A stretch of 64,000 nt of DNA, from assembly GCA_000320545.1 (NCBI GenBank), contig ADNK01000512.1:62001-126000 (forward strand), given 5' to 3'. A model generated the notes under the pieces. The model was not told where the DNA came from and searched no databases. It saw only the letters and a list, made by a program, of their open reading frames with translations. The stretch's first letter is position 1. Each line of letters opens with the position of its first letter. This DNA comes from Bigelowiella natans CCMP2755 (taxonomy: Eukaryota; Protista; Cercozoa). Below, piece after piece: positions 1 through 64,000 of the stretch. The translations under genes were made by a program, and so were the position numbers.

Positions 1-167
1 GGTACCAGCCTCGATTCCAGGAGAGCATGCTGGTCCTTTTTCCCAGCCGGAAACATCCATGAATTTATTTCTTCTTCCTTCTCGTCTTATCCACGGTACC
101 CTCCACAAGAAGTACGAGCATAGAACATGATTTAGTCTCGAATTACTACGAGATCTATCTAATTGCG

Positions 168-1003
168 ATGGAGGACAGAAACGACTCTCCGCTCCCTCCG
201 AGCGAACGAACGAACGAACAAACGAACACGAGACTGCTCGCTGATCCGGCACTGGAAGGATGGACCTATCTCCAGAGGTGGATATAAAGCTTCACCGGGC
301 CAATTATGCACCAACCAAAGACTTTACCATGAGAGCGTGTCAGCAGGGGCAGCAGCGTTCTTGTGATTCCTCGTTCCTTCTGCCATGTTCGCCAGCAGCT
401 CGCTGGTTAATAGGAATAAAGGGACAGAATGCTCTTAACTTTGGAGTAACAATTAAAACCCTACTATGTTCAGAGCGGATATCTCGTGCCAGGAGAAGCC
501 GAGCGATCAACTCGATGTCTAGGGTGTAGGCAGTTCTCGGCGCTCGTGGGCAAAAATTGTGAGTAGTACTGCTGTTGGGCAAAACTCATTCCATGCATGA
601 TGGATCGCTTTACTCATCCTACAAAGTCCACCAAACAGTCCTCCTCTTATTTTAACGAATAGGTTACTCATCAAGTATCTCTCTCTTTCTCTCTCCCCTT
701 CCTCTTCTCAATTGTTTCTAAATAGTTCGCCTCAAGAGACGTAGTTGGTGCCAAACATTAGCTGAGGTAGCCATTACAACACACTAAAATCCATAATAGG
801 GGGAAAATGTTAAAACAACGAGTGCTAGCATTGCGACAACATCTTGTTAGACTGATGATGTTTAAATGGTTGATTGTGAAGCTCATAAGCCCCGTGGCGA
901 TCGCTGGACTATTTGTCCTTGGTTTTTCGCTTTCCTCGGTAGTACTGACCTAACTACTTTTACTGACTTATTCTATATTTCATGTAATGAATGACCACCT
1001 CTA

Positions 1004-1053
<50 letters not shown>

Positions 1054-2089
1054 ATAAAAAGAAATTTAGATGTTCATATGAATGAATATACATATACATA
1101 TGGATTTGATGGAATACATTATAGGAGACGACTACACATCCTACTCTCTACGCGAACGCTACAGGACCAGTATGTCCCTATCCGTATACTTGCCAGATTA
1201 AGGCTCTTTTTAGCGATGAACATCGTTTTATCAAACACCATGCGGGATCGCCGGAACGTGTTTGTTGGCTTGCTTATGTTCCCGTCATCTTCACGCTCAT
1301 TTTCCTTCGTACCTGTTCCTCAGTTGACAAACCTCGCAAGGGCGATCAAGCCAACGCTGGTGATTGTTTCGACTACTATATTTTTGCTTCGCTTTGCTTT
1401 CTGGGCATATACTACTTATGGGTAGCAGGCAGCCATAGAGAGTGAATGGCCTGGTATTTCCTCCTCGCTGAGGAGCCATATTTGTGCCGCTGGGGCAAGT
1501 GTATCTTGTCGAAGTTCCCACATTGATGTAACAATGCTATGGCTTGCATATGATACAGGTGATCCCGACGAATGATTCCTGCTGCATCTGTCTGGTAACC
1601 GATGATGATGGAAATATTGTCCTTTCGTTTTTCTAAGTTATGGACAGGAGAGATTGTACTTCCGATTTATGATTCTTTTCCTACTCTCTTCCTCGTCTCT
1701 GCCCGCCTAAAGTGCTTTTCGCTTCGATGTGCAGCCCCCGTATCCGTATTGTATAGACAAGGCTAAGGCGGAGTACCACCAGAAGGAAATCCGTAAGCAT
1801 TTGGAGAATATAGCATGAAACACACGCAATGCAAAAAATATGAGTATCAGCACGTAGGCTGGTGTTATATAGTTCCGAGAAATTTCGATGAATTTGTGGC
1901 CAAAGCCATCATTCTTTTCTTACTCTTTGGTGCTACTACCATTCACCTTCCTACCTTTGCATATGTCAGAGGCTGCTGCAGAGGATCTAACAACGGGCTA
2001 CTATGGTCCGCTGCCGATACCGAATCTAAATGAGTTTTTTCAAGCAAGTGCAGTTGCGCAGGTTGGTTGTCCTCTCGGTTGAGATAATG

Positions 2090-2126
<37 letters not shown>

Positions 2127-3175
2127 TTTCTGTCCTTCTGGTTCCGGAGGAAGTTTCAATTTGAGTGTTTGGTATTCAGCGCAGCCGAGATGATAATAAT
2201 AATAATAATAATTATCATCATCATCACCGTCGCAACCATGATCTTTTGGCACTTCTTAGATGATGGATATTGATATCCCAGAAGTCTTCAACTTAGTGCA
2301 TATGGGTGATTACAGTAGTTATTTCACTACGACATTGTCTAGCCGTAGTATTTGTATTAGTAGTAGTAGTAGTAGTTGGTAGTAGTAGTGGTAGTAGTAA
2401 CATGAGGAGTAGAAGCGGTGGTAGCGGTTGATTTCACCCTCCTGTCCCCTATCCCAACAAACCTCGAATGGGTTCATCTCTCTAGCCACCGCTCGTTTGT
2501 ACACAAATATAGCTTCTCTCCAATCATTCTTTGTTCTCTTAATCATCATGCACAGGCAGAATAGCTTTCGCACCGGATACGCAGGAGGTAATGATAATAT
2601 TCTCTCCACGCTCTTTTTTGAAGGAAGCTAATCGAGGGACACTCTCTGTATTTTTCGAACAGGTGCGGGATCTGTACGAGAGGCTGCGGTACACGTGGTA
2701 TGGAACCTTCGATGCGGTATGCAAACGCTAGTGCACAACCTTGTGTTTTTCTCTGGCAGCGTTGGTGGTGGTGGCGGTGGGGGTGGTAGTTCAATCGCCC
2801 TTTCATCATCTTTTTATCATCATAACAGCTCGATGCAAAGATATATGAGACCGCTGATGATGCAGGTTTGCAGTATCTCGTTGTTTTGTTCTTGCTCAAT
2901 TTCTCATGGTGTTCCTGGTTGTGCGCTTATTTATCAGTCAACGCAGCCTTACAAACGACGAACAAAGACGACCAGTTCTGGGCGGTGCTGGTAGTATTTG
3001 CTGTTGATATTTCTAACGATAGTGGTGGTGACCCACCCTCTACCCTTCACTCGTGTCTATGAGTAAGCTAGTGATGCTCGTGGATAAACGATATATAATA
3101 CGAAAATAATATATTACAACTATTCCAACAACAACAACAACAACAACAGGTTTTTAATCGCTACAATGTGGGGGG

Positions 3176-3213
<38 letters not shown>

Positions 3214-6200
3214 TCTCACGGACAGAAGTGGACATATCCATCCGGATGAACTACACGACGATCCCATCGACGAAGAATAAGGTCGAAAAATGGGTGCTGG
3301 GGATAAGTGACGTGTACCTCCGCTACTATCTCTCTGGTTTCCTTACCCTACAGCACATGATTGAGCACGATATGCGATGTCTCGCCCGCGGCGGATATAT
3401 CTGCTCCGCTAATCTTGACGACACGGGGGTAGCGGTGCCATTCCCCACTCCAGAGATTGACTCTAATGAGTTCTATGCGAGGGTGGGTGCGCTCATGGGG
3501 CTGGTTCTGTGCTTGGGCACGCTGTTTCCGGTGTCCAGGCTGATCAAAGTGCTTGTTGAGGAGAAGGAGACAAGGACGCGGGAGATGATGCGAATCATGG
3601 GCGTCACAGTCTCCGCACTGAATGCTGCTAACTTGTGCACCGCGCTAGTCTTCTTCAGCATCATCGCGGCAGGGATGACGACAATCCTGTGCATAGCCTC
3701 GGGCGTGATCGCCCGGTCTGCTCCCTCCCTCATCTTCATTCTGTTCGAGCTGACGCTGGTGTCGCTGGTGTGCCTGAGCTTCTTCATCGCTGCGATCTTC
3801 GACAGGGCCAAGTTGGCTGGAATCGTAGGCCCAATTGCGGTATTTATCACTGTCATCCCACGTTATGCGATCTTCTCCTCGGACATTGACGAGCGCGGCA
3901 CCGAGAAGGCCTTTGTGTCGCTGCTGTCCCCATCTGCGTTTGCCTTTGCCATGGACCAGGTGATGCAGTACGAAGGAGTGAACAGAGGCGTCGGCTGGGG
4001 AGACATCGACGAGCATGCCTTGCCTATTTCACGGATCATCGGGCTACTGATATTTGACTCGGTGCTTTATCTATCACTCGCATTCTACGTGCAAATGGTC
4101 ATCCCAAGCCAGTATGGTGTGAGGAGGTCCCTATGTTTTTGTTGCCTCCCCTCCTTCTGGTGCCGTAGCAGGAAGAGAGAAGCTGCACTGAGAGATTCGG
4201 ATAGTGGGGGCAATAGCGTCGCCGAGGGCAAGATGACAAAGTATGAGGATGATGACAGCAAGGAAGGGCCTCACACAACCACCACCACCACCATCAACAC
4301 CAGCCTATTTACCACACCGTCCATCAACGACGACGGGTACATTAGAATTGAATCACCACCCTCAGCGACTACGATTGGGGCAGAAGAATCGTCGATGTGT
4401 GGATACCTCTTCAGGAAGCTTTCCCAATTATTCTACTGCTGCTGCAGCAGTCGAGGCAATGCTGCCGAAGTCGACGAATTGGCAGCTGCTGCAGCACCCC
4501 CTGTGGTCCAGACGAACATGTGTGGGAACGAGGAAAAGCTGGTCGAGATCAAGAAGCTCAGGAAGACGTACGACAACGGCGTGAGGGCAGTGCGTGGGCT
4601 GAATCTGGACATTTTTGAGGAGGAGATTACAGTGCTCCTCGGCCATAATGGCGCGGGTAAATCGACTACTGTCAGCATCCTAACAGGGCTCATCCCCAGC
4701 ACCAGCGGCAGTGCCATCTACTACGACCACCATCACGACAGCCCTCGCGTCTATTCTGTAAACTCTGAACTCTCTCAAATTCGCACACACATCGGTCTTG
4801 GAATCTGTCCCCAGCACTCTGTGCTGTTCGACCGGTTAACATGCTACGAGCACGTTGCCCTATACGCGGCACTCAAAGGCGTTCGGCCCTCCTCCGCCAT
4901 CGACTCTGCGGCGCGTCGTCTGCTGCAGCTGGTGGGGCTGCGGTCGAAGATAGACGCACAGGCGGGCGGCCTGAGCGGTGGGATGAAGCGCAAGCTCTCC
5001 GTGGCCATTGCCATTGTTGGTGGTCCTCGGGTGCTGTTTCTCGATGAGCCTACCAGCGGCATGGATCCAAAAGCACGGAGGGATATGTGGAATCTCTTCC
5101 GAAGCATCCGTCGTGGAAGGCGCGGCGTGGTTCTGACGACACACTTCATGGACGAGGCAGATATTCTGGGCGACAGGATCGCCATCATGACTCAGGGCCG
5201 GCTGCAGTGCTATGGCTCCTCGCTCTTCCTCAAGAAGTGCTTTGGCACTGGGTACAATCTGACCTTCTCCATGACGAAGAGGAAGAGGAAGAAGAGAAGG
5301 AATGGGGATCGTGGTGATGATGATGACGGTGACGACGAAAGTCCTGAGCACGGTAGGGAGACCCTGCAGAGGGTGATTACGAGCTTTGTCCCCGACGCTG
5401 AAGTTGTGAATATGGCCGCCGGAGAGATGCGATTTCTGCTTCCATTCTCCAGAGTGAGAAAATTTGCTGCGCTCGTGTCGCACCTGGAGGCGAACAAAGA
5501 TAGCCTGCCGTTTGAGTCTTACGGAATGTCAATGACGAAGCTGGAGGAAGTGTTCATGAAGCTCGCCTCCGGCCATGAGGCGCACCATTTGCAGCATCCG
5601 CACCAGCAGCAGCACCAGCAGCGGCAACAGCGTGGTCGGATCGCTGGCGATAGTGCAAGAACTCAGGATAAGGAGGAGCATATCAATGATGATAACGACG
5701 AGAAGAATAAGCCTGTAATAACAACAACAACAACAAAGTCGGGTATTGACCAGCTGCTTGGAGGAGTCAGTGTTTGTAGCAGCAATGAGGATGCTGCTGG
5801 AAATGATAAAGATTATGACGACGACAGCAAAGTGATGATAGGAACATATGCGCAGACAGAGACTCTTCCAGGGCAACAAAAAGAAGAGAAGAAGAAGAAG
5901 AAGAAGAAGGAAACGAGCTGGTGCAAAGAACAGGAAATGTTACTTCCTTACGCAGCGGGGGGGGCGGGGTCGTCTTCGTCGCCCTCGTCATCATCCGGCC
6001 TCTTCCTCTTCGTGCAGATATGGGAGCTTCTACGGAAACGTGCGCTGTGTGCAGTGCGAGACTGGAAGGGGCGATTCTTCGAGGTGGTGCTGCCGGTACT
6101 CGTCGTAGCCTTGACGCTGCTCATCCTAAGGCTGAATATCAACCCAGCGGGCCCAGCGCTATTACTCTCCCCTTCCATGTACTACAACGTTCAGCCCGGA

Positions 6201-9200
6201 AAGGCATCGACAACCTACCTCTCCAGAAACCTGATTAGCCCGGAGTTCTCAGCGGCCCTTTCACGCCTCTCCCCACTGATCGAGTACAGGGACTCGGGGC
6301 TGAACACATCGCTAGAGATTTCTGTGGATCTCCTCACCGGATACTACCAGCATGGCGACGAGACAAGGTTCGCAGGCTACGTCGCCAACGACACCTTCAT
6401 CTTCGAGACGCCCGGTCTTGAACCCTACCTGCCGGGCTACTGGGATATATCCTCGAGGGAAGGGCTCACAATCATGCATAATTCCACCTACTTCCACGCC
6501 ATCCCGGCGATGATGGCCGAGGCGACAAATGTGTTTCTTGCGCAGCAAGTATCATCACCATCGTCATCCTCATCATCATCCTCTTCTTCTTCTTCCTCTT
6601 CGATGCCTTCTGTGTCGTACAAGCTGTCAAGTCACCCACTGCCGCTAACGGAGGAAGAGCGGCTGATCATCTCCTTGTTCCTCTCGCTGTTCGCAGCGCT
6701 ATTCGTCCTCATTCCGTTCTGCTACATCCCAGCGTCCTTTGTCTCCTTCCTCGTGAGGGAGAAGAGGTCCAAGGCCTTGCAGATGCAGCAGCTGGCTGGT
6801 GTCGGCCCAATCGCCTACTGGGTATCAAACTATGTATGGGACCTCTGCAACTACCTCGTCATCACAGCGTGTGTCATGGTGGTGTTTGTTGGTTACGGGG
6901 ACGCGGAATTCGCGGGTACTTCAGGCGCGCGACTGGCGACTTTCCTCCTGATCGCGCTATATGGCGTCTCCGCCATCCCCCTCGCCTACGCGTACTCCTT
7001 TCTGTTTGACAACCCCACGGCCGCACAGGTTGGCATCTCTGGTCTGAACTTCCTCTTCGGATTCGCCCTGGTAATCGCGTCGTTCGTGTTGGACGCTGTG
7101 GAGCAAACGGAGCAAGCCAACGCTGCCCTCAAGCCGTACTACCGAGTATTTCCCCCCTTCAACCTCGGGGAGGGCCTCATTAACCTCACAGCTCTCCGGT
7201 GGAAAAACCAGCTGGGGGGGGGGCATCTTTCGCCGTTGGACTGGGGTGTGAGCGGCCGCAACCTAGTGTATATGGCATTCGAGGCCCTGGCATTTCTGCT
7301 GCTTGTCCTTTTAATAGACGCGCGTCGCAGATTTCCCTGTGTTCGCTGGCTGCAGCAGCTCCTCAATCAGCGTACGGTGTCTAGGCCAGAGGTGATACAG
7401 AAGCTGAATGAGACGAGGGAGGGACTCGATGATGACGTTTGTGCGGAGAGGAAGGCTGTGCTGGCGAGCTATGGACATTTTCATGAGGAGGAGGAGGAGG
7501 AGGAGGAAGAGAAAGCAGGGAAAGAAGGTGATAATGAGGGGATAAGAGAGAGAAGGATGAGACAAAGAGGCGACCCATTCGTCGTATTGCATGATGTTAC
7601 CAAGGTCTACCCGGCACCTTCATCTTCATCGTCGTCTCCATCATATTGTGCATCCGCTCGAAGTATGTTGCGCTTCATCGCACGCCACTGCTGCTGCTGC
7701 TGCTGTCGTATCTCTTCGCCAGCAGCAGCAGCAGCAGCAGCAGCGAATAATCCCACCGTGGCAGTTCGAGAGAGCTGTCTTCGCATATACCCGGGTGCAT
7801 GCTTCGGTCTCCTTGGGATCAATGGCGCTGGTAAGTCCACCACGCTAAAGATGCTGACAGGTGACACTTTGCCTACCAAGGGCGATGCGTGGGTGCTTGG
7901 ACGCTCGGTGGTAGATGAATTTCCGTCGGTGCGACATCGGATAGGCCTCTGCCCGCAGACAGATCCGATCTTCCCGCGAATGACAGGTGGTGAGCACCTG
8001 CGCTTCTACGCAAGGCTACGCGGTGTACCCAGTGGCCAGACTTCTCAGCTTGTGGACACCATTATTAATTTTGTCGGGCTCACGCAGTACGTTATTTGCA
8101 GCTTATGATGCCGCTGCTCTTCTGCAATGTGCTACTATGCTGATGATGCTACGTGAGAAAGATGATAATGACGATGATGATGAATAGATGATGTTGATGA
8201 TAAAGGTAATGATGATGATGATGATGATGATGATGACGATAGTAGTTTGTGGCATTCATGCCGACGACATAATAAGAAAAGGGAAAACTCTATAATTATA
8301 AAGATAAGTCTAAGTAGCTGTATCTATGATACATGTACTGATCTGAGTGATAATCTACCCCCCCCCCTCCCCCCCAAATGCGGGTACAAAATAAAAGATA
8401 TCGTGACAAAGCTGCAGGTGGCTACTCTGGCGGAAACAAGCGAAAGCTTTCTCTGGGCATCGCGCTGGTTGGAGATCCGCCGGTAATCTTTCTCGACGAG
8501 CCTTCCTCGGGGATGGACCCCGTAGCGAAGCGCAGCATGTGGAACATTCTAGAGAAAGTAGCACGGGGAGGGGCATGCATGGTGCTCACGACGCACAGCT
8601 TAGAGGAGTGCGAGGCGCTCTGCGACAGAGTAGGCGTGATGGTGTCCGGCAGTTTCACATGCCTCGGCAGCATCCAGCACATTCGCAGCAGGTTCGGTGA
8701 GGGGTATGAGCTCGAGATGCAAGTGGTGCCGAGCACAACAGCAGCGGCAGCCGCAGCACCAACTAGGATGGCAGCTGCTGCAGCGACAACTGTGAGAAAC
8801 AGGGATGCTCGTAAAGACGGCAGTACGATGGCACAGTCATTGGGAAGCGGCGGCCAGCAACACCTGGATCGTTCAGTCGATATCAAGACGACATTGCTCG
8901 CAGCCGATAATGATGACGAAGTCGTCGTCGTCGACGACGGAAATGCCGAGCTTGTGAACGGCAATAGTAATCCTGATAATAATAATCATCATCCTCAAAT
9001 AATACCTCGTGCACAACTGCAGCTGATTCTGACAATGATTACACGCTTGGTACCGCGTGCTCACGTAATTGAGGAGCACGGTTACAGCCTTAAGATCATG
9101 CTGCCAGGGCTAGGAAAGGAAGGAGGAGCAGGAGGTGGAGAAGAGGTAAAGAAGAATCAATACCATGAATATGATGAAGAGAAGAGAAGAAAAGGAGAAC

Positions 9201-9382
9201 ACGCTACAGGCAACGGCATTGTTAGCCTCGGCGACGTCTTTGAAGCCATTGAGCGCGAGAAGGAAGCACTTGGAATCGACTATTACAGCGTTACTCAGGC
9301 CACTCTCGAGCAGGTATTCCTTAGGATGGCCCGCAAGGGTGAGAACGAGCGTGGCAACGAAGAGGAGACCGATGATGCATGA
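168..9382 (+). CDS. ABCA: ABC transporter subfamily A, full-size (2 TMD + 2 NBD), multi-exon
   Basis: Spliced 5' exons give the ABCA N-terminal motif [39 protein letters not shown] (about 500-938). Later exons give IAFAPDT and FWAVLVF. The large exon (about 3150-8086) has Walker [31 protein letters not shown] and a second Walker [10 protein letters not shown]. Intron 8087-8397 is followed by [28 protein letters not shown] and TGA at 9380-9382. The ATG at 168 and the small ectodomain exons are uncertain. Confidence 0.95.
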
Positions 9383-10277
9383 ATGAATAGATTTCAGCGA
9401 GTAATGGACTCGTGTGGGAAAATGTGTAGAAATGAAACTCAAAAGAACTGTTAACTAGCAAAAGTTAAGCAATGCTAGAGCTCCTGCTAGAACGATGTGA
9501 ATACGCGTGCGACCTTTTGGCACAAGCAATGCTGTGCAAACATTTTGTCATTGGCAATCATGACAGCCAATTGTTTTGGTGTTGCCCTTAATTAGTCCGG
9601 CACCAGGCTAGCAGGTGCGACCTCTAGCTAAACAAGCTAGCAAGCCTATCGAAAATTGTAAAGAATTACATGCGCTGATCTTTAAGTGCACATGGTCATC
9701 TACTTGTTTTGTTTCGTCTGACTTGATGTGTTGTTATTGTTGTTGTCAATGCTGTGACAATCAACATGCGGAATTTTGAACGCCTATCTAGTAGCCAAGA
9801 GCAATGCTTTCTCATTTCACATCTAAACACATTGTGCACCCGTCTAGCCATGCTGCGTAGCCATTTGATCCATTTTGTTTCAACTTTGTCATACAAGAGC
9901 TGATCGTAGATGATGATGTCGCATGACAACTCGCGCGCATGCTGTCTAGCTGTGCTAGTCGCATAACTGGCAACGGATGTTGGGCAATGGTGGTAGTAGC
10001 TAGTAGTAGTAGTAGCAGTAGTAAGTAGTAGTAGTTGCAGTAGCTACAACGATAGCAAAAAATAGGTACACTCAATAATCGTTATAATGATATTTATTAT
10101 CAGTCACTGTATCACCAGTATGAGCACTACGACGATCTTCTCTGTGATCCTCACTGACCCTTTGGAGAAATAGTCTAAGAGTTTCACTGTTAGCTGTGTC
10201 ATCAGCCGTCCCTGGACTAATGGTCTAATGGTAGTCAGACGCCTCTTGCGAGTGTCGCACTACTGCTATTATAATTG

Positions 10278-15477
<5,200 letters not shown>

Positions 15478-16301
15478 CGAAGCCCGTTTCTCCCCGCTAT
15501 CTGTAGACATAAGCCATAACTTGGTTAAGTTCAAGCTACCAGCTACACATAGTCTAATGCAAACAATACGCAGACCAAGAACACCACCGCATTGCACGAA
15601 ATGACGATTACTAATACTTCACGAGCTCGACGTGGATGCAATGTCGCTCTAGTTGCGCATAAGCGAAACAGTGTGCATGATGAACCGATTTTGGAAATAA
15701 AATTTTCCAGCTATTAAAAGCAAGCATCCCCTAACGCTGCTTAGCTTGAATTTGAACCTTGGATCCTACGAAGGATAAAGTGATGCGGTGCTGAAATGTG
15801 TGCGCTCTTGGGCCACGCTCCGCTACGAATTAGATTTGAAGGAACGACAACGAATATATGATGTCGCAGTAGTAAAATGCAGAATAAATCGCATGATATC
15901 TATCGCGTCCACAGCTTCAAGAGCTGTATTTCAGAAAGAAAATGAGATATTTCGGATATATTATTATCACGAATAAATTATAAAACAATACTACGACAAC
16001 TAAATTTAGCTTGAGTTAGAACATTTATAGAATTCCATCGATGATCATGTTGATCAATTAGGTTGCCTGCCATGGGTTGTCGTAGGGCATTGAGTCCACA
16101 GCCAATGCGAGAGCAGAACGGAGACTCTTTCTGGACAAAATCCATGTGAAATTACGATGTTCCTTAAAATTCCCTCTAAATAGTAGATATCGGCCATTTT
16201 CTACTTTAGTCATCTCGATGATCACCATTTATCATGGAATATGAAGAGTTTTTCCTCAAACCATACCGAAGCAAAGCTGAATTCATTTGCGCCTAACCTT
16301 G

Positions 16302-17554
16302 ATGTCTGGGGCCAACTACTCCCTCACCACTTTCTCCCCATCTGGCTCCCTGCTCCAGATCGACTATGCCCTCGAGGCTGTCGGACAGGGAAGGACGTCT
16401 TTAGGAATCAAAGGTGATTTGATGTTCTTAAGCTTCCTGTATAGATTCGATACGTTTAGAGGTCTATGAATAAGAAGTTGCGCATTTTGCGCAAAAGGAA
16501 GGATTTTCTCTTTTGTTCCCATTTTACAAGTTGTATTCATATTTCCTGCCCAGCGTTTCACACCAAGTTCATCTACATCTTTATTTATGTATTCTCCTTG
16601 AAGATTATTTTTTCGAACGTATAAAATAACCTCAAAGCTATTTTTTATTAACCCCATCTGCACTATTTCCCCTCTTGCTTTGACACATTGCAATACAGTG
16701 AAGGAAGGCGTAGTTATTGCTACAGAAAAGATGACTCCTTCAGTTCTCGTTGATCAAAAGTCTAGGACGAAAATTGCCAGCCTATCGTGAGTAGCAATAC
16801 AGTTCTAACACCAAAATCTCTCCTCCTAAGAAAATTCTTAATCGTCATTGATTCAAAGGTCGAATTGCGGGCTTGTGTACTCGGGAATGGGTCCAGATTA
16901 TCGTGTCTTACTACGAAAGGGAAGAAAAATTGCTCAAGAGTACTACATGACATACAAGGACGAGATTCCCGTGTCGCAGATTGTGCGTGAGATGGCCTCT
17001 GTAATGCAGGAATTCACGCAATCAGGGTATTAGAACGCAGCCAGCTTACGATACTCAATACCGTCATATTAAAAATAATCTCCTCTTGTTGTTGCGATTT
17101 TTATCAGTGGTGTTAGGCCTTTTGGGGTATCCCTCCTTATCGCTGGTATCGACGATGAGGGCCCGCAGTTATACCAGGTATTGCAAAAGATCCTATGAAC
17201 ACGATGATACAAGCTATATTGATCTGATGACTTCGCATAGAATCTTCAGGGTATAATTTGTTTGATTTTTTTCTTGAATAGGTTGATCCTTCTGGTTCAT
17301 ACTTTGCATGGAAAGCCTCGGCAATAGGAAAGCACAGTATCAGCGCCAAGACGTTCTTAGAAAAACGATATTTTGCTCATAAAGATATGGGCCTAGAGGA
17401 CGCTGTGCATACTGCTATTCTTACCTTGAAGGAGAACTTTGAAGGAGCAATCACAAATGAGAATATCGAAATTGGAATTATCTCCTTGAAAGACAAAACC
17501 TTCAAAACGAAGAGCAAGGAGGAAATTTCAGATCTTCTTAAAGAAGTGGAGTAG
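16302..17554 (+). CDS. PSMA2: 20S proteasome subunit alpha type 2
   Basis: Five exons: [27 protein letters not shown]; GVVIATEK; [20 protein letters not shown]...VMQEFTQSG; [13 protein letters not shown]; [17 protein letters not shown]...KTFLEKRY...[21 protein letters not shown] at 17552-17554. Confidence 0.97.
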
Positions 17555-18186
17555 ATACACACAGAACTCATTTCATTTTTTCTGGTGGTTGAGGTGAAAA
17601 TTATGCATGTATGAACGAAACATAAATATAATTGGTAGTAATTCACTCATTTCGAGCAGATAATGCAATCAGATGCACGATGAACCCACACCAGATAGGA
17701 CCATATGTGTAGGTGCAGATTCATGAATTTCACATTGCTGAGACCTCGTGTGGGAGATTACAAGTAGACGTAGCTATTGACATGATCTGTTACATAGAAT
17801 CGGACGAAGCGAGACGGTCGATATATAGCTAGACAGCCCTACTAGCCTACCTAGCTAGAGCCTGCACAACCACGTGCAGCGTCTAAACTTAAAAAGATAC
17901 ATAGCCTCATCTAGCGCGCCTATTTTATTTGTCCATGGCGATCAGCATTGCAAGCTAAAATAAATAGGCTTACACTTGACTTATTATATGCATGTTGAGC
18001 ATATAGCGTTCTAGCGTTGTCGCTCTAGTTAAGTGAACAAGCACGCTATATGTGTGTCACGAGCTCGTAGCACGCATCGCATGTTTCTAGATTGCAACTA
18101 GCTTTGCTAGCTTGTCACAAGCTAGCAAGCATGCAAGCTACAGCAAGATGCAGCCTGCATCCACGGATCTCCATGGATCGATCTCT

Positions 18187-18599
18187 CACAAGTCCGTCAA
18201 ACCTGTAACGAATCGCCAGAATGTGCATTTGGAAGCTTTTGCGCGCGACCAAGCGCGTCATGTGATGCAATGGACATTGGATTTGCTCGCATTTCTAGAT
18301 TTCTTTGAAATTTTTCGTGCATATCACATTTGGTCAAACGCACAAGCAAAAGCATTCAAAATGTGGCAGAGAACAAACGCGCAGCGTGCATCCGCTACAC
18401 AACGGGTGTGAATTTTCACACTTTGAGGCCTTGAAAATGGACATTTTGGTCAACATTTCGGTCATTTTTTCAGGTTTGGCCATCGGACAAGTTCTGATGA
18501 CTTTTCTTTGACTAACTGCAACTGCCTGCTGCTTCAAAGCGCGTCGCAAAGCGCTGCACTGTTCACAACCCCGTCGTTACCGGGTTTGACGGACTTGTG
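18187..18599. mobile_element. 413-bp non-autonomous DNA transposon (MITE) with CAC...GTG termini
   Basis: A perfect 17-bp terminal inverted repeat cacaagtccgtcaaacc / ggtttgacggacttgtg extends imperfectly (gtaacga). Both ends are flanked by 'ct', a candidate 2-bp TSD. There is no credible ORF. Confidence 0.85.
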
Positions 18600-18755
18600 C
18601 TAGATGAGTAACAACTTATTAGTAGTCTACGCCATCTTATTTCATTGTCTAAATTGTGCTATGCAAGATTCAGATTGTCTAGCTAGCTAGCTAGCTAGTT
18701 GTGGTCACACAACAGACATACGATACACATGTACATATATACATACTACATGTAC

Positions 18756-18893
18756 AGCTACATCAGGATGACCATTGAAAAAATTTAATTCTTCATTACA
18801 TCCGTCTCATACATACTACATGCTAGCATGTATGTATGACGGATGTAATGAAATGTTTGAATTTTTTCAATGCATGGTCATCCCAATGTAGCT
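18756..18893. repeat. Imperfect foldback (hairpin) element of about 140 bp
   Basis: The left arm agctacatcaggatgaccattgaaaaaattt...cattacatccgtc pairs with the right arm gacggatgtaatg...aattttttcaatg...ggtcatcc...atgtagct. Confidence 0.8.
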
Positions 18894-19740
18894 ATGCAAA
18901 GCAGCGGCTACAGCGCTTAAGTTGACATACACATGCTAGCATGTGATGTGTAAGCAATGTAGCCAGCGTAGCTAGCCTGTCTAGTTGCATGTGTCCAGCT
19001 ATAGTTAATTATGTTATGTATAATACATACAACTGTGCATGTAGTTCTAGCTATAGTTCACACGCCTAGAAATAGTACTTGTTCGTAATAGTAGACAACG
19101 TAATGTGATATATATGATATATATATTATGTCACTATGTCTATAATCGTTTTTGTATAGTGTCTAGAGCTTGAGCCAGACTAGCAGAGTGTCGTCGCTGC
19201 GTCGCGACATCTATGTAGTGTAGCATCGCGTCGCAATATACGACATATCTAGATATGCGCTAGACGCGAGTGTCTATACATTGCCTCTACATGTATCTAG
19301 ATATGTATTGATCGAGTAGCTATCTAGCTGCGAGCAATAGGACACCAAATAAACACCTTTTGCTACCTTTTGCAGCTCATAAGCATAAAGGTGCACTAGT
19401 GCAGCCCAAGGCGACAGATCAAAAAATTGATTATTATTTCGAGTTGTTATGCTTGAACCAACGAGCGACAATTGAACGAATAAAACAGCCAAGATGTGAG
19501 AAAAGCAGCGTCTCAACGTTTCATTTTTATTGGCTCGTCAGAAAAAGAGAGCTCAGAGAGGTTGCAAGTGTTTACACCTACACCTTTATCCGCAGAAGCA
19601 GAGTTGTCGGCAAAATTCTGCTGAACTAATTCGTTATGTTTATAAAAGGTGCAAAATTGTCCCCGCTGTAGACTAGAACAAGGGTGGTTGGTTGCACACA
19701 GGAACAACCGCAGCTAGTCGTTTGTCGATATTATGTAGCA

Positions 19741-20014
19741 TTATTTGTAGGTGCGCCAACCCAGTTCATGGGCATTATCATAGAAGCATTGCCGGCACAT
19801 ATCGATGCCGTATTTACGAATCAATCCCTACACAATCAAACCGCTTGGTTAGATCAGTTTTTACACTTGCTTTGCCCAGACATCATCCACAGTCACAACC
19901 ACGAAGAGCACAATTAACACAAGTACAGCATCGACTTGGAACCTTTCTGTTGTAGCATTGCTTGCATTGGCGGCCACCTTTGCTCTGTCGTCTTGGGTGC
20001 ATCATATATCCTGC
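19741..20014 (-). CDS. RPS29: RPS29/uS14 zinc-finger domain (exons 20014-19943 and 19827-19741)
   Basis: Translation: AGYMMHPRRQSKGGRQCKQCYNRK|GLIRKYGIDMCRQCFYDNAHELGWRTYK*. This matches the eukaryotic S29 pattern HPR..G.R.C..C....GLIRKYGL.MCRQCF....DIGF. Confidence 0.92.
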
Positions 20015-21152
20015 CTGTTATGATTGTGAAAGGAAAGGAAGCACTCAAATAGGAGATCATCATCATTGCAACTACCACCGCTGTCACTGCTGTTGCCCAC
20101 TCTTCTTACTTAATGAATCCAGGTAGTAGAATGTTTCAGTAATACCCGCTTGCAGTGAAAGTGGAGCTCATTGTGAGGTGAGTGGAATATGTCTTCCTCG
20201 TGTGACAGTTCATCCCATTCCTCCCTGGTTACGTATCCTTGAACGCGGTCGCCTTCACGGAGCCGCGCCCGCCAATTTGCTGCATGAGTAAAATCACAGC
20301 TTATGTATCATGGAGAGGGAAGTGACAGAAAAAGGAAAAAAAAGTTGGATTGAGCATCATAGGTTTTGTCTGGCCAGATGACAAAATATGAATGATACAT
20401 GGCAGTAGTAAATGACAATCTCCGTTACCGAATGAGCGTTTTTTTTCCTTCTGGTAATCGTTGTACTCTTTTTCGAGGAGAACTTGGTTCAATACAGGCC
20501 GACTTTCCCGCCCAGCCAGCAGATTTTTCTGATTTTCGCCATCCTCGCTGTCGTCTTCGTCATCGTCTCCATCGCTACCTCCACCACCCTCGTCGCCGTC
20601 GTCCACCTTCTCGTCGTCATCATCATTCTCGTCATCGTCGTCCTCCTCCTTCGCATTATCATCTCCGATTTCACCCTTGTTAACTTTCTCCACCTTCTTT
20701 GCCACGTCATCGTCATCGTCATCATCGTCGTCGTCCTTTTTCTTCCCGGCTTGGTACTTTGTCGCGATGCGATAGAAGAAACCAGCCTCGTCCGTAGTTA
20801 GGGAGGCGCCGAATTTCTCCGAAGAATCGACGGCACTATGTTCCTTTGAGTAATGCCATCATTCAAGTCAATGAAAGAAAGACAATGATAACAAAACGTC
20901 GGTTATACAGGTTTGCATTAGCGTGCAAAGTTCTATGCTATTTCTACTGCTGCTGCTCTTACCGGCCATCCTGATTCTTCATCGGAGTCCTCTGAATCAC
21001 CCCCTCCCCCTTTTCCTCCTTCTTCTTCATCCTCATCCTCCTCGTCCTCATCCTCATCTTCGTCCTCGGTCGGCGGGTTATATAACCCCAGCATCTTCCT
21101 TGTTGAGAGCTTTTGCAGATTTACAGGTTCCTTCGCCTTAATCTGAGGATAC

Positions 21153-21188
<36 letters not shown>

Positions 21189-22811
21189 AATTTTGGTCAT
21201 CAATCAATATCATCATCATCATCATCATCTGCTGCTTCTTGTTCAGGTCTCGGGATGGGTCTTCAAGTAATGGATATATTTTGTGTGTAGGATCTCTCTA
21301 GAGTTTCGCCTCTGATCTCAAAATGCGACAGTTTTCAGGGCATATGTTACACACCGGTCTTCCGTCACTTCCTTCGTCTTCATCGTCTTCATCCTCGTCG
21401 TCCTCTGCAGATTCACCTATTGTAAGTGCATTGACGATGCAAGCGTGTAATGTACGGAAAGAAAGGGGATAAATGAGAGCAACTCAATAATGAATCCAAA
21501 ATAATATCCACAGCTAATTTCGCACCTGTCTTATCCTCATCGTCGTCGTCATCTTCGTCGGTGACTCTAAGTTTCTTTATTTTGTCGGCTACATCGTCTT
21601 CGTCTTCATCGTCATCATCCTTATCGTCATCCTCGTCCTCATCCTGTCCACTTTCGGCTGTTCCACTTTTCTCCTTTTTCTTTTTCTTCTTCTTCCTCTT
21701 CACCGCTTTGCCTTCCCGTTCGTCCAAGAAACGCTGGACTTCCTCAAGCTGATATGGAAATGCTTCCATCAGAACATTTAACGATACCAAAGTAACAGGA
21801 AAGGAGGAAAAAAGGGGAAGCATAGAGGGTAGAGATTGTTTTGTGAATTAAATAGAACACTTACGAAGCTTTCGCTCATATCTCCATACCTAAGAAAAAT
21901 AACAATTCGATTAGGGAAAAATGACGGACGAAGCTTCAGTTGGTCAAATTGTCAACATCAAAGAAAGGGGGAAAGACTTAAGTGTTTTCTACAGATAAAT
22001 GCAACGACTGTGGGCAAAAGAATCAAGAGTAGTTGTAGCGTAGCGGCAGCGGATGTGGCGGTGGCGTTTACATTTCTTCATTCTCTTTCTCCCGCGCATC
22101 CGAACTCACTTCTGTGAACTCGTCTTCGTCTGTTGTGTCGGAAGGAAATGCTAGACCCGAGGTGAGTTTCCCTCCCCTCAGTCCATGTAACATGCTTTGA
22201 ATCGGGGCTGTCCTCGGATCAAGACTAAACAATATAGCCAATGAGAGAGGGGTAGGAAACGGGGGAGAGTATCACAAGGGAGTAATCATAATGATATCGT
22301 CGTATTTCCATAAACTTGATCATCACTGAAGTCGACAAAAAAGATGGGAAAACCTTACCTTGGTCCCTGTAATCCTCTCTGTTGTCCACCTCGCAATATC
22401 ACAGCAGCTCTGCGAGTAGGCGCATACGATAATGATGACGAATGCAATTTTTCTCTCGACGGGGCCGCTTGTTCTATCGATGACGAAAGCGTGGATAGTG
22501 CATGGAGTTCCCTCGTTAAGGATGCATTTCCGGTGGCAGAGTAATTGCATGATAGCACGAACAGTGCAACAATAGTGAAGAGCAACAAGTCCGAACCCAA
22601 TAAAGTGCAGCTCAGCCCTTTGGAATAGGAAAGGAGGAAGTGGAGGAGGAGGAGGTTGGATGAGGGATGAGATAGGGCGCGGGATGATCTTTGATGGACG
22701 CAAATGCACGCAAATGCACGCACGAACAAAAACATACACACGCATACCTCGGGTTCCTCCCTCCCGCCTCCTTCGGCGATGCAGATCGTACAACATCGCT
22801 AATGTCCTCAT
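19741..22811 (-). CDS. About 550-aa protein: signal anchor + transit-peptide-like leader, D/E/K-rich linker, C-terminal ribosomal protein S29 (uS14) domain
   Basis: Eleven phase-consistent GT-AG exons from ATG 22811 (MRTLAMLYDLHRRRRREGGTRGLSCTLLGSDLLLFTIVALFVLSC...) to TAA 19741-19743. One junction (intron 20145-20015) has alternative solutions. Confidence 0.7.
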
Positions 22812-23287
22812 AACAACAACATCGCTGATGCGGTGTAAAGATGAGGCTTTGGTGCGGTTATAATGTCGTTCTTCCCACCCTGGAGCAACCCAAATAGGAC
22901 GATGGCCTCTCACGCTCTATGGAGTTTTGGGGCGTATTCTTTGGTCTGGCAGCGGCAGCAGTCCCTCTCCCCTTTTTGTCTCCTCTGTTTATTTCTCTCT
23001 CTGTGTTGTTGCTTACACCGGGGGTTCGGCATTAAAAAATCTATGTCGCAGTGTGAAAAACGGATCGGGCTTTTTCCGAACCGAATAATTATTTTGCGGG
23101 GAAACCTGAAACAAATTAAAAAAACGGCCTTTCCGCCTGGGGCTTCCAATTTGAACGGTTTGAATTTCGGGCATACGAGTAGCTAGCGGAAAAGGGGGAG
23201 GCAACAGCGCAACACCACTCGCCCTCCGATCAGCGTATCATACCATATAGGGAGCAAAGCTGGTCCTCAATTAAGGAGTGGCAGAGA
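22812..23287. promoter_or_regulatory. Short bidirectional promoter region
   Basis: About 480 bp separate divergent start codons (22811 -, 23288 +). The region is free of microsatellites and has tandem TTTGAA at 23150 and 23159. Confidence 0.5.
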
Positions 23288-25327
23288 ATGCGTTGCTACT
23301 TCCCAACGGTGTTGATCTACATTCACATTAATACAAATGAAGCTACTCAATTGACACTGTAATGGAAAAATCCTAAGCATTTGTTCCTGTGATAATTTAG
23401 AGAGGGGGAAGTAATCCAGTGGTGCTATATCTACTTTCATTGAGTGTTGTGCTCCTTCTTTCTCCATGTACAGCCGTTCAAGCTCAGCAGGTTAAGATAT
23501 CATCCTTTAATCATTGCCGTACCAGCGTTCTCGTCGTAACAGCTACTAATGATTGTTGCAGAAAAACTATTACAAAGACGAAACGTCGGTGCCGGAAAAG
23601 AATTTACAACAGCAATATCCAAGAAGAGGCCATGATTCTGAGGCTTTATACGACGAAGACCGACCTGAGGCAGCCGCGCCAAGGGAATACTACCACGAAG
23701 ACGACGATCAGTACAACGACGAGCACGGAAATGATGTTGGAGCCGAGGTGCGTTTCCGAGAAACATACGAAGGCAGCGAGGAACTAGGGCAGATGGATGA
23801 CATGGATCCCGTCGACGAGGGATATTACAACACCGGCAGAAGGGCTCAGGGGGGGGGGACTGGCCCATACACGCAGAACAGGCTTGAAAGTGCACCTTCC
23901 GAAGAGGAGGAGGAGGAGGAGGACCTCCTTCCTAATGAACCGCGAGACCCAAGAATGGAGCGATATGATAAGAAAAATAGTCGATTCCATCGTGGCAGAT
24001 CACAGTACACACGTTATGGGGCAGTTTTTCAGCCGCGGCTCCCGTCGGAGAGGAAAATGAATCAGGAGTCTCGCAACCTGTACCACGAGGGAATGGCAGC
24101 GGGTTTGGCATCCTGGGTCCCTCCATCACAAGGTAGTGGATCATGATTTAACTTACTAACAATGTATAATGTAAGAACCACACTACCAAAACCACCGATG
24201 ATTGATAATTTTGGTGACGAAAATTACAAAATACTCAATTAAACCTGCACTGTTGTCTCTGCGTTCTAAAAGCCACGACAAATTTCCTCTACGACACGCT
24301 ACCTGAGCTTGCTCGAGAGAGGCAGATGGCGGCACTCAGTGGCGTCAGCCGTGCACCCGAACATCATTCAACAGCCTACGAACAGGTCCCACAGCAGCAG
24401 CAGCAGCAACAACAACAAAGGCCACCGACTAGTAGGAGCAGCAGGAACTATCAAAGAGATGGAAACTTTCAGGCGACAACAGAGACAGCGGCAGCAGGAC
24501 CCCCGCCACCACCCCTTTCACAACAGCAGCGTGAACCAAGACAGATTGCATACAATAATGCACAACTGCGGCAGCAACTACCACCACCACCACCACAATT
24601 AGTATCCCAGCAGCAAAAAGAGCTTTCAAGTAGCAGCGGTGCCTTGCCTCCTATTTCAGAAGGAGCGAATAATCCCGCAACAGAAGCAGCAGAAGAACTA
24701 CAAATGCGGCAAAAAGATATCGTCCAAGGAGGAGACGCAAGCTCATACGAAACCAATACTGGTGCTACAAATGATGGCGAAGGCGAAGCGACAATGAAGA
24801 CGCAACGCACCCCCCCAACACCCCCATCGTCATCTTTCAACGCCAATCAAAACATGAGCATGATGACTAGGAAGAGCAATATTACCGCTATTAAATCAAC
24901 GAAATCAGCGGTAGAGCGGCAGCCCCAGCATCGAAGAGAAGGAGGGGGTGCGGGGGGAGGGGGAGTGAGTGGAGGACACCAGCAGCTCCACAAAGCGGTT
25001 GTGCTTCCCATCCCTCATCCAGCGATCACGGAAGAAGACAACACAGGCATCCTTCGCAATTCTGGTGATATCAACATCAACAAGATCCTGGACGATGATG
25101 ATTCCGAATCGTTCACGATGAGGTTCCGCGAAAAGGCGGAGACCCCGCTCCCAATGACGCGCACGCACGCAAGACATGCGGCAGCAGAGGGAGAATCTGC
25201 CGTAGGTGCTTCTGGGTCTAGCAGCAGCAAACTAAAAGCACACAGCAAAGAGGAGGCCCAAGCAATGCATGGAGGGGGGCAGGCTATGTCTGCAGGAGCA
25301 GGTGGCTAACTTATTGCCGAAGAAAGG

Positions 25328-25370
<43 letters not shown>

Positions 25371-26168
25371 GGCAAATCGAAGCACAGGAGGAGGCGAGAG
25401 GAAAGTCGAGAGACCAAAATGGGTGAAGGAAGCACAATGGATGAGAAGGAACATTGGAAGGAGAAAAACAGTTGCCAGATTATCATTTCCCCCCCAATTA
25501 CATCGTTACATTTGTGCATAGACGCCTCACGTAAACGAAAAAGAGAAGAGAGATCCTTTCTTCATATATTACATATTTCTCCTACTTAAAATAGCAAGGG
25601 ATGTTCCTTCTTTAACAAACTCCTCCATCTCGTCCTTCCTTTCTTTTTTATTTGCTTGTTGTTGCAGGCCTTTTGAACTCCGTGCTCAACGTGCTGACCT
25701 CCAACAAGCGAAAGAGCTTAGAGACGTCAGCAATGGTTGTGATTTCTCATAGAGCAGCAGCAGCAGCAGCAGCGCCAGCTGCCTCTTTGCTCATGTTCCA
25801 GTTTGTATATTTCGGGTGGTGAATGTATCATATGAGTAGTCAGTAGTTGCATCGACAGAGGTTTTGGAAAGTAGTGATGATATGATTATGGCTACAATAA
25901 GCGTGCTTTGTATCATAAATCTAGTTGAATATATGCACACACTCTACCGTCATGTAAAATCAGCGACAACCTCTCTTACACTTCATTTTCCTGTTCCCTC
26001 GGTCTTTTCCTCTTTCTACATATCCCTCTCTCCCTCTCCCCTCCCCCCCCCCTCTCTCTTTTGCATTCGTGTTTCTCTGCTACCGCCTGTTGGTTGTCCC
26101 AGGTGGAGCGCCATGAAAGGGAGGCACTACGGAAACAGCAGGAGTTGGACAGAGAAAAGGCATGTGTT

Positions 26169-26207
<39 letters not shown>

Positions 26208-27077
26208 AAAAGGCAGACAGAGAGAGAGAGAGAGAGAGATAGAGAGAGGGGGGGGGGGGGGGAGAGAGAGAACGGTAAGGGTGAGAACAGACGGTAATTT
26301 TTGAGAAGATGTACCTCGTCGGCGACAGATGCTTCCTGGTCCTCCTTTCAATGATCATCTCAAAATTTCGGTGGAAATTATCCTTGTGATTGTGCTAACT
26401 ACTTCTACTACTACCACTACTACAACAGTCAAGTCTTGAAGAGAGCGAAAAGGTGTCACGCCGCCTGGAAATCTGTTTAGGTATTAAAGCTATTCTCGCT
26501 GTAGCTACGTAAATTATGACGACAGTCATCATGATGATGGTGGTGGTGGTGGTGGTGGTGATAATGATTATGATGATAGTTATTGTAATTATTGTTGTTA
26601 CTACGGAATACAGTCGCGGCGCAAAAGAATGGCAGCTTCGGGGTCGAGAAGGCGCGTGAGATGGTGTCAGAACAGGTTATTAACATGAGTGAGAAATGCG
26701 GCGATTGTGGTATATTTTCACGATTAAAACGCGCATATTCCTATTGTGCACATACAGCTGCGGCTTGAATCGTGGGAGGAACGGTTGAAGAAGAGGTCTT
26801 TACACTTACATACGAAAAGAAGAAGAAGAAGATGTATTTTTATCAACGAACGACGAAAGCAAGGGCATCTTCACAACGATCCTCCATTACCTCTATGCTA
26901 GACCGAGATTTTCCGGAATATAATAGTGTTAACAATATGACCTATTGACGTCTCGTTCAATCCGAGAAATGATTTGCCGCTGAAATTCCTATTTCGTTCT
27001 GTTGCCATTCATGCAGGGATGCTGAAGGAAAAGCGAAGCAAGCGAAGCTAGGTTTTTTTGCGTATTTACGATGTGTA

Positions 27078-27136
<59 letters not shown>

Positions 27137-28276
27137 GTTAATACATTGGATGAGACAAATCGTCGCAATGGACATTACCCTCCTTTTCGCCGTTTCCTAT
27201 TCGGAATCTCTACGCAGTAGAATTATGAATCATTACTATTGTGGATATCTTTGCTATCATCGAAGACGTTGTATGGTGTGGTCCTCCTTTCCTCGTTTTT
27301 ACCCCTTTGATCGTCTTCTTTTACCAGTTCATTAAATTTACTACTACTTCTACTACTGCTGCTGCTGCCGCTGCTACAGAGCTCCGAAATCAAACGCTCG
27401 ATAAAAGGAACGAAGATCTTGAGGTCCATGTTAATAACGATCTGTCAGCTGCTACTATTAGTACTGCTCGCTTTGCCTTCTTGCTTTCCCTCTTCTCCTC
27501 CTCCTGACTAAGATGCGTGATTTATCTTCAATGGTTTCGAATCTACCGCAACAGAGCAGCAGCAACAAACACTGCTACTACTACTACAACTAATAATAAT
27601 GATTATGACAATACGGCAGGAGCTGAAGAATTCATTCGTGACGAAAGAGAATTCCTACAAGCAGAAGATTGCAGAGCTCTCTGCAAAAGCGGGCAGTCTG
27701 AAACAGCACCTGGACCAGGTGATTGACGATTGTGATTTCGCTCTCCTACACCACCACAACCATCATCATTGCATCTTCCTCATCATGCTCAGGCCACAGC
27801 CCACGTCGCTGTTTTGCGAGAGCAAGTTCGTAGTCATCAAGATAGCGCGATCTTACAGCAGCAGCAACAACAAATGGAGAGGGACGATGACGACGACGAT
27901 ATCAACACCAAGAAAACCTCCTTGGCGCATGCTGAAAGGGAGGCGGAGGGGGATTCAGAGGGGGCAGACGATGGTACTATTGGTGACATTGCAGCAATGT
28001 ATTTTGAAAATTGTGGTAGTAATAACTGTGTGTTTGAAGGTGATGATAATGAGGACGAAGCACAAGCCACGTCCACGAGTATGGCTTCTCTGCCGACAAC
28101 GCCGCCAACAAACCCTAGATTTGCATACGCTTCTTCTTCTTCTTCTTCTTCTTCTTCTTCTCTCTCTTCATCGTTGCACTACTCCTCTTCGATCTCTTCC
28201 AGACTCAGAGCGCGGTGTGCCATGCATCAGGTGCTGCGTGCAGTGTATATTATGCATATCTGTGTGTATATGCGAT

Positions 28277-28309
<33 letters not shown>

Positions 28310-28467
28310 ATCACAACCTATTACATACACCCGCAACAACCGCATGCAAACATACAATCCATTCTCCGCCATACCAGGATTGTGGAGACTGCGCAGCAGA
28401 TATTGAGTGCGGATGGTGTGGCGCCTCGCAGGTACAGGCTTGATCTCCCTCCCCCCATCACCCCCCC

Positions 28468-28511
<44 letters not shown>

Positions 28512-29137
28512 TTCTCTTTCTTTCTCGTGCAGACATTTTGTATGTGACATGTTCGTTGCCTAATGTGCATTTTGTACGAACAAAGCTCCACCTCAACCAA
28601 TATCGTCATATGCATCATCTCCACAGTCCTGCATGGCCGGCAACGTACATCTCGATGGGGGGGGGAAATGCGATGCGACTACGTGGAATTACCTCTCTTG
28701 TCCTGGCTACAAATGCCAGCAATACAGGTGCGCATCGCATGCATGTGGTACACTCTCATTATCGTCTCCACCACTTCTTAACAATTTCGCTGCCTGCTCG
28801 TCTCCCCACCCCCCAGGGACTGCAAAACCTGCGTGTCAGACCCGAAGTGTGGCGTGTGCAAGGCCTCGAGCGACTTCCGATGTGTGGCGCTTGGGGGAGG
28901 GAACAGTAACAACAATGGTGGAGTTGAGCAAGCAAGGTTTCTTTCATCTTCCTCCTCCTACACTGATGATGAGGAGGGGGGCAGAGACTGGTGTCCAGCT
29001 GGCAACCTGCTGAGAGCTACTCCAGACGCATTCAAGTAAGACTAATGAGCAGGGGTTGCATGCCGCGGCTTTCTATGACGTAGTAGTAGTAGTAGTAAAC
29101 AGTTATAACAGTGCCGGCGCACCGCAAATGCACACGT

Positions 29138-29177
<40 letters not shown>

Positions 29178-29322
29178 TTTTACTTCCCATCTTCTCCCGA
29201 TAGGATAATGTCCTACAACGTGTTCGGGCGCGACCGCTACCAAGAACGCGAGCGGTTGCACAGAATCGTCACCGAAATCGCTGATAAGTCGCCGCACTTC
29301 ATCACGCTGCAGGTAGTAGTCA

Positions 29323-29354
<32 letters not shown>

Positions 29355-29699
29355 ACCAGCTTGATGTAGATTTCACGTTAGGGTAGTGTAATTCTATTAA
29401 CATCAATAGTCGAAGTTTCTCGTAATTTTTGTGCTGCCTCCCCTCCCTTTCTCCTCCTCCTCCTCCTCACCCCCTAGGACGCTCACGCTTGGGTTGCAGA
29501 GGGCATCAAAAACAGCAATGTGGGGCAATATTACCAGTACTCTGGTTTTGGAGAGAACGGCAATGAGGTAGTAATAGTGGTGATGGTAGCAGCAGCAGTA
29601 GAAAAACAATCAGTTAAAACAGAAAATTAAGATAAAGCAGTGCTCTGATGTTTCACTCATCATTACCGACGCTTGCGTACTAACAAAGCAACAAATTTC

Positions 29700-29742
<43 letters not shown>

Positions 29743-32048
29743 CTCGTTCAGAGCCCAGCTGGTCTCATGATTCTGTCCAAATTCCCGCTGAAAAAGGTAC
29801 GGTTGTTACCGCAGCATTTCCCCTTCTTTTCTTCCTGACCATCATAATTACTGCCGCATCGATACACCACCCTCCCTCACGCACTTCTACCTGGCTACTA
29901 CTTGGTCGCTTGATAAACAGACTGCATACTACGAGGAGCGCAAGCCAGGACAGTTCTCCTCAGATCAACGAGCGAAGGCAATGATGATACTAATGACGAT
30001 TACAGTGCATGTGACAGTGAAGGCTTAGTTATCATCGCCCTCGTGCGTAGAAAAAAGTATACGTCGACTGACTTCTTCACCATCATTATCATCGTCATCA
30101 TCGCTGCCATTGATAGCAAATTGATCTTCGCCCTCCCTTCCTTCTCCGCTGATGCTCGTTGTTAGGTGCTGATAGCTGTGCCGGACCTTCAGCCACAGGG
30201 CACTGATGTATGTAATAGTAATAGTAGTAGTAGTAGTTGCTGTTGATACACTGACGCATACGAAATGGTGACAATACTAGTCTTAGTATAGAACATTAAT
30301 CACATTGGAAGTGTAAAGATAGGGAGAAGAGAAAAGGAGGTGGGTGAGGTGAAATGCAATAACCAATAGAGATGAACTCCAAGTACACGCCATTCCCACC
30401 GACAGAGATGTCAATTTAACACGTGTATGATTATTATTTGTAATATTATCAGTCGCTGGTTATCGCAACGACATCAATACCGCCTTCTGGTGAGTATTAA
30501 GGAGAATAGGAATCATAAGACGTTTCAGTGGTGGTGCCAAGCTTGGCGGCTGTACATTATCGTCATCTATTATCATAATTCTCATCATTGTCTATGACTA
30601 TTCGTCGTTGTTGCCGTAGTCATTCTCACCATCCTTCTTCGTCCTCGTATACAGCGACTCCGGAGAGCAAAGCCAGCAGCTTGGATTTCATCTTCTCGGT
30701 GCTATCGATGTACAAAAAGGTTTTATAATAACAATAATAATAGTAATAATGATAATGATAAGAATAGTAAGAATAATAAGAGGGCAACGGAGGGGCAGTT
30801 GTTTACAGATCATCTCCTTAAGCTACCACCCAAGAAATATAGGAGAGAGATTCCTCGATATCTACTATCAAATTTACTACTACTAATAATAATAATGATA
30901 ACAATAATGAAAATAATGATATTACTACTATCTGACAAAACCACTACACTCGCTATACTTATAGAACGTCGTCCTTACTGGTGATTTCAATTTTGACGCT
31001 GGTGCAGAGGTAGGAGTAGTAGTACTCCACAATACGCGGCATGTAGGGAAAGGGGAGGGGGATGGAGGAAGAGAAAGATAGAGAGAGAGAGAGAGAGGGG
31101 GGGGGGGGGGGGGGGGGGAGAGTGAAGGGAACGAATAATAGCTGCGACTAAGAGAATTGATCTTACAGCCGGAGTCGACGCACATTCCCGCACAATATGC
31201 AGACATATGGTAGTACCGCTGCAAACCACTTAGCATTAGTTGTGCTTGTCTCGCTCATCCTCCTCCTCCTTTTCCTCCTCCTCCATGATGATGATGATGA
31301 TGCCGTTAGCTGATGCTGAGTACGAGCGTACAGATGATATTGTATGAACGATAATGCGGTGACGGCCTTTTACTTCATCATCATCATCATCATCATCATC
31401 ATCTGCTGCTGCTGCTGCTTCTTCATCATCATCATCATCATCTTCTTCTTCTTCTTCTCTAGGTCAACCATCCATGTGCAAGATCGAGGAGCAACGTGGG
31501 ATCCAACCACAAACATGTATGCCATGAAAACGGACAGGTCGCTGCCATCATAGATATAATACACTAACGTGTACAAAGCCCGTCTTTATGAAGAAGAAGA
31601 GTATGAGATGATGACAGAGACTTGCCGTTTGATTTCTCTTCACCCCCCTTCCCCGCACCTGCCCTTTCTGAAGTATTATGTACATTTATACCCTTCCTCA
31701 TCCTCTCTCGTTTTTCTCTAGCCACTCGCTGCCGTCGCGTGTAGATCGCGTATTCGTTGGGTCAACTCATTGGAAGCCCAGGTCCCCACTCTCTCTACAA
31801 TGTGTCATTTGACGATGATGATGATGATGATGATGATAAATGATGATGACGTTTTTTGTGGGCGCTGAATTCTTGCACATATTAGAGTTTTCTTTGTTGA
31901 TGTTAGCGGAATAAACAAATACCACTTGCTGTTTGTTCTCTTCAGATCCATCGAACTAGTTGGGAAATGCGATGACTCTGGAGTGTGTCCATCAAACAGA
32001 TACGGCATATATACAGAATTAAGCCTTTATCAAGCGTTCTGCAGTTAG
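23288..32048 (+). CDS. Large secreted protein: signal peptide, low-complexity region, coiled coil, two PSI-like Cys repeats, C-terminal EEP (TDP2-like) domain
   Basis: More than 20 phase-consistent exons. Signal peptide VVLYLLSLSVVLLLSPCTAVQA. PSI-like segments CAMHQDCGDCAADIECGWCGASQSCMAG and CQQYRDCKTCVSDPKCGVC. EEP motifs IMSYNV, FITLQD, GLMILSKFP, VVLTGDFN, DIW, GATWD, RVDRVFV, PSNRYGI. TAG at 32046-32048. Confidence 0.85.
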
Positions 32049-33147
32049 GCTCCCCATAATGAATTTAGAATACCTACAGCATCATCGTCGAGATCGGTGC
32101 TTCTGGTTGAAATCAACGTCATTGATTGATGATTCAATTAATGATTCTTTACTACTCCATGGCGTCGTGCGATAACGAGCATCATCTGCGTTAATATGTG
32201 CGAGGAACTTCAAGACAGCAGCAACACACACATATGCGAGGCCTTGTACACATGCAAACAGAAACAGTCAGAGTTAGCAAGTTTTGCACACAACACACAG
32301 CAATGCCGATGCGATGACGAGCACACCTGCATGCGCAACTTACATCAGCTCATGCTCATGCATGCATGGTGTAGATGCACGTGCCATGAGCAGTGACTGC
32401 CATAGACGTCCGAGTCCAGCAATGGCATGGCTGCACAGCTTCACAGGTACGTGTGTGTGTGTGTGTGCCTTCAGTGCAGTGTTGTCTGCAGGTACGTGGC
32501 TTGTGACCAATGCAAGCTAGCAAGTGCAAACAGATCACACTACGCTGTGCCAAAAAGTCTTCTAATTTCGCCATTGACAGTGGTCACTAGCTTTTGGTTG
32601 CAGTGATGGTTCCGCAAATGACGCAGATGACGGATGACACGTTCAGCACTTGCAGTCATTCGGTGCGTGCGCGAATTTGATGCTCCAGAATCGCCAAAGC
32701 CACAGCTCACATCAGTTCTGTGGTCCACATCAAGAAAAACTTGAGAATTGGTGGTGCTAGCGGACATGCACAGGAGCCTCCAAAACTGTTGTTCATCATT
32801 CCTAGCCTTCAGCACGTACAGCACCTGATGACCCGCATAGCATGAATTGTGAAGAACCGGAACCAGAAAAGTGCAGCCAGTTTTTCAAAAAAATGCAAAG
32901 TTTGGGCGAAACCTGATGGGAAAAACACAGGCTATTCCTTTCCTGCGACACGCCGAATGCTGTGCACAATTTCCCCTTTGTCGCAGAAGGAGATTTGCCT
33001 GGTTTAGAACCAAATAATATATTTTTATCGATAGTTAGTGGAGTAATATCTCCCATCGACTGGTTCTCCCAGAAAACAACCGCACACGCGGTGCAGAGCA
33101 CCTGCACAGCATCACTTCGGGGCCAGTGCGGATTTCAGGCCAAGAGG

Positions 33148-35281
33148 ATGCCTTGGGGAGGCATGAGGGGAGAAATTGAGTCGCCTTGGATTTGGCAGAG
33201 AGTATCAGTGGCCGTGACTGCAAGCTTAGTCATATGTGCGTTGATCCATCAAGGTGGAACCACCCAATCTGTAGTCGCGGGCTATCATCCTGCCCAGACG
33301 AGGCTGGCCGCATATCACCCTAAACCGGCTGCTTTTGACTCCTCCGCCTGGTATCACTCCTCTTTTTCGTGGCGCAGTTCTCTTGGAACGCACACAAGGG
33401 CATCGTCAGCTTCCTCTCTGTCGCGTGAAAGAAAGCCGAAGCGTAGCGCTACGAGGATTTGGGGGAGCACCAACCCAGAGGACGAGGAGGACGAGGGGTT
33501 GCAGTATTTCCTATCACAAACGGAGGGTAGGCCCAGAGGAGATGGAAAGAAGAATAAGGCCACTGTGTATGGGGGTAGTAGCAGTAGCATAGACCACGAT
33601 CACGTCGATAGCAGCAGCAGCAGTACCAGCAGCACGGGTGGGGAGCAAGATCCGGAGGAAGGGGTTGACATCAAAATAGCAGACAGTGGTGACGTGCATA
33701 GGAGCAGGATAGCAGAAGGATGGGCTAAGAATACTACTGATCCTGCAGCTGACAATGATTTCATAGATGATTACGCTTCAGCAGAGGCTGCGTTTGAGAG
33801 TGCGTTCAATGCCAGCATAGCATCTTCCTCGAAAGAAACTAGCGAGGATGGTGGAGACGATGAGGACAACCGTGCATCTCTCGAAAAGGTCTGGTGGGCA
33901 CGGAACACATTTGTTGATGCAATTTTCATCTTCGGCCATATGCTGTGACATACTTTAAGCAGCTACCGCTTTCTACCACAACAAGTAGCATTGAATCCTC
34001 CTCCTCCTCCTCCTCCTCCTCCTCCTCCTACATTATTATGACCACTCAGATTCTGAACGACTTAGAAGTGGTGCAACTCGATACATTAGAAGATACCAAT
34101 GAGGTAGAAGGATAACGCCTATATGATTGTTTGTCTTCCTATGTTCATCATTATCATCATCATCACCATCATCATCACCAATGCAGGGCTGGTGGGAATC
34201 TGCACATGCAACAGGAAAGGTGAGTTGATGAAACATAGGAGAGGGAGGAGGAGGAGGAGGTCTTATGTCATGTGTTAGAAGTAGTAAAGCGAGGAAAGGT
34301 AAGGAAAGGAGAGGATAAGAATAACACCACCACTACAACTTTTCGACAGCACCAATCACCCGTAAATCCCCCCCCCCCTCCTACTACTTCTGAATGCTAC
34401 TAGTATGATGACACCGAGTTCGTAGCGACTTATTGGGATATTCGTTCAACGCTCCACCTTGTCATGGGCCTGGACTACCAGGATGACATCGCCAAGCAAA
34501 ACTTGTCGGTTCTCGATGTGGGGTGCGGTAGGAACCCCATCAAGACAACACGTGCAGCATGCCAACCAATCCTCCTGCTGCTGTTGCTGCAGAGACGATG
34601 TGAACGTGCAGATGCTGTGTGCGTGCTTTCGTGTGTTTAGTTTCTTATGTCACGTTCGTCGTTCAATTCCACTTTTCCATTCAGGTGGGTCGCACGTAGC
34701 CGAAGATCTGTTTTTGGATGGGTTTCGAGATATCACGGGAATTGATGTATCAGAGGTCTTGTACTTGCTGTTTTTTAATTATTTACATGATGCGCCTACA
34801 CACACACACACATACACGGGTACACTTGGATGCCGTTGTGTTTTTTCATCCTTTTTCACCCCCCCCCCCCCCCCCCCTCCAATTTCTCCGATTCCTATTA
34901 GGCCGCCATTGAAACGGTAAAGAAGCGGCTGAGTTCTCCTGATTACGTCTCCCATGAGCTATCATACAATGATCTTGGCCTCCAAAGCAACTCCCTGGAG
35001 GACTTTCTACGCTCATCATCAGAGGAGGTATGTATATGATGCGTGTGATTATACAGCATATTGTACACACGATCTCTAATCGTCTTATTCCTGCTAGGAG
35101 GAGGAGGAGGAGGGGGAGGGGGAGGAGGAAAAGAAGGACCATGACAGTCATCAAAACCTACAACAACAAATTGAAGAAGAACAACGACATGAGGAAGAGA
35201 AACTACCCCCCGAGCTTGCACGACTTCCAGAGAGAGTGTTCTTTTCTGCTGAGGGCACAGAGGGCGCGGCAAAGTAGTTAC

Positions 35282-35313
<32 letters not shown>

Positions 35314-35816
35314 CAGTGGTAGTAGATGCGCAAAGTAGTATAAGAAATAGAGTAGGCAGATGGTGGATATTCAGTTGGAGCAACATCTTACCTTCTCAGT
35401 AGAGATGATGATGATCACCACCATTCGGTCTCTTCTACCCACACCCTAATCAGCAAGAGACAGAGAATAATTGGTGTCATCATCGGTTTAATCATCAGGT
35501 TTCCTCCCCACAACGTCATTGAATCAGCTATGACGAAGCGTTGGAAGTAATGATGTAGACGTGACTCGTATTTATTCCAATTGCTTAATCAGAGCTGGCA
35601 GCTGGTGGTTATGCATGTCACCGGTTGCTGTGGTGGTGACGGGTTGTGAGGTGATGATGAATGTACGATGACCTTTCATCGCCCTTGCTGCCTTTGTCGT
35701 TGTCTGTTGGGAAATCCGCTCATATATATAGAATTGGGAAGAATCTTGCTGGATTTTCTGGCAAGTTCATGGCAGTAGATGCTCGACAACTTGACCAGTA
35801 CTGACACTTTAAGAAA

Positions 35817-35848
<32 letters not shown>

Positions 35849-35861
35849 AATGCGGTGTAGC

Positions 35862-35902
<41 letters not shown>

Positions 35903-36327
35903 TCTCTCCATAGTTCCTTCTTACTGATACATCCCGACTGTTGTTATATGGTTGGCGCATGCACACAGGACGTTCGGTGAGGGTAGCTTCGACCTCATCA
36001 TCGATAAGGTAAATCTGGTAGTGGTAGTGCCAGTGGAAAGGGTACAGACTAGTGAATAGGAAGCTTTCTCATTATCATCATCATCATCATCATCCTCATA
36101 ATTATCTTCACCATCTTCATAGAGAGTTGTGCGTGCTCCTATCCCCCATTCTCCCACCCCCCTCTCTGTCTCCTCTACTCCATTCGTGGCCGTGATGATT
36201 GACATCGTTGCCATTGCTACTAAAGGGCACGCTAGAGTCGATTGCTGTTGGAAACGCATTTCGTGACGTTCATCGGATGCTGGCTGTGAGTGGCAAATCT
36301 GTGTCATGATCAAATGACTGCTATTAG

Positions 36328-36389
<62 letters not shown>

Positions 36390-37150
36390 TGACCTGAATG
36401 TTTTCTATTAATGTAATCAGTTGTTGAAATCTTCCTGATCTCCCCGCCGGGTATTTTTCTTCTTCTTACGCGCCCTCAGTCGATATCAAGAGTTTTAAAG
36501 CCAGGAGGAATGTTCCTTAGTATCTCCTTCGCACTACCCGAACAACGAACGGTGTTAATAGCAACAACACAAGCACTTAACGAGAGAGTATATGTAGTAG
36601 CAGCGTGCCCTTTTTCTAAAATGCTGTTAAGTGCTGCCTCCACCACCTGTTTGTTTGATAAGAAGGCACTCAGATTTCTATTAGCAGAAGTCAATGTAAT
36701 CGTATGTGAGGAGTGTTGAAGTCGATTTTAAGTGGGTAACATGATATTCGTTGTTGTTTGTATTCATCCTCGTCGTGGTAAAGCCCCTTCTCAGCGGACC
36801 TCTGCCACAGTTGCGTGGTGTCTATGAGTGGTCTGTCTACCCACAGGTTAAGAGCAGCGAATAGTCGTCGTAGTTGTTGTGTGTGTGTAGTAGTAAAAAC
36901 TATGTGGTTATTGATTCTCTTCACTATCGTTCCTTCTCTCCTCCTCCTCCTCCTCCGTCTTCTTCTTCTTCTCCTTCTCCTCCTTCTTTTTCATTGCGTC
37001 TACTTCGTCATTTTCTCCTGCATCAGCCCTTTTTAGTAGCTAATGGTCATTTACATACATTTACAGGGAATGGTGACTCCCGATGGCACCCAGTTCACTG
37101 TGTACGTGTGCCGTAAGAAGAAGAAAAAGAAGGCCGCGGGCAAGAAGTAG
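33148..37150 (+). CDS. Class I SAM-dependent methyltransferase (EEF1AKMT4/METTL13-N-like) with bipartite targeting-like leader
   Basis: Exons give VLDVGCGGSHVAEDLFLDGFRDITGIDVSEAAIE, DARQL, FGEGSFDLIIDKGTLESI, ISRVLKPGGMFLSISF and TVYVCRKKKKKKAAGKK*. The N-terminus has hydrophobic VSVAVTASLVICALI followed by an S/R-rich segment. The middle exons (about 34920-35780) are not fully resolved. Confidence 0.88.
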
Positions 37151-37882
37151 TAGTTATAGCACAAAAGCAAAGACTTCATCCTTCAGCTAGCATGCACGGT
37201 TGCAACGGACAAGCATTGCAATTTAATGCAACCCTACTCGCACAGCATCGCACTGCATCGCACTCATCAGCATGGACCTAATAATACCTGCACGAATGCT
37301 TCAAAAGCCACAATGCATGCAATCTTGGTCATTGTGACATCATTGCACAGATGCGCCGGATGAACATGTACACGGTAGATTAGCTTCAGCTCGTCATTGG
37401 CTGCTGTGGCATGCCAATGTTGCATGTGCGTGTGCATGTGACTGAATCGAATCTTGTCCTGCGGCGGCAAAGCGCATGTAGCATCGCAACAGTGCGAGTT
37501 GCTGGTATACACACCCGCTGCTTGCTGCGATGCTATCATAGCAGCTAATAAGCCCGAGGCAGACATTGATGCAATGACAACGAATGAACATTTATTTGGC
37601 TTGAAGTAGCAATTAAATCGAGCGCGATTCGCCGAATGACGCTACGTAGCACATTCTAGTATCGATGCATATACGGCGGCTATACAAATAGAGCATGCTC
37701 TGTTTAATTGTCAGCGTTTATGTGTATGTAAACATTTGCATGATGTGCGTGGAACTTTCTTGTGTGGTCAGCAAGTGCTTGACTGCTTGAGCACAAGACT
37801 GTTTATTCCTGGGCGTAGGTCGGTGGGTTGGTGGGTGACGAGCTTCAGGAATATCTGGTTTCATTTTCTTTTCATTCATGAT

Positions 37883-39262
37883 TTAAGAGAAATGGAGCCA
37901 GAATTGCTTGCCAAGAATGTTGCCGTATCCTCGTGCGTCGGAACCGACAGGAGGATTAACATAGTTTCCGTTTCTATCGATCGGATGCGAGAATTTTCCA
38001 CCGTGTGCAGAATCTGCTACAAAGCCAAATTGCCCGAATCCACAGCTGCCATACCTGATAATATCAACCACACACAAATGCGAGGTAGGTCATGAATTAT
38101 TTTTGGAAAGAAATACTGCAAAGAGGAAGGAAGGTGGAATGGCGGCTGTAATGACAAGCAGGTCGGAGACTAATATGAGATAATATACTCAGAAGTGACG
38201 AAGTCATTACTTTTTCTTTTTCGCTCAATCGCATCATCAGGACATCTACTTCACGCTGAAACAGTAGGAAAATTACCATCCGAATCCGTTGTTGTTGCTG
38301 CAGCAGCAGGCACCATCGAACCACTTGCTCGGCGCTTTGCCCTTCCTTGGATCGTCGTGCTGCATCTGGGGACCGCTGGGACAGTTACCCTGAGGACACT
38401 TTCCGCCATCGTGGCTGTAGGAGAGATCACCGTACAGCTTGAAATTGCTGTAGACGAGCGTGTAATCAGCCTGCGATTGGAGGTCGATCTTCACAATGAG
38501 ATCCACTCTTTTGCCGTGTGCTTCAATCAAACGACGCCATTCGGTGATGGCGAGGAAGTAGTCTTTGCCCACAGATTTGCTGCCGAACGTGCGGCGCGCG
38601 TTAGATCCGCTCCACATAGCGGTATTAGCATGCCAGATGTTCGCGACTAGCTCATATCGTCCTCCTTCGACGATTCCGCTAATGGAAGGCAATGGCACTG
38701 GCATCGACGGCTTGAAGTGCAACCAAAATTGCTTGCCTACCACGAAGCCGTAGCCTCGGGCCGCCGAACCAACTGGTGGGTTTACGTAGTTTCCTGAAGG
38801 TAAGAAAGAACACACATCACAAACAGCGTGAGCACCACGTTCTCAGATACCATCATGCTTTCCAGATTCATGCAAAATCACCGCAGCCCATCCCAAGCGT
38901 CGGCGGCTTGTGTTAATCGCTGCTTTTTTCCTTTAGAAAACAAGATAATATACCGTTCTTGTCAATTGGATGAGAGAAGCGGCCACCATGAGAGCTGTCC
39001 GCAACAAACCCAAACTGTCCAAAGCCACACCTTCCAAACCTGAAAATACACCGATTGCACAACGTTCATACAGAGGTGGCTCGTTTCAGGTATGGTAAGC
39101 AGCGACACGCATATGTCGCAAAGAATACTGCTCAACTTCCTACAAAATTACCATCCAAATCCATTGTTGCTCGAACAGCAGCAGGCACCATCAAACCATT
39201 TACCATGACGACCGATACGCCTGATTTCACATACAACAGGATAAACCACACAGACAAACACG

Positions 39263-39314
<52 letters not shown>

Positions 39315-39363
39315 CACCCAGTCACTACCGACAGTGTCACTTGCTTCACTACACTTTCACATC

Positions 39364-39398
<35 letters not shown>

Positions 39399-42300
39399 GT
39401 CGTTGTGCTGCATTTGAGGACCACTGAGGCATTTCCCTTGCGGGCAGCTGCCCCCCTTGTGGCTGTAGTCGAGGTTGGAGTAGAGCTTGAAGTCGTTGTA
39501 GATGAGCAAGTAATCAGGCTGGCTCTGGAGTTGAATCTTGACGATGAGGTCGACCTGGCCCTCGTGTTCGTCGATTAGATCACGCCATTGCTGCATGGCC
39601 AGGAAGTAGTCCTTGCCAACAACCTTCAGCACAAGGAGAAGAAGCGCACACAAAATATAGCCGACGTGAGTTTTCAGGCAAGAATGAATATCGTTCCGAG
39701 GTTGAAAGCACGAGCGGATAGCAGAGTGTTTAGTGAATATTGGCATTTTTGCAGTGTTATAGTACCTTGACACCAGCGGTTGCACGGCCCTGGTTGCCCG
39801 CCCACATTGGCGAGTAAGGATGCATGATGTTTGCCACAAGCTCGAACTTTCCAGCACCCTCAACAGGAGGAAGGAACATCTCAGTTGATTTCAGCTCTAG
39901 CCAGAACTCCTTCATCTGGATCTCGCCCTCTCCCCGCGCCGCGGAGCCTACGGGTGGGTTCACGTAGTTACCATCGCGATTGATGGGGTGGGAGAACTTG
40001 CCGCCATGCCCCCCGTCCGCGATGAAACCAAATTGCCCGAAGCCGCAGGATCCATACCATCCAAAGCCGTTGTTGCTTGAGCAGCAGCATGCGCCATCAA
40101 ACCACTGACTTGGCGCCTTACCTGTCCGTGGGTCGTCGTGCTGCATTTGTGGGCCGTTCGGGCATTTTCCTTGTGGGCAGCTGCCGCCATTGTGGCTGTA
40201 TTGCATGTTCTCATAGATCTGAAGTCGTTGTAGATGAGATTGTAGTGGCGGCCGTTCTTCATGTAGACCTTTACATGGAGGTTGGCCTTGCCCTTGTGCG
40301 CATCGATGGCCTTAGCCCACTCCTGGATCGCTAGCATATAGTCTTGTCCTGTTGCTATCATGCCAGAGGTCTTACGTGCACCATGATCTTTCCACATGAC
40401 GTTGTTGGGGTTGATGATACGTGCCACCAGCTGCATTTTGCCAGAGACAGGGGTGACAGGTTGGTGCGTGGGCGATATTCCTGGAGTGGGAAGCGGCGTT
40501 GGGATGCTAACCACTTGGTTCTTCTGTCCCGTGTACAACCAGAACTGCTTGCTCACAATCTCTCCATATCCGCGCGCCGGAGAACCTACAGGTGGATTTA
40601 CGTAGTTTCCGTTTCGATCGATTGGATGGGAAAACTTGCCGCCGTGAGCGCTATCAGCGATGAAACCAAATTGCCCGAAGCCACAGCCGCCTAAGGTGGT
40701 GATGAAATATTGTTATGCTTGATTGCTTTTGGACGACAGGTTATTACAAATAAGCAAGCCATTATCTATTACCGAACCAGCCATAACCGTTATTGCTGGA
40801 ACAGCAGCATGCACGATCGAACCACTTGCTGGGGGCCTTGCCTGATCTAGGATCATCGTGCTGCATTTGGGGTCCCTTCGCGCAGAAGCCTTGCGGACAA
40901 CTGCCTCCGTCATGGCTATAGCCGAAGTCAGAATGAATTTTGAAGTTGTCATAGACGAGCGTGTAATCATCCCCTCGCGCAAGTTTGATTTTCACGATGA
41001 GGGTAGATGGCCCGTCGTGGCGGTTGATGAGGTTCCTCCACTCAGCAAGAGCAAGCATGTAATCCTTACCCTTCACATTTTTGATGCCTGCTGTGACCTT
41101 ACCGTTAGCCCCCTGCCACATCGCCTCCTGGGGATCCACGACGTTTGCCAGCAGCTCGTACTTACCACTGGACCAGTGCATTGGGAGACTCAAAGGCATT
41201 GTTGGTTTGAAATGCAACCAAAACGTCTTTCCCAGGACAAATCCAGCCCCTCTTGCAACAGACCCAACGGGCGGGTTGACGTAGTTTCCGTTGCGATCGA
41301 TCGGGTGGGAAAATTTACCGCCGTGAGCACCGTCAGCCATGAAGCCAAACTGTCCAAATCCGCATCCACCTGAACCATTATGATCATCATTATCATCATT
41401 GTCGTCGTCATCGTCGTCGTCACCATGATCCAAAGTTGGGATGGTAAAAGATAAAATTTTGGAAGACGTTGGGCAACGACAAGACACTAGAAAATATGAA
41501 ATGAAGTCGTTCGTCCATTACCGTACCATCCAAACCCGTTGTTTCCTGAGCAGCAGCAAGCACGATCGAACCACTTGCCGATACGGCCATGCCTTGGGTC
41601 GTTGTGCTGCATCTGCGGACCGCTCTCACAGTATCCCTCAGGACACTCGCCACCCTTGTGGCTGTAGTCAAGGTTGTCGTAGATCTTAAAGTCCTTATAC
41701 ACAAGTGAGTAGTCGGGCCTGTCGAGAAGTTCAATCTTAACGATGAGGTCAACTTCTCCCCTATGTGCGTTGATCATGCTGCGCCATTGCTGGATCGCAA
41801 GCATGTAGTCCTTGCCATGCAATCCCTTGATGCCGGCTGTCTTTCTACCGCTGCTGCCCTGCCACATTATGTTGTGTGGGTTGTAGATGCTAGCTACAAG
41901 TTCATATCCTCCCTTCCCGCGCTTAGGAGCCTGATGGGCTTTTGGTGCCTTCAGGTGAAGCCAGAATTCTTTTAACTGGATCTCTCCCTCTCCTCTCGCC
42001 GCGGAGCCGACCGGTGGGTTGACGTAGTTTCCGTGACGGTTGATAGGGTGTGAGAACTTGCCCCCGTGCGCAGCATCGGCAATGAAACCGAACTGTCCAA
42101 AGCCACATCCTCCTGCATGGAAGATGGATAGGAGGGGGTTTAGTGTCGTAGGGTCCAAGCGAAACGGTACGCATACAATGACTCAGGACATGCAGTGGAC
42201 ATAAAATATTTGATGTTTGTGGTGCTGTATTTGTTGCTTAGAGGATGAGGGGAGAAAGGGCTAGATTAGGAGAACTACCGAACCATCTGCCAGAATTTGG

Positions 42301-43672
42301 AGTATAGACCAAGACAAAGAGATATGTGCAGAATGGGGGAGGAATACGTAACAGTGAGAACAGAGCCCCAAATTGTAAAAAAACACAAACAGTAAGACAT
42401 TGTAGTATTTGTATTAAAAAAAATCTCGTAATGATGGTTTATTCAACTAGAGGTTCGAGGAGGAAGACGATGGTAAGTGTATGAACGACCCGAATCCGTT
42501 GTTACTGGAGCAGCAACATGCCTTGTTGAACCATTTTCCACTCTTTCCAACTCTGTCGTTGTTATTGTTGCACAGGAGGAGAAAATGTTGTTTATGTGAA
42601 ATCAATGTAGTAGAATCATCACATCTTGTTGTATTTCCTGCCTATGTGGTGGTGGGATCGACCTTGGATCATTGTGCTGCATCTGCGGTCCTCGTTGACA
42701 ATAGCTCTGAGGAAGGGGGGATCGTTTTATTAATCAGCATCCCACGAGAAACGACAACAGTGAGAACGAACAAACTTTCTCATCTAGCGAAAGGCCTCCC
42801 AAAAACCCTTATCACGTACCTGTGGGCAACTGCCTCCGTTATGGCTGTAGTCAAGGTTCGAATGCACTTTGAAATCACTGCAAAGATGTTACATAGCAGA
42901 AGTTGCTAAATTAGAATTGATCTGACTCTTTCCTCTCTCTCTCTCTCTCTCTCTCACTCACTCACTCTCCCACCCCCCCTCCCCCTCCCTTTGCCTAGCA
43001 CCGACAACAAGTAGTACATTTTACGCGATCTTACTTATAGATGAGGGTATAATTGGGCGTGGTCTTCATGGCGATCTTCACGTGCAGGTCAACGTGGCCA
43101 TTGTGCGCCTCTATCATTGTACGCCAGGAATGAAGCGACAGCATGTAGTCCTGACCAGGCTCTGATTTCCCTGCAGTTGTAAGGCCATTACTGCCCTGCC
43201 ACATTGCCAAACTCGGGTTCACAACGCTTGCGACGAGGACCTAGTGGATAGAAGAACGATCTTTAGGTCTTGTTAGGTCCGGTGAGGAACCAAAGATAGC
43301 GAGGAGACACTGTATGGGTATTACAGTGGCACAAGGCTATAGATTGATGAAAGGAGTGACATTTATATTACCATTCTCCCTGCGTCTGGAGTTGGGAGGC
43401 GCGTAGGAAAGGCGGTCGGATCGGGCGTCGGGAGTGGGGTGGGACTGGGTGTTGGATTAGGTGTTGGGTTAGGGGTAGGGCGAGGAGTAGGATGAGGACT
43501 TGGGAGGGGGGTAGGGAACGCAGAGGGAGCTGGTGTTGGATCGGGAGTTGGGGCTGGTGTCGGTTCTGGGGTGGGCGCTGGTGACGGGAACCTATATCAA
43601 AACGAGGAGAGTATTTGAGATATTGTCTATAGTATATTAATATATAATATAATATTAAATCTTTTATAAATA

Positions 43673-43714
<42 letters not shown>

Positions 43715-43771
43715 CGTATAATGGAGAATTTGTGCTCGTGTGTGTGCGTAGAGAGAAAGAGAAAGCGACCG

Positions 43772-43809
<38 letters not shown>

Positions 43810-44841
43810 CTCCATATGGGGAATGAAGAACAAAACTGAACAGCGATATATCTTAGATATGAACGTGTTACATTGTCGGATATTTAGTGGTTGGTTCCGG
43901 TGTTGGAAATTGTGATGGTGCTGGTGTGGGGTCCGGCGTGGGCTCTTTAGTGGTCGGCGCCTTTGTCGGCTTAGGGGTGGGATGCGGTGATGGCATAGGG
44001 GTAGGCTTCAGGGTTGGGTTAGGTGTCGGTTTTGGAGTGGGAAAGGCACTAGGAGCCTCGGTCGGTTTTTTAGTTGGCTCTGCCGTAATGGCCACAATAC
44101 GAGGAAGTTCCTTACTCCAGGAACACTCTGCAGCTTCTACGGCGCAGCATTCTTTAACACATTCCTGCACGTGCTTACTGTTGTAAGGTGGCTCCTCCCT
44201 TAGCATAGAGTAGGCACCGAAGTCGCAGACATCAGTTCCTTCGCAGTCGTACAGCTTACAGTCACACTTGCGGTTCTCTTGCCCGCCCTGACACGTGTAC
44301 ATATAGGCCTCGGGCAGGGACATGCACCATGATGCGTCAGCCCTGTGCCCTGAGCGCTGCTCCCATTCAGCTTTCAGAGCGGTCTGATGAGTTGCCTGCC
44401 AAAAGTCCAGGGGAAGCCTGCGTATGCGATCCATTTTTAGAAAATAAAATGTTAAATTCAAGTTAGTACTCTTTCAGCAATTTCTTATTACCCAGTTGCC
44501 TCCTTGTCGCTAGTGTAGAAAACTTTTGCGCAAATGTGGTGTGTGATATTGAAGAGACACTTTCCATCATCTCCACATGTACGAGCCATCATCAGGTCCA
44601 TTTCTGGTTCCGCATAAGCATCTCCTGCGCTGAGTCCTTCACCTTGACCAACTGTGTTTCGCATCAGCTCGATGTCTTTTTCGCCCGGAAGAGCATCGTC
44701 GCGTTGCCCCGGCTGCTCCTTTAACTGGAGAATACCCTGTTCTGAATCCAACCTAGCTTTGTTTGTCAGAGCCTGCACGCTAATAGTGCATAATATTAAT
44801 GCAAGTAGCCAACTCACACATGGGCTGGTGCGGGAGCCCAT
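37883..44841 (-). CDS. Secreted protein: signal peptide, Cys-rich domain, PT-rich mucin-like stalk, six tandem Cys-containing domains of about 170 aa; one apparent 1-bp frameshift
   Basis: ATG 44841 ([24 protein letters not shown]). (PTPxP)n exons lie at about 43372-44090. Six copies of ELVA...MW.G...DY.LA...W...I.AH.G.VDL.VKI...Y..FK...YSH.GG.CP.G.C..GPQMQH.D...[33 protein letters not shown]...[14 protein letters not shown]....K.FWL. TAA at 37883. Confidence 0.9.
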
Positions 44842-45304
44842 ATCTTAATGGTTTGTTATTAAATATCCATGTTGTCATTTCAGCATAGAAGAACTTACTT
44901 TTATAGTAGATAATCCATAGTTTACACATGACACAGATAAAAATTGGACTACATTTTATCAGAGTTTTTAATTTAATGTTGGCAGCTGGTCTGAAATGAT
45001 GCTATGAACTACATGTATTAACATAAAAGAGATATTCCATTTTAGTAATAGCGACATCGGTATCTGCAAGTATCATGTTCCACATAGAAGGCCATCTGCA
45101 GCAGAGCACAGTGCACAGTGCACAGTGCAGTGTAACGTCGTTCTGGATCTAGTCTACGAGTCGTAGGACGTGTTTCCCTTGAAACAACCTGGAGGATGTT
45201 GTCGCTCTGAAGATTTTTAGTATATTTTTTAGAAATATTATTATACGAAATATATCGTAGGTTTACAGTGTTCTACTGCAGCCGGAAACACTGCTGAGGA
45301 AGCG

Positions 45305-46366
45305 ATGGACCCAGGTCTGTAGTCTGCATGTTTCTTTTATGTATGCTCCTACTTTCTGTGTACTCTTCATCCTCAACCCTTTTACCTTCGTCTGCGGACG
45401 ATCCTTTGTATTTTCTGTGAATTGAACAACGATTTTTGCGTCCTCTTTCGCGTAAATCGCACAGGAGTCTGATTGCGAAGAAAGGAAGGAAATTAATATT
45501 TGCTCGAAAGTGAAGTCTTCTGTTAAAATCTGTACTGTGTATTTTAGGGAAGAATAACATAGTAGTAGCTAGCGATGTTTCTGCACTTGGGTCTGCAAGT
45601 ACAGAGAACTTTGGTTCCAACGAGGAGTTTGACCCTTTCGCCGATGGCACATTCGAAGCCATAGCCGCTGCAGAGCTTCCCACCACCGCGCCATTGCAAA
45701 CGATAGTTAAAAAGAAACGGAAGAAGCGGAAGAAGAAGAAGACAAAGAAGAAGAAAATAGGAGAGCAAGAACAAAAGCAGGGCGAATATAAACACGAAGA
45801 AGGCAGTTCCCGCAGCAGTCTCGATGAAAGGACTTCGGAACGTGATGGCCCGAACCATCAGGCAACAATTCGGGACGACTATACTGCCTTTCTGCCGCCT
45901 CCTCCAGAGGAAGCATCGATGGTGACAAATACTGCGGGTAGTGAATCTGTCGCCATTCAAAAATGAGTGATAGCATTTATGGAGTCCTCTCCGCCTAAAC
46001 TTTCAGGTGGTCTCGCACACGACTCTTTAGTAGCTGGGAATGTGCTCCCATTCGACAAAAAATCCTATCTTCATGGCCTTCACTCGAGACTGCAACAAAT
46101 CTGCCCTCGCCTAAAGTAATGGAAAGAAAAAAAATTGTTTTCTCGTCGTCATCGTCTTCTTTTCCCTCCACATTAGCAATATCCAGCCTTTCTGCACATT
46201 GTTTGTTTTCAGACCTCCTACTGCCCGAGGTACAGGGCTTGGTCCAAGGGTAAACGATAACAGGGGAGTGGAACACAGCGACCGGGGACGATTGTAGATG
46301 GTGAAAAAAAAAACACAAGTGCACAAACAAAGCACGCACAAACATACACACAACAGAGAGGCAGAG

Positions 46367-46408
<42 letters not shown>

Positions 46409-47455
46409 AGCTTGCTGATTTATGGAAAGTAAGGTGATTCACTTGAAGTATAATGTTTTGCATGTTTTTGCACTCTTCCTCCTCACCGTCATCTCTCCTC
46501 TTCTCTTCCCACGTGTTCAGACTGGGATGTGTGGTTCAACCAAGCGGATCTTCCAGATGATGATCCAGAAGCAATCGAGAAGCAGCTTAAGGAAGGAATG
46601 CTCGATACTTTATCATCGTCGTGTGGTTTCTCCGATGGAGTCAAGCTACCAGCGGCTGCAGCAAGAAGTGACTATCACCCTGTGTCAACTCCGTTTGGAC
46701 CCGGACACCTTGTGGGGTAATCGCTGTAAGTTACACGTCCATATCTGCTGTTGCTGTTGCTTTAGCGCGCGTAGTTGAAGGCGTGAGCATTTTCATGCGG
46801 ATATTCCACATATATAATCCTCTCTTTGTGCAAAGGCCACTAGCTGCTTCTGGAGGAAAGATGGTTGAAGTAGAACTAGCTTTCGGTACTGCCTATCTGC
46901 AACTGAGTCTGTTGGGCGACGAAGAGGTTGGAACAGCATTTAGCGTGCAAGGAGCAGCAGAGACAGAGTGCGTGAGACAAGGAGAGGCGGAGACAGTAAC
47001 AAGTGATATCATTGAGAACCTAGGCCGCTCTCTAACCAAGCTGCAAGAGGCAAAAATGGTAGATTAAGTTAGAATCAATGTGATGTAGGAGTGGTAGTAG
47101 CAGTGGTGATGTGGTAGTAATGGAACACGCACGAATATCATGCTCATTCGATTACAAATTTGTGAATTCCCAGAAGGATTCTGCAGAAGATGAAATGAAG
47201 ATCAAAGAAAGCAAGGATGCTGTTAAGGAGGAAGAGGAGGAAGAGCATTCCAGTGATGATGAAAATCAGCATGAATTTGAGGAAAATGAAGATCCATTTT
47301 TATTTGAGGAGCAGAAAAGTGAGAGCAAAGATAGAAATGAAACTTACGCTGCTTTGGAACGGCACGATGGCCACAAAATAGTGGTGGAAAATATGCCAGA
47401 ATCTATCTGGACTGTCGTTGATGGTAGCGACGACGAAGGCGAAGACTGCGATTAG
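45305..47455 (+). CDS. Hypothetical protein with Lys-rich stretch and a VxTPFGxG...VEVELxFGxAYL small beta-barrel-like motif
   Basis: ATG GAC CCA G|gt at 45305, followed by spliceable exons at about 45548-45960, 46520-46717, 46836-47059 and 47176-47455. Exons around 46000-46290 are ambiguous. Confidence 0.65.
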
Positions 47456-48229
47456 AGCCAGTCCAGCTCGGCGAAGTTCCGAATTTAGCAACGATATTTT
47501 GTATAGCATAATGAAAATAAAGCACAATTACTATCGCCGTGTTGCTATAGCACGGTCGTAGATGTGTCCACTCTACACCTCATACATGTACGCGCACGCA
47601 CGCACGGTTGCGCGTCAAGTCTAGAGCTTTGTTCGATGGCGGTCCTCACGTTTAATAATCCACAGTGCACAATGCTGCATTCGCGACGCTTGCTAGCTTG
47701 GACTACTAAGCGCCTAATTAGTATTACTTAGAAGACGGCGCTAGCTAGCTAGCTAGCTAGCTATTCTAATGTCACTAGTGATTGGGTGCTATAGTGCGCC
47801 CATAAGCTACATCAAACTCTAGCCGAATATGTGCATAGTCTTGGTAGCACGCTATAGTCACATGTCATTATTAGCTAGTTAGAGATAGCCTAGCTAGCTA
47901 GCTAGGAATCGCCAGCAATCTATAGCATGAGGTGACGCTGCTGCGGTGTCTTCAACCTGGTCCTACTCTTTCCATTGCATCTAATTATACTGGCGCAGCA
48001 TCTAAGGGCGCCGATAGCTTTACGATTCATGTACGACTAGTGAAATAGATCTAGTGATAGGCATAATTTTCCACATTCCACATGTAATCTCAGTGTGTGT
48101 GTGTGTGTGTGTGTATGTGTGCATATACGGAAAATCAATGCAACATTTTCAATTTATTGGGGAAGTCAGGTGCTACATATTGTCCAGGTTGTGCACAAAG
48201 TAGTACCGTACACATACCAACATATTTGT

Positions 48230-49640
48230 TTATGTGGGGCCTTTTTTCTCTACCGCGTCTCTACCAGGTGTTGTACGCAAACTTTGTCTAGTGCCATCTT
48301 CGGCTGAAGGGGGTGGCTTCTTACTTTTGAATATGCTGCGAGAGATGACACTACGAAGGGTTCCTAGCACCCCAACGGTGACGCTCGACATACTCGTGAA
48401 CATTTCGCTCTTGTAACTGTTACCAAAGATGACAAAGGTAAACATGAGAATGATGACGAACGGTGATTGGTAATCGCGACGAGAATCAATAACAATTTCC
48501 CAGTCGACAAAGCTTCTAAAACTACTGTGCATGACACAGCAAGCATTTTTTACATTTTTGGGAACAAGAATTTGCTGTCTGTTGAAATGCATTTTTGGGC
48601 TGATTTCCTTATCCCATTTCTCGGCAGAATGGGAGTGCGAATGAGACGTGTCTAAAAATGGAAGAACCTATCATCTGCTAAATCCCATTCGTTTCCATAC
48701 ACGTGCACTTCTTTGACGGGAATGTGCTTGCTTTTACCTAGATCAAAAGGGTCGAGAGGTGGGAGCAAAGTAGAACAGAGAACGAATATTAAGACGTTGG
48801 TCGCTTTCATCTTTGAAGGGCGTACGACAAGATAAATAGAATACTACCTTCGTCATGAAGAGTGACAATTCGTATGAGGGGCTCTGCCTTGGGATCATGT
48901 GTCCACAGGACCACGCCCTCGCTGTTGTAGACATGTGGGAAACCCTGAAAAGTTGGAAGAATCACAAACTTATGCGATATACAAGCAGTTAAGAACTCAA
49001 AAGATCCATTTCGCACACATCTAGATATGTTTCCATGCTCTAAACCACTTCATAATATCGCTTAATCACTTGTTTTTTGAGCTTTTGTGCGAACAGGCCA
49101 CTTCGGAATCCTATCGTGCAATAGGCAACAATGGGACGGTCACCTATCGATTTTTCATCTAACCCCCAGAACCTAAACAAGAAGATGCAAGAAGGTTTGA
49201 GAAGGTTTCTAAAAGTACCTCAAATGCACCGTATTAAATTGGGTATATTAGATCGTACTGCTCTTCGTCAATGGATCCTTGAAGTTGAGACACCTTCCTT
49301 TCATCCTCTTTGTTCGAAGATAGTTTTATGCATGATCAGGTTGAGAATGAAAGAATCGACAAACGCTGGATTACCTGTCCTGACATCGACAATGATTGGT
49401 TCCGGACCCTTCGCCCTGAGTTCTCGAATTCCTTCAGCTGATATTGAATCACCATCGAAAGTGGCTTTGTGGGCTTTTTTGAACTTTTCTGCAATTAGAC
49501 CGTATCAGCCGGGTAATAATAGAATCTTTTGGATAGTATCAAGTTTTCTTCATACAATTCGATCGAAAATGACCTCTTGCGAGTTTCTCCTTCTCCTCGT
49601 TACTCAGCGCCGTGGCAGTGGTGGATGTTTTCGAGCCCAT
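48230..49640 (-). CDS. Single-domain rhodanese-like sulfurtransferase
   Basis: Seven exons: MGSKTSTTATALSNEEKEKLAR-EKFKK...SISAEGIRELRAKGPEPIIVDVRT-EDERKVSQLQGSI-...RPIVAYCTIGFRSGLFAQKLKKQ-GFPHVYNSEGVVLWTH-...VHVYGNEWDLA-...KKGPT*. The active-site loop is YCTIGFRS. Confidence 0.9.
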
Positions 49641-50292
49641 CTCGTCTGGCTATCCGGCTGGTAGCATGGACGCAAACACAGAGATGGGTATTCCTGCTGT
49701 TAATGACGAACGGCCAGGATTTTTCTCAAATCTTGCATTTACGGCACTCTTTTCAGCAAAAATGTGCTTTGTTCAATGCATCGGCAAACCAGCAAGAAAG
49801 ACTTCATCGCCAACAGGATCTAAATAGAATGCCGTGGAACTTTGTCTGAGACAACCAGAAATTCCTACCGTTAAGAGAAAATACGTTCTGCTGTTTGAAA
49901 AATTAGATTCATATTGTGCTCCTAGCTTTCAAGACAGAAGTTACTTGCCAATGCAGCAACAAGAAATTGTGAGTTCAGGTCTGCGACATGAAAGATCTGT
50001 CTTTTCTGCAAAATATCCCCTGCCTTATGATGTGCACATGATGTTATGCTCGATTTATGTGTTTTGAACAAAATTTGAACCGAAATCCTCCTTCAGCAAT
50101 GAAATACATCAATAATTTCCTTTTGTTGTATAAAATAAAGGAAAATAATACAAAACGACTAAATGTAATGGTGAAATTACGATCAAAATACAATATTATG
50201 CCATAGCGCACGGCAATGGCGCATGATTTTAATCCTACCTCGTTTGAAATGTCTCGTTTAATCAGACTCATTCCTCATCATAAAGCACCGTC

Positions 50293-53214
50293 ATGGAGAG
50301 ATTATTTAGAAGGCGTCGAGATAAAGATCGAGACTCTATTAAAATAAATCATGTATTTTATTCATATTGGCCTCTATGACTGATGAGAGCAAGCGTAGTT
50401 TATATCTGAATTCATTTAAATGTAGCTCAGATTTGACATGCCCAACGCCTTAGTGAACTGAATAGAAATGTATTATGTTAATACATTGCGACATCAATTT
50501 AAGGGATATCAAAACTCAAAATATGGTGGATTTCATGTACCGTTGAAGCTGCGCTCTCTGAATCAGTTCGAACGGAGTGATGCAGGCCGGCCCTTCTCGA
50601 TCTCAGTGGATCAAGAAAGGAAACAGTACGAAAAAGACAGCCGTTCAAGAAGGACCATCGAAAAATATGGTCTCTCCGTCAGTAAATAGTAGTCGCCACC
50701 AACCTCTTCAACAGGCAACTCCATCGCCATCCAGCGCACAACATACGCAACTTACGACTGGAGGTGTCCCTATTCCTTCGCTGAATTGGTGAGAGAGACA
50801 ATAATTTTGGGGTTATTCTTCCCGGTTTTAGTGTAATGAAACCATCCTTATATGCCTATTCGGTTGTCGAAACTGAGAAGGCCGGTAAGAGATGCTTCGC
50901 AAACTGAAAGAAACAGTGGCAGCAGTTCGTTTCGAAATAATCATTTTCAATTCCGTATATATTCGCCCCACTGCACTCGAACGTAGATTACTGTACCAAT
51001 TTGTCAAATTTCATAAGCCAATTCCAAAAAATATTTTATGTATGGGGTTGAGCTTGTTTCACCCCTGGCATGTCGATTGACTGGATTTTTGATGGAAACA
51101 AAATACTTGAGGATTCATACCTACTATTGAGATCAATTTCTTCCATTAGGAGGCCAAGCAGGAAGAAATGTAATTGCAAAGCTTCTCACTGCTTGAAACT
51201 TTACTGCGAATGCTTCGCTTCCAGAGAATTTTGCCGTGGCTGTAACTGCAAGGTGGGTCGTTTCACGTAGATATATCCCTATACAACGTTGCACGGTCTT
51301 TCTCTTATTCGACGATAATCGACTCATAGGGGTGCAAGAACAACGAAAATTTCAGCGAACAGCGAAGGCTAGCAATCATGTACACGCTCGAGCGGAATCC
51401 GAACGCCTTCCGCCCGAAAATCGCAAGCAGCCCCATGCGAACAAATAATATTGGTACAAAATACGGACAATGTGCTGTTTTGATATAAATTTCACAATAT
51501 TTTCTCTAATCATCTAGCCTCCGTCTTCACACATTATTGATTTTACGTCGTCATCGTCATCATCATCATCATCATCTGACATCATTTGCGTGTTTCTGCG
51601 GCAGGCCCTTCCCATTTGGTACACAACAAGGGATGCCAGTGCAAGAAGTCACAGTGTCGTAAAAAGTATTGCGAGTGTTTCCAGGTGCTCTCCATAATTG
51701 AATAAGATATATTTCGTTACTTTGCCTCTTCTTGACGACTGAGAAACTTCTACATATGGGTTCAGGCTGGAATCTTATGCTCAAATCGATGCAAGTGCCA
51801 GGTGGTGAATTTGTACTTATATACGTGTGCGCGCGCGCGCGTTTGTTTGTGCGTTTACACGTGTTTACTATGTATACTATCTGCCATATTCCCTCTTTCG
51901 TGTCGAAATTCCCGGCCCTTTTTGCTTGGGTGGATTGAATATCTGCACTTTCTGACTAGTTTGTCTGTGCATTATTACTACTACTACTACTACTATATGC
52001 AGGATTGTGAGAACACGATGCATTCACGATCTCTGGACCCTCTTGGGGACCTTCGAGGAGGACACCAAAATAGGAGGGGTAGATCAGGGATGATGATGCG
52101 AGGGAGGGTTGCAGTTGCTTCCAACATGCCATCATCTTCGTCGATCGCTGGCAGAAAAGGGGGGGGTATGCTGAATTCTCATGGAGCGGCGTTACGTTTT
52201 CTCCCGTATAACGGAAGGAGTGGTATTGGGAACAAAGGAGGGCGGGTAGCAGCGGAAATGGGGGGATTATCAGCAAGATCACCAAGAGGGGAGCTTCTTC
52301 GACGACACCATCAGCAGCACGCAGGAGGTCTTTCCTCCTCGGCGGAATTAGTATCTTCCTCCTCTGACCAATCTGGAGGGGGGGTCGTTCGCCATGGCCC
52401 GATTGTAAGGTGCTACTATCTTTTCTTATCGCTCCATCTATCCGTCTATTTGTCTTATTATTCCCTGCCATGCTGTATTATTAATTTATTTCACTCTTAC
52501 TTTCTTCCTATTTTCACCGTGATAAATTAATTACACAGGAAGACAGCCTTGATGCGGGCAATAGGGCCCCGTACCGTAGAGGAAATTTGCGAGCGTTTGT
52601 TACTAGCGATCCAGAAGGAGGTGCGGATAATGGCCCCCCTCCCTGCAATAATAATACGTTTAAATAGAACCAGATGATAAGTGGGATGAGAACGACGAGG
52701 ACTAATCGCGAGAAGAAGATAGAAAGAGGAAGGGGATTAAGATGAGAGAACTCATATTATCAAAATATCAATGTGGCCTTCTGCTGCTTCTCCAATATGC
52801 AAAGACAGCCACTTTATGAGGAAGCTTTCCCTCACTTCGCATTGCTTTTATCTCCGCTCTGCTTATGCTGCTGCTGCTGCATCTCACCGTTCTCACTCGG
52901 CGTTACGTTTCCTCCTCCTCCTTCTCCCCCTCCCTATTTTTCTCTACCTCATCCTGCTGCTGGTTGTATTATTAGGAGTCGAGAGCGAACGAGAAAGCCG
53001 CTGAGGACTTGCTCTTCCTCTCAGCTTTCGTAGCGGGGGGGGGGAAGAAGAAAAGGAGCAGAGCTGGGGGGTCATTGGCAGCGAATGGAGATGAGAGGAG
53101 CTCTAAAAGGCAGAAAGGTAAATGGAGTGTACGCTGAAGGATTTCGGGGGATGTTAACGATGATTGACCATGAAGGATGATAGAACATAATACACACACA
53201 CACACAGAGAGATG

Positions 53215-53287
<73 letters not shown>

Positions 53288-53469
53288 ATTGTTCTCACTC
53301 TTGTTGTGTTTGATGCATAGGGAACGACAAGAAGGAGGACGAGAACAATCCCGCATCGACAGAGCTCCTTGAGAACCAAGTAGTCTGACCGCTCAACAAT
53401 CTAACGACACAAACAACACATCCCCACACCACACTTACAACAACACATAAAAAGCGAGGAGAGGGAAGC

Positions 53470-53504
<35 letters not shown>

Positions 53505-53902
53505 ATCAACAAAGTAGCAAGCAACCAGACTTACAATTCTCCTTTCTCTGTTTTGTAAGGAACGGGCCGTCTTAACTGAATTTGGAAACATCCTGGAGGA
53601 TATCGCCAGTCGGCTCAAATCGACCACAAGTGAGTTAGTAGCAGACGTAGTAGTACTAGTAGGTAGTAGTAGTAGTAGTAACAGCCTTAAGGAGGAGGAG
53701 GAGTAGAAGACTTAAGGAAATTAAGAATAAAAAAGAATAGGTTATCGGCAATAAAGAGGAAGGAAGATAACAATTCTCTCTCCCTACGTCCTCAGGTGAA
53801 GAGGGTGCTTTTCCAATGCACTCGATCCACACGCTGCTCTATAGCAACAGTAAAAGTAGTAGTAGTAGTAGTAGCAATGGCGGCAGCAATGTCAGTGCGG
53901 CC

Positions 53903-53937
<35 letters not shown>

Positions 53938-53950
53938 AGCCAATAGATAG
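50293..53950 (+). CDS. CRC-domain (tesmin/TSO1/LIN54-like) DNA-binding protein
   Basis: Two CXC motifs: [34 protein letters not shown] and [37 protein letters not shown]. The hinge is [12 protein letters not shown] and there is a C-terminal ERAVLTEF helix. TAG at 53948-53950. The 5' end (before 51150) is uncertain. Confidence 0.92.
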
Positions 53951-54807
53951 TGGGTAATTTTGTTGGTGCACCAGCGTTGGCACGACGACAAGATGACGTC
54001 GCACACCATTGGGAGAAGAGAGACGATTCTCTCTCTTTCAATTCTTTTCAGCTTGCCTCCCCACACTAGACTCTCCCGGTCTACACTCCTTAAATCTCTC
54101 TGCCCGTTGCATTTTTTCCTTCAACTGCTATAATCACTAGCCCGAATACTCCTAGGCGTGTGGTGATGCCTTTTATCAAGCCCAGCTCTAGTATACGGAT
54201 TCGTAGTAGTTTATGTTATTTCATAATCGTTGACGAGCTTCTACCGCCGATGATGATGATAATAATAATAATAATAATAATAATAGTGATGGCTCCGATC
54301 CATCTATAAATCACCGCCTGGAGTGAAACTGCATAAAACGTGCAGGTAGTTTAATATTGTGCTAGGAGAGGATAGAAGGTCTCCAAGCGTGACTCCCAAA
54401 TTGTGTTGTCCTGATAATAACACGATACGAAGTGCCTAGCATATTCCATACTCCATTACCTTGCGTGCGCTTGACAGGAAATTCCTATGCATCGATCATG
54501 TGCCACAAATGCAGCTGCGGTTGCCATAGTAGTTATTAGCACGCGGTATTATGCAAGCAACGCATTGCTTTTAATGGTAATGAAACCAATAAGTATGGCC
54601 TGTGTGTATATTGCACGTATATCTAGACATGCAGACAGCACTTCTGCATGAAAATATAACGCGCCGGATTAGGCCACGAGCGAGACAATGTTTCACACCT
54701 GTGCGCGCATACATGCTAGCTAGCATGTAGCAACACTTCCATTTCTTGTAGGGAAGTCTCCAACATGCTAGCATGTCGCATTTGGTGTGATAAAAAGCAT
54801 TGCACAT

Positions 54808-54868
54808 AGCTACATGAGGATGACTATCTAGCTATTGAACAAATTTAATTTTATCCATTACATCCGTC
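54808..54868. repeat. Solo arm homologous to the foldback element at 18756
   Basis: agctacatgaggatgac...attgaacaaatttaatt...cattacatccgtc closely matches the left arm at 18756-18806. Confidence 0.75.
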
Positions 54869-55090
54869 TTACAGCTAAGCGCGTCGCATTGCTTCACCGC
54901 AAGCAAGATGCGCGGCCCGACGACCCTACTACGAGGACTATCGATCATTTACGATGTGTCTATTGTATGTAGGGGTGCAGGATACGAGCCAAATGCGATA
55001 TTGACACAAAATACATCGGAGCATGTGTAGCACGACTGTTGGATCGTGAAGAGTGCCCATACATATCAGGTCATCAGCTGCAGTACATTA

Positions 55091-57418
55091 TCACAACAAC
55101 GCACACGTTTTACCGCTTGCCTGAGAAGACTTCTCATCTTCAATAATGCGATTTATTAAGTCGTCATATCTCTCCTGCTTGTCAACAGGTCTTTCAAGGC
55201 TCTCCGGACACTCTTTCACCATTGGCATCAAGATACCCTCCACAAACCGTTCAAGTCCCGGCACTGGCAGCATATGTACCAACAACAGCAGCAAAATACA
55301 ACAAACACGACGACGAGCGATGATGTTCGGATAAGGTGAATACGGGCATCATCCTCGTCTCGAGTTTGTCTCTGCATTTTTCACTCTCACAGATCGTATG
55401 CATAGACGAAAACAGATACCCCCAAGTGCCTCTCCGTTAGCATTTGCTGCATTTGAGCAGGAAGATTTAAACAATCACGTGTTCCATGTTTCTTCATCAG
55501 AAACCTTATTACCAGGTTCTTTATGTACTCGGAACGGCGGGGACATCCTTTTCGACACGATCGGGTGCATCTTAGCCGACTTACTCTTGTTCTCCTTGTC
55601 CTCGTTTCCCCCCCCATTATCTTCTTTTATGTCATTTTCGTCCTCCTCTCCTATGTGACAGTGCAAGTCTCGCTCTCACGTGTTCTCACGGAGAAGGCTC
55701 TGTTTGACAATATTACTGCCTTCATGCGCCATTCTTTCAATACCTCTTCTATCGCCGCTCAGAAACAATGCTATAATCCCTCTCAATTAACGAAAACAAC
55801 AACAACAACAACAACAACCATGTAGCAATTTGCGATCATCCGTCCAGCTGAACAAACCAGCTCCCTGAGATGAGGATGATAATGATGTGGAGGAGGAGGA
55901 GGAGGAGGAAAATCATTGATGGTATTTATAATTATGATCTCAGAGGTAAAAGCCTTACCGTTGAGGTTTCAAACGGGTTCAGCTCGATAACGACGCACTC
56001 GAGGCGGGGAGATACCCCCCCCCCGTCCTGGACATTGACCATTGCCTCCCCTGCCTCCTCCACACTCTCCCTCTTCTACTCACACCATTCACACAGTATT
56101 GCAGAGGAAAAGCAGCCGGTATTTTGATGTTCATTGCGGATTTCGCGAAGGAGAATAATAATAAATAGCATCAGAGTGAGGAGTAGAAGAAGTCCAAAGC
56201 TCCCAGATCTCACCGTTTGTTTGGTCTTTGCGTCACTCTCTCCTCCATTTTGTTTCTCTCTTCCTTCTGCCCCTTCTTGCACTTGAACAACACCGAAGTC
56301 GATGATATAGTTTTTGTACCTGACGTCAATTTCTTATCAGGGCTGAGGATATGGGGCGTTTGATGTTCTTCTCGGTGATAATGATTAGTCGATTAGCAGT
56401 CACCACCCCGCTTTAGACAGCACGGGCTGCACGTCCTTCCTAAATTTGGTTGTAATGGCCGAATGCAAGGCAGTTTGCATTGCTGAAAGCTCCGGAAAGA
56501 AGCAGTAGTGGTTGTATTGCGAGATCGCTGTCCAAGAATATGGAGAAGAATGGAAGAAGAGAAGAGGAACAACGGGGTCAGGGGTTATTGTAGTCTTTGA
56601 TGTCCGATTATTTTGAATCAACTTACGCTCATGAAAGTTGCTTCTGCTACTACTACCACTGCAATAACAACAACAACTAACTACTACTACTACCTGTGAG
56701 CCTGTCGTTGCACACAAAGGTGCGGAACTCGAGGGAGCCCTAATCATACATAATACATATAGCATACGTTGATGCAAGTACAAGAATTATATTGCAGCCA
56801 TCATGATCATCCTCTTCATTACCATCATCACCACCACAACCACCACCCAATTATCGTCATTAGCGTCCATTATCACAGCACCATCGCTACAAGCTGCAGT
56901 AGCAGCAGCAGTAGTAATTTCACACTACTACCTTTATGCGTGAGTCCCAGGAGCGTACGATTATATTCATGTTCCAATCAGGCTGAGAAGAGAGAAGAAG
57001 AAAAGGAAAGAGGAGACAGAAATGAGGAGGAAGAAGGATTCTCGCGCCAATGAAAGCATCATCATCTGCATTTGGCAAAACCATTGGCTAGAAGTACATT
57101 TCTTGATGACTAGTCGTCGTTTGGGTGATGGATCACCGTTTCATCATCATGGGCAATAAAATACCAACAGCTGTACAATAACAACTACTTGTGTTGCACT
57201 GCAACTATTACTACTCCTACTACTACTACTAGTAGTAGGAGTAGTAGGAGTAGGAGTAGTAGTTGTAGACCTTTTCCTTTATCTTCATGCGGCGTCGACG
57301 CTCATATTCCTTGTAGTAGTACCATTGTTACATCACGTGAAAAGGAGGTTTATATCATGAAGTAGCACCTGCATACTGTCTTATGGTAGAGATTATCATC
57401 TTTCCATGCACACCCACC

Positions 57419-57459
<41 letters not shown>

Positions 57460-58503
57460 CTCAGGGTCCTTATCCTTGAGCTGTAGCATCTCCCTCTGTC
57501 GCTTGTTCCGCCTCTGCTTCGCAACGAAATCCATACAATCTACGCAGTGCGCCACCGTACACCACAAGAATTAGAGGAAAGGTGAGAAAGGAGATGTAAC
57601 TCCGCGTACAGGGAGGGAGGGGGGGGGGGAACGAGGATTAACTTTCTTTTATTTTGAGCTCCAACCCACCAGCCTTGTTGGTGTCGTATTACCTATTGCT
57701 AGCATGAGATCAACGTAGGCCCTCTCAGAGGTGAGCAGGAGGCTCATAGCTTCTTTTCCTTTGTGAGTCAGTTGATGATGGCGTAAGGAGGCAAGACTTG
57801 ATTAAGTGAAGGACAGAGAAGCGCGGAATAATGATAATTGGCGCTAGACTACGGCTAAAATGCTGATCTTAGTTTGTCGAAGACAACTCTATCATACATC
57901 CCACGTTGTCATCGTTAACCGACTTCATTGTCATCATCCTATGATCATGATGCTTGTCACACCGTGACTGACAAAACGACTTAGTAGCACTATAAACACA
58001 CCGCTAGTAACTCGTAGGCACTCCTCCTGAGCGGCGAAGGCTGATAATGATGAACGGTGATGGGTTTATGGCGCTGATGATGCGATTTCAAGGCGAACAA
58101 GCCCAAAATTAGCGTATGCCTCCTTCCTGAATATCCATCCCTTTACTTTCTAAGATCAATTTCTTCTACTTGCTAACGTTGCCTTTCAGCTTATTCTTCT
58201 TCCAACAATCATTATTCCGTCTTTTGTGGAAGTAGGCAGAAGACTTTAAACCACCCTCCTCCTCCTCCTCCTTCTTCTTCTTCTTCTTCCTCTTCTTCTC
58301 ATCATCATCATCATCATACACATCATACACCTGCTGCGGCTTTTGTGTTTGCGCTGTTTGGGTCCCAGGTTCCCCCTGCTTTTCCTTTTGCAGCAGCAGC
58401 AGCAGCACCGAGCTGTTTGAGGCGCTTCTCATACAGAGAGGTCAGGCTGTTTGTATACGGTGCTCCATCCTATGCAATGTTTCAAAACGTAAGAGGACTT
58501 TTT

Positions 58504-58545
<42 letters not shown>

Positions 58546-59364
58546 GTATATATAGAGAGATCTAGACATGCACAGAGATCTAGATATACACGCACGTACT
58601 CATACAAGAGAAATATTTTATATCTATTGCAGAGTCGACGTCATAGTTTGCAAAATGTGCAGACAGACAGACCTTTGGACTCCGGGTGCTTAGACGGATA
58701 AATGCCCCGCTTCGGAAACGCTCATCTCCTTTTTAAAATTAAGCAGAGACTATGGGAGACAATGAATGGCGTGTGTGTGATTTTTCAGATCTACACCTTT
58801 GAGTATCTTATCCAATGTCCGCTCGAGGTTTTTCAGCCCAACGCAATCAAGATACTGCATGTAAGACTCATCAACGTCAAAGCTCTGCATAAACTAACAT
58901 GTTTTGTTTACTTTGAGTTCCATTCTATTTGTGTATCGATGGCGATAGTACCTAAGCAGTGGTGCCATGCTTAGAGATATGATAGTATTGTTTTAGGAAA
59001 TAGAAACGCGTCGTTGATTGGCTGAGTCGCTTACAAATCGTTACAATTCACAATTTCCTTCCCGAGAAGGGGGACGCATTCGATGCTGAAGGATAACACA
59101 CAATGAACGAATCTTAAGAATTACTTTATGATTCTCCGCGCATCAACAGGGTCCAGAGGAACAAATTTTGTCGGAAACGTGTGCGGTTGGAGTGCCGAGT
59201 ACCAGCTTTCAACGTCATAGGGCTGATGACGATGGAAAAGCAAATGAGAACCGTCTTACTACAACCATCCGAATAATAGGTTATCGGATGATAAAAAAAG
59301 GCACAACGTGATGTCGTCGTTGCTTTTCCAGCCTGCTGTTGAGGTAATCGTCATTGCCCGCCAT
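55091..59364 (-). CDS. CDC123/D123-like ATP-grasp protein with C-terminal CaaX
   Basis: Exons give YDVESWYSALQPHTFPT, GAFIRLSTRSPKD, AMSLLLTSERAYVDL, IIVRSWD, LEFRTFVCNDRLTAISQY, YIIDFG, CVVIELNPF, TGAGLFSW. The protein ends KTCALL* (TGA 55091). The start codon is uncertain. Confidence 0.88.
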
Positions 59365-60126
59365 CGTCGATTCGGAAGCAGCGTAGGCTACGAATTCTCG
59401 AGAATTGGAAGAATGACCACCCTGAAGCTTCGGCCGAGATCTGTTGAAGAAGGAGACAATTTCTTATGTCTTAACTGAGAAACGCTCAAATATCAGATTT
59501 TATGAAAACAGGGTCCTTTTGTTCCATAAAAGCAGTATCGATGCCCGTTTTCGCCGCGACTGCATTTCATGTTAATGCCCGCGGTCCGTTGGACACCGGG
59601 AGATTCCCGTTTTTAGCAATATCTAGAGGGTTTTCCAAAATACGTGCAAAATCAGCGACGGGTTGGGTGGGTGCGCCGGTTCAGCTCGAGATGAATTTTA
59701 TCTAGAATCCCCATAAATTTAATATAGTGACATACATTAATGTATGTCGTCACCTTTTAAATATCAATAAATCTTGGAATGGAAAATTTCCAGCATGTGG
59801 TAAATCTGAAAAGTTTGATTTCAACTGGATGACAAAGAAATCTTTCAGGCTCAGCCGAAATCTCGCCTTTTTGGATTACAGCGTGGATTTTATTTGATAT
59901 TACCCTTCATCGGAGAATATTGCCTTCCATTTACCTATATTTCGGATTTTGAGGAAATATTTAGTTTCAGATCATGATAATGCAGGGAGTGGATATTTAC
60001 ATGGATCCAGGTTCTAATGTGTACAATATCTTATGTCTCATGATAAAATAGAATGTTATTTCATATTTATGACATATATTAAGATAAGTCCTTTTACTGA
60101 AACATCGATACGTATTATTTCTCAAT

Positions 60127-61035
60127 ATGCTTCGCAAGCTCCCCCTCAGGCTCCTGCGAACCCCCTGCCGCCCTCTCTTCTCTCGAGGTGAATTTCAGCC
60201 GAGTTTGTTTGATTAATTATATTCTCCCAAATGTTATGGACATTATCCTCAATATTGAGTCAGTGAGGAGGGGTGTTTTATTAGATAACGTGAGAGATTA
60301 CGTACATGCCAATGCAGATAACGTGAGGTGTACATGCACTGAATATATTTACTTTGTGGTTTTTAGTTCGCCACTTCTCTAAGCCAGGGGACCATCCTGG
60401 AGACGAACAGAGCTTTGGGCGCGAGGCTGAGGAGCTTGCACTTGAAAAGATCGGTGTTGACCGCTACGATCGTGAGCCTGCCACGGGACCGTTTGGTACA
60501 CTAGAGAAGCCAGCTGTGATCTACTCGGCCCAGAAAGAACGTGTTGTGGGATGCGTTGGTAATTTTGATTCATTGAAACTTATTAAAGATTCCATTCTGA
60601 AATCATGATCATCTTGACGCAAAGAGCCAGGAATTTACTGTGATGCAGATTTAATTAATATATATCTTCACAATAACCTTCACTAGAAATTCACACATGC
60701 ACACAACCCACAGATAGTTCACATAAAATTTAGCACAAAAACTTACATATTTCTTAAATTTTTTTTGTTAGCGTTGGTATGGTAGGATACCAAATAGAAT
60801 GCGTGAAAACGAAATATGAAATAAAATATTGGTTTCCATTGAACATTGATAGCACTCACATACATCGATAGTAGTTAGTCTTAATGGGTACACTTTGTTC
60901 TTAGGTTCCAAGGAAGAACCACACGATGTTTATTGGTTCAATCTTCGAGCTGGTATGAAGCATGTCTGCACCATTTGCGGACAAGTGTTTGTACTAGAGG
61001 ATAATTCGAAAAGATACGCTAATATTGAATCGTAA
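60127..61035 (+). CDS. COX5B: Cytochrome c oxidase subunit 5b
   Basis: Three exons: an Arg-rich presequence MLRKLPLRLLRTPCRPLFSR; GREAEEL...GPFGTLEKPAVIYSAQKERVVGCVG; HDVYWFNL...HVCTICGQVFVL. TAA at 61033-61035. Confidence 0.93.
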
Positions 61036-61923
61036 ATCGTCCGAAAAAGCTCTAGTTTGTCGGGGGAGGGACTGTAGCTAATTGTTAGAAATACTTAAGC
61101 TGAGGCGGGAAAATGAGTTGACCTGAACATAGGTGTGCAACACCTACCTTTTGTTCGTATATCCGACAACTGCCAGATGGATGGAAATAGACCTGATGGA
61201 AATAGACCTGATGCATGCTGGTGTGTGCCAAAAAAAAAAGTTCAGAGTAAAAATTCTCGTTGCATTTTGTGGTACAAGTCTGATTCTCTTTAGACCGTAG
61301 TTGTTCGCATCATTTTGTAGCATGACGACCTAGATCACATCTAGGCGATCGAAGATCTCATCGCAGCTTAATATCAAGATATAGCATGCGGTGCCGCTTG
61401 CGCATGCCGATGTATCTGGCATTTACTAGATTTAGTCATACGTACGTCTGCTTACGACATCCAATGTAGCACAACAATGCTTTCTGCGATGCTAGCATAG
61501 CATTCTAGCATTGTAATTTGTAAACCTAGCTAGCATAGCTAGATACTTCAATATAGCTAATTATTATTACGTACGTACCTGCTGTATGTGTCTAGATATA
61601 TAGCATGCATGCAAAACGGAAGCCCTACTTGCCAGATTGTGCGTGTCCATGGCTATACTTCATATATATAATGTGCGAAGAATTTTGCAGACGACGTTTA
61701 TGAACGCCAGCAGCGCACAGTGCTGCGATGCTGCTATTTAGGCTTAATACTGTTTTACGCAGCATTTACTACTTGAACATGCAGGTGGATGAGAGTTTGT
61801 GTATACTGACCGGTAGCACAAATAAACAGCATCAAGCTTGCTCTTTCTAACAGCCAGCCGGTCTTATTATATTTGAGAAAGCATCCTTCTTATGAACAAT
61901 TACATTTTTGGCTCGCTTCATAA

Positions 61924-62620
61924 TTAGCTGATAGTTCTTCCTTTCATTCCAATCGTTGTAAGGATTCCCGCCTTCCTTTGCTTCTTAGCTTCCTCTGCCC
62001 TTCGGCGTGCTAATTCCTCCCTCTGGGCTTTCTGAGCTTGCAACATCTCGATCGGAACAGAAACCATCTTCTGCACGCCTTCCACAGTGTTGTCCATATC
62101 CTTTGTAGATATGCATGATGATGATGATGATAATGATAATGATGATAATAATGATGATGTACACAAAGAGCAAAGTATCAACATTTGCATAATTGAGATG
62201 GAATGAATAAGTAAGTCCAACGCACACAAGATTGATAACGCCTACTATTATCCTAAGAATTCTTCCCCATCGTCAACATTCACTATGAGCATGATGATGA
62301 TGATGCATCATCATTCTCGCTATTCGCACCACCCCCATATGATGATATGCATGGAGAAAGATCTGAATCACATTTCGAATAATCGACGATTTTCGCCCCA
62401 CATCAACAGGGATGCCGTGAAGGCGACAATCATCTGCGAGGTTCATCGCATCAGTCATTTTTATTTTGATTGACAAGCCATCTACCTCCTCTTCGGATTG
62501 GGTCGGATAGTATCTGAATTCATCTCTGAGAGGTGGGGTGGGGTTAGCCAGGCAGATGTGTTTGTCAAAAAAATAGGGAATTCATCTTCTACTTCCACGA
62601 CAAAGAGAATATTCTAATTG

Positions 62621-62657
<37 letters not shown>

Positions 62658-63301
62658 TGTGTGTGTGTGTGCGTGCGTGTTAAAACTGTGTGTCTGTGTG
62701 CCTGAATTCATTTGTTAAAATGTATAAGGAGGAGGTTGGCACGTGGAATGACTTCCCCCCCTCAGCTACTACGTACTCTTTCTGCTCATCTTCACTAGAC
62801 TTGGACCTACAGCGGTGGGGAGATGGCGGTTAAAAATAGTAATAATACCATATGATTGAATGACGTTAAGGTAAATACACGTTGAAGCTCATCATTCGCC
62901 GTATCACACCCCACCCTCCTCCCTAGTTTCAATCCGTCGTGGGTGTAAGGTAAGTGCGGAACTATGTATCTATTATCATCATATCCTACCGGACAAGGAA
63001 GGTCCACGCTCGCATGTCGGCGTACGTCGGTGTCACCTTGGCCTGCATCATAGTAGCGTCATTCGGTCGCTCAGGACGAGCACACGACGTAAAATGCATC
63101 CTCTATCGACGATAACCATCCATTTTTACATCAACCCGCACCATGGCGAACGGCGGCGAATGAATCAAAAAACGGCTATAGCTGCCAAGTCAACGACGTT
63201 ATACTACCTCAAAATGGCCGTTCAGTCCTGAGAACACGCTGCGTGCAGCCTGCATGGGGAGGAGGAAGGGGGGAGAGGAAAGTAGCACATCGAATCAAAA
63301 C

Positions 63302-63349
<48 letters not shown>

Positions 63350-63800
63350 ACACACACACGCAGAATATGAGTACATATCGTGTCTAGGTAACAGAAACAA
63401 AGTCGTCGTATTGTCGCCAATAAGTTACTACGTAGCACTGCTGAGCTAGATTGCCTCCTCCTCCTAATCTTACTACCTCATCACGTCGATCGGGGAACGT
63501 TATATTCAAACCATCTACAAGGACAATCAGTACCATGCCGTCAACCGAATGAACACTGACATAACGATTCGATGGGGGTGGGTGGGGGGTTAGAGCTGCA
63601 TATATCTCGCTGTGGCATTGTTTTCCCTTCGACTACTCGCAAGAGACAATCTCTCTTTCTGCTGCTGCTGCTGCCGTATGCATTGCTCATTCATTCATCA
63701 CGCTATGTTGATGTTGTTGTTGTTGTTGTTGTCCTCCTTCGAACCCTGGAAAGCATTCTGCAACGCCGGATATATCCATACGACCGAGCAGGAAGGCGGC
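61924..63800 (-). CDS. 3' part of a multi-exon hypothetical gene (5' end probably beyond the window)
   Basis: The terminal exon reads DMDNTVEGVQKMVSVPIEMLQAQKAQREELARRRAEEAKKQRK...RTIS*. Upstream small GT-AG exons read VFSGLNGHFE, AKVTPTYADMRAWTFLVR, SKSSEDEQKE. No recognisable domain. Confidence 0.55.
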
Positions 63801-64000
63801 CTCCTGCATGCGGGGTAGTGAGAGGTACGGCGTCAGTCAGCACATTTCGTGAATGAGAGTGTACGACGTTTTGACGGACTACTACTACTACTACTACTAT
63901 TACTACTACTGCTACTATTACTACAACTAATACTAGTATACTAATCCAACTACTACTACCTAGTATCATTCAGACACCGCAAGGCCTCGACATTCACGTC

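What the first reader, a model, noticed from the sequence alone, without database searches (positions are those of the whole stretch)
19741..22811. Divergent cytosolic-type ribosomal protein S29 at the C-terminus of a ~550-aa precursor with an organelle-targeting-like leader and a long acidic linker
Seen: two small exons missed by the ORF track encode a complete 4-Cys eukaryotic S29 domain. It can be spliced in frame to nine upstream exons encoding a basic N-region, a hydrophobic anchor (LLLFTIVALFVLSC), an S/R-rich transit-peptide-like segment, and more than 300 aa of D/E/K-rich sequence. Known: S29 is normally a standalone protein of about 56 aa. Chlorarachniophytes and cryptophytes keep 80S ribosomes in the periplastidal compartment (PPC) and import nucleus-encoded proteins using bipartite leaders; acidic residues are associated with PPC retention in chlorarachniophytes. 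Inference: this is a host-encoded subunit of the nucleomorph/PPC ribosome, with the polyacidic region acting as a retention signal or a built-in chaperone for the basic S29. Caveat: the junction at 20145-20015 is not unique, and a standalone start (MMHP) is possible.
Basis: partly seen in the sequence, partly recalled or inferred. Interest (0 to 1): 0.85.

Follow-up and report, generated by a model that had tools for sequence, protein, structure and literature searches.

The report
Oversized ribosomal protein for captive alga
This alga's own nucleus makes a copy of the tiny ribosomal protein S29 that is ten times normal size, with an address label and a long acidic stretch in front; it most likely supplies the part that the ribosomes of its swallowed green-algal partner can no longer make.

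Summary
The genome is Bigelowiella natans. Spliced RNA contigs from three studies support an 11-exon, 557-aa frame: basic N-region, hydrophobic segment, S/R-rich leader with two LRGG motifs, about 300 aa of D/E/K-rich sequence, a conserved 75-aa block, then a complete four-cysteine cytosolic-type S29 (uS14). The questioned 20145-20015 junction is used in all three runs; the TAA and the 'standalone start' do not define the main product. Lotharella globosa has an orthologue with the same layout. Conservation starts at the second RGG, and the block before S29 is as conserved as S29. The host has a separate ordinary RPS29, and rps29 is absent from the published nucleomorph gene list. Second, leader-bearing copies of L35a, L37 and L39 also exist; in L37, RLRGG abuts the mature start. 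Best reading: host-encoded S29 for the periplastid ribosome, cut after LRGG, keeping a ~380-aa acidic extension. Location, cleavage and ribosome binding are inferred, not shown. The class is known; I found no paper on this size or layout, but key papers were not held. The scan noted LRGG leaders and leader-bearing ribosomal proteins elsewhere in this genome.

The parts
22812..23029 (-). Transcribed 5' UTR; in-frame stop upstream of the ATG; a four-codon upstream ORF (ATG 22822) whose stop overlaps the main ATG
   Evidence: contigs reach 23023-23029; translations
22748..22811 (-). Exon 1 CDS: start codon and basic N-region (aa 1-21, net +5)
22359..22617 (-). Exon 2: hydrophobic signal-like segment and S/T/R-rich transit-peptide-like region
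   Evidence: best 19-aa hydropathy 2.28 at aa 25-43
22547..22588 (-). Hydrophobic core, aa 32-45 (signal peptide h-region, inferred; SignalP not available)
22385..22396 (-). First LRGG motif (aa 96-99)
22170..22181 (-). Second LRGG motif (aa 123-126), proposed processing site; conservation with Lotharella starts here and net charge turns acidic shortly after
22072..22224 (-). Exon 3: end of leader and conserved first block of the presumed mature protein
   Evidence: 18/47 identical to P0003, z 8.7 against shuffles
21865..21889 (-). Exon 4 (25 nt)
   Evidence: joints on both sides
21526..21748 (-). Exon 5: short conserved stretch, poly-K run, D/E tract
21355..21416 (-). Exon 6: D/E tract
   Evidence: upstream joint and contig length
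20963..21142 (-). Exon 7: D/E tract
20429..20843 (-). Exon 8: D/K-rich tract and start of the predicted helix before S29
   Evidence: low-confidence model of the orthologue
20146..20279 (-). Exon 9: conserved non-repetitive block directly before S29; single copy in the genome; no known homologue
   Evidence: 22/43 identical to Lotharella, third codon positions 35%; PDB blank
19943..20014 (-). Exon 10: first half of S29 with the first CxxC
19741..19827 (-). Exon 11 CDS: second half of S29 with the second CxxC, and stop
19427..19740 (-). 3' UTR
   Evidence: contigs end at 19427-19468

Best explanation
A nuclear gene of Bigelowiella natans that supplies ribosomal protein S29 (uS14) to the eukaryotic ribosome of the periplastidal compartment, the remnant cytoplasm of the green-algal endosymbiont. 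Shown: one spliced 557-aa frame; an intact zinc-finger S29 at the C-terminus; the same layout in a second genus; a separate host RPS29. From a published list: no rps29 in the nucleomorph. Inferred: the hydrophobic segment sends the precursor into the ER and on to the plastid; the S/R-rich region carries it across the second membrane; the leader is cut after the second LRGG; the remaining ~430-aa protein (about 49 kDa, pI about 4.3) keeps a ~380-aa acidic extension. That extension stops onward import into the stroma, as the K/D-rich tail of periplastid EFL does, and masks the basic S29 domain (pI 9.9) in transit. The conserved 75-aa block next to S29 probably packs on the 40S head or on an assembly factor.
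For: Genome identity. RNA joints in three studies, frame check. uS14 identity. Host copy on contig C2916. Nucleomorph gene list of B. natans and L. oceanica has no rps29 (PMC4035089 file 1). Lotharella globosa orthologue UniRef A0A7S4DN12. Conservation begins at RGG and shows saturated third positions with kept residues. Charge switches from +6 (aa 53-127) to -13 (aa 128-181). Other ribosomal proteins missing from the nucleomorph list have second nuclear copies, with signal-like N-ends seen for L35a, L37, L39; in L37 RLRGG directly precedes the canonical start. About 1000 periplastid/nucleomorph-targeted proteins are predicted in this genome and several were localised by GFP (PMC5635652).
Against: No localisation, proteomics or N-terminal data for this protein. 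SignalP could not be run, and the N-region is long (31 aa). The nucleomorph list is an annotation; a 56-codon gene with tiny introns could have been missed. Lotharella has SRGG, not LRGG, and its contig is cut at the 5' end. A genome-wide codon-pattern count for RLRGG was only modestly above permuted controls (1234 vs 885 and 1009). Only two genera seen. The EFL retention result is from memory (PMID 20133351 not held).
Confidence: 0.62

Rival explanations
1. Same destination, but the acidic region is a removable pro-domain: after import a second cut, perhaps after the conserved KRAG just before S29, frees a normal-sized S29, as ubiquitin is cut from S27a and L40.
For: KRAG is invariant in both species and resembles LRGG. 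Homology to canonical S29 begins right after it. A 380-aa acidic arm on the 40S head would be very unusual.
Against: The whole 43-aa block before KRAG is as conserved as S29 itself (22/43 against 14/24 and 14/25), more than a cleavage site needs. KRAG occupies positions 3-6 of canonical S29, so it may be plain S29 sequence. Ubiquitin proteases need Gly-Gly (established knowledge).
Confidence: 0.23
2. A repurposed paralogue that is imported or membrane-anchored but works off the ribosome, for example as an acidic chaperone with a zinc finger, or that ends up in another compartment.
For: The S29 domain is divergent (23/50 identical to the host copy, 26/50 to Lotharella). Most of the protein is not ribosomal. 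The hydrophobic segment is strong enough to be an anchor.
Against: All four cysteines, their spacing, the HPR and GL-R motifs and the C-terminal end are kept in two genera. uS14 is a universal small-subunit protein and no other candidate for the periplastid ribosome was found. Similar divergence is seen in the second copies of S19, L37, L35a and L39.
Confidence: 0.12
3. Two separate genes, or an annotation artefact: an acidic secretory protein ending at the TAA in intron 9 and a standalone S29 starting at MMHP.
For: A TAA exists at 20112-20110. One run (X1) has slight extra depth over intron 9, and X2 has extra depth over intron 10, so some unspliced forms exist.
Against: The 20145-20015 joint is in all three runs at full contig depth; depth over that region matches exon-only coverage in X3 and nearly so in X2. 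The Lotharella orthologue is one ORF.
Confidence: 0.03

Closest known systems
Eukaryotic ribosomal protein S29 / uS14 (Pfam PF00253; NCBIfam NF004424)
   Same: Zinc-finger core C-x2-C-x14-C-x2-C, HPR motif, C-terminal end; best PDB matches are cytosolic 40S chains.
   Different: Normally about 56 aa and standalone; here preceded by about 505 aa (leader, acidic tract, conserved block); about 46% identical to the host's own copy.
Nucleus-encoded periplastid-targeted EFL of chlorarachniophytes (Gile and Keeling 2008, PMID 18599495; Hirakawa et al. 2010, PMID 20133351; content from memory, papers not held)
   Same: Second copy of a cytosolic translation component, signal peptide plus transit-peptide-like leader, and a K/D-rich extension.
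   Different: In EFL the extension is C-terminal and short relative to the protein; here it lies between leader and domain, is about seven times the domain's length, and contains conserved non-repetitive blocks.
Predicted periplastid ribosomal proteins of B. natans (Curtis et al. 2012, as cited in PMC4494063 and PMC5635652)
   Same: Nuclear genes are known to be predicted for periplastid ribosome components missing from the nucleomorph; this gene fits that set, with S19, L31, L35a, L37, L39 second copies seen here.
   Different: I could not read whether S29 was listed. The L35a, L37 and L39 copies have short leaders and no long acidic stretch before the domain (L37 has a ~90-aa tail ending in D/E).
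Ubiquitin-ribosomal protein fusions (S27a, L40; P1 and P2 in B. natans, PMC6332867)
   Same: A small basic ribosomal protein made as the C-terminal part of a larger precursor; LRGG is the ubiquitin C-terminus.
   Different: No ubiquitin domain here (Pfam on the orthologue); S29 is not in that paper's list; the LRGG motifs lie about 380 aa upstream of S29.

Membership tests
uS14/S29 (eukaryotic type) | Profile or sequence match to S14/S29 | tested here: met
   Exon 11: NF004424 E 4.6e-11, PDB uS14 E 4e-8; orthologue domain PF00253 30.3 bits, above the cut-off of 27
uS14/S29 (eukaryotic type) | Four zinc-binding cysteines with C-x2-C-x14-C-x2-C spacing | tested here: met
uS14/S29 (eukaryotic type) | Cytosolic type rather than bacterial/organellar S14 | tested here: met
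   Top PDB hits are 40S chains; archaeal ones rank lower
uS14/S29 (eukaryotic type) | Standalone protein of about 56 aa | tested here: not met
   557-aa precursor; 446 aa or more in Lotharella. The gene contains an S29 domain; it is not a canonical S29
uS14/S29 (eukaryotic type) | Incorporation into a 40S subunit | not testable with these tools
   needs ribosome proteomics
Nucleus-encoded periplastid-targeted proteins of chlorarachniophytes | Host has a nucleomorph-bearing plastid | tested here: met
   91,405,885 bp in 3736 contigs equals B. natans in PMC12730881 Table 1
Nucleus-encoded periplastid-targeted proteins of chlorarachniophytes | N-terminal signal peptide | tested here: inconclusive
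   Basic N-region and 14-aa hydrophobic core; SignalP not available; orthologue has a hydrophobic stretch at its cut 5' end
Nucleus-encoded periplastid-targeted proteins of chlorarachniophytes | Transit-peptide-like region (S/T-rich, basic) | tested here: met
   aa 53-127: S+T 21%, net +6, D+E 5%; composition only
Nucleus-encoded periplastid-targeted proteins of chlorarachniophytes | Second copy beside a cytosolic host gene, and gene missing from the nucleomorph | tested here: met
   Host RPS29 on C2916; no rps29 in the published list; nucleomorph DNA itself not searched
Nucleus-encoded periplastid-targeted proteins of chlorarachniophytes | K/D-rich extension | tested here: met
   aa 182-430: D+E 44%, 31 K; placed before the domain, not after it
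Nucleus-encoded periplastid-targeted proteins of chlorarachniophytes | Localisation in the periplastidal compartment | not testable with these tools
   needs GFP fusion or fractionation
Endosymbiont-derived (green algal) genes | Branches with green algae | tested here: inconclusive
   Top PDB scores do not separate yeast, plant and apicomplexan; CRQCF-x-x-NA is shared with the plant chain and not with the host copy; no tree built
Ubiquitin-ribosomal protein fusions | Ubiquitin domain directly before the ribosomal protein | tested here: not met
   No ubiquitin match in the orthologue or in the window pieces scanned

The most novel reading that the evidence does not exclude
The nucleomorph ribosome carries an S29 with a permanent ~380-aa arm whose conserved blocks replace head components or assembly factors lost from both genomes (no second eukaryote-type S20/uS10, S21 or S25 was detected), and the precursor is matured at a ubiquitin-like LRGG site shared by many periplastid leaders.
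Probability: 0.25. Interest if true: 0.82.

Novelty: new variant of a known kind. Interest (0 to 1): 0.6.

Why it matters
The nucleomorph ribosome of chlorarachniophytes is a reduced 80S particle that lacks a 5S rRNA gene and many proteins (PMC4494063), and its make-up has not been determined in anything I could read. S29 is a universal small-subunit protein missing from the nucleomorph list; this gene fills that gap. It also gives a handle: a tag on it could pull down periplastid ribosomes away from host ones. The layout offers a clean test of how proteins are stopped in the periplastid, where the leader is cut, and how a cell moves a small, basic, zinc-binding protein across two membranes.

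Tried and rejected
Standalone S29 from MMHP and termination at the intron-9 TAA: rejected as main product. Organellar S14: rejected. Ubiquitin fusion: rejected. More orthologues: three protein searches gave only the Lotharella protein or nothing; two metagenome scans were blank. These searches depend on length and shared words, so the blanks say little. Homologues of the conserved linker blocks: none in PDB, Pfam or the Atlas. Single-sequence structure prediction was poor (pLDDT 51), so no fold search was run. Genome-wide RLRGG count was only weakly above controls. Second eukaryote-type copies not detected for S20, S21, S25, L4, L13, L18, L26, L36; divergent, intron-broken genes could be missed. 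No paper found with rps29 plus nucleomorph and chlorarachniophyte among the 40 listed, or with LRGG plus Bigelowiella. Curtis 2012, Gilson 2006 and Hirakawa 2009, 2010, 2012 were not held. The joined translation was made only inside scripts, to check the frame and composition.

Full report
Organism. The window's assembly has 91,405,885 bases in 3736 contigs, the figures given for Bigelowiella natans in Table 1 of PMC12730881. This chlorarachniophyte keeps a nucleomorph and a periplastidal compartment with its own eukaryotic ribosomes.

Gene structure. Contigs from three sequencing runs of three studies, laid on 19300-23300, skip canonical GT-AG introns, so they are spliced RNA. The tenth intron (21354-21143) lies in a skipped repeat, but my exon set predicts contig lengths of 1236 and 889 nt, exactly those observed. 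The eleven exons give 557 aa without a stop. An in-frame stop lies upstream of the ATG at 22811 inside the transcribed 5' end. One contig joins acidic exon 8 to S29 and the 3' UTR. The two contigs overlap by 29 nt within exon 8, so no single record from this species spans the whole frame. The TAA at 20112-20110 is inside intron 9. Depth there matches exon-only coverage in X3 and nearly so in X2; X1 shows a small excess over intron 9 and X2 an excess over intron 10, which suggests some retention. The raw-read run was too thin to add much.

The domain. Exon 11 matches eukaryotic uS14 chains in the PDB at E 4e-8 and NF004424 at 4.6e-11. Exons 10 and 11 carry four cysteines with the host's spacing. 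The host has its own ordinary RPS29 on contig C2916; the window's domain is 23/50 identical to it. The published gene list for the B. natans and Lotharella oceanica nucleomorphs names most small-subunit proteins but not rps29, rps19, rps20, rps21 or rps25 (PMC4035089, file 1). That is an annotation, not a search of the DNA.

An orthologue. Exon 9 alone, searched against 1.84 billion proteins, found one hit: a Lotharella globosa protein, UniRef A0A7S4DN12, automatically named 40S ribosomal protein S29, encoded on a single 1531-nt contig. It has the same order: hydrophobic start, basic S/R-rich region, RGG, acidic tracts, conserved block, S29. Compared exon by exon, exons 3, 9, 10 and 11 score z = 8.7, 18.5, 14.6 and 18.2 against shuffles, while exons 1 and 2 show nothing. 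In exon 9, 22 of 43 residues are identical while third codon positions match at 35%; exons 10 and 11 give 14/24 and 14/25. The block before S29 is therefore under selection as strong as that on S29. It is single-copy in the genome and has no match in PDB, Pfam or the Atlas.

Anatomy. Residues 1-21 are basic; 32-45 form a hydrophobic core; 53-127 are S/T-rich with net charge +6; 128-181 have net charge -13; 182-430 are 44% D+E with 31 lysines; 431-505 are neutral and conserved; 506-557 are S29, pI 9.9. Two LRGG motifs lie at 96-99 and 123-126; shuffles of the first 130 residues give two in 0.015% of trials. I looked for the motif after seeing earlier scan notes on it, so that figure is after the fact. 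Conservation with Lotharella (SRGG there) begins at the second motif.

Context in the genome. Of other ribosomal proteins missing from the nucleomorph list, S19, L31, L35a, L37 and L39 have a second, divergent eukaryote-type nuclear copy. L35a, L37 and L39 show signal-like N-ends in genomic translation; these models have no RNA check here. In the L37 copy an open frame reads RLRGG straight into the canonical L37 start, and the protein ends in a D/E-rich tail. This is the best evidence I found that LRGG marks a cut site. None of these three has a long acidic stretch before the domain. No second copy was detected for S20, S21, S25, L4, L13, L18, L26 or L36. A genome-wide count of RLRGG-like codons was only modestly above permuted controls.

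Mechanism. Most likely the precursor enters the ER by its signal, reaches the plastid, crosses the second membrane by its transit-like region and is cut after the second LRGG. A protein of about 430 aa remains, whose acidic tract keeps it out of the stroma and shields the basic S29, and whose S29 domain joins the nucleomorph 40S subunit. Transcript structure, domain identity, the orthologue and the host copy are shown. Targeting, cutting, retention and ribosome binding are inferred. I put about 0.85 on periplastid S29 in some form: 0.62 with the extension kept, 0.23 with a second cut near the conserved KRAG that frees a normal S29. A non-ribosomal role gets 0.12 and separate genes 0.03. Green-algal versus host origin is open: 50 residues give only a weak hint (a CRQCF-x-x-NA stretch shared with the plant chain).

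Relation to what is known. Host-encoded periplastid proteins with two-part leaders are established: 1002 were predicted in this genome and several localised with GFP (PMC5635652). Periplastid ribosome components were catalogued by Curtis et al. 2012 (as cited in PMC4494063). From memory, Hirakawa et al. 2010 showed that a K/D-rich C-terminal tail retains EFL in the periplastid. These papers were not held, so I cannot exclude that this gene is listed there. What I did not find described is an S29 ten times its normal size with the acidic region placed in front of the domain and flanked by conserved blocks in two genera. I class it as a new variant of a known kind.

Limits. SignalP was not available. 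The structure prediction was too poor to use.

Noticed in passing
L030 / L048 (G000:C1631, minus strand, around 102092-102253): Second rpl37 copy: signal-like exon upstream, RLRGG directly before the canonical L37 start, and a ~90-aa C-terminal extension ending in D/E. Good test case for the LRGG cut site.
   Followed up: partly
L042 (G000:C3724:40061-40573, plus strand): Second rpl35a copy with a signal-like N-end, no LRGG seen, and a C-terminal extension.
   Followed up: partly
L052 (G000:C3674:32736-32804, minus strand): Second rpl39 copy with a signal peptide-like start and a very short leader, no acidic tract.
   Followed up: partly
L016 (G000:C3671:5437-6018) and L035 (G000:C2848:13593-13655): Divergent second copies of rps19 and, on a weak profile score plus inspection, rpl31; leaders not reconstructed.
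   Followed up: no
whole genome: No second eukaryote-type S20 (uS10), S21 or S25 detected although they are also missing from the nucleomorph list; uS10 neighbours uS14 in the 40S head.
   Followed up: partly
window 22822-22808: Four-codon upstream ORF whose TGA overlaps the main ATG.
   Followed up: no
window 19827-19942: Extra depth over intron 10 in run X2 suggests partial retention, which would cut S29 after its first CxxC.
   Followed up: partly
L047 (G000:C2916:2204-2400): The host RPS29 may carry about 12 extra N-terminal residues (68 aa from the first Met seen); its first exon was not checked.
   Followed up: no
window 16848-17554: Neighbouring proteasome subunit gene on the plus strand (PF00227), converging on this gene.
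   Followed up: no
ESM Atlas: A eukaryotic cluster named putative RPS29 with ubiquitin domains in 97% of members (two Foraminifera records): a possible ubiquitin-S29 fusion in other Rhizaria.
   Followed up: no
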